Part shown: positions 1-64,000 of the stretch, piece after piece
How the letters are laid out: each line of letters begins with the position of its first letter
Position numbering within the stretch: position 1 is the stretch's first letter
NCBI RefSeq assembly: GCF_002113885.1
Contig: NW_018404603.1
Location: 171,571-235,570 of the forward strand
Length of the DNA stretch: 64,000 bases
Source: Mizuhopecten yessoensis
Taxonomy: Eukaryota
Direction of reading: 5' to 3'
The notes under the pieces: generated by a model
Databases searched by the model: none
What the model saw: only the letters and a program-made list of their open reading frames with translations
Told to the model about the DNA's origin: nothing
Program-made: the position numbers and the translations under genes

Positions 1-330
1 TCTGGTCACTGTTTAACAGAATTGAAATACACGTTGTGGTGACTTGGATCATTTTTGTAGTATTTCCGGTTTTTACAGAGATGTTTTTTTTAAGTCGCTG
101 GGTATTAACAAAATATAGATAATTTTAGAACAGGATTCAAACGAGAGTTACATTCTCATCTTGTTAATTTATTAAATTGTGGGTACACCGTTGCATGTAA
201 ATGGCATCCTACGAGCGTCATACACAAACTCTGCGTAAAATTTCCAATGAACTTTAAGATACTTCAGTATCTCACTTGTCAAATTCAGTTATTGATGTGT
301 TTCGATAAGGGCTGTGATTGAGTAGCCTCT

Positions 331-410
331 CGGCCCGCCCCCGCCTTACGTCACATTAACATCACATGTTGCTGTTGCCTATATAAACACACGTGTTTCC
401 GGTTAGTGCC
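331..410 (+). promoter_or_regulatory. Candidate TATA-type Pol II core promoter
   Basis: Ordered motifs: GC box CCCGCCCC (334-341), CRE-like TTACGTCA (346-353), TATATAAA (380-387), E-box CACGTG (390-395), ETS-like TTTCCGG (396-402), Inr-like TTAGT (403-407) about 25 bp after TATA. No downstream coding exon identified. Confidence 0.35.
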
Positions 411-709
411 AACATAAGCCGATTGCCTGTTTACACCGTGTCGTAACATTATACTTATAAACCCATCAATGAGGCCGTCTTTATCCAAATACTATACGAG
501 AAATAGACCCCTCGACATTTCACAGGAAGTAAACAGAATTAACAGTCTACGTTTTTTGTTTTGTTTTAGGGGTGTGTGTTTATTTTAATGTTTGGAAGAC
601 AACACATAATATCATGCAATATATTTGAGATTTTGTGAACGTAAGAGTCGATATATTGATGAATAATTTGGAAATTTAAAAAAACAAAAAACAATCACGG
701 AATACTATG

Positions 710-870
710 CTGGGTCCATTCGGCATGGTACATTGTACTTCAGTGAGGGAGCACTCTAAAGTCGGCATCAGATCCGCGTTATTGCAAGAAAGTAACAACA
801 CTAACGTATCCTCCTTACATAACAATGTCTGATACATGTAATTGGACGTCAAACGGAATAAAACAAACGA
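710..870 (+). mobile_element. 3' remnant of a SINE (MetaSINE-like as recalled), ending in GACGTCAAAC...AAACAAAC tail
   Basis: CTTCAGTGAGGGAGCACTCTAAA resembles the body of molluscan Meta-type SINEs (recalled, not searched). The tail CTG..GGACGTCAAACGGAATAAAACAAAC resembles the tails of the family B copies in this window. Confidence 0.5.
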
Positions 871-994
871 ATTATTAGCGCCGTCTAGTGCTGTGCTTTT
901 TAATTACTTTTGAATGCTTGTTTGAACTATATACTTTGCTTCAGTATTTGTTTGTTTAACGTTTAACGTAAACATAATTCCGCCGGTGTTTTCT

Positions 995-1162
995 ATAAAG
1001 GGACATAAAATCAACAGTAATTTGCTGTCCCAATTGGAACACCTTGGATCTATTTAATTTCTTCTCTAACTTCCATACTCTTTCTTTTTGTAGGTATCTC
1101 TATAGGCACCCGTCTCCATGTGCTCTTGGTTGTTACGAAGACGTGAAATAAAACAAAACAAT
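995..1162 (+). mobile_element. Retroposon family B, 5'-truncated copy
   Basis: Aligns by eye to the reverse complement of 16072-16356, e.g. CTTCCATACTCTTTCTTTTTGTAGGTATCTCTATAGGCACC vs CTTCCTTACCCTTACTTTTTGGCGGTATCTCCATATAGGCACC. Ends in GACGTGAAATAAAACAAAACAA. Confidence 0.7.
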
Positions 1163-1991
1163 TCACTGGAACAGCGAACAGTTTTAGTCTTTCCAAACCT
1201 TCCCTAATCAGGAGTCAGATGAAAATCCTCTACATAAATTGCCGCTTACGATAACGTGCAGAGGAATGCAGTAGACATATTCTTTCCCCAAACATGAAGG
1301 ATTAATACAGCACCACTGATACGTAGAATATCTATACAAATACATACATGCCACGCCCATACAACACTAGAACGTCTCTTCATATTCTACACAGCGTTCG
1401 TTTTGACACTCACATTGACATTAGTCCCAAGCTAACCTATTTATCTATTGTAGAAAGCAGCTGTGATAGCTTCAGTACTCTATAAATCTACTTAGTAAAA
1501 TAGGTTTTAAAAAAGGGAATTAGGCAGATTTTCAAAATAAAAATGCAGAGTCCGCCTCTCTTCTCAGTGTACGTTACACGTCCGTGTCGTAGGCATAAAG
1601 ATGGTTGGAGAGAGACCTCCCCTTCCCCGTTTACCCGTGTGTATATATTGATTGTAGGGGTGCGTCAATCCCCCCCCCCTCCACCATTGCGTGTGCGTAT
1701 AGATGTCGGTATTCCGTTCCTTTCAGCAATTAACTATGCGATGATCTTAGCAAGAATGACAAAAACGAGAGTATGTAAACATGTCGGGCTAATTAGCACT
1801 GGCTGTGTGTGACATTCCGGTGGTTCACCAGAGGCGACGTTACCCATATGTTACTGTCTATGAACAGTTTGTAAGCCACTTGTTGCATAGAATCGTGTAA
1901 CTGCCATCTCCTCGACGAACATGGTTGTTTTCCTCCCAAGATAAGACAGGTTTCAACCTGTGATTTAATTTGCATATAAAACAACCCCCCC

Positions 1992-2002
1992 NNNNNNNNN
2001 NN
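1992..2002. other. Assembly gap (11 N) inside a poly-C tract
   Basis: N run flanked on both sides by C homopolymers. Confidence 0.98.
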
Positions 2003-2744
2003 CCCCCGCCCCCCATCCTACAAATAAACCACCTCAGCAATTTGTTTTCGTACTCAAACCGAAGTCCGGTTAACAGATAGCACAAAATTAAGAGAAATAA
2101 ACATAATTACGTAACACTTTATCAGGATACAGGACAATGTAACCATAGGTGTTCATAACACAAGAAATACATATTTTTTTTCCGTTTTTCTCCTTTTTAA
2201 TTGTCTCCCTTTGATTCTTCTCCCCTTATTCATGGTGTGTTGATGGAAACTTCGTGTAGCGGTAGAGTTTCCTGTAGGAGTAGAGGTTTATACTGGCATT
2301 ATTTTCACGTGTTGTTTAGACTTGATAAGTATTCGGTAAACGTAGATAAAGAAAACAACTCCCAGAGTGTACGCAGGTGGAACGGAGCATTCTCTGTTAG
2401 GAAATAGTGTAAATAATTCTTGGTCTTATCTACAAACACATGTGCAACTGTTACATCCCATCCCATCCATATTTAAATCTCCATTACGTGTGCCTGCAAT
2501 GGGTTGGGAAGGAGCTTGACGCCACATAATTTAAATTCAGATTATTTTAACTTGTGCCGAAAAGCAATAATTGAAAAAATACAAATTTTGAATTACAGCT
2601 AATAAAAAAACTCATTTCCGTCTCATCCCTGTCAGCTCGACTGCTTCTTTTTGGCACTTGGTTATATACAAATGTAATTATTTATGAATAGAATATTCCT
2701 GAAACACGATTGCTGACATGTCAGGTTTGATCTGTCGTCTGTTT

Positions 2745-5700
2745 CTGTGTACGTACGGGCGATTTGTTACATGGTGTATTCCGTGTACGTACACGTGATT
2801 TGTTACAGGGTGTATTATGTGTACGTACAGGTGATTTGTTACAGGGTGTATTATGTGTCTCTGGTTACAGGGTGTATTCTGTGTACGTACAGGTGATTTG
2901 TTACAGGATGGATTCTGTGTACGAACACGTGATTTGTTACAGGGTGTATTCTGTCTACGTACAGGTGATATGTTACAGGGTGTATTCTGTGTACGAACAG
3001 GTGACTTGTTACAGGGTGTATTCCGTGAACGTACACGTGATTTGTTACAGGGTGTATTATGTGTCTCTGGTTACAGGGTGTATTCTGTGTACGTACAGGT
3101 GATTTGTTACAGGATGTATTCTGTGTACGAACACGAGATTTGTTACAGGGTGTATTCTGTCTACGTACAGGTGATATGTTACAGGGTGTATTATGTGTAC
3201 ATACAGGTGATATGTTACAGGGTGTGTTCTGTGTACGTACAGGTGATATGTTACAGGGTGTATTCTGTGTACGAACAGGTGACTTGTTACAGGGTGTATT
3301 CTGTGTACGTACAGGTGATATGTTACAGGGTGTATTATGTGTCTCTGGTTACAAGGTGTATTCTGTGTACGTACAGGTGATATGTTACAGGGTGTATTCT
3401 GTGTACGTACAGGTGATATGTTACAGGGTGTATTCTGTGTACGTACAGGTGACTTGTTACAGGGTGTATTCTGTGTACGTACATGTTATTTGTTACAGGG
3501 TGTATTATGTGAACGTACAGGTGATTTGTTACAGGGTGTATTCTGTGTACGTACAGGTGATATGTTACAGGGTGTATTCTGGGAACGTACAGGTGATTTG
3601 TTACAGGGTGTATTCTGAGTACGTACAGGTGATATGTTACAGGGTGTATTCCGTGAACGTACAGGTGATATGTTACAGGGTGTATTCTGTCTACGTACAG
3701 GTGATATGTTACAGGGTGTATTCTGTGTACATACAGGTGATATGTTACAGGGTGTATTCTGTGTACGTGCAGGTGATACGTTACAGGATGTATTCTGTGT
3801 ACGTACAGGTGATTTGTTACAGGGTGTATTCTGTGTACATACAGGTGATATGTTACAGGGTGTATTCTGTGTAGGTACAGGTGACTTGTTACAGGGTGTA
3901 TTCTGTGTACATACAGGTGATATGTTACAGGGTGTATTCTGTGTACGAACAGGTGACTTGTTACAGGGTGTATTCTGTGTACGTACAGGTGAGTGATTTG
4001 TTACAGGGTGTATTCTGTGTACGTACAGGTTATATGTTACAGGGTGTATTCTGTGAACGTACAGGGGATATGTTACAGGGTGTATTCTGTGTACGTACAT
4101 GTTATTTGTTGCAGGGTGTATTATGTGAACGTACAGGTGATTTGTTACAGAGTGTATTCTGTGTACGTACAGGTGATATGTTACAAGGTGTATTCTGTGA
4201 ACGTACAGGTGATATGTTACAGGGGGTATTCTGGGAACGTACAGGTGATTTGTTACAGGATGTATTCTGTGAACGTACAGGTGATATGTTTCAGGGTATA
4301 TTCTGTGAACGTACAGGTGATATGTTACAGGGTGTATTCTGTGTACGTACAGGGGATTTGTTACAGGATGTATTCTGTGAACGTACAGGTGATGTGTTAC
4401 AGGGTGTATTCTGTGTACGTACCGGTGATATGTTACAGGGTGTATTCTGTAAACGTACAGGTGATATGTTACAGGGTGTATTCTGTAAACGTACAGGTGA
4501 TATGTTACAGGGTGGATTCTGTGAACGTACAGGTGATATGTTTCAGGGTGTATTCTGTGTACGTACAGGTGATTTGTTACAGGGTGTATTCTGTGTACGT
4601 ACAAGTGATTTGTTACAGGATGTATTCTGTGAACGTACAGGTGATATGTTACAGGGTGTGTTCTGTGAACGTACAGGTGATTTGTTACAGGGTGTATTCT
4701 GTGTACGAACAGATGATTTGTTACAGGGGGTATTCTGTGAACGTACAGGAGATATGTTACAGGATGTATTCTGTTAACGTACAGGTGATTTGTTATAGGG
4801 TGTATTCTGTGTACGGACAGGTGAGATGTTACAGGGTGTATTCTGCGAACGTACAGGTGATATGCTACAGGGTGTATTCTGTGGACGCACAGATGATTTG
4901 TTACAGGTGATTTGTTACGGGGTGTATTCTGTGTACGTATAGGTGATATGTTACAGGATCTATTCTGTGTACGTACAGGTGATTTGTTACAGGGTGTATT
5001 CTGTGTACGTGCAGGTGATTTGTTACAGGGTGTATTCTGTGTACGCACAGATGATTTGTTACAGGGTGTATTCTGTGAACGTACAGGTGATTTGTTACAG
5101 GGTGTATTCTGTCTACGTACAGGTGATATGTTACAGGGTGTATTCTGGGTACGTACAGGTGATTTGTTACAGGGTGTATGCTGTTAACGTACAGGTGATT
5201 TGTTACAGGGTGTATTTTGTCTATGTACAGGTGATATGTTTCAGGGTGTATTCTGTGTACGTACAGGTGATATGTTACAGGGTGCATTCTGTGTACGTAC
5301 AGGTGATATGTTACAGAGTGTATTCTGTGTACATACAGGTGATATGTTACAGGGTGTGTTCTGTGTACGTACAGGTGATTTGTTACAGGTGTATTCTGTG
5401 TACATACAGGTGATATGTTACAGGGTGTATTATGTGAACGTACAGGTGATTTGTTACAGGGTTTATTCTGTGTACGTACAGGTGATATGTTACAAGGTGT
5501 ATTCTGTGAACGTACAGGTGATATGTTACAGGGTGTATTATGTGAACGTACAGGTGATTTGTTACAGGGTGTATTATGTGTCTCTGGTTACAGGGTGTAT
5601 TCTGTGTACGTACAGGGGATTTGTTACAGGGTGTATTCTGTGAACGTACAGGTTATTTGTTACAGGGTGTATTCTGTGTACGTGCAGGTGATTTGTTACA

Positions 5701-6430
5701 GGGTGTATTCTGTGTACATACAGGTGATATGTTACAGGGTGTATTCTGTGTACATCCAGGTGATATGTTACAGGGTGTATTCTGTCTACGTACAGGTGAT
5801 ATGTTACAGGGTGTATTATGTGAACGTACAGGTGATTTGTTACAGGGTTTATTCTGTGTACGTACAGGTGATATGTTACAGGGTGCATTCTGTGTACATA
5901 CAGGTGATATGTTACAGGGTGTATTCTGGGTACGTACAGGTGATTTGTTACAGGGTGTATGCTGTTAACGTACAGGTGATTTGTTACAGGGTGTATGCTG
6001 TTAACGTACAGGTGATTTGTTACAGGGTGTATTGTTACAGGGTGTATTATGTGTCTCTGGTTACAGGGTGTATTCTGTGTACGTACAGGGGATTTGTTAC
6101 AGGGGGTATTCTGTGTACGTACAGGTGATATGTTACAGGGTGCATTCTGTGTACATACAGGTGATATGTTACAGGGGGTATTCTGTGTACGTACAGGTGA
6201 TATGTTACAGGGTGCATTCTGTGTACGTACAGGTGATTTGTTACAGGGTGTATTTTGTGTACGTACAGGTGATTTGTTACAGGGTGTATTTTGTCTATGT
6301 ACAGGTGATATGTTTCAGGGTGTATTCTGTGTACGTACAGGTGATTTGGTACAGGGTGTATTCTGTGAACGTACAGGTTATTTGTTACAGGGTGTATTCT
6401 GTGAACGTACAGGTGATTTGTTACAGGATG
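2745..6430 (+). repeat. Minisatellite, 36-bp unit GTGATWTGTTACAGGGTGTATTCTGTGTACGTACAG, about 100 copies
   Basis: Directly visible tandem array. Includes five 26-bp variant units (GTTACAGGGTGTATTATGTGTCTCTG) and other small frameshifting indels. It generates all the VQVICYRVYSVY / GDLLQGVFCVRT ORFs. Confidence 0.98.
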
Positions 6431-8099
6431 TAAAGAAGAAGATATAAGTAGACAATAAATGCTTCCCATTGCAGAGAGGCGTCAGAACGAAGCATCACTA
6501 GTCATGCATGTGTTACCGCCATGTTCTGGTCGTGTATGGGCCACTGGCATTACTCACGAAAATGTCAGTTTTTTTCCCGTAAAGTTGGAGTTTCATATAA
6601 ACTTGAATCAACTTAACTACATGTATATATCAATATTTTAAGTCGTAGGACACTAACTCATCAGCTTACAAGTTGTTGTTTTTTTGTGAAAATATAAAAG
6701 AATAAGTTTAGTCCCATTTTGAATCAAAGCAATTTCACTCGGTCAATTTACAAGACCACAATCATTTTTTTTTCTTAAATTAACGATAAAATATTGACAA
6801 AATGATGCATTGCAATGGAAGAGTTTATTGTAATTTTGGAAACAAAAAAATCCTATAAAGTATATGCCAACTGTGGATGCTTAAACACGTCATAGTTATT
6901 AAATAATTGAACACAGTTGTTGGAAATATACTTGTAAATAAAGTGTTTGTTTTTTTTAACTTCGAAAACGTTATTTATATTATAAATTGATAATATTGGA
7001 TGTTTTTTGAGAAAACATTACAATATCCTTAATGGATTTTCCAAGTAAGAAACTATTTGCCTGATTTGACACAGTGGTTTTTGCGGCTAAATGACAGCAA
7101 TCAAAAAATCACTTAAACAGAAACGGAAAATCAATATAAAAAACCCACATAAAAATAACATAATGGAATAATGATAATCGTTCTTACCAGAATTCCATTC
7201 GGAACTTCCTCTGTTTTTATCCCGGCAAACTCATTTAGGGGAAATCCAGGAATGTAAAAGTGCATTCTAGGTAAACCTCCATACATATGGGTGGAGTATA
7301 AGGGTACAAAACACACTCCCGGATCTCGAGGAACACGATTCCACAAACACAAGCATTGCATGGAGTTAGACAAACGCACATTAGCAGATACAGGCCAAGC
7401 ACACCTCGCGTTTACAGTCTTCACATCAGAGCTCAATGACTTTGTCATCCCTGAGCCCGACAGTCAGCTCGTCCAGATCAACTACGGTAAAGCTGATTGA
7501 AAGTGAGGCCTGGGGTTAGGTTTCAATGGAAACACATGCAATTAACAGCAGACAGTGTATCTGTTTTCTATAATTACGCTTGTTAACTGGCGACTTGATT
7601 TGCACGTGCGGTAAATTAAAGGTGACATACCATTTACGTATGCGAAATTACTATTTTGTTACTTATTTAAAGGACGGACAACACACTGAAATTATTTATA
7701 AATTATATCGAATTGAAATATCAAATATTTGTTATATATAATTATAACCTAAGATATAAATACATGTACACATGTATATGTGTGTGCGTGTGGGTAACAC
7801 AAGGTAAGACATGATATACAGGTGAACTAGACAGTTATTTCCATAGAAACCAGACACACTGATAATATCACACAGAAGTCAACCAGAATGTTTTACCTTT
7901 CTGTAAAGTTTTGGAATCAAAGATGAATAAATCCAAATGAATCTCCATTTGTGAATCAGCGTACTGGTAAAGAAGCTTGTATCTCAAGCACACACCAGTT
8001 GAGTTGAAGTTCGTATATAGCCGTACGCGAGTGTCTAACAGAGACTTACAAACGTGTAAGCTATGGCAGATTGCATCACTGTAAGCCATATACAACCAT

Positions 8100-8400
8100 C
8101 CTTTATTCTCACATTAGTCAATTCTCATTAGTCCATGTCGAACGCACCTTTTCTCACTGAGATTTGAAATACTCCAATCGAACACGCCTCATGATGAGTG
8201 AGTTGTCTTTATCGAACGTACTTCTTACTCATCAGTTCTCAGCGTCCAACACTGTTTCCAGTGAGTACATGACTTTCTTATGAAATACATCTTTCTCTTA
8301 CTCATGGTTCATTTCGAAACACGCTTTCTTGTAGCGAAGTCGTTTTCCTCATGAGTAGTTACATTACACACAAACACACGTTCTCAATGGAGCTAAAAGG
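8100..8400 (+). repeat. Highly degenerate tandem repeat (TCGAAC..C.T..TTCTCAT.AG motif)
   Basis: Recurrent TCGAACGCAC/TCGAACACGC/TCGAACGTAC and TTCTCA/CTCATGAG motifs at irregular spacing of roughly 40 bp. Confidence 0.45.
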
Positions 8401-9291
8401 GGAGTTAATCTACCCCCTCCAGGTACTAGACACTGAATTACATCACAGTGGCTATCTGCTAGTCCTGTACCCCATTATCAGTGGTGTATTAAGTAGGTAT
8501 GTAATCGGGATTCGGTATCAAACACTACTACCACAACGCTGGTCTAACCCTGTACCGTTCGTGTTGGCAGGATTACATCACAGTGGTCGTATTTACAGTA
8601 CTACTTCTCTACACAGCGGTAGTACTCCGGTCCTCACAATGTTACATCCATGGTGGCTGAGCCACAGCGTTCCTGTGCGTTGTACTAAAAGCTTGTTATT
8701 TCATTTGTCTGCTTATCTCGTCTACGATGCGGTATAAAACTTGCATTGCGTGTTCTTTAAATCTCGTAACACAAACCGGGCAATTCTGCTCACAACCACG
8801 TTTAGTTCCGCTACAATTTATGCCAGTATATATATTGTACAGTGTATTTTTGCGTAAAAGTATCTCTATGGTAACTATAATGTCCAACTTAACGCTATGT
8901 GACCTGTTGTGTTATGTCTACTCTGTGTGCCTCTGTCTTGCTAAGTGCATAGTTCAAATCATCTTCACGTGTGTTTTTTTCATAAGACGATCGATGGGAG
9001 GGGACATAAACAACATATATGATATAGCACACACACGCTTGTTCAATACAGTCGCTCTCAATGGATAAAGATAGTAAAGAATTATTGTTTTCACGTATAA
9101 TCTCGCTATCCTAGTTTGGACACACGTACATTGTGTTTTTCATATAATATGACTCCTGTTTCAGATACAAAAAGGAAGTTAATGTATTGTACACTCCGTC
9201 TATCCCGGGTTTCAGACAGAACGTGCGTGTCCAATACAATCAAACTAACATAATCTTAGTTTAGTTAAGAACAATTATGAACCTTGTTATT

Positions 9292-9408
9292 TTAACTAAT
9301 ATTAATCACTCTTGTTGGCCCGGATGTTAGCGCGCGGGGTGTTTTAATGTGGGAAGAAACCGGAGTACCCGGAGAAAACCAAAATGGTCGAGCAGGTGAC
9401 CCATACCT
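9292..9408 (-). mobile_element. V-domain SINE, 5'-truncated copy
   Basis: Reverse complement reads GGTATGGGTCACCTGCTCGACCATTTTGGTTTTCTCCGGGTACTCCGGTTTCTTCCCACATTAA...CGCGCGCTAACATCCGGGCCAACAAGAGTGATT. The TTTTCTCCGGGTACTCCGGTTTCYTCCCAC stretch matches the V-SINE central domain as recalled. Homologous to four other copies here. Confidence 0.85.
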
Positions 9409-12400
9409 GATATCCCGTTGTTCATTTTTTGTTGAGAAATGACATATATTCTTAAGAATAAAAAGCTGTTGGTGCATTACGGTGTTGGACAAGCAGCTGT
9501 TCTCTACTAGTCCGTGACTGAGAAGTGATGCTTTAAAAAAACATGAAACCGTCAAAATGTATGGCTTCCTACAGAAATTGTCTAATTAAAAACAACAAAA
9601 GTATGAATCCCGAGCGTCTGATCATTAACACCATTACGGACAGCACATACTATACGATGTGTTTGCCACATCATATGAGTGCCATTTCGAAACGTGTGCC
9701 CTAAATGTGCCCGACTATCTAGAGATACAGAGTTTTATATAACGATAGTCTAGAGATATGTGTAAACACTGTACACTGTATCGTTAATACCGATACTGTA
9801 GAAATATATCATATGGTAAATACTGTAACTCTGGAGATACAATATTTAAAGTAACGCTTACCTGGGCTAGTACAAAGTACACATGCGTCATATATCACTA
9901 GTCAATACATGACACTGTATTAGGGCAATATCGCAGTCAATCACATTATAACAACAGGTAAGACAAGCCTATATTTAGCATTATTCACGCACAGAGCCTC
10001 CTAAGAAAAATATACCTACGAGAAATCGGTCGGTGGAAAATGTGCAAATAATGAGCAACTTGTAAATATGTTGAACAATTCGCGATGTGCGATAATATGA
10101 AGAAAAGTCACATAAAATCACAATATAGCAATAAGTAGAAAAATAGTACAAATACGGTACATGCAGCTTGGTAAGGTCTTTACTGTTCAAGAGACGGCCA
10201 ACTAAGAGTTTCACGGGACAGAATATATAGGCCATCTTGTCAGAGTCTGATGTGTATTCAAAATCTTACATGACTTTTTGGTATAATTGTTTTTCATTCT
10301 AAATATTGTTAAATGTAAATAGTGTAAATAAACATTAGCGCGCAACCGGAAGTGAATAAATTATACAGTGTATGAAAAAATATTCAGGCATCGAAACAAG
10401 CTCCAACGAGCTTTCCAATGATGGAAGATACTGCGAATACTGTGAATAATAGCAGGCTTTGCAAGGATTGACGTCTTCAGTGGTGTACGTCAAGGAGAGC
10501 TCCTTAGCACACATGCTCTTTGATATTAATATTCCCTTGTGTATGATGGTATGCTCTGACGTCAGAGTGATAACGAGGGACAGAACCACCTTGTGGTAAC
10601 TGTGCCACTGTATACACGACCGTGACATACAGTAAAACGATTAGCAATGTATGTAGCACACGACGTTATTCTACAGGAATCTGTAGGAGTCAAACGCAAA
10701 ACTATACTACAGTAGTTCTGTACTGTGTATGTTGCCTCAACAAATATGCACTGTATTGGCGGAGAGAAAAACATAGATGTGTGTGTGGTTATGTTAGGAT
10801 GATTATACATGTACAGTACAGTTTAAGTAGAGCAATATATAAAATACTACACATAGCATATTATGGTGTCGGGCCTGCTACCGCCGTCATCATATTATAT
10901 ATAACAGAAGCTACAGAGCAACTTGTTAGTGGCCCTGCAACTACATGTACAAGTAAATACGCCTGTCTATGTAAACATACCCACTGTAAGCAATGGTCGT
11001 TTACACGCGCGAGACATTCATCACAAGCCTCCTTGTAGCGTGAAAGATACCGCGCCCATCTTAACCGCGCACGACCTTGATGGTTGGTTGCATGATGCAG
11101 CGGCTGCAAGGCGGTGACTGTGCATACCCCTATGTAGATATACAGGACCTCCATGCCCAGTGGTTGTATAAAGGGTTCACTTACGCAGTATTTAGGTTTC
11201 AGATACATACAACGCTAACCATACATACGGACTTACTATACGTGTGACTTAAACAGGGGGCACTGGCATACCGTTGTGTACAAAATATACATATATAACG
11301 ATTATTGATATACCCGTATTGCCCATGCACAGTGTTGATGTTGAGGAAATTTGCAAATCAGCCCTTAAGTAGCTTCATATACACTGAAACATTTATTTAT
11401 ACAACTGTATGTAATATACCCGATTATACGGGCAGACCACGCCTGATAACGAGTCAGAGCGAGCACGCGTAACGACAATCAATACCAGCAAATTATAGGT
11501 GTGATTATGTCGGACGGATTTAAAGAACTCTAAACAAAATATATAAATAAATATGTTTAAGACGTATACATTACAGCATTTTTACGACCTTAATTATTCT
11601 CTATTCATTTCAGTGATGTAGCATTTTGAAATTTCAGTCTGACTATTTAAGGTTGTATGCTACTTTTCACAACATATGAGTTTATATAGGAGTTATCTCT
11701 ATTTAAAAATTAGCATTATCGTATAACCCATAACCGTTACAAATATCCTTGTGCTAGTTCAGTTAATGATTTTTTTGTGTTCCCTTTAAACTCTGCATTT
11801 CCTTTTTAGAGTGTAACCATTAGGAACGGGGCATGCATATCATAGAGTAAGGTAGCATATAACCTTAACGAATGTTTATTGGTACAAGGCCTAATTTGTC
11901 GTGATTTCTGGTAAAAAAAACTATAATTGACTTTCATCTAAATGTTGTCTATTTTGATTTGGATTGGAGAAAATCGACGGTTTTTATATACACAAACTAA
12001 ATTCTAAATCACCAGGGGCTTATACATGTACGTACACTAGAGTTGTTTAAGCCGACGATGACGTCACATGTTGTAACTAAGGGATACAAGCTGAGAGATG
12101 TGTGACCGCAGGGATCGGTCTAACCTTCGCATCCCCCTAGACATCTGCATATATGGTGATGTGTTTCCCTCAGTTCCAGTGATTCAGCGCATTCAGTGAA
12201 TGAACAGAGCGTTAAGTTGAGTTTTTTTCTGAACACATATTAGAGCGTCTCGTTCATATACGACAGTGTGCAGTAACCCCCGCATTATGGTGCCCCTTAT
12301 TTCATTTGCCTTCTCGCTTACTTCCAAATTCACTCGAGGTCACCTTTTACTTTTTGTTATTGCAGTTTATTTGTATGTCGCCCTCGATATATTGCCATCC

Positions 12401-15400
12401 CCTATAAGTTATAACGCCGAAATGTGTACACACAAATGGTGACAGTATAACGAATTTCGTGTTTCTGGTCGAAATATAGAAGATATTGCCAGACATAAAA
12501 TATTTGTCGCATGGCCTGTCAAACATATCTACAAATATCTGGTAGACAAAGAATGTGGGTTTGACAAACCGAACTAACATGAATTAATTTAAGACGAAAA
12601 TTACTCGGAATATCATTTCTACATGTAATGCATGGGATATTGAAGTATGAGCACTGTTTGAAGTTAAAATGTCAACATACGAAAAGGACGTTAAGGCGAG
12701 GAGGCTTATACCTAAAACGGGAACTGAGGAGACATCAAAACAAAAGGAATGCGTAATGAATCCCAATGAAATGGAGGATAGCATGTTCTTTATTGAGAAT
12801 TTTAAACTGATGAACCTTTTTTCTTACACTCGCTCATAATTTGGAAACTCAGTTTTGGAACAAACAAGACTCAAAAGTATGATCGATTGCCTGAAAAGAT
12901 GCTCTTTGTCATTGATTTATTGCATTTAATTGGTTGAACAATATATTACCGTGAACAATGTTCGAAAGAATCAGTGATGCTGCTCAACTCCAGCAATAGT
13001 TTATTACCCAAACCAAGCACGGACAGTTGTTACTCTACCCAGCCATAATATCATTTAAAACGATTCATACCAGCCGTAAATCACTGGTCTAGGGACCTGA
13101 AATTGGTTTTTGAAACAATAAAAATAGCGCTTTTACTACAGGTAGCAACGAAATATTTGAAAGATTGGTTTTATTTGTCTATTACGCTTCGCGCAGACGC
13201 ACGCGCCGACGGCTGCGAGTTGTACAGAGATGACGGAGGTAGGACTGCATGGAATTTTAAAAGGTTCGTGTTTATAATTTTACCGTTTGTTGTATATTAG
13301 AAGCTCCCTCAAACCGCCCTTATATATTGGCATTCTACCTGCTTGAAAACATCACGTTAAGAGCAAAGGCACAACTTGAAATGTTGAAGAAAAGGTACTG
13401 AAGGTGTATTTTGATGTATTTTACGTCATTGGATACGTTGTGCCGTGAAACAAAAGATTGAAAGAGACGGGTATTTTGCAGCGTGGATCTGACATGCGTG
13501 ATATTGTCGTCAATCGCAAACGCTATTTCTGTATCAGTGATAACTGCATGAAAGTCAATAATATTTTTCAATAAAACTGATAACGATTCAGCACGGTCCT
13601 GTTGTTATGAGAGCAAAACTTCATAAACGAAGTTAAAAGATAAAATGGTTGCAGAGCTACGGTACAAAAGGCTAGTGATACAATCTATAGAAAGAATGCA
13701 AGAAAATCGAGGATGCCAAAGAAAATGTCATCGTCTCTTCTCCGACACACGACCGTCCCCCGTAGGAGCCAAGTCGGAGAAATAGATGACGTCCGCACAA
13801 TATTTTGACTGCTTTATGCCTGTAGCTCACAGCCAATAAAGCTTCCGCCACGTCGCTGACGGGAAATAGTCCCGCCTGTGTGTTGTTTGACAACGCCAAT
13901 ATTACTCTGGAATGCAAATTATTTCTGTTAGTTAGCTTTACATTAAAAAATAGCATTTCTTCATACTCGCTTAATTATCATTAACGATTATTTCGTTGCG
14001 GAACGATATGTTTAGAAACACAACTCCATGGCAAAATTTATCTAGATACGAATAAACCAATTTCCAATATATCTACATCCAAAAATACGGATGGTAATGA
14101 TTTTAACTTTGGTTTTTTTCAAGCTAACCAAGATTATACTTCTCGGTTCTGTTATCAAAACATAGGCTTCATTTGTGGTGAGATTTGCGTTGTCCCGTTA
14201 TCGCCATGCTGCTGTATTGGCTAGGGCAGCCAAACGGATAGGGGAAAAAAGACAATTTAGAAAATCCGATGTCGTTTAGCGTTGATCCTCTGCTTACGGG
14301 GCTATGCAAATAGGGCAGCGGTATTACGGCGGCGTCCCCGCAGTATTACATTGGAATTACGAAAACCTATCTTTATTGTCTTCCTGTCATAAAACACTTA
14401 ATTTATTCAGTACTTACAGTTATCGATAAGGGTTAAACAGATTGGCTCGGACCGACAATATAATTGTAACGCTGCAACGGAAAATTACAGGCAGGGCAGG
14501 CATCAATGGGACCATGGCTATCGGGCCGGTTCTTTGTACTATTTGCCAAAGCATTGCAAATTCTGAAGCTGGTCGAGACGGCGTTCGTAACAGACCCGTA
14601 CCGCAGAAAAGAACACACCATATGGTTATAACATTCAAAAACTGATCAAACTTTAAGGAAAATAGTAGACGAATGCTTTTCTTTGCCTTGACTATTTCAA
14701 ACCCGTCTCCGAAAAACGTTTGCGATGCAAGAGTTTCCATATGCCGTTTGAAGCAAGCGTGTCAAACACGTGGATGGTCCTTTAATGTATGATTCAGAGA
14801 TACTTTACAATATCCAGTCATTCTGAATCAGCTAATTACGTACCGTACCAATGTTTGATGATGCTAATATCCCAAGTGTTTATTCTTCTCGCAGGTTTAA
14901 TGGAACAAAACCATCATACAACAAAGTCAGTGTTCCTCCGGCATGGCGGTTTTGTCTGAAGTCGAGGTGCCAACGATTCTCAGGAATAACAATTCTTCTT
15001 TTCAGCAAAGAATCATTTATTGTTTATATGTGATACGGAAGCATAGCATAGACATGTTCTTGCCAGATCGAACGATTCTATCTTCCATTGTAACTCTGTT
15101 ACACTGATTCCGATGCCTCCACCATTACAGGGTTCGCCCCAGAAAGGAAAGCGAATAGAAATGTTCTCAATCGAGCTGTCTTATATGGCTTTATTAATGA
15201 TACACATAAATCTAAAAAAAATATCTTATATTAATCAGAGGGGTGAGGGGCCAAGGAATGTTGTTGGAGCGAGCGGTGCAGTATCAACAGAAACACACCG
15301 AACATCCCTCGATCGTTTTGTATCACATGATATAATTTTAAGTCGTATTTAGTCAAAATATAACATAGTCTTAGAAATAAACAGTTACCTGTACCCCTTT

Positions 15401-16071
15401 TCCACGACCTGAATAATGCTGATCGAATACATTATATACTTTCACAGATTTAATAACCGAGTCGCTAGATGAAACCATCGTTTTATAAAATGTAAATTAG
15501 ATATCATCTTAATAATACCTTAAATCAGTTAACTTATTAACTTACGAATCATGTACCTTTCCTGAATTATTGTACACGTTCATTTTGAAACTCTTTCGAA
15601 AAGGAGTTACAAATCATAGTTAGATGACCTACATCCCTAATTCCTGATCGACGACAATAAAGCGCGTAATTATATATTTCTATAAGGGCGATATACGATT
15701 TCCCATACAAAACGCCACTAAGATTACTTTACACATTTAAACTGTTGCCATGGTAGCCTATCAACCTGGAAATAGATTGCAGAGGAACACAATTCCCCAA
15801 GGAGATAATTGCTGAGTATAATAACAGCATGACTTCGGTCTACACTATATTAACGCCCTGTTGTCAGTTTTTCATTTCACTTAGCGTTAGTGACAATCGA
15901 CGTATAAATCAAACAAAACATAGATTGATATATCAACGCATAACAATATTACCCAATTTTGTTATAGGTCCTGTTTTTAAATTTTAAACCGAAATTCAAC
16001 GACTAACTAGAGAATTAAGTAGTCTGTTATGACAACAATATCTGTCGGTACCGGAACTGTACTGGCCAGTT

Positions 16072-16356
16072 GGCTTGTTTGTCCGAGGTTTATCGTCCAC
16101 ACACCAGCCAGGGTCTATAGACAATGGTGCCTATATGGAGATACCGCCAAAAAGTAAGGGTAAGGAAGTCCGAAAGACACTGTGTAGATCTGACATGTTG
16201 CAATGTGGGCAGCAGATAACTGCTCGTCCCTTCAATATCTCCTGAGCAGAAGAGTAGCGAAAACCCGAATATGCAGAAGCCCTCAAGTTTGTTGCCTTTT
16301 ACGATGAGATACACAGGTATATAATAGGTATTTTCTCTCCCCGAACCTATGTGGGT
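16072..16356 (-). mobile_element. Retroposon family B, apparently full length (~285 bp)
   Basis: Collinear similarity with 34452-34720 (TGCCT..GGAGATACCGCCAAAAAG...AGGAAGT...ATCTGAC..TTGCAATG) and with 995-1162. Minus-strand tail GACCCTGGCTGGTGTGTGGACGATAAAC..GACAAACAAGC. No Pol III A/B box seen at the 5' end. Confidence 0.7.
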
Positions 16357-16654
16357 TGTAAGTTGGTAGGTACAAGGCCACACCCATACAGACACAGGGA
16401 AACGAAAAGTGGCAGATAATGTATGAGTAACGTTTATAGCGAAACTTGGACAACAGACGGGCATTTAAAATCAAAGAGATCCAACCCTAAACAGACTGTA
16501 GAATATCGACCAAAGGACCACCATATTAGGATAAACAGCCCACAGTGACTTTACTGACCTCCACTACCGGAACAGTGTGGCCTTGTGGGTAACCTTCTAG
16601 ACTCATCCCCTGATTTTGATAAAATCCTTGAGCAGACGTGAATTCATGATTTGA

Positions 16655-16905
16655 TTACAAGATGGCGGGAAATCTGTCAATCGTCATATCACGGGATTCA
16701 TTGATTTTCCTTGTTATGTAGATTTCCGGACAAGTGTATTCTATTATTTACTTGACAAATATGGCGGAGGTCGATTCCTTGGAGTCGGCAAGCCACGTCC
16801 CAGATTACACAGGGGTGGCCAGGGGGTTTATCTTGTAACGGACACGCACGGAATGTGTCAGCGCTCTGAATGCGCATGCGCTTGTACGCGACTCAAATCT
16901 CGTGT
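16655..16905 (+). promoter_or_regulatory. Housekeeping-promoter-like motif cluster
   Basis: YY1-type CAAGATGGCGG (16658-16668) and AAATATGGCGG (16757-16767), ETS-like TTTCCGGA (16723-16730) and NRF1-type TGCGCATGCGC (16871-16881), in a locally GC/CpG-richer stretch. Confidence 0.35.
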
Positions 16906-17199
16906 GTACATAAAGTTGGTCAGTATTCTACGAAATCTTGGAACGGTCCTGACACCAATAGCAGTATTTACATTTACTGTAACACATAATCTAAGTATAA
17001 CATTGTAGTAAAATGGTAAAAATAGCGTAATGAGTGATAGTAATTGTGAGTTGGTAAAACTTTATTATATTAAATAATTAAGAATATGTTGAAGTATTGC
17101 CCGTTTAACACAATCTCGTAATACAGTGCAATGAACATTCTCAAAAGCTCTTTTCCCAACCACATTTACATAGCTCCTTTAAAAAATAATACAATATTT

Positions 17200-17412
17200 C
17201 ATCCAGATTTTCGGTAACATTTCAAAATCCCACTACGTGGACGAATTTTCTATACACACATAATTAAAATTGTATCCGAGCTAAATAAAACTCTAAGATA
17301 ATATATCTGAATCTTAACTGGAAAGAATACGATCATCCAGGTTTTTGGTAACGTTTCAAAATCCCACGACATGGATGTTTTTTTCTATCTAAAGTAAAAA
17401 CCGAGCTATACA
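17200..17412 (+). repeat. Diverged tandem duplication, ~134-bp period
   Basis: CATCCAGATTTTCGGTAACATTTCAAAATCCCACTACGTGGA (17200) vs CATCCAGGTTTTTGGTAACGTTTCAAAATCCCACGACATGGA (17334). Both are followed by CCGAGCTA. Confidence 0.85.
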
Positions 17413-19053
17413 AAGTGGTTACGATAACACATCTGAACCAACCCTGTATCTACATATCAGCGCCGAGCCACTTGTTACACTGAATATGTTACGGGGACGG
17501 CCAGAATATCACATATCATTATCTCGCCCAGTCGATATCATCTCAAGAGCTCATGTCACTTTTCTTATGGTTTCCACAGAGTTGAGCAATCGTTTACTTC
17601 GTTAAAACTTGGTTTATACGAAACTTGCGCATGCCCGAAAGACATAGGATATTTACTGCGGGCGTACATTTAAGACCAACAGCTCCCCGTCGAGGCGCGT
17701 GCAGAGATGTTCTTGATCGCGTGAGATATGCGAATGTCTATGATGGGGAGATAACTCTATCGCTGTTTGTGTTATCCGTACTTAGGAACACTTGATTAGC
17801 ATTTATTTATAAATAGACAATTCTCAAGTGTTCAAAATATCATGGTATATCTACTCCAGTCTGTATATACTGCTAGCAGGGTTCGCCTTTGGTAAGAAAG
17901 TAGTAAGACAAATGGCTAGAATTCCATAAAAAAACACACTGTTTTGACTAGAAGAGATACTGTCTTATGTTTCTGCCCATCCCTGTGTATCTCCTCTGAT
18001 GTAAAATCAAAGTTAGAACGTTTGATAGAGTAGCTTAAATTTTTAATAGCAATATCTTGGAATTCACGTTTGTTGAACCTGTTAGCCAGCCTATGTTTTG
18101 ACTCGAGCCTCTACTGTTTGTTCCGTGGACTTACGGAGTAACTTGGAAAATAAACAATAGATAACAAATCAGACATCAGAACTATTTGGTATATTTTCTA
18201 TATTATTTTTTTATTCGATAAAAGGTCAATGGTTTTGTAAATGAAGCATGAACACTATACACAGTGTTATACTGTTTACTATCTATGTTATACACAGTGT
18301 ACGTCAATTTTCCTCATGGTATTGCGTTTATCTGTGTACTTCGTTTACTTGGTGCTGTTGACTATAAGGATACAAAATAGTGTACATAATAGATACATCG
18401 TTACCATTGTGAAGAAAAGTTCATCACTGAAACTGTTTTTTTGAAAACGAACAATTCTTACCAATTGCAAGTAAATGAACTAGTCTTTGACACGAGATAA
18501 GCACTACTCAGTTATAGAGTCATACACGGTACAATTAAGACAAGTTATTCATATATGAAGCCTTCATTGGTTATTCTGTGTTGCTATGTAATGTATTTCT
18601 TTACTTGTATTTATATCGTCAATTGATACGGATGCTGGCTATATTCTACCTGGATGTGACGCATATCGACTCGTATAAAAGTAACACGACGAAATAAAAA
18701 CCATTGATATTTCTTTTCTACGTAAAAACCTGTAACCCACACATATATACATCTGATGCTTGAGATATTAATCTCTTTCAAATTCTGTCTGATAAAAGAT
18801 TGTAGATCTACAACCTGTGTGTAAGCCCACTACTAGTCAGCGTCGTGTTCTATTGAGGTACCAGCTGTGACACTACAATGTCTACATGTAATCGATTAGG
18901 GCCGTATTATTGGCGACAAACTGACTCTACATTTCGATTATAATGTTTAACAATAAAATTATATTCAATTTATTCAAATGTTAAGTTCGGCAGCAGAATA
19001 CTGAATAACAGACGTGAACGTTCATCCCTTTATGCTGGATTTTAAATGTATTG

Positions 19054-19084
19054 ATATATATATATATATATTATATATATATAG
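19054..19084. repeat. (TA)n microsatellite
   Basis: Interrupted ATATAT run of about 30 bp. Confidence 0.9.
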
Positions 19085-21479
19085 TCGATTGTTACATTTC
19101 AACAAAGCCTTAATGACATGACAAGGATAGTTTAGTCAGAATATAGAACACTAAAACGCAGTTAGTAAGTATTTTACCAGTTCTCATTTACAGAAAATTA
19201 GACGCTTGCAAATATCATTGGATTAGTTACAGATCAAACTTATTCCAGCGTTCTATGTGTTTGTTTTGTGTTTGTTAATATATATTGATATATTTATGTA
19301 TTGTTCCATATCATTCCATTTGTCCTTTTTATTGTCCTCATATATTCTGCCAGTATGTACTAACAAGGCAAAGCGCATTTCAAAGAATAGTGTTTACGTT
19401 TTACTTGGGTATTGTGTAATATACAAGCAATGTATCGTCCATATGATATAATAAATTTCGATCAAAACAGGAAGCTATTCAATCCACCGGAAGAACAGAA
19501 ACAATTTCTTAAATATAACTGTTTTAATTAGTGTTTACATATACATATCTGCTTTCGAAATATTTTTCATATTAAGATTTGTTGTTCTCTAAAAAACAGA
19601 AGACCGGTCTCGTATAACCGGAAGTGATAATCTGGTCACGTGTTTGCAAGAGTACAAATAGTGTGTCTTGACAGGCTTACATATTAAAGGTATTGTTGTT
19701 TCATAAACATATATGTATTCCATCCGACTTTTCATGGTTTTTTCCAATGAATGTATATGAAAATGACATAATGTCATTGTGTACACCATGACGTCAAGAC
19801 CCTCGTATGGTTTACCATTAAATATTGCAAATATAAACCCCACAGTAATCTTAGGCCTGGTTTACCTGTGAGCGTGATTACGTGGGTAAAGTGCGTGTAG
19901 AACAACAATTAACTTTCCAGGAGTATAGGGGTCTGTATATCTTTATACCGTATCGATTGAAAAATCACAAAATCAAATATAATACGAGGCCAAGTCCACA
20001 AAAAGACATGCATTGTATAGGAAACAGCTGTTGCCAAAGACACGAATATCCCGGTAAGATAGGCCGATTTTATGACAATAAATTTTGATATAAATCTAAT
20101 GCAAAGTTAAGTTGTTAAGTCTGGTAACGTATCTGTGTTATGAAATCTACGCACAAAAGAAATCAGAACTTAAGTAAAAATCAATCATTACAATGAACTG
20201 ACATATATTTTCCGTTTAATAGAGCAAGAAAATTATTTTGAGGGAGATACGTGATGCTGCAGACCCAGATGTCGCACGGTCAATGTTGGTGTTACAATAT
20301 CCCATTACCCGGCTTTGTGTTTTCTAATTTATGACATTGTTTATCTGAATTACTTTGAATTGCTTTGTTCAAGCATGTGTAGGCCAAACAGTATGTTTTT
20401 GCAGCTTCATATCATTGGCAGTGCGATTTGTGTGGGTGTGTTTTATTTCAATTCGGTGTTGGTTTTCATTTGCGACCTTGGGATTCAAATTAATTTTCCT
20501 GAGTGCCGTTTTGAATCTTGACAGATTTACAAAGCTTAAGAAACTCTTAAAATATGCTTTTACAAAGATGAATAAATGACTGAAACACTAAAGTTTTAGA
20601 TAGCAGGGTCGCTGAGCTGTCGATCATGCCATCCTTATCATCAGTGATCCACGTGTTATCATGAGCGATCCTCGGGACTGTTGCAACTCTTGTCACCAGT
20701 GGTGCCCGACCCAAGTATCCTTGACCCCAATGGTTCCCGTTCCTGTCATACATGTACCAAATTATCCCGACCCTACTATCTATGACGCTGGTGGTCCCTA
20801 CCATTTCGGATGCCGGGTTGTAACTGTTATTAAATCGAGTTCAAGAGAAAAACACTTTTATATAAAATCAGATACGTGTATAACACTGATTTTGATGTGA
20901 ATCATCACAGACATCATAGCTATTAAACCATAAAGATATAAGAGATGTGGCTGAATATTTTAAAACAGCATGAGTTATGTAAGTTTTTTTTTACCATGGA
21001 TCCGTTAGAAACAACCATAAATCTAACATGCTTCCAAAAATATTTTTCTTATTCTATTAATACACGTCACTATTCCAGTAAAAACGTATTAACGAATGAA
21101 CTATGAAGTTTCTGATCCGTTTGATCTTTTCAACAGAGGTACATCTTAAGGGTCCTTTAATTACAAATGCCACTCGTAACGCTCCAGATCTTACCTGCAT
21201 AAGCTGTATTATAGCCCCAATCCATGTCCCATTCCTTACACCCTCGGGATACTACGTGAGTCACATTATCCATTTTAGGCTGACGTCATAAGCGATACGA
21301 CGTTATCACTTCTTGAATTAGTCATGATTAAAATGACGTAGTATAAAAGTCATATTTCAGGGACGTTCAGGGAATTGCAGGCTGGAGTTTCACGTCAAAC
21401 TTTCTATGTACGTCGTTTTATAAAGAACGTCGTAATGTGTTTCGTGAGTTATGTTAGAGTCACGTAAATCAATAGAGTT

Positions 21480-21790
21480 GGTGTAATATTTCGGTGTCCA
21501 CGAGCACAATCATAGGTGTACGTGTCATATCACACCGGATTTGAATTCAAATATGTTAATAGTTCGTTGAATATCAAGTCAGTGTAATATTAGTTTTCGG
21601 ATTCCGTGTAATATTACGGCAGAATTGCATATATCCGAACAGTTCGTGTAATATCAAGTCGAAATAATATTAACCGACACATTTAGTGTAAAATCACGTC
21701 AGAAGAGTTCCATTAATTCACACATTCCGTGTAATATCACATCAGATCGGTGTCAAACCCTGCTTTCCGTGTAATATAACTTGATCATTT
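21480..21790 (+). repeat. Degenerate tandem repeat, ~40-bp period, anchor GTGTAATATCAC
   Basis: GTGTAATAT-like anchors at about 21481, 21522, 21582, 21606, 21646, 21686, 21729 and 21769. Confidence 0.75.
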
Positions 21791-22329
21791 GTGTTTATCC
21801 ATACGTTTGGGTACTATTCCAACCTGTCCGAGCTATATTCCAGATGGACGTGCGCAGTCCTCTTGCCAGTGTACTACTGTTGTTCACTACACCTTACAGA
21901 CTTGTATCACAGTACGACCATCAGCCACCACACAGAACTGCTATTCCTGACATTGTACGGATAACTATAGACCATTGTACTGATCCTCAACACTCAATGC
22001 GTTACAGCTGCTGCAACGCTACGCAGGACTGGCGCGAAACATGTCGACCCTTTTCTTCGCTGTGATAATGACGTGTGAATGTTTGAACTTTTAACAATAT
22101 CTTATTTTCGCGATTATGTTTCAAACGGATTTTTTGTCTGATAAGCTAACTCACGGCGTACTTTCCTTCAAAGGATATCCAAAATTAAGCTCGTGAAACA
22201 TGAAGACACTTTGCATGCCTTGTGAACATTTTGCAAGCATTTATCTCACAGGGCAGATATCGCTGACCCTTTTTATATATAAACTTGATTTATTCTACTA
22301 TGATTAAGAATCAAGCTTTATCAAAGGAT

Positions 22330-22500
22330 TTTCGTCACTTGCAACTCGCGCCCACAGCTCTTAATGCGAAAGGAAACCGGAGTACTGGAACATAACCTAC
22401 TTGGTCGGGCAGGTGTCCTGATACCTTTATACGTCCAATGGGAGAATGGAGCCCCGTCCGTGTTTGCAGTATTCACTGCGCCAAAAGCACCCGACCGCCC
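22330..22500 (-). mobile_element. V-domain SINE, decayed near-full-length copy
   Basis: Reverse complement has TGGCGCAGTG (A-box-like), GGACGTATAAAGGTATCAGGACACCTGCCCGACC and GTACTCCGGTTTCCT..CATTAAGA, as in the other copies. Confidence 0.8.
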
Positions 22501-24099
22501 CAGTTGCCCTTTCAATGTTATTATTAGTATTATTCAAAAGACAATACGTTTTATTTCCAAGGAAAACATGAATTGATGGTACATTTCCGTAAGAATTACA
22601 GGACAAAATGGTTTACATGTCTCACAGTCACTGGTTTGAAAAGACGCACGATCAAAGAACTTAATACAGGAATGGGTAAACGGTTTCTAATTCAGAAACT
22701 GCTGAAAAGTATTTTACGTGAAACTCACGTTTATCATGTAGGTAAGTGTGTATTTTGATTAGATGGGTGTGCCCAATAAATATGGATTGCCGGAATTTTC
22801 AGTTTGATTTCCGCCCGTTTTCACACGTGCAAGTTAATTATTGAAGCTGTCTATATGTAGTTCACTGTGATCAAATTATCACGAGCAGGCAATAGCTACC
22901 CGGCATAGGCTGATGTTAACGTAATTGTTACAGTACTGGAAAAGTACTTGTGTTGGTAACATCACACGAACAGGAACTACACGCTTGTTAGGGCAACTAC
23001 AACAGTACCAATTAGAGGTTACTAGGCTGCGTACATGTTGCCAACACGGACCTTGAATGTTTCAATCTTCCAACAAGCTGTCATATGTTTTTTTTTAATT
23101 TAAAGAAAAAAAAGTGAAATTAAAAAATGTTAATATGTTCGAGATTAGATTGTCATTAGGCTTCGGATCCGGGAAGTCAAAGCATTTACGTCTGTCAGAA
23201 AAAGGATAACCCGAATATTGCTTATACATTGTACATTGTATAAAATGTATCCGCTTTTTACGTAGACAGATAGTGTCGCCCTGTCTTCCGTCTCTTCAGT
23301 AAAGTAACGATAAAATTAAAAAAAAAAAAACAGAAAATCATAACGCCCCGGAAGTGCTGCCTTCATAACCACCGCAAGCGCGTCAGGACATAATCACTTG
23401 CGGTTTAGCCGTTGCAAAGAATACATATCATAAACAAAAAAATCATTTTGTATCGGCCTCCATCGTATTTTTAGGAATACTTATCTTCGGTTTATGCATG
23501 TAGTAAGTAATTCGACTCAACAAAACATGTATTATAGATATAAATTCCATATTTTAAATCTTGTCTCTATAGATAATCGCACTAGTCGAACTGAACAGAT
23601 CTGCCCCTCATGTAATTCAAATTATTTCGAATATAATATCAAAATGGTTATATCGCGTCATTTTCGCAAACGTGTATAAAGATTTGATTTTTAGGATTTT
23701 CGTTTCGTTGTCGTTGGTAATATACGATCTCAAAAGAAAAGTCAATGTTAAATTTATTATAAGAATCCGTCGAATCACCAACGATTTGTATTCTCCTGAT
23801 TTCCTGATTTCTAAATATAACATGTTAGTGTTTGCCATCATTAAACATGACTTTCTTGCCTTAGATCGTCCGAGACACATATTTTCCAGAATTTGACAGA
23901 TAACATCAGGATCGACTGGTTTTCTTCGGTGGCAGGTGGTTCGCAACTAATTTATCATTGGAAGGGTGAGGTCAAAATACCTTCTATTGCCAACATTTGT
24001 GCTTACGAGATACCGCCAGGAGTTGTGAACGGGCTTTACAACACAACAAAGGATGCGTATTAAGGAATTGTGTCGTAAAATAGGGCGGGAGGGGGGAGG

Positions 24100-24500
24100 A
24101 AGTAAACGAGAGTCATTGTATCGTGGTTTTATTTAACCGAGAAGTATGGTAAAGAAGTTTTACAGTATATAAACGAAAGACGTTGTTACATCGTGGTTTT
24201 ACTACAAGTAAACGAGGGGCATGATATTGAGGTTTTCTGCATGTAAACAAAAGACGTTATATCGAGGTTTTACTGTATGTAAAGGAGAGACATTATACAG
24301 AAATGTTACTATTTAAAACGAAGGCATTATATCGAAATTCTACTGTAAGTTACGAGGGGCATTATATCGAGGTTTCGTTACAAATAAATAAATGAGGTTA
24401 TATTGTAATTGTATAGATGGTTTACTGTGTATTTAAAAGGAGTTTCGAACTTTGTCTATGCATATACATCAACAAGGGACAGTATATCGAGTTTTTACTG
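24100..24500 (+). repeat. Degenerate minisatellite, ~35-bp unit (RTAAACGAGRGNCATTATATCGAGGTTTTACTG)
   Basis: About 10 diverged units with recurrent TAAACGA and TATCGAGGTTTT. Confidence 0.8.
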
Positions 24501-25804
24501 TACATGTTTATTCGGTGACCGGTTTGTCCCCATGTCTGGGTTTCACGAGTAACACCTGCTATATATAGTCACATTACCAACAGTAGACGAATGTTATACA
24601 AAAACACGTAGATGTAGCTGTTACATCGGGATGTATCGATTTCCTGTCCAGGACACTTTTCTAGTTCATATCTGACAAACAGAGTGTATATGACAGGTTG
24701 TGTAACACTAAAATAAGGCCTACTGTACTTTGAACATAATAGAAGATCCGAAAAGTTCCTGGTCCATTGCGGTATTCCCCATAAATCATTCAGAATAGGC
24801 CATAGTACATGTATTGAAGTCATGTGTAATTTGACGATGTTGTAATTTCCGTTAGTTTTGTACCGTTAATATATCTTGAAATAATCTGTGAACTTAAATT
24901 TCATAGCTTTTTAACACTCCCATGAAGCGTGTCAAGAACAATTCACGCACGCATCGCTTGTTATATATCTGTTAAGTTACAGGTTTTTTCCCCTATTTTT
25001 TTAAAAAGATTTTAAACCCTTTTTCTGATTTTGTTTTCAGTTCTGTTTGTTTGTAATTTGATGGAAAACAGTCACAGCATTAGCTTAACTGCCAATCCGT
25101 TCACTAGATGAATATTATTTGTGTTTGTTATTGCGAGTAAAGGCATGAAGCGCCTGCAATCAAACACGGTGCAGTACCAATTCTTAAGTGGTCGACTGAA
25201 ATACGAGCCATCTCGCTTAATTGTACATTTTCATTATTCATGAACGGTCGGTGAACTACGGGGACAAAAAACATACATTTCAATCACCTCCAGCATAAAA
25301 TGACAAATTTCTATCGTTTTAAATTGAATTTCGTGAACGGGAGAGTTTTAATAAGGAAACACTAGGCTTGTCCCGGCGTGATCCCCGCTAGGTCGCAAAG
25401 CAATGGAAGAACAAATTACGGAGCCAACTCATGAATTAGGTCGCCGTTAAAACAGTCCATGATTGGATTACGTTTTCAGGATGAAAAACATAGAACATCT
25501 AAAAAATAAATTTAAGATGCGATTGTTTTCTGCCATAATTAACGTCAGCAAAACATTGTCATTTATGAATTGAATCCGCACTAAATCAAGACAGGCATTC
25601 CACGTTTAAATGAGGGACGGATGATGCGCAATGCAATAACATTACCGTTACAAAACGATTTAGCTAGACAACTGCCGTTTTGAAAATTGTCGGTACACAC
25701 ATCACTAAGCGATAACCATTGAAAGTTCGATAACTTAAAAATATAATATGCGAGTTACAATGACCTCGTGGAATCTTTGTACATGAAACTATCATGAGAG
25801 ATGC

Positions 25805-26545
25805 CTACAAAACAACACTGGGGGAGGGGGGTTGGGTGGGGGTGGGCGTAAAACAATGCTTGGGAGGACACAAGACAACGGCAAGAGGACGTTCATGTAA
25901 AACAGCGCCGGGAGGACGGAAAACAATACCAAAAGAACGCAAAACAACACTGTAAGGACTTAAAACAACGCTTGGAGGACGCAATACAATGTCAAGAGGA
26001 CGTTCATGTAAAACAGCGCCGGGAGGACGTAAAACGACTATTTGGGAACGTAAAACAACGTTTTTAGGATGCAAAACAACGCTCGGAGAACGTAAAACAA
26101 CGTTTTTAGGATGCAAAACAACGCTCGGAGAACGTAAAACAACGTTTTTAGGATGCAAAACAACGCTCGGAGAACGTAAAACAACGTTTTTAGGATGCAA
26201 AACAACGCTCGGAGAACGTAAAACAACGTTTTTAGGATGCAAAACAACGCTCGGAGAACGTAAAACAACGTTTTTAGGATGCAAAACAACGCTCGGAGAA
26301 CGTAAAACAACGTTTTTAGGATGCAAAACAACGCTCGGAGAACGTAAAACAACGTTTTTAGGATGCAAAACAACGCTCGGAGAACGTAAAACAACGTTTT
26401 TAGGATGCAAAACAACGCTCGGAGAACGTAAAACAACGTTTTTAGGATGCAAAACAACGCTCGGAGAACGTAAAACAACGTTGGGAGGACGTCAATCAAC
26501 GCTTGGTTGACTAAAAACAACATTTAGAGGACGTAAAAAACGCTG
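25805..26545 (+). repeat. Minisatellite of 21-bp monomers with a core of 10 identical 42-bp dimers (26051-26470)
   Basis: Core unit TAAAACAACGTTTTTAGGATG+CAAAACAACGCTCGGAGAACG repeated exactly 10 times. Flanks are diverged 21-bp AAAACAAC monomers. Confidence 0.98.
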
Positions 26546-29254
26546 AAAGGACGTGCAGGAACGACGGCGTTCACGGTTTTATTCGCTAATGTCCGTTACA
26601 TTCCTGAGGCAACATGGCCTTCTTGGAAAATTTGCGTGTTAAAATGTGGGGACGCAGACACTTGACCAACGCGTGATAAATGCGACACGATACATAGCAA
26701 AGGAGATCGGATCCTAATCGCCTGTTTTTGTAGAGTAATGGACGGCAGCGATGTCAATGGAAACGAGGTTTAGCAGATAACATCAGGACAGACTATTAAC
26801 TCCATCCTGAATGGCATATATTGGTAGAGGGCGCCCGTAGACGTGTTGCGTCCAAGACCTGATAAGAAAGTATTTCAATATAATAGATACATCTTGCCAC
26901 AGTGTTTAGGTACATTGTAAATCGAAAAGAAAACAGAACTGTCGACCTCGAATGTTGTTTTTCAAAAGATTTTTTTTTACTGCTAAACAGTACTGAGGCC
27001 ACGTTGACGTGTAATGTAAGTCCGAGGTCGAGATTTCTGAGGTCTGTTCCTAGATTCGCGCGTGTCATATATTTACGTTGAGCGCGGCTTGGTCTTGATA
27101 CAATCAGCCGTACCGTACATTTGTTACAAGTAAAACTCCGATATGTCCAAACACATGCAATTATAGTTATTCAGTGAAATGTTCACAACCAGCAAAACCG
27201 AATTTATTGACTAAAATATTTAATTTGTTCTTTTAATTTTTTCGGGTATGATTTCTTTCTCGTATCTATTAATTGCTTACATCTACGTTTTCCATTCTAA
27301 CGAGGGAGTCGTCGAGCACTTGGTGCTTTGTTCTCGTGAAACACAAAGACAACCTTTTCTGGTACTGACTCACACTCCACAATCCAACATTCCAAAAACT
27401 TCTGGAACTGAAATGCCAAGCACGACAAGCACCTAAGGAGGACTAAATAAACCCGCCCATAGTGCCAACAAAGAACAAACAAACGCACACGTGCATCGCC
27501 CGGCAAAGAAAAAGGGAGACAATCTCACTCTTGTCTGTACTAGTCACATTTAAAAATGTAACACTTCCAGTAATCTGATTGGCCACTTCCGCTCTAGTTC
27601 AATGATATGTACACACAACACAGCCTCCATTGTCCGGCTTGACATCCATTATGTCGGTCAGGTCCACGAAACAAGTTTCCTCCTTAACGATATTTGTGTA
27701 TGGCAAAACAGCTATTACATTGAACAAATGTATGTTGCTCTTTAAAAGCCTGAACTAGTTAAACAGAGTATACTACTTAACAAATATGCGCTAAAAAGTT
27801 AGAAGGAGTAGAAAACGAGCAACGTGCTTTATGAACAAGTAAATCCATGGCTGAGAATCAAAGCGGCAGCCATGATACTGACGATGTCAGCCATTTATAT
27901 GAGGGTTGTTCTATCTGAAACAAGTTTTTGTTATGTCAGTGTGTTCAACTCTGTATGGTTATTCATATATATTTGGGTCAAAACACAGACCTTGTACAGT
28001 AGCTTATGAGATAGTTATCGCACCAATACTAACAGCTCTTAGTAACAGTTTTTATAAAGAATCGTCCAGCTATATTCCTCTACAAATTAACCCCCCTCCA
28101 CCCCCAGGAGGTAAACTTTCGAAACTTAGGTATCGAGTCAGACATTCACGGTATACAAAGGTATGTATATAAACGATTCTAGACACTGGCAATAGTCAAC
28201 ACTAGATCTCTAGATTTAATCTATAGGTACACGCATTTCTTTGGTTTAACAAAACGTCTAGCTTCTCCCAGGAAAAAGACAATTCCTGTGTACCTCATGC
28301 AACACAATCTTGATCCATGTCAGCGTTAATTATCGTTAAAGAAACATTTATCAATCTATTTTAGCAATTAATTGCTTTCAGTTGGCATTCATAGTCTTTA
28401 TGAAAGCCACATGAAAATGACAAATTCCAGAAAGCGTATGTTTGATGAAAAAAAAGAACAATCATCTTCCAGAGAGGTGCTGTTTTACCTATCATTTCAA
28501 ATATTACGTCATAGTAATGTTACTGTCAGCACGTAGGCCATGACATTCATAGCTGATGTGAATGCCATCTCAAATCTGCAGGGTTTTACAGTGGTAATGC
28601 TCTTGAACAGTAAATACATTGCTATGTGTACCAATACCATACTTGTACATAAGAACCTATGGTAACAGTACGGTCAATATCAGATGCATATGTGTACACT
28701 TGTACAAACATTGAATGTTGTTTGACGCCAGTTGCAGCGTACTTGAAATTAAACTGGCTAAAACAGGTTACACCCCCCCCCCCCCCCCACCCCCCAGTAA
28801 TACTCCTCGGAGAGAGTTCTGAGCAATCGGTTACAATCACACCAATTTCGAATTATCTCCTATAGTCTAACCTCCGGTTTTACTTTTTAACGTCGATGTA
28901 TAGTAGATCGAACGGTGCGATAGTAAAGAATTAGCGTGAGGTATTGACTTTGCTGGGTTATCCAGTACAGCTTTTCTTTGTGGGGGGTGCGGGGATGCGG
29001 ACAGCTGGTACACGGCCTACAAAGCACACGAGATAAGGAACCGCATCCCTCTGGGAGACAAACATAAGGATGAAATGTATGTGGTGTAGTTATGGTAGTC
29101 AGGTATGGAAGGTATTGTCTCCTTTAAACCTTATTTACAACGCTACATTATAAGTGTGTATAAGGTGCCAGCTAACCAAGTAACAGTCGTTGTTGAAGAA
29201 GTCACACTTTTGTTCTGTCGTGTGAGACGAGAGGATGAAACTACGGGGAAAATC

Positions 29255-29470
29255 GATGTAAAAGGAGAGCGAAAAAAAAAGATGATATAAGGGAAAAAAT
29301 GACCAAAAAGGCAAAGATGAAGGGTTGGCCAATGATATAGAAGACAAAGGATGGAAAAAGACAGAAAATGACAAAAGGCCAGAATTAAAAGGGAAGGATG
29401 CCAAATGGTAGACGGTGAAAAAGAATGGAAAAGGATAACAAAGGAAGATATGGCAAACACAAGACATAGG
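29255..29470 (+). repeat. Purine-rich (A/G) low-complexity tract
   Basis: Strong A/G strand bias. It explains the Phe/Ser/Leu-rich minus-strand ORFs at 29135-29667. Confidence 0.75.
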
Positions 29471-30609
29471 TGCAAGTATACATGTTCATCTAACAAAAAA
29501 ATCTTTAAAGACATTGAAAGATGTTGTATAAGCTGCAAAGATGAATGAGCATTTGTTTTCTTAAGTGGAATAAATTCAGTAACCACAGGCCAAGTAAAAG
29601 GTTTACATGTACCACGTATATATATGTTAGACCGATTTGGTGTTGATAGGGGGCAGCACCTTCGCACTCGCTACAGCGTTATTTTTCTCAACAGCCGTAC
29701 AGAAAGATACAATCACTCCGGACAACAGCGTTTATAATTCTTCTTAGAATTCTGTATTGGAGTGGAGAAAGGCAGCAGTGTCAGCCTCACTATCGTTTAA
29801 GCGCACGTGACAGATGTCTGCATCGTCTGCTCACACCATTAACCTTTTTACAAGATAATTATCTAAATCAAAATATTGGGTCTACACGCTAATCACGCGA
29901 AAAACACATCCTCCCTGATTTAATCCGACTATACAGTGGAAGTGCACAAAAAACCTTTTGTAATAAACTCATCTGAGCTAACCCCTCACTGAGATTGTTT
30001 GACGTCAGAGGAAATAAACTGACACGAGCAAACAAGAGAAACTATTGTTAAATATTTAACTAATATTTAAAAATTGTAGCAAGTCATATATGCATACAAA
30101 CTGACCCTCTGCTACTTGAACGTACAACTGTTCTCTTTGATAATCTGCGATCTTGCGAGAGAGTTTATGTCTTAATAGTAACATGTTTATGACGCATGCC
30201 GTGAAATGGACGTGCATTATGAGGATAGGACCGCTAACAGGCGGACCATTATCGACGGGGCTTCTGCCACAGGTAGGTAAGACAAACCGACAACAGATGT
30301 TGACCGTACGATACCATGGTAAATGGCTCGCTTGTCCGATCTCATAAATCATCGGCTCGTGTTTATGAACGAATGAACGTCCACATACATTTTTTCACAC
30401 CCGTTAACGTTAAGGAACCGAGTACCACTGCCGAAAAGAAAAATACACTTTGCGGGACTTTAACGAATGAAAAAATAGAGATGAATATAAACAAAAAATA
30501 ACTAGAAATTATCATAGACAATATGACGGGCTTTTCATGATTGCTAGCCACACTTTGACACTAAAGGACAGTTTAGGTTGAACAATATCCATGACTGGCT
30601 CAAAATGTA

Positions 30610-30985
30610 ATTGAAGTAAAAAATATCACAGTCAATAAGATGCCAGGGTGGCCATCTTGGATTTTTGGATCGGCTTGTTATGTAACAACACTTGTCCAAC
30701 CTTGTAAGGATCATTGTACCAAGTAAGGAGTCAATTGGTCCAGCCGTTCTTGAGAAGAAGTTGAAAATGTCCCAGCCAATTAGAGACCAGGGCAGCCATC
30801 TTGGATTTTCAAAATCGGCACAAAATGTAACAACACTTATGCGGAACCGCTCAGGGATCAACTATAATAATAAAAAGGAGCCTATTTGTGCAGCTATTCT
30901 TGAGAAGAAGTAAAAAAATGTCTCAGCTAATCAGATGGCAGAGCGGCCATCTTTGGTTTTGGATTGGCATGAAATGTAAGGTATG
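30610..30985 (+). mobile_element. Short array of ~145-150-bp satellite-like units (GGCCATCTTGGA family), probable internal repeats of a non-autonomous Helentron-type element
   Basis: Three partial units, each with CAGYCAAT...GGC.GCCATCTTKG.TTTT, two of them preceded by TTCTTGAGAAGAAG. Family assignment is from recalled bivalve repeat motifs. Confidence 0.65.
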
Positions 30986-31385
30986 TGTTTTGTCAAAGCA
31001 GAATTTTGTTGTCACCACCTCAAACCTATCGCATGGCCAGGGACACAGGGGTCCGTCAATGTCAATGTCAAATGCTGAGAGTAGTATCTACTGCACACAG
31101 CCTGTAATTTGCATGTTAAATGTTTTTGTTCTTTATTTTGCAGTAAAATAGCTACTAACTGTCTCATAATTTCATCAATTTCATTAATTCCCTCCTCCCC
31201 CATTCCCATTTTCTGAACATGTATATAAGTTTAGGTACTGTAATTAACATACAATATAAATACCACACAGTCCCTATGCAGTAGGGTTATAAAAATAAGC
31301 TCTCCTGAACTAAATTTCCCTTAATAATGCTATATTTTTTTTCACTAACAGGAGAGGAAAATAAGAAATTCACGGGCAAACTGGT

Positions 31386-31760
31386 ACCTGTATCAACAAG
31401 ACACATCTTTTTTTAATAACAATTGGATATTGATCTAACATGTTATATTATTAGCTCTCTGGTATTGTACACTGGCAGTTAAAATCCATTTGAAAATATT
31501 CATTTATTGTAATTTATTCCTATCTAAAAATGCACCATTTTATGATTAAACCCTGGACTTTAATTAATTCTGTGATTTTACCTGTTCCAACAAGTCACAT
31601 ACTTTTTTAATTCAAAATTAGATATAGATCTAAAATGTTATATTATTAGCTCTCTGGTATTGTACACTGACAGTTAAAGTTCATTTGGGAATATTAATAC
31701 GTTGTTATTAATTCCTCCCTAAAATATATTGATTTTACCTATCACAACAAGACACAAATT
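31386..31760 (+). repeat. Diverged tandem duplication (~194-bp period, about 2.1 copies)
   Basis: ATGTTATATTATTAGCTCTCTGGTATTGTACACTG is identical at ~31440 and ~31636. ACCT....CAACAAG.CAC anchors at ~31386, 31580 and 31737. Confidence 0.9.
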
Positions 31761-32039
31761 CGTAATATACAATATTTTATTATTGCAAACTTCCAGATAA
31801 AGCTTTTAAACACCGCTTTTTTTCTGTTGCTTGTTGTTGGCGAAATGCTCAAATACACGCTGGTATGATATTTGAAGCACATTTAAACATTACAATTTAT
31901 TAAATTCTTGCAAACTTAGGCAGATGTGAAGATTTGATTGTATCTAAAGTTTAATAATATCTCAACATGTTGCTCCACGTAATTCTAGTTCAGCATTGAG
32001 CGATAATTAACAATTGTATCTTTCGTAAATAGTTTGAAA

Positions 32040-33000
32040 ATGTTCATGTGTTTATAATATTTGTGTATATGCTAGCTGATATGGCCGTATGGGCAGATGG
32101 GTGGGGTCCAATAGGGGAAATAGAGGAACAATTGAATTTTGTTAAAATTAAAAGAGATTAACCAATTTTATTCTAGAAGACAAAGGGGACTCAAGTTTGC
32201 ATAAACAGAGGGTGTTGATGTTTTTTGTAACAGATCAAAGACAAGGTCGCTTTTACTAAAAATTGAACAGTGAGGCTATATTGTCAAAAACACAATATAT
32301 GACCCTCCACAGGCCAGATTTTGGTAAACATTTTGTTATGACGTTATGAGGCAAAAGTTGGTCATAATCAAATAAGAAGTCAACTTACCGAAGGTCAAGG
32401 TAATCTGGTCAAAGGTCAATTATAAGGCCAAATATTGTTTATCTTAATAAGTGAACATTTTAATTTGTTATAACATTATGAAGCAAAATTGGTCAAAATT
32501 AATTCGGGGTCTACGTATGCAATACGTAACCATAGTGCCCACCTGTATGTCTGTCCTCTGTCCGTCCGTCCGTCTGTTTGTCTGTTACCACTATGAGATG
32601 ATTTCAGAAACCAAAAGTTCAAACTGAAATTACACATGGTTATATACATTGTGATACAGATATGCAGTAGGGTTTTTTAAATTTCCTTATGTCAAGGACT
32701 TATACTAAAATAGAATGCCTGCTGGTTATGCTGATCCCTTAGGATTTAGTCTCTAGGTTTTTATGTAAATGCTGGTCATGAAGATAGGGATACACTTAGG
32801 CTACAACAAGTACTTTCAGGGTTCAGCCCCGCCCCTTAGGCCTTAGTACGGGTTTATAACATTGAACAACATGTATTTGATATTCCAACCATACAACCAA
32901 ACACGTGTGCTAGCATGGCATAATGAAACAATCATGGGTGCACCCTTGGGTCTAGCCCCATTATTAGATATTTATTTGCCTATAATGGCTTTTGATGAAA
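32040..33000 (+). mobile_element. Decayed Helentron-associated (HINE/DINE-1-like) element fragments
   Basis: (GTCY)n microsatellite at ~32548-32586, AAGGTCAAGG/AAAGGTCAA motifs and an internal ~133-bp duplication (TTGTTAT.AC.TTATGA.GCAAAA.TTGGTCA). Boundaries uncertain. Confidence 0.5.
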
Positions 33001-33534
33001 ACGATTTATCGGGATTGCTTTAATATCACAGCGCTATTCTTATTGTTAACAAAAACACATGGAAAGCCATTAAAGGAAAAAAGTTATTTCGGACAAACTC
33101 TGAATGATCACCGTAGGCACGCATTAATGATGACCCAATATGTAAAAAGCTGAGCAGTCCTAAATGCGAACGTTCTTTAGTTCTTTAAACGCCTCTGTTT
33201 TGTTAAGGCTAAAACTGACCAGACAAGTGATCACTGTGACATATGTCGACACATATTTCAACAATGAATAACACTTCAATTCCATCCTACTTTAATATAA
33301 CTATAAGGTTATCACAAACCTGGCAAAGGAATTAAGACATTTCTCTGTCTGCCTATATGTTTCATTTTATAATAAATAAAGTTCCCTTGTTGTTACTGAA
33401 AAGGACAATATTATATATATTATGTTTCGGTTAGCTTGTAATAATCATAAAAATAATAATAAAATATAATAGGTCTTTTCACAAAAAGTGAAAAGCCCTA
33501 ATAAACGATAGTGTTTTCTGAGCCTATAGACATC

Positions 33535-33605
33535 AAAGTGGCTAGGCTAGGATTCGATCCATGAACTTCATATTTAACTACTGTCGCTTTTACCAAATTG
33601 GTTGG
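33535..33605 (-). mobile_element. Isolated tRNA-derived SINE head
   Basis: Minus strand: TTGGTAAAAGCG (A-box-like), then GGATCGAATCCTAGCC (B-box-like) about 25 nt later. No complete cloverleaf. Confidence 0.45.
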
Positions 33606-33688
33606 TTAGTTGACTGGTATTACGGCTTCCATCACTGACGAAAGTCTGTGTTCGGCCGACGTGAGGGGGTTAGTTTCCGCTTACCTGC

Positions 33689-33714
33689 ACCCCCCCCCCC
33701 CCCCCCCCCCCCCC
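33689..33714. repeat. Poly-C homopolymer (~25 nt)
   Basis: Directly visible. Shorter C tracts occur at ~1670, ~1985-2013 and ~28773-28795. Confidence 0.95.
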
Positions 33715-34451
33715 GAGATTCTTTATGCTACCTAGCCAAGAGAAGTACTCTTTATACGAAAATCCCCAGTACAGCTAAACAAGGATCCTTAAGAACGCGC
33801 GAGCGCGTGCACGTTTCTAAATCATGTCAAATGAAAGTTTTATAATTTATCAAAGTTTTTTTACACTAACAAATCATATAGAATAAGATCTAATTGTAGC
33901 CATTTGGTAGATATCATATACTAGTTATCCTCCTCTATATACCTCTTGAGTACATGTCGATAAAAGACACTAAAAGTTATTATGCATATGTAAAATTTAA
34001 ATACAGTTTGTACGTCTTAACTTGGCATGTTTTTGGCACGATAGCTACTTGACTGCCACGTGGAGATTGACTTGAAGAAAACTTTAATTAAAAGAAACCT
34101 TCCGCAGGTGGCGCACGCACTTTTCAAGTTTCCATCAGGTTAAGCATGATAACAAATACAAATTGCAGTTTGTACACAATTTTGACGTTTTGAGTTAATA
34201 TTTTGATAACCTAGCCAAGGCTTCAGTATTAGAAGCCTAGATCTGTTACAGACATGTTTGAACTCCCTGGCTCGTTAGAGGAAACCCTGTGTGGTCTGTC
34301 TGTCGAAGTAGTTCCCGTACTCTATTAGGACATCACAGAGCGTCTGTCTCATCATAACGCAAAAAAGTTACAAAGAGCAACCCAAAAAGGAAAACATAAT
34401 GCTAGATGTTTAGTTTTATCTCGAGTTACATAGCGGCAACTCGTTTCCGAG

Positions 34452-34720
34452 GTTTGTTTGTCTGTTTGGAACTTAACGTCAACGCAACAGCTAAGGTCAC
34501 GTGAAGACAGATGCCTGGGTAGATTCCGTCAAAAAGAAAAACCAAAATTAGGGAAGTGAAAAACAGAAACAAGTTTAAATCTGAAGTCTTGCAATGGGTG
34601 CATGATGTGAAACATGTGTTTCTTAAATGTCCCAAAAGGAGAAGGCATAGACCAATAATCCCAGTACTGCAGGAGTGGATCACACATTAGTCGACTCTTA
34701 CTGCAAGTGTTAGATAGGGC
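34452..34720 (-). mobile_element. Retroposon family B copy
   Basis: Minus strand starts near CTTGCAGTAAGAGTCGACTAAT and ends GTGACCTTAGCTGTTGCGTTGACGTTAAGTTCCAAACAGACAAACAAAC. Collinear with 16072-16356. Confidence 0.72.
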
Positions 34721-35130
34721 GCTATATCAAATGTTGTATGATATCATATAAATATGTAACATTCAGTGGATTACAGCAAGCTTATTCTTTCCGTGAACCT
34801 GCAGGGACGCTACAGAGCTTACAATATAACCGTTCATTAAGTGGAGAGTTCATGTACAAGTACACTGGGTCTAGCACACACTTACTTAATGACAGAGAAT
34901 CAAATCATAGACTGCCCCCTCGTCTCTAGAATATTGAATCATTTAGAAAAAAAACAACACCTTTATAATGTTGACCACTTGGATGCTTGATCCTAGCCAA
35001 AGTTCTCAAACAAAGGGGAGGTAAGCTAGTAGATTTAGTTAAATTTCAGCCAGTTATTTTTTCATTAAAAAACTGGTAGCCAGTCTAATGAAATCATAGC
35101 TCAGCATTTCAATGCATTACATGGATAACA

Positions 35131-37390
35131 TGTCTGATTTACAGTGGGTTGTTGATTTGTCCGATTTACAGTGGGTTGTTGATTTGTCCGATTATCAGTG
35201 GGTTGTTGATTTGTCCGATTATCAGTGGGTTGTTGATTTGTCCGATTATCAGTGGGTTGTTGATTTGTCCGATTATCAGTGGGTTGTTGATTTGTCCGAA
35301 TTACAGTGGGTTGTTGATTTGTCCGATTCCATGTAACAGTGGGTTGTTGATTTGTCCGATTATCAGTGGGTTGTTGATTTGTCCGAATTACAGTGGGTTG
35401 TTGATTTGTCCGAATTACAGTGGGTTGTTGATTTGTCCGAATTACAGTGGGTTGTTGATTTGTCTGATTTACAGTGGGTTGTTGATGATTTTTCTGATTT
35501 ACAGTGGGTTGTTGATTTGTCTGATTTACAGTAGGTTGTTGATTTGTCCGATTTACAGTGGGTTGTTGATGATTTGTCTGATTTACAGTGGGTTGTTGTT
35601 GATTTGTCCGATTTACAGTGGGTTGTTGATTTGTCGGATTAACAGTGGGTTGTTGATTTGTCTGATTTACAGTGGCGTGATGTTGATTTGTCCGATTTAC
35701 AGTGGGTTGTTGATTTGTCGGATTAACAGTGGGTTGTTGATGATTTGTCTGATTTACAGTGGGTTGTTGATTTGTCTGATTTACAGTGGCGTGTTGTTGA
35801 TTTGTCCGATTTACAGTGGGTTGTTGATTTGTCGGATTAACAGTGGGTTGTTGATGATTTGTCTGATTTACAGTGGGTTGTTGATTTCTCTGATTTACAC
35901 TGGGTTGTTGATTTGTCTGATTTACAGTGGGGTGTTGATTTGTCTGATTTACAGTGGGTTATTGATTTGTCCGATTTACAGTGGGTTGTTGATTTGTCCG
36001 CTTTACAGTGGGTTGTTGATTTGTCTGATTTACAGTAGGTTGTTGATTTGTCCGATTTACAGTGGGTGGTTGATGATTTGTCTGATTTACAGTGGGTTGT
36101 TGATTTGTCTCATTTACACTGGGTTGTTGATTTGTCTGATTTACAGTGGGGTGTTGATTTGTCTGATTTACAGTGGGTTGTTGATTTGTCCGATTTACAG
36201 TGGGTTTTTGTTGATTTGTCTGATTTACAGTGGGTTGTTGGTTTGTCTGATTTACAGTAGGGGGATGATTTGTCTGATTTACAGTGGGTTATTGATTTTT
36301 CCGATTTACAGTGGGTTGTTGATTTGTCCGATTTACAGTGGGTTTTTGTTGATTTGTCTGATTTACAGTGGGTTGTTGTTGATTTGTCCGATTTACAGTG
36401 GGTTGTTTATTTGTCCGATTTACAGTGGGTTGTTGATTTGTCCGGTTTACAGTGGGTTGTTGATGATTTGTCTGATTTACAGTGAGTTGTTGATGATTTG
36501 TCTGATTTACAGTGGGTTGTTGATTTCTCTGATTTACACTGGGTTGTTGATTTGTCTGATTTACAGTGGGGTGTTGATTTGTCTGATTTACAGTGGGTTA
36601 TTGATTTGTCCGATTTACAGTGGGTTGTTGATTTGTCCGCTTTACAGTGGGTTGTTGATTTGTCTGATTTACAGTGGGGTGTTGATTTGTCTGATTTACA
36701 GTGGGTTATTGATTTGTCCGATTTACAGTGGGTTGTTGATTTATCGGATTAACAGTGGGTTGTTGATGATTTGTCTGATTTACACTGGGTTGTTGATTTG
36801 TCTGATTTACAGTGGGGTGTTGATTTGTCTGATTTACAGTGGGTTATTGATTTTTCCGATTAACAGTGTGTTGTTGATTTGTCTGATTTACAGTGGGTTG
36901 TTGATAATTTGTCCGATTTACAGTGGGTTGTTGATTTGTCCGCTTTACAGTGGGTTGTTGATTTGTCTGATTTACAGTGGGGTGTTGATTTGTCTGATTT
37001 ACAGTGGGTTATTGATTTGTCCGATTTACAGTGGGTTGTTGATTTGTCGGATTTACAGTGGGTTGTTGATGATTTGTCTGATTTACAGTGAGTTGTTGAT
37101 GATTTGTCTGATTTACAGTGGGTTGTTGATAATTTGTCCGATTTACAGTGGGTTGTTGATTTGTCCGATTACATGTAACAGTGGGTTGTTGATTTGTCCG
37201 ATTAACAGTGGGTTGTTGATGATTTGTCTGATTTACACTGGGTTGTTGATTTGTCTGATTTACAGTGGCGTGTTGTTGATTTGTCCGATTTACAGTGGGT
37301 TGTTTATTTGTCCGATTTACAGTGGGTTGTTGATTTGTCTGATTTACAGTAGGGTGATGATTTGTCTGATTTACAGTGGGTTATTGATTT
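35131..37390 (+). repeat. Minisatellite, 27-bp unit GATTTGTCYGATTTACAGTGGGTTGTT, about 80 copies
   Basis: Directly visible. Length variants are +3 (extra GAT/GTT) and +6 (CATGTA). Produces the 765-aa LLICPIYSG ORF. Confidence 0.98.
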
Positions 37391-40336
37391 ATTTGCTCAT
37401 TTGTGCTTGCACGTCTAGGCATCAGCTACAAGTAAGATCATTTTGATGATTGCGTCCATCCATGTTGGGACCACTGAAGGATGGACACCTTCCCCCTACA
37501 GGTCGTGGAATGTCACTCGCCAGGTCGGAGTGACTTTGTTATAGATCGATATCAGGTGTGGTTTTGTGACTTGGAGTTTGGATGTGACGTATCGAGTCAA
37601 TGTTTTGTTCATATACTCACCAACCTATAAACCTATAAAGAGGTGTTACAATACAAGGATAATAACACTAACATAGTTATTGTATATGTATATACATTGT
37701 ATTTATTTTTGTATCAATAATTTAATTAACACGTGATTTGTAATTAAACCTATACACATATCAACAATGTATGTCAGGGGCATCGCAACCACCCCGTGAC
37801 TGACCTAAACAGAATGATAGAACGTAAAATATTTATCAGAAAGGGACCGTAACAAATAATCGAGTTAGGCCAAAGGTCACACGGTCTGACCTCCATGTAC
37901 AGTAGTGTATCGGTTAGCTTCATCACAACAGATGGCAAGCATAATAGCATTACTGGAAACGGCAGTACGCTTATCTCTGATATATTGGGTAAATTATCGT
38001 ACGTGAAGAATTTTCTATATTTATTGCATAACCGTCAGAAATATCGTCATTTCCGGCAGTTCTTGGAAATGCGATCCTACCGATGTGTCTAGATAGCGTA
38101 ATTGTAGGTGCAGGTAAGGACGGACCTACTTTTTGTCAAGGGAGGAGGGGGAATGTCCAGTTTATACATTTTGCTGCTCCTTAAATTACTCTATATAATC
38201 GTACGCGTTGTAAAGACAAAGGTGGCAAAAAGGGAAATGAATCGGAGTTAAGTATTTCTCTGTACATCCGGCTTTTGTGTCTTGCGTTCGTCTTCTTTAC
38301 CTTTTTTCGCGCAATTTCCAGCGCACTACATTTGATACATGTTTTCAATATTGTTTGATGGTGTGTAAGAAGCAGAGCCATCTCTGGCATTAGGTACGGA
38401 TACGATCCTTTAAGCAAGGATATAATATTGCTCACAGACTGTCGGCAAGACTCGGATCCCTACAAAATAGCTCATCCTTTGCGCATGAATGAATTTATCT
38501 GTACCTCACATTAGGAATAAATTCAATCATTATTCCTGTTGGCTAAAGAATTCCATCCTACCTAGATGTTTTTTTTCTTTTTCTATGTGATCCTGCTTGG
38601 ACAAACGCTTGTGGTGTCACATTGAAAACAACTGAATGACGCCACTATCTTTAACCAATTGCCGACAAAATGTATTGTAGCTACAATTTAAGCTTTTGGC
38701 TAACGGAACTTTATTTTTGTATACTGTATCGTTCGATTGCAACAATACCTTTTTTAATTACTGAGGGAAATTGATCGTCGGTGAGACCTTCGGGCAAAAC
38801 CTTTGACCCTCGGGCAAAATCTCAAGCTGGACATTTTTGAATTTTGTCCATTGAAATGCGATTTTTTTTAACCCTCAAAGTGTTGATATATTTCATAAAT
38901 CTTTAAAACGCGCACAAAACACTCTGATAAGTACAAACCACACGTACATGTATCAGTTCAGACACAATGTATAAGTATGCATTGAAATCAGCTTAACCGC
39001 TCTTTGATACTTCGAACATTTGTTGTACACCCAGTTCTGAACCGTACACTTGTGTTAGGGAATATTACCGTAGCTGCAGTGCCTCTATTCTTTACGGGAA
39101 AATGACAATGTATGACGTGATATGCATTGTAGCGTTGTACGAGGTCATTGTAATTGCACTTATACAGGACGAGGCTTCGTCACTGGTATATAGGTTAAAT
39201 ACCTGTTGCCGTAAAGCTAACGTATCAGGAGAATGAGTAATGGCAGTGTATGAAACATAACAATATCATTGTTTCCTTTATCTTCATCCGGCAATTATCT
39301 TCGCGATAACCGAGCCGTGCGTACTACTACGCCACCTAGTGTCAGCTCCACACTGCTTATCCCGGGAACTTCAGCACGCGCAAACACAAATCTTACGTAG
39401 CTGATTGTCAATGCAACTGACACACGTGTTAAAAAACATACACTCTAGAATCTACAGTTAATTATATCCTATATATAAACTTGAGATTTTTGCTTAAGCC
39501 CGAGGACAATTCGTATTGAATTTTTATGCCGATAACAAGGCTTGTGAATTTGGTGTAACTATGTGTACCGGTAGCTTCGTCATGTCCATGCGATCCTGTG
39601 CACCAACCATTATGTGATATATGCACGTGCTGGGGGTAATTGCCCCAAACAGTCTCGGTGACACGCGAGGTCGAGCATGATTTATACGTGAAGCAATAGA
39701 GTTAATGTTTCTGTAATTGATAAAGAGATGATGATTTTTTTATACCGTTCACGATTCAGACAGGAGGGGTCGTTTATCATAATTTTGCTACAACAATTAT
39801 TGGACTAGTATTTTGCTACGAGAACATACAGTTGAGAGATAAAGACATTTTCTGAACCACATGTTTTGTTAATGTTAACACAAATTAGGATTATCATACT
39901 TGTGTCGTCCGTGTTGTTTTCCTTATTGTTATTCTGTGTTAGCCGAATAACTCCATTGGAATTGTTATGTAACGTGGCATAGCAGTATTGATCGGTAGCG
40001 ACCTATTATGTGAGGAATCCTTGGTTGGCTTAATCTGTCTCTCTCGTGTTTCCATCTATAGTCTTTGGTTCAATAAATGTCAACCACGGGGTCTTTGATA
40101 TCGCCTTTTGGGAACAGATGCTGACAAAACGAGCAACCTCACTGTAATAGTCGGCAATAACCACTTGATGCATTATACAAATCTGAATTGCAATACGGTG
40201 CCTTACACATCCGCGGTGCATGTAATGAATGGAACTGTTCTTATACGCATGCTTGGATTCTGTGCTCAAACCCACTTTATTGTACCTAACTAAATCATGT
40301 GACACTGTCGAAGGGTCAAGTGTAAACAATGAAAAA

Positions 40337-40585
40337 TACGGGGGCTTATATATGACATTTCGTCTTATGGTTTTGTCGCCCGCGAAAAGACGCCAAGCGA
40401 CAAAGCGAAAAAACGAAAGATTCAAACCCGCCAAAGCGTATAAAAATACAAAGAGAGGGAGAAAAGTTGCAATTTTATTTTCGCTTTGGCGGGTTTTCTC
40501 GTCTTTTTGTAATTATGTTTTGTCGCTTGGCGTCTTTCCGCGGGCAACAAAGCAAAAAGGCGAAAATGCATTATAAGCCACCATA
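40337..40585. mobile_element. Palindromic (foldback) MITE, ~245 bp, bounded by TA
   Basis: Left arm GGCTTATA..CATTTCGTCTT..TTTGTCGCCCGCGAAAAGACGCCAAGCGACAAA matches the reverse complement of the right arm. Inner AAACCCGCCAAAGCG / CGCTTTGGCGGGTTT pair is perfect. TA at 40337-38 and 40584-85. Confidence 0.85.
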
Positions 40586-40828
40586 GAAAACGGTATTCGG
40601 TTTTGAGTCTCCACAATGCTCTCCACAATGTTCTCACAGACCGTTGACAAAATGTGATTGTTATCAACTCACCATCGGGACAAGAAACTGGGGTTGAGTT
40701 CAGTATATCTGTTTGAGTAGGAGAACGGTTTCATGAGTACGGACCTCGGTGATACGTGTCATGTATAGTAAAACAGCGTTATGTAAAAGTTGTTTGAGTC
40801 ATGAACAGCATCGAAGAAAGCAAATTGG

Positions 40829-41067
40829 TCATTCGGAATACCCTGCACGACGAGCATGAACGCACATTGGTAATCAGCAAATCATTCGGAATACCCTGCA
40901 CGACGAGCATCAGAATACCCTGCACATTCGGAATACCCTGCGCGACGAGCATGAAAGCACATTGGTAATCAACAAATCATTCGGAATACCCTGCACGACG
41001 AGCATGAAAGCACATTCGGAATACCCTGCACGACGAGCATGAAAGCACATTGGAAATCAACAAATCA
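40829..41067 (+). repeat. Irregular tandem repeat, 53-bp base unit with truncated units
   Basis: Six copies of GAATACCCTGC within units of TCATTCGGAATACCCTGCACGACGAGCATGAAAGCACATTGGTAATCAACAAA. Confidence 0.92.
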
Positions 41068-43523
41068 AAAGTGGCAATGAAAACAATCAATTGTATGATA
41101 TAAATAACGATAGCTATTTATTACAGTATCAATAAACAATGACTGATGTTGACACATAATCTCATTATATTCCTATTTACCGATAGCTGTTATTGATACA
41201 GAACCACTGATATCGATAGCCTATACAAGGTTCGTGTGTCATCCACTGCTGGACCTTAAGATGGTCATATCATTGGTCCAGACATTCAAATCTTAGACCG
41301 CCGGTCCTCTAGTGCAATGTATACCCGACCACATATTGATCATAATAGGGCACATAGGCAAACGTGTCCGGCGCTTGTACGGGGAGATTTCAACGTGTTT
41401 CCATGTTTAAAACTGACGGATTGTTTAAAAACTATTAAGTACAGTTACAAATATTTCAAACTAAGTCATTTTAATATTATTTACTTGTTATGAAAGCAAG
41501 ATAAATAATAAAATAAAGATACAGAAATACTTTAAACGCGTCCCTTTTTACGTGAAAACTCCTGTCCGGTCCGATTAGTTCATACCGGGTAACGTGATAG
41601 ATAACATGCTAATATTATCTTTATCTAATAGATAGCCAATTAAAGACCGCCCGGGGTAAACAAAACAAATTAACGCCATCCCGCCCGGCCCATTCCGCGC
41701 GATCATATGATATAACGATCGATCGATCTTCCCTCCCATCGGCCGGCCGCCCTCCCATTAGACCGGTAAATGCGTTATAAAATGTCCGCACAGAATTAAT
41801 GAAGAAAGCTATTAATACATGGGACACAATAGGCAAGCTACGGGGCTATGTCTACAGGGGTGATTAAGCTCCATGTCCGTATAAGGTCATCCGCGGTTAT
41901 TAGGCGTTTATAAACAGGCTTCTGCATCTGTGGGTGTGCATGTTATCGACCGCGCGGTCAATATCTAGTGAGGAATAAAGAAAACGCCATAAGGTGTGGA
42001 TTTTGTTATCAATGGTCATAATTGCGTGTTTTTATCACCAATATGTCTCTGTTTAGATTCGTTACCAATCATAACGCCCCATTGTGTAAATAGGACTCAT
42101 TGCGGACACGTCAGGTGTGCCAACAGTGCAAATCACCAACAATGTTCCACATTTTTCATTTTGTTCTAAGAAAAATCTCATCCGTGTTTTCGTCCATCGT
42201 CTTACTTTGTGCTGGTCATCCAGATGGGGTTTTGCTTTCGAAAAAAATGTATCCCCTTAAAAATGCGTTCGAAACTTGAGATACAAAATCAATTTTTTAA
42301 TGAATAAATAAAGTTTCCGAGTTAATCCAACGTACGAAATGAATAAAAACAACTTCAGCTATATACTCGGATCTTCTATAGTTACATTTATCAGTTAGAA
42401 ATTATATTCAAAATCAACTCTTTTACTCAATTTTAATAGTAAAATGACATTTACTGTTCTATTCGTTGCTTACATGTATATCTTCGCGACTCCAAATTGT
42501 CAAATGCGCGAAAAAAGATTTAGCTGTCTGGTTGTTCAAAATCGCAAGGAAATGAGATGCTAGTCTGCAAAATCTTAGTATTAATCAATAAAAATATGGT
42601 TTAATTAGTGAGAAGCATTCCATTCGTTCAAACTTGTGTTAACGGAGTTCCACGGTATTTATAAGGAATAAAATATTTTTACGATTTCAAGTGTTATTAA
42701 TGTGCCACTGGTTTGTCGTTTGTAACCGTCTACATGATGCACAGTTTGTATTTAAGTATGACATTAAAACTGCTAGCCTAAGAGAGGGCTACTTGTGTAA
42801 ATTGCATTTCTGCAGAATGTAACTCCGGGCGAGAAATATGTGACACTTTTCAAAACATTAAATATAAATTCCGTGCCTGTTTCTAATTAGAGATGCACTT
42901 CACACCTACCAAAGTGCTAAACATATCCACACATTTCAGCTGTAGGTTCGACAGGTACGCGAGTTGATGAGTGAGGTCCTGATGAACTTACCACCTTGAC
43001 TTATATATATAGACTTTTCCTGAGGTCTGGTTTACACCGACTTACCAGCTTAAACAACCATTAACTCAGATTTACATAATGAAACTTGGAAGCATTGTTT
43101 TTAATTATGAGTGTGTCGTAATTTTTTACAAATGTTTGTTTTTCATGCATAAATTTATACATTTAGTGATTTAATTTCTGTGTTGTTTTTTTGTATATTA
43201 CCTTATGAGTTTAATTTAAATTTAGAAATAAATTCAGTTTTATGAATAGATCAACAAATGCGGTGTTCAAAAGTGTTTATTTAGCAGAGATTATCTATCA
43301 ATATTAATACTATATATATACTAGTACATTTTCTGGTGGGGCCTTAAACAGGTGTTGTCTTAAGAGAGAGGAGCAGGTTCTATATTAAGTGGATTTTCCT
43401 TTCAGCTACGTGTAATAATGCGTATTATGACTTACATCCCACCAGAATAACAGATAAATGGTCATCTATTACACGTAACATACACCCAATGTCTTCTCTT
43501 ATCTATCAAAACAAAACAAAAAT

Positions 43524-44100
43524 CGGCGCTAGGGTTCGACTCTTGTATATACACTGGGCGCTATAGTTCGATTTTGGTACATACATTGGGTTTTAGGATT
43601 CGACTCTGGTATATACATTCGGCGCTATAGTTCGAACTTGGTACATACATTGGGCGCTAGGGTTCGATTTTGGTACATACATTCGGCGCTATAGTTCGAT
43701 TTTGGTACTTACATCGGACAATAGGGTTCGACTTTGGCACACACCTTGTGCGCTAGTACCGGGACCCTAAAGTCGAAATGGTACGGACACTGGATGTTAC
43801 TTTTGGCGCCATAAAATGGGTTTGATAATACACTGTGCGATTGTATTGGGACTCCGGTGTCGGCTTAAGTACATACATTTGGCACTAGTGCTTGGACTCG
43901 AAATCCGCCATTGCGGTCCTGTACATACACTTGACATCAGTATTTCGGGCCTATAGATACATTTGGCGCTAGAACTGGAGCCCTAAAGTGTCCCTTGATA
44001 CATACATAGTGCATGCATTAAATATTGGGACTCCGGAGTCGCCTTTGGTTCATACAAGTTGGGACTATAATTGGGACCCAAGCGTCGCCGGTGATACATA
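43524..44100 (+). repeat. Minisatellite, 32-bp unit SGGCGCTAKRGTTCGAYTTTGGTACATACATT, grading into degenerate ~45-bp units
   Basis: Units start at 43524, 43556, 43588, 43620, 43652 and 43684 (exact 32-bp period). Later units gain GGGACTCCGGAGTCG. Confidence 0.88.
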
Positions 44101-45064
44101 CGATCATAGACCTACATGCATACACTAATCTTTGTGTCGGTTTCTGATCAGATACTCGCTCTATATTAGTCGTACTTAATCATTATTGTTATGACACTTT
44201 TCATTAACTTCATTTTTTTGACTTCGTTCACTTGAATACCGTTCTGCACCATCATACTTTACATACCAAATCATTTTAAGTCGCATGAAAAGTCTAAGAG
44301 TAAAATAAAGTTTATATACTACAACTTTTATAGCATTATGGTTTTGACCTAGCGTGAACTCGGTGATAATAAGGTTATCCCCCTTTGTTCGCAAAAAAAA
44401 ATTGTACGTGAAATCAATGTTGTCATTCAACAAAAGATTATATTCAGACCATACTTTTACAAAATTGTAAAACTTGACATTACTCGGCTCCATTAAACAA
44501 TAAAGTTAAGAAAATAATCGAAATGTTCTCCAATTTAACAAGCGTGTACACATGTCAAACTGTCCAAGATGCCCTCAAAGCAGTGGTCAAAGGGAGATAA
44601 ATAGGACATGATTATGATTCAATCTGACCCTTGTTCTAGTGAAAATCTCAGTACATTTTTTGTACTGGTGTTCTGTTGTACCAAACACTGAAAGCTTAAC
44701 AAGTGCAGTGATGCACTTCTGTTTGATACAGTTTATATGCACACTATACACCAACGCCAGCGTAACTTACTTTCACGAAAGGAAGACGAAACCAATTCAT
44801 TACACTAAATCCGAAAGCTTCCTGGATGCCTGTCGGCGCCCATCTGCACTGTATCAGGAAATGTACGAGGTAATTGAAGATTTATCGATGGTATGTTAGA
44901 CTCCTGTAACAAAACATACTACCGGTATCGATTTCCTGCCAATTTGTAGTTGATTGGTCGACTGAACTGTGCACAATGCTCCGTTTATACGTAAACTGCA
45001 GAAAGTCGTTGTTTGATAAGTAAATAAGTCTGTATACTTAAATCGTTTACATACACGTTTTAAG

Positions 45065-45330
45065 TTTATATGTAAACGATTTTCCTAAGACGTAAACTTC
45101 TCTCTATAGTCATTATAGACAAAGAAGTCATAGATGTTGGCCAAAAACGACGAGTTTTATTGCACAATTCGATGTTTGTTTGTAAATTTACTAAACTACA
45201 GGAACTTGTTGTAGCCTGTTATATTATACATGTAAATGATTTTCCAAAGACGCAAATTTCTCACTGATCATTTAGTCATAGATGTTGTCCTTAAATGATG
45301 GATTTTATTGCTCAATGCTATGTTCGAACA
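45065..45330 (+). repeat. Diverged tandem duplication (~160-bp period)
   Basis: ATGTAAAYGATTTTCC.AAGACG.AAA.TTCTC...AGTCATAGATGTTG.CC...TTTTATTGC.CAAT occurs twice, with traces of a third copy. Confidence 0.8.
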
Positions 45331-46292
45331 TAAACTGAAGGAAGTGGTTTGATACTTCCGTTTCTCTCTATTCGTGTCGTCATAGACGATGGCTTAAATT
45401 GATGAATTTTATTAGATCACTGATCCATATTTATCGGAGTATGATTGGCTTGAAATAAAAATTAACGCAAACATTTGTTATGGAGCTTCTTTTCAAAAAC
45501 ATTAGAAATCGTGAAGAAATTATTCTTTTGAGGGAGTCAAAATGTCTCTCTGAAGTTATGAAAATTTCAAGAATAATTCCAAAACTAGAATACAAATAGA
45601 AATTAAAGAGGGAGAACGCGACTTGTCAAGCTTGTACAATCTCGAACCACCAGATCGCAGTGGATACAGGCCAACAGCCTCCGTCGGTATATAAACATGC
45701 CAGGCACGGCAGGTTATGAGAAGCTATGTGGGCTCTAGATGAGGGACAAGACGGCAACACATATCACTCCTCAACATTTTTCTGCTCGGTAATATGGCAG
45801 GCCGTTTGATTGACAGCCCACACACCGGTAAACAAGAGCACACCTGTCGTGTAACAGTAGTAGGAGTTCACGTGTCAGTTTCACGGTGTTAAGTATGCTC
45901 CGATGTGATCTGATAATGCCTGCCTCACGTCCGCAGATTGGTGCCAGGGAGGTGTTGATGTTACAAAAAATAGTTTAACAATGAAGCATGAATATATAAA
46001 CAGTTATTTAAAACCTGGTAATACAGCTTAAAATTACGTAGTTTAAGAAAAACGCGTGAAAAAATACTTACAAAACACGTGTTGAGCTATTTACACGATT
46101 ATCTCCCCTTCTTAGTTGTGTCTAACACAGTTTCCTTTCCTTGTATGATTAGTTTATTGGAATAGCAAAAAGAAAGGCCTGTCGATATACTTAGTCGCTA
46201 AGTGGTTTCTGTCAAACGGGTTCAATGTCCCTCAATGTAATACAGTCCCACTATTATATACAGTAGCGGAAGCTGAAGCACACTTCCGCAAT

Positions 46293-46364
46293 TGGCTTAC
46301 CCCACATGTGTTACCATAGCTACATGTATGGCTTACCCCACGTGTGTTACCATAGCTACATGTA
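46293..46364 (+). repeat. Near-perfect 36-bp tandem duplication
   Basis: TGGCTTACCCCACRTGTGTTACCATAGCTACATGTA twice, one mismatch. Confidence 0.95.
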
Positions 46365-46464
46365 TAGCTGACAAAAGGTAAACAATGTCTCTGCTTTAAG
46401 ACAACGGCTATGGACTAAAGTACATGTACATATATGTTGTGTGTATGGTTTTAGCAATAGAATG

Positions 46465-46635
46465 ATCGGTTGGCGCACCCGCCTTTTACCGGGATAGCCT
46501 GGGTTTGATTCCCTGATCAGACGTGAAAAGGTATGGGAACACCTGCCTGATCCCGTTGATTTTCACCTGGTACTCGTGTTTCCTCTCCTGTTCAGACCCA
46601 TAGACCAGGCCAACAAGAGTAATTGACATAAACGT
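46465..46635 (+). mobile_element. V-domain SINE, decayed copy with tRNA-like head
   Basis: GGTTGGCGCAC...GGGTTTGATTCCC (B-box-like), GACGTGAAAAGGTATGGG..CACCTGCC, GGTACTCGTGTTTCCTC and GGCCAACAAGAGTAATT, shared with the other copies. Confidence 0.85.
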
Positions 46636-49600
46636 ATTACTAGTTTCACGTGTAAAATAGATGAAGTATTGAACCAGAAAATACAGGCTTCACGTGGATC
46701 ACGTGACAGAAAACAACATGAAATGGACGCTCCTCACACTGACCAGACAATGACCATCAAATGGGCACTTCTACTGTACGTAATCTAAGCCACGCAGACA
46801 CGTGTAACTATCGAGAAACCCTTTACTTAACATACGTGCACCGAGGATGTAGTCACTAGGACGCGACTTTTGCCAATTTCCGCCAAATCGTGCTCAATAA
46901 AACGCTTTAAAGGAAATTACATGTATATATATATACTTGAACACATGGTGTAGACGATTTAGGACTCCGTACACGCACACTTTACGCTATTGGGGATACA
47001 CGGCAACAGATGAAGCTTGGTGTTTTCATTAGGTTACAATATCATTGTACTTTACAAAGAAACAATTGGGCTATTTTTGGAATAATTAACGTTCCCATTC
47101 CTTTAATCTAGCATAAGCGCTGTAATTGGCATTTCAGTACTTTTTTACGAGAACGATGCTGAATTCTATGAAATGGTGGCTCTCCTTTCCTTATCCTGAA
47201 ACCAGAAGTTCGTCAATTCGAAAGTGGTTTTATAACTGTGTACATCGGTATGCTGTTGTGTATTTTGCACCGGTTTCTTTTATACAGGATTTACACGTAT
47301 ATTAAAAAAATGAAAAGAGAACGTCCGATATTCCTGATGTGTGGATGCGAAAACATCACAACAACACTACTATCTCAACAGTCGGAGAGTTCAGATCTGT
47401 TCCATTGAGTTCAAAATTCAATCATTTTGAAATAGAAGTAACACTTAACACATTTTGAAAAAAAAGCGATTGAAATCTGTTATCTAAAAGCACAAAGGCA
47501 GTGATTTTTGTCAGATTCATGCAAAATGATAGTGACTTTTGCAGATCACGTGTTCATTCGATAGCCAAACACACTACCTGTTACATACACCAATACCAAA
47601 TTTGTAGTTGTATACATGAAGCTCAACTCCGGCGCCAGTCATATGTCGACGGAGGTCAAAGGAGGCACCACGGAAAATATTGAAGGCTATATATATGCCA
47701 GTCAAACCTAGTCATAGTAGTGATGTAGTATATCATTTTCAGCGTCTCTTTAAATTTGAATAGGAAACATTAATAAGACGTCTATAATAAAGAAAACCAC
47801 CAGTGAGCCATGTACCTTATTCATGTAGTGTGTCTTTGTCAGCACCTATTAACGTGTATGTCAATGTCAGCACATCTTTGCAATTACCAAAAGAAAGAAA
47901 AATACCATATCTATATTGATAATAATGTACCCTTGCATAAAATAATTTTCAGTCTTTGAAACAATTCTTTTCGATAGAATTAACGATAGTTCGATAAAAG
48001 CGGCTATTTATCCGCAGACACTCGAAGAGCAGACTACGCCAAAACGATCGTTTTCGAATTGATAGAAATTCTGGAAACCTTAAAAGAAAACACACTTTTT
48101 ATATTGATGCATTTTCATTCTGTTATCTCCGATCTCCGTAATTGCCTACAAAACTGCCCCACTGTGGAAGTATTGATATTTCAAGCGTTCCATCGTAAAT
48201 TCTGGTGAATAGCTCCGTTAGCTTCCATCTTTCACAAAACAGGAAGTGCTCAGGCGGCCATCAAACTTACGATGACGTAACTGTAATTGCTGGCGGGAAC
48301 TGTGGGTTTACGACACAATTAGCATCTTAAAAGAATTTTTTTCGTTGAGCGCACTTTGCTGTCCAATTTGTCGAAGACTTTTATGTGTTCAAATCGATAA
48401 CTATTTTACACAATCTCTGCTCTCGCGCAGAACGTGACGGCTCGGTGTTTGTTTCTTAAAGTTGTCCCATGCAGACAGTTCAATTTCACATCGATAAATA
48501 GGGAGAAGAGAAAAAACAGTCTTACGGCAAAACCACCGCCTGGTGAAGAGGCCAACGGCATTGTTTTTCTCCGAGGAAAAGATGGAAACGTTTCTCGATG
48601 GATTCGTTCTAGACTACACAAAGCAGGAACTTATAAACCTAATCAGCAACATAGACATCAAATTTGAAGACTGAACAGAAGATTAATAGCATATCTGGGT
48701 TTTTTTATAGTTAATATCCATATCAAATAATGGATTTCGAAACAATTAAAAAATATATGTAGAAATACCTACAAACTAGACAACGCCATGTTCTCGTGAC
48801 AAGGAAAGACTTCTATTAACAATGCTTTTGCAGAAAATAAAATAAAAATATTACCACAAGCACTTATATAACTTCAAACAATTTGAGTGGTTGTAATGCA
48901 TTATATAAACTAGCACTTTGTTTTTAAATGCAATATTCCACGGTCATAATTAGAAATTAGAATTTAAATATTGGGTAATTTGATGCAGTTGAGACTACTA
49001 CTGACCTGTCAAATTATTTTAAAAAAAGACATAACCAGATTCAAAGTAAAAAACAAATGCTGTTAAATCAGATTCAGAACATAAAATTTGCTTCTAAATG
49101 GGAAGCGCTTGGTTGCAAAACGATCGTAAAGAGCACCGAACGACCTTTGTACAACCACAGACACTGTTTGCCGACAGCAGAGATTCGATCTGTATTGTAC
49201 ATTCTCCGTTTTTACGATAGAACATCGATGGTCATCAGCCTGTAACATCCACGATCATCTGAACGTTTAACACGTGCGGGAAATCCCCCGGTCCCAGCAG
49301 TCATACCGCGAACCCTTCCATATCACAGCACGAGACCCAGAGCATCACAAGACAAAGCGTTTTACTGACTTTGATAGACGTATCAGAGAAGGGCTACAAA
49401 TAGAATCAGTAGGAAAGGTAGTCAATGGTAAATAGTTCAGTGTTGCAAAATTATGACGTTTACCAGTCTCGGTCTGCCTTAGATCTAGAGCGTTTTGACA
49501 GCGCATGCGCTCAACTGGGCTCGAGTTCGCCCCCCGGGATCGGGGCCAAACATATTCGACAGTTGAAGATTTTACCTTAACGAAACATCTGATATCCTTT

Positions 49601-50344
49601 TTAATCATCGGCTGGGTAATTTATTTTGCGTAGTTAAGTAGGAACGCATTTCAAGGTAAACCAGACCGAAGTCACGTGGCTTTTTAAAGTAACAATGCAT
49701 GACTATTGCTGTACTGTAGTAGGCTTATGAAATATCCATCGGTAAACGGGACAAACAATATTTAGGCTTTCATTGTATAACGTCTTCAGGGAATTAGATT
49801 AATGGTTTTAGTGTGTTCTATCATTCCTAACTGTCAGACATCGTAACGTAGAGCTTGACAGACGATAGGACCGATACTTATATCTAATAAAAATCCATGG
49901 AAACGAACGGCAGTCGAAGGGAGACTACCAAATGTATAGTATTCTAGGTGGGTGTGTACTACCAATTTATTGATAGTTAACTAAAAAGATGTACTAATGT
50001 TGAACCTTTTAATTAATGCATGTGATAAAATTTATGCTTCTGTGCACATTGATACATATAAACACAAATTCTTGTTAAGAAAATAATCTGCAGTTTCTGT
50101 TTATCGATTTTCATTCACTTGACTCAAATGAGGTTTTTAAAAGGAACAGCAGAGACGTTACCGAATGAGCTCCACCAACTAATGTACATGCTATCTTGTT
50201 TCACATATATTAGGATTCTGTACCATCTATACTTTACCAAGGGTTGGTCTGAAATAAACAATCTCTTTATAGATGATTTAAAAATCTTGTTTGGATATCA
50301 GAAAAATCATTGACCCCGACGCCAAGAGTGTGACATCGTGGCCG

Positions 50345-51462
50345 AGCTGGATTTTAATATTTGTCATGTTTTATACTTGACACCTGACCAGGTTTATGAT
50401 ATTTGTCTCGTTTTATACTTGACATCTGACCAGGATTATAATATTTGTCTCGTTTTATACTTGACATCTGACCGGGATTATAATATTTGTCTCCTTTTAT
50501 ACTTGACATCTGACCAGGATTATAATATCCGTCTCGTTTTATACTTGACATCTGACCAGGATTATAATATCTGTCTCGTTTTATACTTGATATCTGACCA
50601 GGATTATAATATCTGTCCATTTTTATACTTGACATCTGACCAGGATTATACTATCTGTCACGTTTTATACTTGACATCTGACCAGGATTATAATATTTGT
50701 CTCGTTTTATACTTGACATCTGACCAGGATTATAATATCTGTCAAGTTTATACTTGACATCTGACCAGGATTATAATATCCGTCTCGTTTTATACTTGAC
50801 ATCTGACCAGGATTATAATATCTGTCAAGTTTATACTTGACATCTGACCAGGATTATAATATCTGTCACGTTTTATACTTGACATCTGACCAGGATTATA
50901 ATATCTGTCTCGTTTTATACTTGACATCTGACCAGGATTATAATATCTGTCTCGTTTTATACTTGACATTTGACCAGGATTATAATATCTGTCAAATTTT
51001 ATACTTGACATCTGACCAGGATTATAATATTTGTCTCGTTTTATACTTGACATCTTACCAGGATTATAATATTTGTCACGTTTTATACTTGACATCTGAC
51101 CAGGATTATAATATCTGTCACGTTTTATACACCACAGCCGACCAAGATTATAATATCTGTCACGGTTTATACACCACAGCCGACCGACATTACAAGATCT
51201 GACACGTTTTATACACCACAGCCGACCGACATTACAAGATCTGACACGTTTTATACACCACAGCCGAACAAGATTACAAGATCTGTCACGTTTTATACCC
51301 CACAGCTGACTAAGATTATAATATCTGTCACGTTTTATACACCACAGCCGACCGAGATTACAAGATCTGTCACGTTTTATACACCACACCCGACCAAGAT
51401 TACAAGATCTGTCACGTTTTATACACCACAGCCGACCGACATTACAAGATCTGTCTCGTTTT
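50345..51462 (+). repeat. Minisatellite, 42-bp unit, about 26 copies, in two sequence domains
   Basis: Type A TTTTATACTTGACATCTGACCAGGATTATAATATCTGTCTCG runs to ~51122. Type B TTTTATACACCACAGCCGACCRAGATTACAAGATCTGTCACG follows (about 8 units). Confidence 0.98.
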
Positions 51463-52021
51463 AGAACGCATGCTGGTATACGTTGTTAAATCCGTTTTCT
51501 GAATCTGAGATTTGTCGACGCCATTGTTAATTCACGTTACCTTTAAAACGGACGTAAGTTGATTTACGCAACAAGTACCGACAAATTATCGAATAGAACT
51601 ACCAGACTTTTCATCTGCATGGTATTGTTGACAGCCTTCTATTAACAATGTATTAAGTAACCCATTTACTGTATTATTATTTGCGAGCGTACAATTTCCT
51701 ATTTTGTTTCTGGAACATATTTGAGGGGTTTATTTTCGCAGATCACAATTTCTGATAGTTTATTTCGGAATACCTCTCAAATAGTTCCGAGTGCTAACTA
51801 AACTCAATTATATGTCGCCCGACATCAAGTTTGAGTTCAGTGGATATATTGCCATGTTTGTACGGGAATTTCGTATTCTTTTTTTAAGTACGAACGAATG
51901 GTTTCATGTAGATCTTTCATTAATTATATTAGTTCATGATTAGGCTCAGACACAACACGCTTATTGTGACATAGAAATCTCATTTATTTACCCCTAAAGA
52001 CAAAATGTATACATATTTAAT

Positions 52022-52170
52022 TGGCTGAGCCTGTGACGCATTGGTTAGCGCACTTGTCTTTCTCCGAATCGGCCGAGTTTACTTTCCCGATCAAAACGAT
52101 AATTTCTCCGATCGGCCGAGTTTGCTTTCCCGATCAAAACGGTAAAAAATGACCCGGTGCAATGTGTTTT
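52022..52170 (+). mobile_element. Degenerate tRNA-like SINE head with internal ~44-bp duplication
   Basis: GTGACGCATTGGTTAGCGCAC (A-box-like), then TTTCTCCGA(A)TCGGCCGAGTTTRCTTTCCCGATCAAAACG twice (52059-52098 and 52103-52141). Confidence 0.6.
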
Positions 52171-52685
52171 TTCTATATACAGTAACCTCCCTTTAACTCC
52201 CGTTTAAACATAACTGTAGCCCAGTTGGGAAGGAGACTTCCGTTGACCAGTTAAATTTCTGTTTTTGTAATTTTGTTTGTCCGGTGATGGGTCATCAGGA
52301 AGCAAATGGCGTTGACACTGTAATGTTTTATAGAGACCTACGGTCGACGTTGGCTATTGGGTAACTGTCATGTTTGAGTGTTAACTTCCTGACCCCGAGC
52401 TCAGTTTCCTTAATATAGGTCCACTGAGAGCCTTCATTGATTTAGGTCTTTCTTTCGAATTGATTGTACATGAAACAGCCACATACATGTTTGTTAAACA
52501 TTCTTTGAAGATTCCATGTAATGTTCTGATAATTATATTAAATCGATTCTTCGGCACAATATGAAGCTCTTTGAAATGGAATATCAAATTGTCAAAGAGA
52601 CTGTTTTCTACATGAAATTCGTTGTCCAATGGCCTTTGAAACATTTCCGGACGGAAGGGCTCGAAGCTGTATAGGTTGTTTTATA

Positions 52686-52845
52686 GGTTGCGCAGTGGCA
52701 GGGGTTCGAATACCAGATCGGACGTGAAAAGGTTTGGATCATTTGGCTGACTACCTGGGTTTTTCAATATACGCAAATATTCTTCCATCATTAAGACCAT
52801 CTGCGCGCTTTCTTCCGCGCCAACAACAGTAAAAACTATAAATTT
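52686..52845 (+). mobile_element. V-domain SINE, decayed copy
   Basis: GCGCAGTGG, GGGGTTCGAATACC (B box), TCGGACGTGAAAAGGT, CATTAAGACC..TGCGCGCT and GCCAACAA, as in the other copies. Confidence 0.82.
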
Positions 52846-52910
52846 ATTTCATAGTTGTTATAAAATTAATAACGTTAATATAAACAGTATAAATGTAGAA
52901 GTCTTTTTGC

Positions 52911-53044
52911 TAAGGCCAATCAGAAAAATATGTTTCCTGCTCTATATAAGTTAAGTAAAAATATTTTTTGAAATAAAAAATGCCTTCCTACCTACCCATT
53001 ATTTTCTAAGGATGATAGCGGAAACAAAAGTATTTTTTGCCTTG
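52911..53044. mobile_element. Small MITE with imperfect terminal inverted repeats
   Basis: Left AAGGCCAATCAGAAAAATATGTTTCCTGCT vs reverse complement of the right end AAGGCAAAAAATACTTTTGTTTCCGCT. Internal CCTACCTACCC. Confidence 0.55.
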
Positions 53045-54324
53045 TTCTCTTGACTGTAATAACTGTCTACAAGGTGGGAATCAAGTATTTCCTATCGTAC
53101 ATTTTACTTGTCTAAACCAGGACAGTCTGTCGAAACGTAACGGACTGACGCACTTCTGTAATCAAAATCATTTGTTGACTTCATTGTGTAGATTTCTACA
53201 GACAGAACAGCTCGGCGTGTACTAATCCAAGATTTGATTGGTAGGGTATATCAAATGATGGTGCGGGCGACAGACAACTGTCCGGAGAATTCAGTTCAAT
53301 TCCGGAAGCATTATTAGAAAATCCCTGCAATTCCTTCACAATGTTTACAATGCCAATATTAGTTTACTCCTGGTCTCCCCCGAGTCTTTGTTTGCTATCT
53401 TTATTTATGATTCATTCGGGATGGTCTATGCTTAGTTATAGGGTTAAAAGCAGTAATATATTCTCTTTCTTTGTAATATCCATCATTGACTTTATTAATC
53501 ATAACGTATCGAGTTATATAGCGTTATGGTTATCTCCCTTGGGGATGACAAATCTTACTAACAAGTAACCTGCTGTAACTATGTATGATCGCACCGTATA
53601 AGGCTGTAGAGAGACAAAATAAGGCTATATTTGTAATCTTGGGACTCGGCTATGTTCAAAACGTACACAGACCGAATATCAAAATAGTTAGTCATGAGTG
53701 AAAAAATCTTACAAAGCAAATAACTTTCTTGTCAAATATGAAAAGAAAATCAATTTCTCTACAGACCGCTCGAGTCTGTCGGCTGAGAGTATGAAATATG
53801 GCGGACCGTACGTTCTCTAGCGTGAGGCCAACAGATAAATACATATAAAAGTCATCCCTCATGCAGATTTTCCAGCGATTTCTCCCCACTAGTCTGCGGA
53901 GACAGATAAATGGGTCTTTGGTCATGGAGTGGAACTACAGGATCGCTGCTGCCTGTCGTTGTACAGAGTGATCTACTATCTCTTAAGGTTTCTGGTTTAT
54001 TCAAATAGAAATATATAAATGCAGTTCACGTCACACTCCCTCATAGCTAGCGATCAGTGGGCTTATCCCTGAACAATCACCGAGTCAATGCATAGTAATT
54101 GTTCTTAATCCCGATATCATTCGATTTGATGTCCATTCAATTATTTATCCAATCGTATATATAGAGAGCGTCGGCGTTGAGATAACGTCGTACATGCTTG
54201 AAGACATTGTGTGGGTGTTGCTGCACTGTCAACACTTGAACTGATGTTTTAATAGCCAGTAAAGCCTGCTTAAAGAATAGAATAACACTAGAATATTCCT
54301 AGTGTTCATTTTTTTTCCGAGGAA

Positions 54325-54526
54325 AGCGATGGTTGGCGCAGCATATTGCACTATCCCCTTTCACCAACACGGCCGGGGTTCGACTCCCCGATGGCAGGTG
54401 AAAAGGTCTTGCGTCATATTCCCGACCGAGCTGGATTAATATGGATACTGAGGTTTCCTCCCAACATTGAGACCTCCACTCCCTAGGTATCCACCCAGGC
54501 CAACAATAGTGATTGGTATAAGTTGA
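54325..54526 (+). mobile_element. V-domain SINE, near-full-length decayed copy
   Basis: TGGCGCAGC (A-box-like), GGGGTTCGACTCCCC (B box), GTGAAAAGGT, GGTTTCCTCCCAACATT and GGCCAACAATAGTGATTGGTATAAGTTG. Confidence 0.85.
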
Positions 54527-55929
54527 AAAAGTATAAACACAATTTTGATATTAGATATTACTAAGAGTCACCTAAATGTATTTGAACATGGCCCCACTAC
54601 TGTAAAAGGTAGACACAGCTCCGTGAAACTTCTTACGGAGATTCGCTTAAGGAGGGTTTTGGAAATTTTCCTTCAGATTTCCCTTTGAAACCTTTACCAC
54701 TTATATATGGAAGTGTTAAGTCAAGAAAAGTCTCGAAGCTGTTGACAGGAATTATAATCAATCTGATGTCTTTCATGTGTACAACATTAGGCGGTGTGGG
54801 TTGAACCAGAACCAGAAGTTATTGTCATTATAGTATTAAAAACTTGGCCTCTTAACTCACGTTTTAAGATGCAACTATAATAGTAGCCTATTCATATGAG
54901 TGTGGCACAAGTGAAATAGTCGATAAACGAAAACATAGGGGAAGCAAAATCTCTAAAACGCTTCAAAACGTATTCCGGATAATGATAGGGTCCGTGACCG
55001 TTCCCAGCTTTAGAATCAATTACGATAGTGACCTTTCAGGCGAAAACCACCGAGGGGGATCTCGTACAGTTTTCAAAACACACGTATTTGACTTGGCAAC
55101 AAACAGGAGAAACACAGTAAAAACAAACAAACATTACAGTTGAGACAATGTACAACTACGCTGATTTTATGTGCCTTAAAGATACGTCAGTTACAAACAT
55201 ATACCTGTCTTATGGTGATGAGAAAAACCTTATGATCCAAAATAGAATTTTGTCGACTGGAGTTACCGTTCTTTAATGTCGTCCATGTTTTGGAGATTTT
55301 GTTGGGCTCTGTGTGGAGATGTTGATGGAGTGTATGGGTTAGAGCTATCCATCATACAAAGCGGTCAGGTAATATGTTGTCTCGGGAGTAGAAATGATAC
55401 GGTCATACCCATTATCCATCGATTTTATCACATTAACAAGTACGTACACAGTAGCTGATCTGTTATCACTTTTACCACACGTAATGTATGCGTCACAGAA
55501 AAGTAAAGATGGGTTCGAGCGTCTGTTTTGTAGTTGTGTCGTCACGTCACACACTATTCAAATGGTAACGGAGTGTCGTGAAATTACTTTGGTATTTGAA
55601 ATAACGTGTCAAGTCCCATGCAATAAGACCACCGAGGGCCAACGTCAATGTAACTCAAGAAAAGGCTAAACACTCTTAAAATTCAAAATCACGAAAAGGG
55701 AAACAATAAAATGGTCGATACACCGGAGGTATCAAGGAAACAAGGCAATGGACGTTGTTTTGTAATCCAAAGTATTGCAACTACGACAGAAGACGAGTTG
55801 GATCGTTTGAAGTTCCTGGACGGAAGAGAAAAATGCGCATGTGTCAAGATACCAAGTCTTTCTCTCAATCGGAGTCTTCACTAATTGAGGGAATCGTCAG
55901 CCTACAACGCCAACATCAAAACAACTTCA

Positions 55930-56160
55930 AAATGCTCTAGAAATAACCAAACTAATCAAGGTATCAAAAACGTACAAAATAAAGAGTAAGGTAGATAAAC
56001 ACTCCTCTATTTTTAAATAAAACCCTTGCAAGAGGTTTCCGCCTAAACACATTGGAACGGCAAGTGACATGTCGAAAGTACATGTATATCAAAAGTGACG
56101 CACTGTACTGACTGACCGACGGAAAGGTTGACCGACAGACGGGTGGAGTGCAAACGTACG
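55930..56160 (-). mobile_element. Possible Helentron-associated element remnant
   Basis: Decayed (GACG/GACA)n run followed by GGAGTGCAAAC at ~56105-56155, i.e. (GTCY)n on the minus strand. Assignment recalled, not searched. Confidence 0.35.
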
Positions 56161-58384
56161 TGTGGCATGACTCTTATGTCAAGCTCCTTTATGTGGCGTA
56201 TTCCAGTTAGTTAAGTACGCTCTATAAACTGTCGTATAATGATACAAGAAGGAATAAGAAATAAACAAGATATACATAGTACAGTATCTGACCATCTGTA
56301 TACAAAGACACGTTTTTCAATCTAAGCAAATCCCCGTCATTTCCCTGTACTAATAGCAGACCTGGACATGTGTATAGATTAAGTTACATGCTGTTACCGA
56401 CATTCCCTTCACGTAAACCACCAGCGTTTTATAACCAACACGTTAACCTTTACAGAAACAAGGAAAAACGTAACATGATAGGTTTGTGCAATCTCCGCTC
56501 GGAACTGTTTCCATGGAAACGCATCTTCAAATTTCTCGAAACCAGTAAGGGTCTATTTATAGACGAGTAAAAGGTTCTGCGGTGATTGTAAAGCTTCTCT
56601 CTTGTTTTCGTTGCGTGATTTGTATCAGGGAAATATAATTGTTTGTGGTCTTCATTGCGGATCATTGTTAGGACAGAAAATTCTATACCACCCAAGGTGG
56701 ACAGTCATTTGGTGACCTCCCATCTGTGATTGGTTGACGCGTACACGCTTGACATAATGTTGCCTATGTTTCATCCACTCCCATTTTAACGCGTTATCCA
56801 AGTATATTGTATATATCCATGTTCCTGTTCGTGTACTAACACGTGTTTATTATTGGCCATTTTCTATCAATGCTATATGGTTATTAGAGTTACGTAAACA
56901 CTGATATGCAGGTTAAATATTACTAAGGATTTTGTTTTGTTTTACCTACCTAAATTCGGTACATCAGTATATATATTGTACGAAAAAAAAATATCGGTAT
57001 AGATTGTTTCACGTCCACTTAAACATTCAATGAAATTTAAAAAAATGTAAAATTTAACATATTTTAGTTTGATTGTTCACTAGAAGGGGCCTATGCTACA
57101 TTCACATTTTCATTTCATATTCATAACAATATATATAATACACATTATTTACAACAAAACACATATTTTAATAACCATTATTTACTTTGAATATTTAAAC
57201 TACAGCACAGCTTTCACTTATTGAAACCGAAATGACAAAGGGGATGTCATCGATCGTTTCAATGTAAATTGAATGTCACTTTTACATTGGCAGTGCTAAC
57301 AAGAAGCTGTGTCGTAAGGAAATAAAAAATCGGCTGAAACGAAAACAGAAATTAAATTATGAAATGTTCCCTAGGCAGGTCTATTATGTTCTTCAGTTTG
57401 ACAGGTTTACATCAAATTCCCTATGTTATCCATTTTAACAAAACAAAATTTGTAGACATACCATATCGTTGCTAGCACCATACACCGCCATTAATTGTAA
57501 TGCGGATGTAACTGTAGCATGGACAGGCATGGATATACGTGTATAGCATTAACGTTATCATGTACCACTTACAATAATGTTTTGTTAGCTTAAGCAGTGA
57601 TGACTTTAACAGTTTAAAACAGGATCTGGTCTTAGGTTTGTTAAAATTCTTGAGTGAGACTTAACATTATTCACATGTTCTAGTTTCATTGGACAATTGA
57701 CATTCGACATATGCATATTTGGAATTTTTATTAAAAATTTCGAAGAATATACTATTTTTTTTGTGTTTTTTTTTTTGTCAACGTCAAGCTGAAGAATCTT
57801 GTAACATCTCTCTCTGACAGCTGTTCTCTCATCCCTATGTACACGTCTTTAGCCGCCTTGTCCTGGGAAAACATGGCTGGATTATTTTAATTTCCTGCTG
57901 TAGTACTTGCTGTACCAGCAGACAAGGATGGTAATTCTGCACAGAAGCTACTTCATAGGGATCAATTAAAAATGTTCAAAACATTTTGTAAAATCGGATG
58001 CCGGCGCAATTTCACGCTATTTGACATGCGACGTTAAAGATTGAAACCATTTAGACTTCAACATCCGGACCTAAATCTTATTTTACATTATGGGGTTGTT
58101 GGAAAGACGTTCGAGGAAATTAAATCTGGTCCGATCTGTTCTACCAAACGAAGATAATGCAGACTACACTTTTAATATTTGTAAAATGCTTTGATAGTGT
58201 ACTGGAACCAATTACATGTGACGTTCGGGATAATCTACTTATAACCTCAGGAAAAGACAAAAATGTCTTGACATTAGGTTAACAGAATGCAATGAAAACA
58301 CTAGTACAATGCCAGCTTCAATGAGCTACTATTAGTTCATGTATTTTGACTCACGAACTGTACCACGACATGTAACCCTAATAC

Positions 58385-58725
58385 AAGAACGATACCAGTC
58401 ACACTGGCATTGCCTTGTTCACTGGAATACTCAGATTTGTGACCATATATGACACAATAATCCGTCCAGTACCTTGGCATGGCCTCATTAAGTTCATAAC
58501 TTAAGTATTGTTACTATGAACAAGAATAATATCAGTATTTTGGCGTGGCCTTAGTAACTTCAACACACCATCATAGTAACCATGACACAGGAGGCATACA
58601 GAACATCGGTATGGCCTTAGTAACTTCAATACTCAACTGTGTAACCATATATGACACACCACTGTTGTACATTCTGTACGTAGCCATGACACCAGAACCA
58701 TACCAATACATTGCCGTGGCCTTTG
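58385..58725 (+). repeat. Degenerate tandem repeat, ~65-70-bp unit
   Basis: GGCATGGCCTTAGTAACTTCAA-like motif recurs about five times. TGGCCTTAGTAACTTCAA is exact at ~58546 and ~58612, and ACCATATATGACACA occurs twice. Confidence 0.78.
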
Positions 58726-60324
58726 AAATTGGTTTACGTTTACGACTCCCTATTGCCATGATACTTATTTGAGGTGAAAGGTTTTATATGTCACGAGGAC
58801 AGTAAAACATCAATGAAACTGATCTTGTTCTCCTCAGTTAGAATAATACTGGACACACCTCCTGGTGACAAACGTGACCCAACTCTCGCTCATGCCACGC
58901 GACAATAGACAGTGACATTTCACTCTCAACAAAACAGGTTCATGACACAAACTTTATTGTCCATATTCCTACAAATGCCAAATTTAAAAAGCGAAATTGC
59001 AACAGTGCTCATCAAGGAAACGAATTGAATGCTCACCGGAGAGGTTTATTTGAAAATCTTGCCTGAGAGATAAAAACTGTATCCATTTTATGGTTTCGAG
59101 AAACATAACGAAAAGCAAAGCCAAACTAATAAGGTTTATTATATAGCTGGTATGAATGTCATATCGTGGATAAAACTGCGGGAATAACGCGGTGAAATTA
59201 CTGCTGAACGTATCAATTTCATTTAATGTATCATACATTTTATCATTTCTATACGACATTTGGTAACATTAGTTGGTGTCATTCTCCTACATCCTCCTGG
59301 GTTGAATCATAACCACGTGGAGGCTGACATTGTTGTACTGACTCGGCGTTGCTATTTTTTAGAAATACTAGGTTACCATTCACTTTATGACGTCACCGTA
59401 ATTGTAATGTTACAATACTCTCTGCCAAGTACCGCTCTTTTTCTTTTGACGATTTTTATACATTATAGAACAATAGGACTTTTATTTTTAATGAAATGTG
59501 TTATATGGACCTCAAAAAGTATAATTGATCTCAACCTCGTCCCAGCTGATATCACTAAATTAACATTTCAGTCATTCAGAAGTGTGCACCACGGATTTCA
59601 TTATTTGTCTTAAATAATATGTGTAATTAATGTTTCTGGATATTTTATAAATGTAATTATATCATCATCATGTTGTTATTAAGTGTATTTATAACCACTT
59701 ATTCACCTCAACAATAGCCGTTAAATTGATAAATGCATTTCGACAGTTATCCGAAATTTCATTTATAAAATATCTTAAGTTAACGACGGATTCAGTTAAA
59801 TTTACCTCTACAGCTTGTATAGCTTTACTCGAAGACTCTATTTTATACAGGATTTAAGAATGCAGAAATCTCCATGGGTTCCGTCAGTGTTGAACGCTTC
59901 AGAATTGGGTTGCTATTCTCGAAGATTTATTCGGGTACATGGAGTTTGCAGAGTTTGTTCAGAACATAAAACTGTTGTTTTGTTTGAGAAATGTCATGCA
60001 ATTACAGATAGAGGTCAAAGTCAAAGATATTCAGAGTTAAACCATTAAAAGAAGCATGTTGTTATTAAGGATATACACTGCGTTTGATGTGTTGAGAGTC
60101 ATCTTTCCTAAAATAAAGATATAACAAACAAGTCAGACAACAAAGAAAGCAAATACATGTACATGCATGATTACTGGAAGCTAAATACGTGAACATGTAA
60201 AAGATGATCGGCATCATCTATAACATATCCAGAAACAGTAATTACACATATTAATTAAGACAAATAATGAAATCTGGGGTGCATACTTCTAAAGGACTTT
60301 GTTTTGTTAACTACACTTAATTGA

Positions 60325-60416
60325 TTAACGCAATCACCCCTGAAATTTCATAATGAACTTTTTTTCAATTTTTGAGTTGGAAGAGTTCAAATGTGTTTCA
60401 GGGGTGAATGCGTTAA
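60325..60416. mobile_element. 92-bp hairpin MITE bounded by TTAA
   Basis: TTAACGCAATCACCCCTGAAA ... TTTCAGGGGTGAATGCGTTAA gives a 20/21 inverted match. Inner TGAACT/AGTTCA also pair. Confidence 0.85.
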
Positions 60417-63400
60417 GGTTAATCCCTCAGATATAACATACACAGTATTGTAAGTACTGCGGAAATGTTTTCGAAATTCTCCTTATGATCAATCATGATG
60501 ATAAAAAATTCGACCTTGCCTAAGAATATTTAAAAAAACAAATTACAAATGCAAATTACCATAACGATCAAATTCAAGTTCCCAGTGACGTCATAATTAG
60601 CACCCATGTCTGGTTTTCATTAGAACACCCCCTGCTCGCAGACAAGGAAAAAACTTGGATACGCAACGCAGCAACGAAACAACATTCCAAGAATCATGAG
60701 TAATCGAAAAGAAATTTCAAACATAAAAATAAATTTAGAGCCAAATCGTGTTCAATGTTGTTCTATTTATGTAATTAGGCCAAATGTGTGAGTTTCAATC
60801 AAACTTAAAAGAGCTATTTGTTTTTGTGTGTATAAGAAGAACGGTGGTTAGTTACTGAAGCAGACATTTTCAAATTAAATTTTACGTTTTCGATCAGAAA
60901 CGCCGAAATTTGTAGAAATGTCAACAGAAATATGTTTTGAAAGAAAAAAACTATGAAGAAAAATAAAATTTTGAGTACACAACTTTTTAGCACCTTACAT
61001 ATCTATTGCCATTCAAAATATAAATGATCACGTATATACACGAAATGTACTGCAAAGTAAAAATAATTAAGCTATTCTGCTGCTTTTGTGTTGTGCGCTG
61101 AAGTCGAATAAGTTGCAGCAATGGAAAAAGTTTTCCCATGACGGTTTCAACTCTTCGATATGAATTGATTTATCTTTTGATGATTTGCTCGATTGATTTT
61201 TTGAGACTGTCATACATTCAACAATAGTGGCTTGTAAATATAAAAAAAAGCATAACGGACCGAACGGTACATGTACAACATCGCAGAAACGTGCTCACAG
61301 TTGCAAGAGAATATAGATATAGCAAGATGGCCTGAAGACTTTTGTTCAGAGAAACGATACAATTATAGAGATTAACTTTGGTTACCCCATGGATGATAGA
61401 CTTTCAATGCCTTCTATGATGAAAATGGTATAAACTGTGAACTTGCTGGTGAAAGTGCTTATCGTTCTCTCCAATTTAAATAATAAAAACTGAACACAAC
61501 AAAATTGGTCATTTATAAAGTACAACATAGGGAAGCTCGTTACTTCATGACTTTGTGCCTTGCTTTGGTTCTTTCTGTGTCTTATTACACTTGTACTTAA
61601 TCAAGATTTAGTGTGGTTACACATACAAAATGAATAACGAAATATAGTTAGTTACTATTCGTTCATTTTCGACAGTGAAAAAGCTAATTTTGCACACAAC
61701 AGCAGTTGTTCCAGTATATGACGTCATCACTTTTAGTGTGTTGTGTCTTTTTTTCCGTGCTATCCAGTATAAACAGAAACTGTTTACCATGAAGAGAATA
61801 TCTAAAATTAGATTACATCAGTACATTGTATATATTTGTCTATGATAACAGTATTCTCCATTCTGACCGTACTTGATGGTATACGGGAGTCGTTATCCTG
61901 GTTAGAAGAACCAGGAAATACTCAAGATGACGTGGATAAGGTACACTTCACACACATGCGTGTCATTCTCCGTCAGAGTGCTCCATCTTAGTTTGTATAT
62001 ATACGTACTTATCTTTATAGAAACCATATCCATGTATACCAAATACCATAATATAACTTGATCATGTCCGATCTCACGACATGCTTCCTTCATTTTTTTT
62101 ATTTTTTTTTCGTGTTTTATTGTGGAATATTTTCTATGTTTAACGTACAATATACAAATCTACCTGTAAGTTTATTAATTCTGATTGTTTACAACCAACA
62201 GCTTCTATATAATCTCCATGTTAGTTTTTTTCAATCTGTTTTTTTTTTTAATTTCTAATGTCGTAAGCGTCTCATGCTTTTCCTATTCTGCCCTGGTGGG
62301 AAACAAGAGGAACTATTTACCCGGCCACTTATATTTATGTAGTTATTTGTAGAGTTATGGCATCTTGTTATTCCATTCACACCAATTCCGAGATAAACTT
62401 GTTCCTTATCTCTGATTGGTCATTAATACTAAGAGACATAAGGATAGACGAGATAGTACTTAAATACATAGTCTGGGTCTCCAGTGTAAAACACTCAGTC
62501 CTGTACTTGTATACTATAGATAGTGGGTGATCCATTATATACCATAAAGCTATCATGCGCCCTATTTTGTAAATTAATATCTGGAATGAAATGTAATATT
62601 AAGGCAATAAAGTGTGTAGATTCAGCAGTTTTAGGGTATAAATGTTACATGTGTCACGGGCAGTCTGAAGGTAGTGCACCATTACTATATGTAGCACATT
62701 GACACAACCTAGTACACTAGGTTTGTCAATTTAGATTATATTGGTGCCGTATTTTCAAATACAGAATATGATAAATTTAATGTCCAAAAACAAAACTCGG
62801 TAACGGTAATATTGTCATTGAAAGTGTTTTGAGACTGTATTATTATATATATCAGCTTTTTTCACATTTTGTATATCCAAATATTCATGCACCCAAAGAG
62901 AGCAATTTCATGTTGGTCTTATGGGATGAAGCTGTTCTTGGTAGTAAATGCTTGTTAATACAGAGGCATCGCCATGCCAAATGTAAATATTAAAGTAAGT
63001 GTACATTCCTGATGTACACCCTAATATCAAAACTGGTTATAATCTGTCCTGTTCAGCGTCTTCGGTTTGGATAAAATCAAGATTGAGATTACCGAATTTG
63101 TAGGTAGAATGCACTAGGTACAAGTCATATAATTATAATCAAGGATATAACATGATCATGAAACTCGAACAAAAGTTGAAACCCTTGACCGTGCTCAAAG
63201 AAGAATAAGGTATAAACCACTTGGTATCAGATAGAACCGTTTTGTGATACGTACTACGAACTGTTTGCCTCATTAACAGAACAACAGAGATTGAGCTTGT
63301 ATACGATGTAGATATATCAAAGTCATTTGAATCCCCAATCGCCAAACAGGTGCTTGTCGCAGTCTTTGAAACGCGCGCGTACACAGTCCCTAGCGAGGCC

Positions 63401-64000
63401 AAGATGACTTAAAATGGCGTCCGGGACTACATCATGTTGATAAAGTTTTGATATATCCTTACGTACATTTATCTGTTTTTGATGCAACTAAACCATCAGC
63501 ATATTTAGAACTTCATATGACCTTCAAAGTTAGCAAACCTAATCTACTAAAAATATGGCCTAATATATGTGGAGAAAATATAGGATTAAACTTACTTGTG
63601 GTGCTACGATAGAGAAATCAAATTTGTGGAGATACCTCGAGGTTATACTTTGCATAGTTTCGGTAAAGAGCATTTGCTTGATCTTCAAAACGAACATACT
63701 TCGATTTTTAAAGTGCGACTCTCGTACGTGAACTGAATTTAAATCCAAAATCGCAGATGCGATCTTTATATAACGGCACGAACTTGGCTACAAGGGGTAT
63801 CGGAATATAGAAGGCACCCAAGTAATCAAGCAGCCAACATCAAGCAGACACCTTACTCCCGAAGGATGGCGTTTGATGTCCATGGACATTTGTCCATTAT
63901 GAGTGTGTATGCCAAATACTAATAGCAATAGGCAGTATGTTTTATCAGGTCGAAGGCAAATACATGTACTGATGCCAACATCAATGTGGGGTTAAACGTA

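What the first reader, a model, noticed from the sequence alone, without database searches (positions are those of the whole stretch)
37167..37209. TA to TACATGTA insertion caught beside its empty site in a minisatellite (Tc1/mariner-type footprint)
Seen: the unit at 37167-37182 reads GAT-TA-CATG-TA-ACAGT, while the next unit (37200-37209) reads GAT-TA-ACAGT. The difference is a TA duplication enclosing CATG. A one-mismatch version (GATTCCATGTAACAGT) sits at 35325-35340, at the other end of the array. Established: Tc1/mariner elements insert at TA, Tc1-type ends are CA...TG, and excision repair leaves TA-CA-TA, TA-TG-TA or TA-CATG-TA scars. Inference: the array preserves both the ancestral and the scarred allele, showing how TACATGTA arises in this genome.
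Basis: partly seen in the sequence, partly recalled or inferred. Interest (0 to 1): 0.7.

Follow-up and report, generated by a model that had tools for sequence, protein, structure and literature searches.

The report
Probable transposon scar in a minisatellite
One unit of a 27-letter tandem repeat has six extra letters (CATGTA after a TA) beside a unit that lacks them; this is likely the scar of a cut-and-paste jumping gene, one of very many TACATGTA words in this animal genome, which also holds a pogo-type jumping gene with matching ends.

Summary
Observation confirmed: 37150-37182 differs from the next unit only by CATGTA after TA; a one-mismatch twin lies at 35308-35340. The 'empty' core is a minority allele (6 of 81 units). 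At this site the case is weaker: its flanks are among the least used (rank 60 and 62 of 64), no filled allele was seen, direction is unrooted, and a 13-of-15 match to the unit's core lies at the array's left edge, so copying from the flank is a real rival. Most Tc1 loci inspected end in CT and left no matching excess. The scan already noted this motif in at least 7 other genomes; the scar type is known from C. elegans. New here is a named candidate element.

The parts
35131..37390 (+). 27-bp minisatellite, about 81 units (27, 30 and 33 bp); single locus in this assembly
   Evidence: all 56 genome matches to a 20-base piece of the unit lie in this array
37150..37182 (+). 33-bp unit carrying TA-CATG-TA (TACATGTA at 37170-37177); 74th of 82 pieces
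37183..37209 (+). adjacent 27-bp unit with the TTAA core, identical except for the 6 bases (the 'empty' allele)
35308..35340 (+). second 33-bp unit, one mismatch (TCCATGTA); 8th of 82 pieces; most simply a copy of the same event (inference)
35116..35130 (+). left-edge sequence ATTACATG-GA-TAACA matching the 33-bp core with a 2-base gap; possible template or relic
   Evidence: same score in 3 of 5,000 random 40-bp windows, and 58 of 1,500 when 400 bp and both strands are allowed
24256..24277 (-). end of the candidate pogo/Tigger-type family (TA-CAGTAAAACCTCG) inside a degenerate tandem repeat, 11 kb from the array; shows the family is present in the window, not linked to the scar

Best explanation
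The 33-bp unit is a 27-bp unit plus CATGTA at a TA, and it is likely an excision scar of a TA-targeting, CA...TG-ended DNA transposon, most likely the pogo/Tigger-type CAGT family of this genome. Inferred steps: the element inserted at the TA of a TTAA-type unit and duplicated it; on leaving, a cut two bases inside each end left TA-CA and TG-TA; end joining in the germ line kept both two-base tails (sometimes adding one or two bases, giving the TACA-N-TGTA and TACA-NN-TGTA relatives); array turnover later copied the scarred unit, leaving one near each end, one of which mutated. Shown: the indel, the genome-wide excess, the indel class, the elements and their transposase, the flank correlation. 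Not shown: an element at this site, the cut offset of this transposase, the direction of change.
For: TACATGTA 544 vs 142.5 expected (both strands, order-3) in 1.23 Mb, top 8-mer at order 6; 269 of 272 sites have unique 28-base contexts. 5 of 30 six-bp and 2 of 16 seven-bp indels are TA-CA(N)TG-TA. Graded series CA-N0/N1/N2/N3-TG 3.8/2.3/1.75/1.2-fold. 1,168 exact matches to the CAGT end pattern vs 1 control; 1.27-kb copies match both sides of a 547-aa ORF with CENP-B_N, HTH_Tnp_Tc5 and DDE_1 domains, DD30D, next to the same end. Flanks of 78 ends (T49/C15 at +1, A36 at +2, T49 at +3) resemble the motif's excess flanks (T 0.40/C 0.37, A 0.42, T 0.53); Spearman 0.46, p 1.5e-4, vs 0.06 for two control words. 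TTAA links the other three cores by single changes (read directly), so it can be an old allele. Tc1 breaks have two-base 3' overhangs (PMC4490562); taCATGta is a known Tc1 footprint (PMC3520976).
Against: Focal flanks ATC/ACA rank 60 and 62 of 64 for the family's preference; TTACATGTAA is not enriched (18 vs 14.6); A at +1 in only 5 of 78 and 0 of 17 element ends. Near-copy of the core at the array edge. Excess is about 163 per Mb, by extrapolation of order 100,000 sites, against about a thousand exact ends; in rice Mariner insertions outnumber excisions about 2.6-2.8:1 (PMC4423477). CT-ended Tc1 loci are common (17 of 30; 10 of 30) yet TACTAGTA is not enriched (36 vs 33). C at +1 is 37% of the excess but 15 of 78 ends. 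+4 is the typical Tc1 product (78%, PMC13148408) but is 1 of 34 four-bp indels here. A third word, TATATGTA, also correlates (0.31). No TA/TACATGTA difference among the 12 of 72 indels shown for four other runs.
Confidence: 0.6

Rival explanations
1. The 33-bp unit was copied from the array's left edge: a break or template switch in a unit used ATTACATG(GA)TAACA at 35116-35130 as template (micro-homologies ATTA and TAACA), so it records no transposon visit to the array, whatever made the edge word.
For: 13 matched bases with one 2-base gap within 15 bp of the array start; 3 of 5,000, 4 of 1,500 and 58 of 1,500 in wider controls. One 33-bp unit lies about 190 bp away. Atypical target flanks. 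Templated inserts from nearby DNA are a known repair product (PMC4490562 passages).
Against: Needs a second event (loss or later gain of GA). The window was chosen after seeing the match. The six other exact TA-CATG-TA indels have no such template within 60 bp (scores 3-9, none 10), so templating is not the general source.
Confidence: 0.2
2. TACATGTA insertions at TA are real but come from a process other than transposon excision (an unknown TA-directed repair or insertion bias), or are partly kept by selection as binding sites.
For: Scars far outnumber visible elements; CT-ended Tc1 families left no matching word; no filled/scarred pair seen; the word is the preferred Irx site and an abundant promoter motif in Phytophthora, whose authors did not expect it to be a footprint (PMC3520976).
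Against: Inserted bases equal the ends of resident elements and the flank bias follows their target preference. CpG decay of TACGCGTA would enrich TATGCATA equally (100 vs 75.6 only) and cannot add bases. Selection does not explain a copy inside a minisatellite.
Confidence: 0.12
3. Direction is reversed: the founding unit was 33 bp and held TACATGTA; loss of CATGTA between the two TAs gave the TTAA unit and then the majority, leaving 33-bp relics at both edges.
For: The two 33-bp units are 8th and 74th of 82 pieces and differ from each other; TTAA is the hub of the core variants; equal parsimony; no outgroup.
Against: Requires a founder containing TTACATGTAA (9 sites in 1.23 Mb) plus an exact deletion that swept 79 of 81 units; where direction can be read elsewhere the short form is commoner (empty 3, filled 1 at L089).
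Confidence: 0.08

Closest known systems
Tc1 excision footprint taCATGta of Caenorhabditis elegans (Eide and Anderson 1988, seen only as cited in PMC3520976 and PMC13148408)
   Same: Identical letters: TA duplication enclosing the two terminal bases of each end; two-base 3' overhangs (PMC4490562).
   Different: Rare in the worm, where +4 is typical (78%); here +6 dominates and +4 is 1 of 34 four-bp indels. The main candidate here is pogo/Tigger-type (DDE_1, DD30D), not Tc1 (DDE_3).
pogo-superfamily excision footprints: Passer (0-4 bp, target AAGTACTT; PMC9976928) and Emigrant/Lemi1 (PMC1636448)
   Same: TA target, terminal bases left behind, non-autonomous derivatives of a pogo-like element; pyrimidine next to the TA.
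   Different: I saw no passage giving CATG as the main product or a cut offset for pogo-type enzymes; genome-scale accumulation is not described there.
TACATGTA promoter motif of Phytophthora / Irx homeodomain site (PMC3520976; PMC11134190 search listing only)
   Same: Same abundant palindrome.
   Different: Read there as a binding site; here it behaves as an indel at TA in repeats.

Membership tests
IS630/Tc1/mariner-superfamily excision footprint | TA target duplicated around the added bases, with an empty TA allele | tested here: met
   5 of 30 six-bp indels
IS630/Tc1/mariner-superfamily excision footprint | Added bases equal the termini of a resident TA-flanked element | tested here: met
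   CAGT family; CACTG Tc1-like family
IS630/Tc1/mariner-superfamily excision footprint | A cognate transposase in the genome | tested here: met
   547-aa ORF, DDE_1 E 2e-44, beside one matching end; second end not found in the DNA held
IS630/Tc1/mariner-superfamily excision footprint | Flanks of the motif follow the element's target preference, genome-wide | tested here: met
   Spearman 0.46, p 1.5e-4 over 64 flank triplets; C at +1 under-explained
IS630/Tc1/mariner-superfamily excision footprint | Flanks of this site fit the target preference | tested here: inconclusive
   rank 60 and 62 of 64; A at +1 occurs in 4 of 27 ends of one subfamily, so not excluded
IS630/Tc1/mariner-superfamily excision footprint | Element-bearing allele at the same site | not tested
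   no reads were laid on the array; no second locus
IS630/Tc1/mariner-superfamily excision footprint | Two-base cut offset of this transposase | not testable with these tools
   needs an excision assay; no paper held all five terms
Tc1 family in the narrow sense as main source | Abundant CA-ended Tc1 elements and a mainly +4 footprint | tested here: not met
   CA-ended family has 18 exact ends; 0 of 30 top DDE_3 loci and 5 of 30 HTH loci CA-ended; +4 is 1 of 34

The most novel reading that the evidence does not exclude
A pogo/Tigger-type family has written on the order of 100,000 six-to-eight-base scars into this genome, making it the leading single source of six-base indels, with germ-line end joining that keeps both overhangs and adds up to two bases; the same family type would explain the TACATGTA excess that the scan sees across marine invertebrates, and would seed Irx-type binding words genome-wide.
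Probability: 0.4. Interest if true: 0.65.

Novelty: new member of a known kind. Interest (0 to 1): 0.38.

Why it matters
The single site is ordinary and not the best example of its class. Its value is as an entry to a genome-wide pattern: if TACATGTA words are excision scars, they are a countable record of past cut-and-paste activity and of germ-line repair, largely invisible to repeat annotation. I found no paper describing this for animal genomes (searches; open-access library only). Having a candidate element with an open transposase frame makes the idea directly testable.

Tried and rejected
Outgroup for the array: none; the only other hit is a 32-bp array at 68% identity. Tc1 (DDE_3) as main source: ends mostly CT, no TACTAGTA excess. 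Three-base-offset scar TA-CAG-TA: only 1.19-fold and 0 of 32 five-bp indels. CpG decay: rejected. Elements preferring their own scars: 6 of 1,168 ends follow TACATG, against 2.9 naive and 8.9 after flank preference, so no extra preference. TIR-pair and alignment-end screens of the 1.2-Mb sample found no very abundant CA-ended short element (outputs of 36 and 40 were cut in the middle). A 3-kb end pair was mostly an assembly gap. Contigs of four other runs over 37450-50300: 12 of 72 indels shown, none TA/TACATGTA although 7 motif sites lie there; inconclusive. Coding role of the array: one + frame is open for 784 codons but few single changes could stop it; not pursued. Eide and Anderson 1988 and Plasterk 1991 were not held.

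Full report
Observation. The array spans 35131-37390, period 27, 81 copies. Cut into 82 pieces, 81 cores could be classed: 64 TTTA, 6 TTAA, 5 TTAT, 4 ATTA and two 33-bp units, 8th and 74th in order. The 33-bp unit at 37150 and the next unit are identical but for CATGTA. TTAA is one change from TTTA and from TTAT, so it can be old (direct reading). All 56 genome matches to a 20-base piece of the unit are in this array; the only other DNA hit is a 32-bp array at 68%. The direction of change is therefore unrooted.

Is the word special? The window is in a 988-Mb assembly; I did not determine the taxon. In the window TACATGTA occurs 23 times, 22 in 55.8 kb outside tandem repeats against 3.1 expected. 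I sampled 141 sequences (the window, its contig, one more contig and 50-kb blocks of large contigs taken from a transposase hit list, so not a random sample): 1.41 Mb, 1.23 Mb after masking. There the word has 272 sites, 544 on both strands against 142.5 (order 3), and is the top 8-mer at order 6. 269 of 272 contexts are unique, so it is not one repeat family; by ratio it is 7th of 256 palindromes, the others being rare words except TGACGTCA. Relatives with one, two or three bases in the middle are 2.3, 1.75 and 1.2-fold; TACATA is 1.05-1.15-fold and TACAGTA 1.19-fold.

Does it behave as an indel? All-against-all alignment gave 545 clean indels; of 30 six-bp events 12 have a TA duplication and 5 are exactly TA-CATG-TA (p 5e-6; 9e-5 if one is dropped), with 2 of 16 seven-bp events TA-CA(A/T)TG-TA, 1 of 34 four-bp TA-CA-TA and 0 of 32 five-bp TA-CAG-TA. 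Some events are repeated through segmental duplications and none were removed. A second, exact-flank screen including tandem repeats found 5 of 38, the focal site among them. Direction is readable in few cases. Contigs of four other runs laid on 37450-50300 showed only 12 of 72 indels; none was TA/TACATGTA, one was TA/TACATA at 46427 in 3 of 4 runs. The array itself was not covered.

Is there an element? Tc1-type transposases are many (150 scored of 835 candidates), but 17 of 30 top loci have CT ends and none CA; among 30 HTH loci 10 are CT-ended and 5 begin TA-CACTG, a small family with 18 exact ends. TACTAGTA is not enriched. A pogo/Tigger-type family (label from recall plus Pfam) is larger: 1,168 exact matches to its TA-CAGT end pattern against 1 control, some of them in tandem arrays rather than at element ends; copies of 180 bp to 1.3 kb without a long frame, many 94-98% alike. 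The best DDE_1 locus holds a 547-aa frame with CENP-B_N, HTH_Tnp_Tc5 and DDE_1 domains and DD30D spacing, has this end downstream, and matches the 1.27-kb copies on both sides of the frame; its other end was not found in the DNA held. Flanks of 78 unique ends from 70 loci among the first 100 listed matches read T/C, A, T outward; so does the excess of TACATGTA, and enrichment falls from 5.4 to 2.2-fold across quartiles of the family's preference (rho 0.46; 0.06 for two control words, 0.31 for TATATGTA, a one-change neighbour). The family does not prefer its own scars beyond that.

What weakens the reading at this site. Both flanks begin with A, a class with no excess (18 vs 14.6) and ranked 60 and 62 of 64. 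And 35116-35130, at the array's left edge, matches the 33-bp core at 13 bases with a 2-base gap, a score reached by 3 of 5,000 random 40-bp windows and by 3.9% of 400-bp windows on both strands; six other exact indels have no such neighbour. Genome-wide, the excess of 163 per Mb extrapolates to about a hundred times the exact ends counted, which is unexplained.

Mechanism. [quoted passage not shown] No supplements or figures were seen; footprint sequences in figures and supplements of these papers may bear on the cut offset. Inferred: a two-base offset for the CAGT transposase and joining that keeps both tails. I put this at 0.6 for the site, copying from the edge at 0.2, a non-transposon source at 0.12 and reversed direction at 0.08; these are judgements, not computed values.

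Verdict. A real indel of a known scar type, in a genome where that scar type is abundant and a fitting element exists, but an atypical and unproven example. Interest 0.38.

Noticed in passing
window 24150-24500: Degenerate 35-36-bp tandem repeat built from the end of the pogo-type CAGT element; similar arrays of this end occur on C690, C788 and in L276.
   Followed up: partly
window 35092-37446 +: The whole array is one open frame of 784 codons (GLLICPIYS-like); all unit lengths are multiples of three; the minus-strand frame is broken by stops. Probably chance.
   Followed up: no
window 38759-38914: 156 bp absent from all four other runs laid; no inverted ends or target duplication evident.
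   Followed up: partly
window about 40337-40590: High-copy short element (depth over 1,000-fold) with TA-flanked inverted ends beginning (C/T)GG.
   Followed up: no
window about 46490-46620: Very high-copy repeat, tRNA-like SINE by recall, not tested.
   Followed up: no
window 46421-46436: TACATGTA followed by a polymorphic +4 (TA/TACATA) absent in 3 of 4 runs: a possible second, Tc1-type scar or slippage.
   Followed up: partly
window 46293-46369: 36-bp duplication carrying TACATGTA in both copies.
   Followed up: no
L197:22-3181 and the 1.23-Mb sample: A DDE_1 element with TA-GG ends exists and TAGGCCTA is 2.7-fold enriched (18 sites vs 6.8); TACCGGTA 1.9-fold. Would fit the same two-base rule.
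   Followed up: partly
L042-L070, L214-L240: Three CT-ended Tc1 families of 1.2-1.7 kb with no matching TACTAGTA excess.
   Followed up: partly
L083:7207-7396, L021:6350-6440: Abundant 190-bp TA-flanked inverted-repeat element and about 90-bp TTAA-flanked element families.
   Followed up: no
L017 (G000:C4117): 32-bp minisatellite sharing two short blocks with the array unit; relationship unclear.
   Followed up: partly
1.23-Mb sample: TGACGTCA is 4.2-fold enriched (109 sites); partly within a repeat family, not examined.
   Followed up: no
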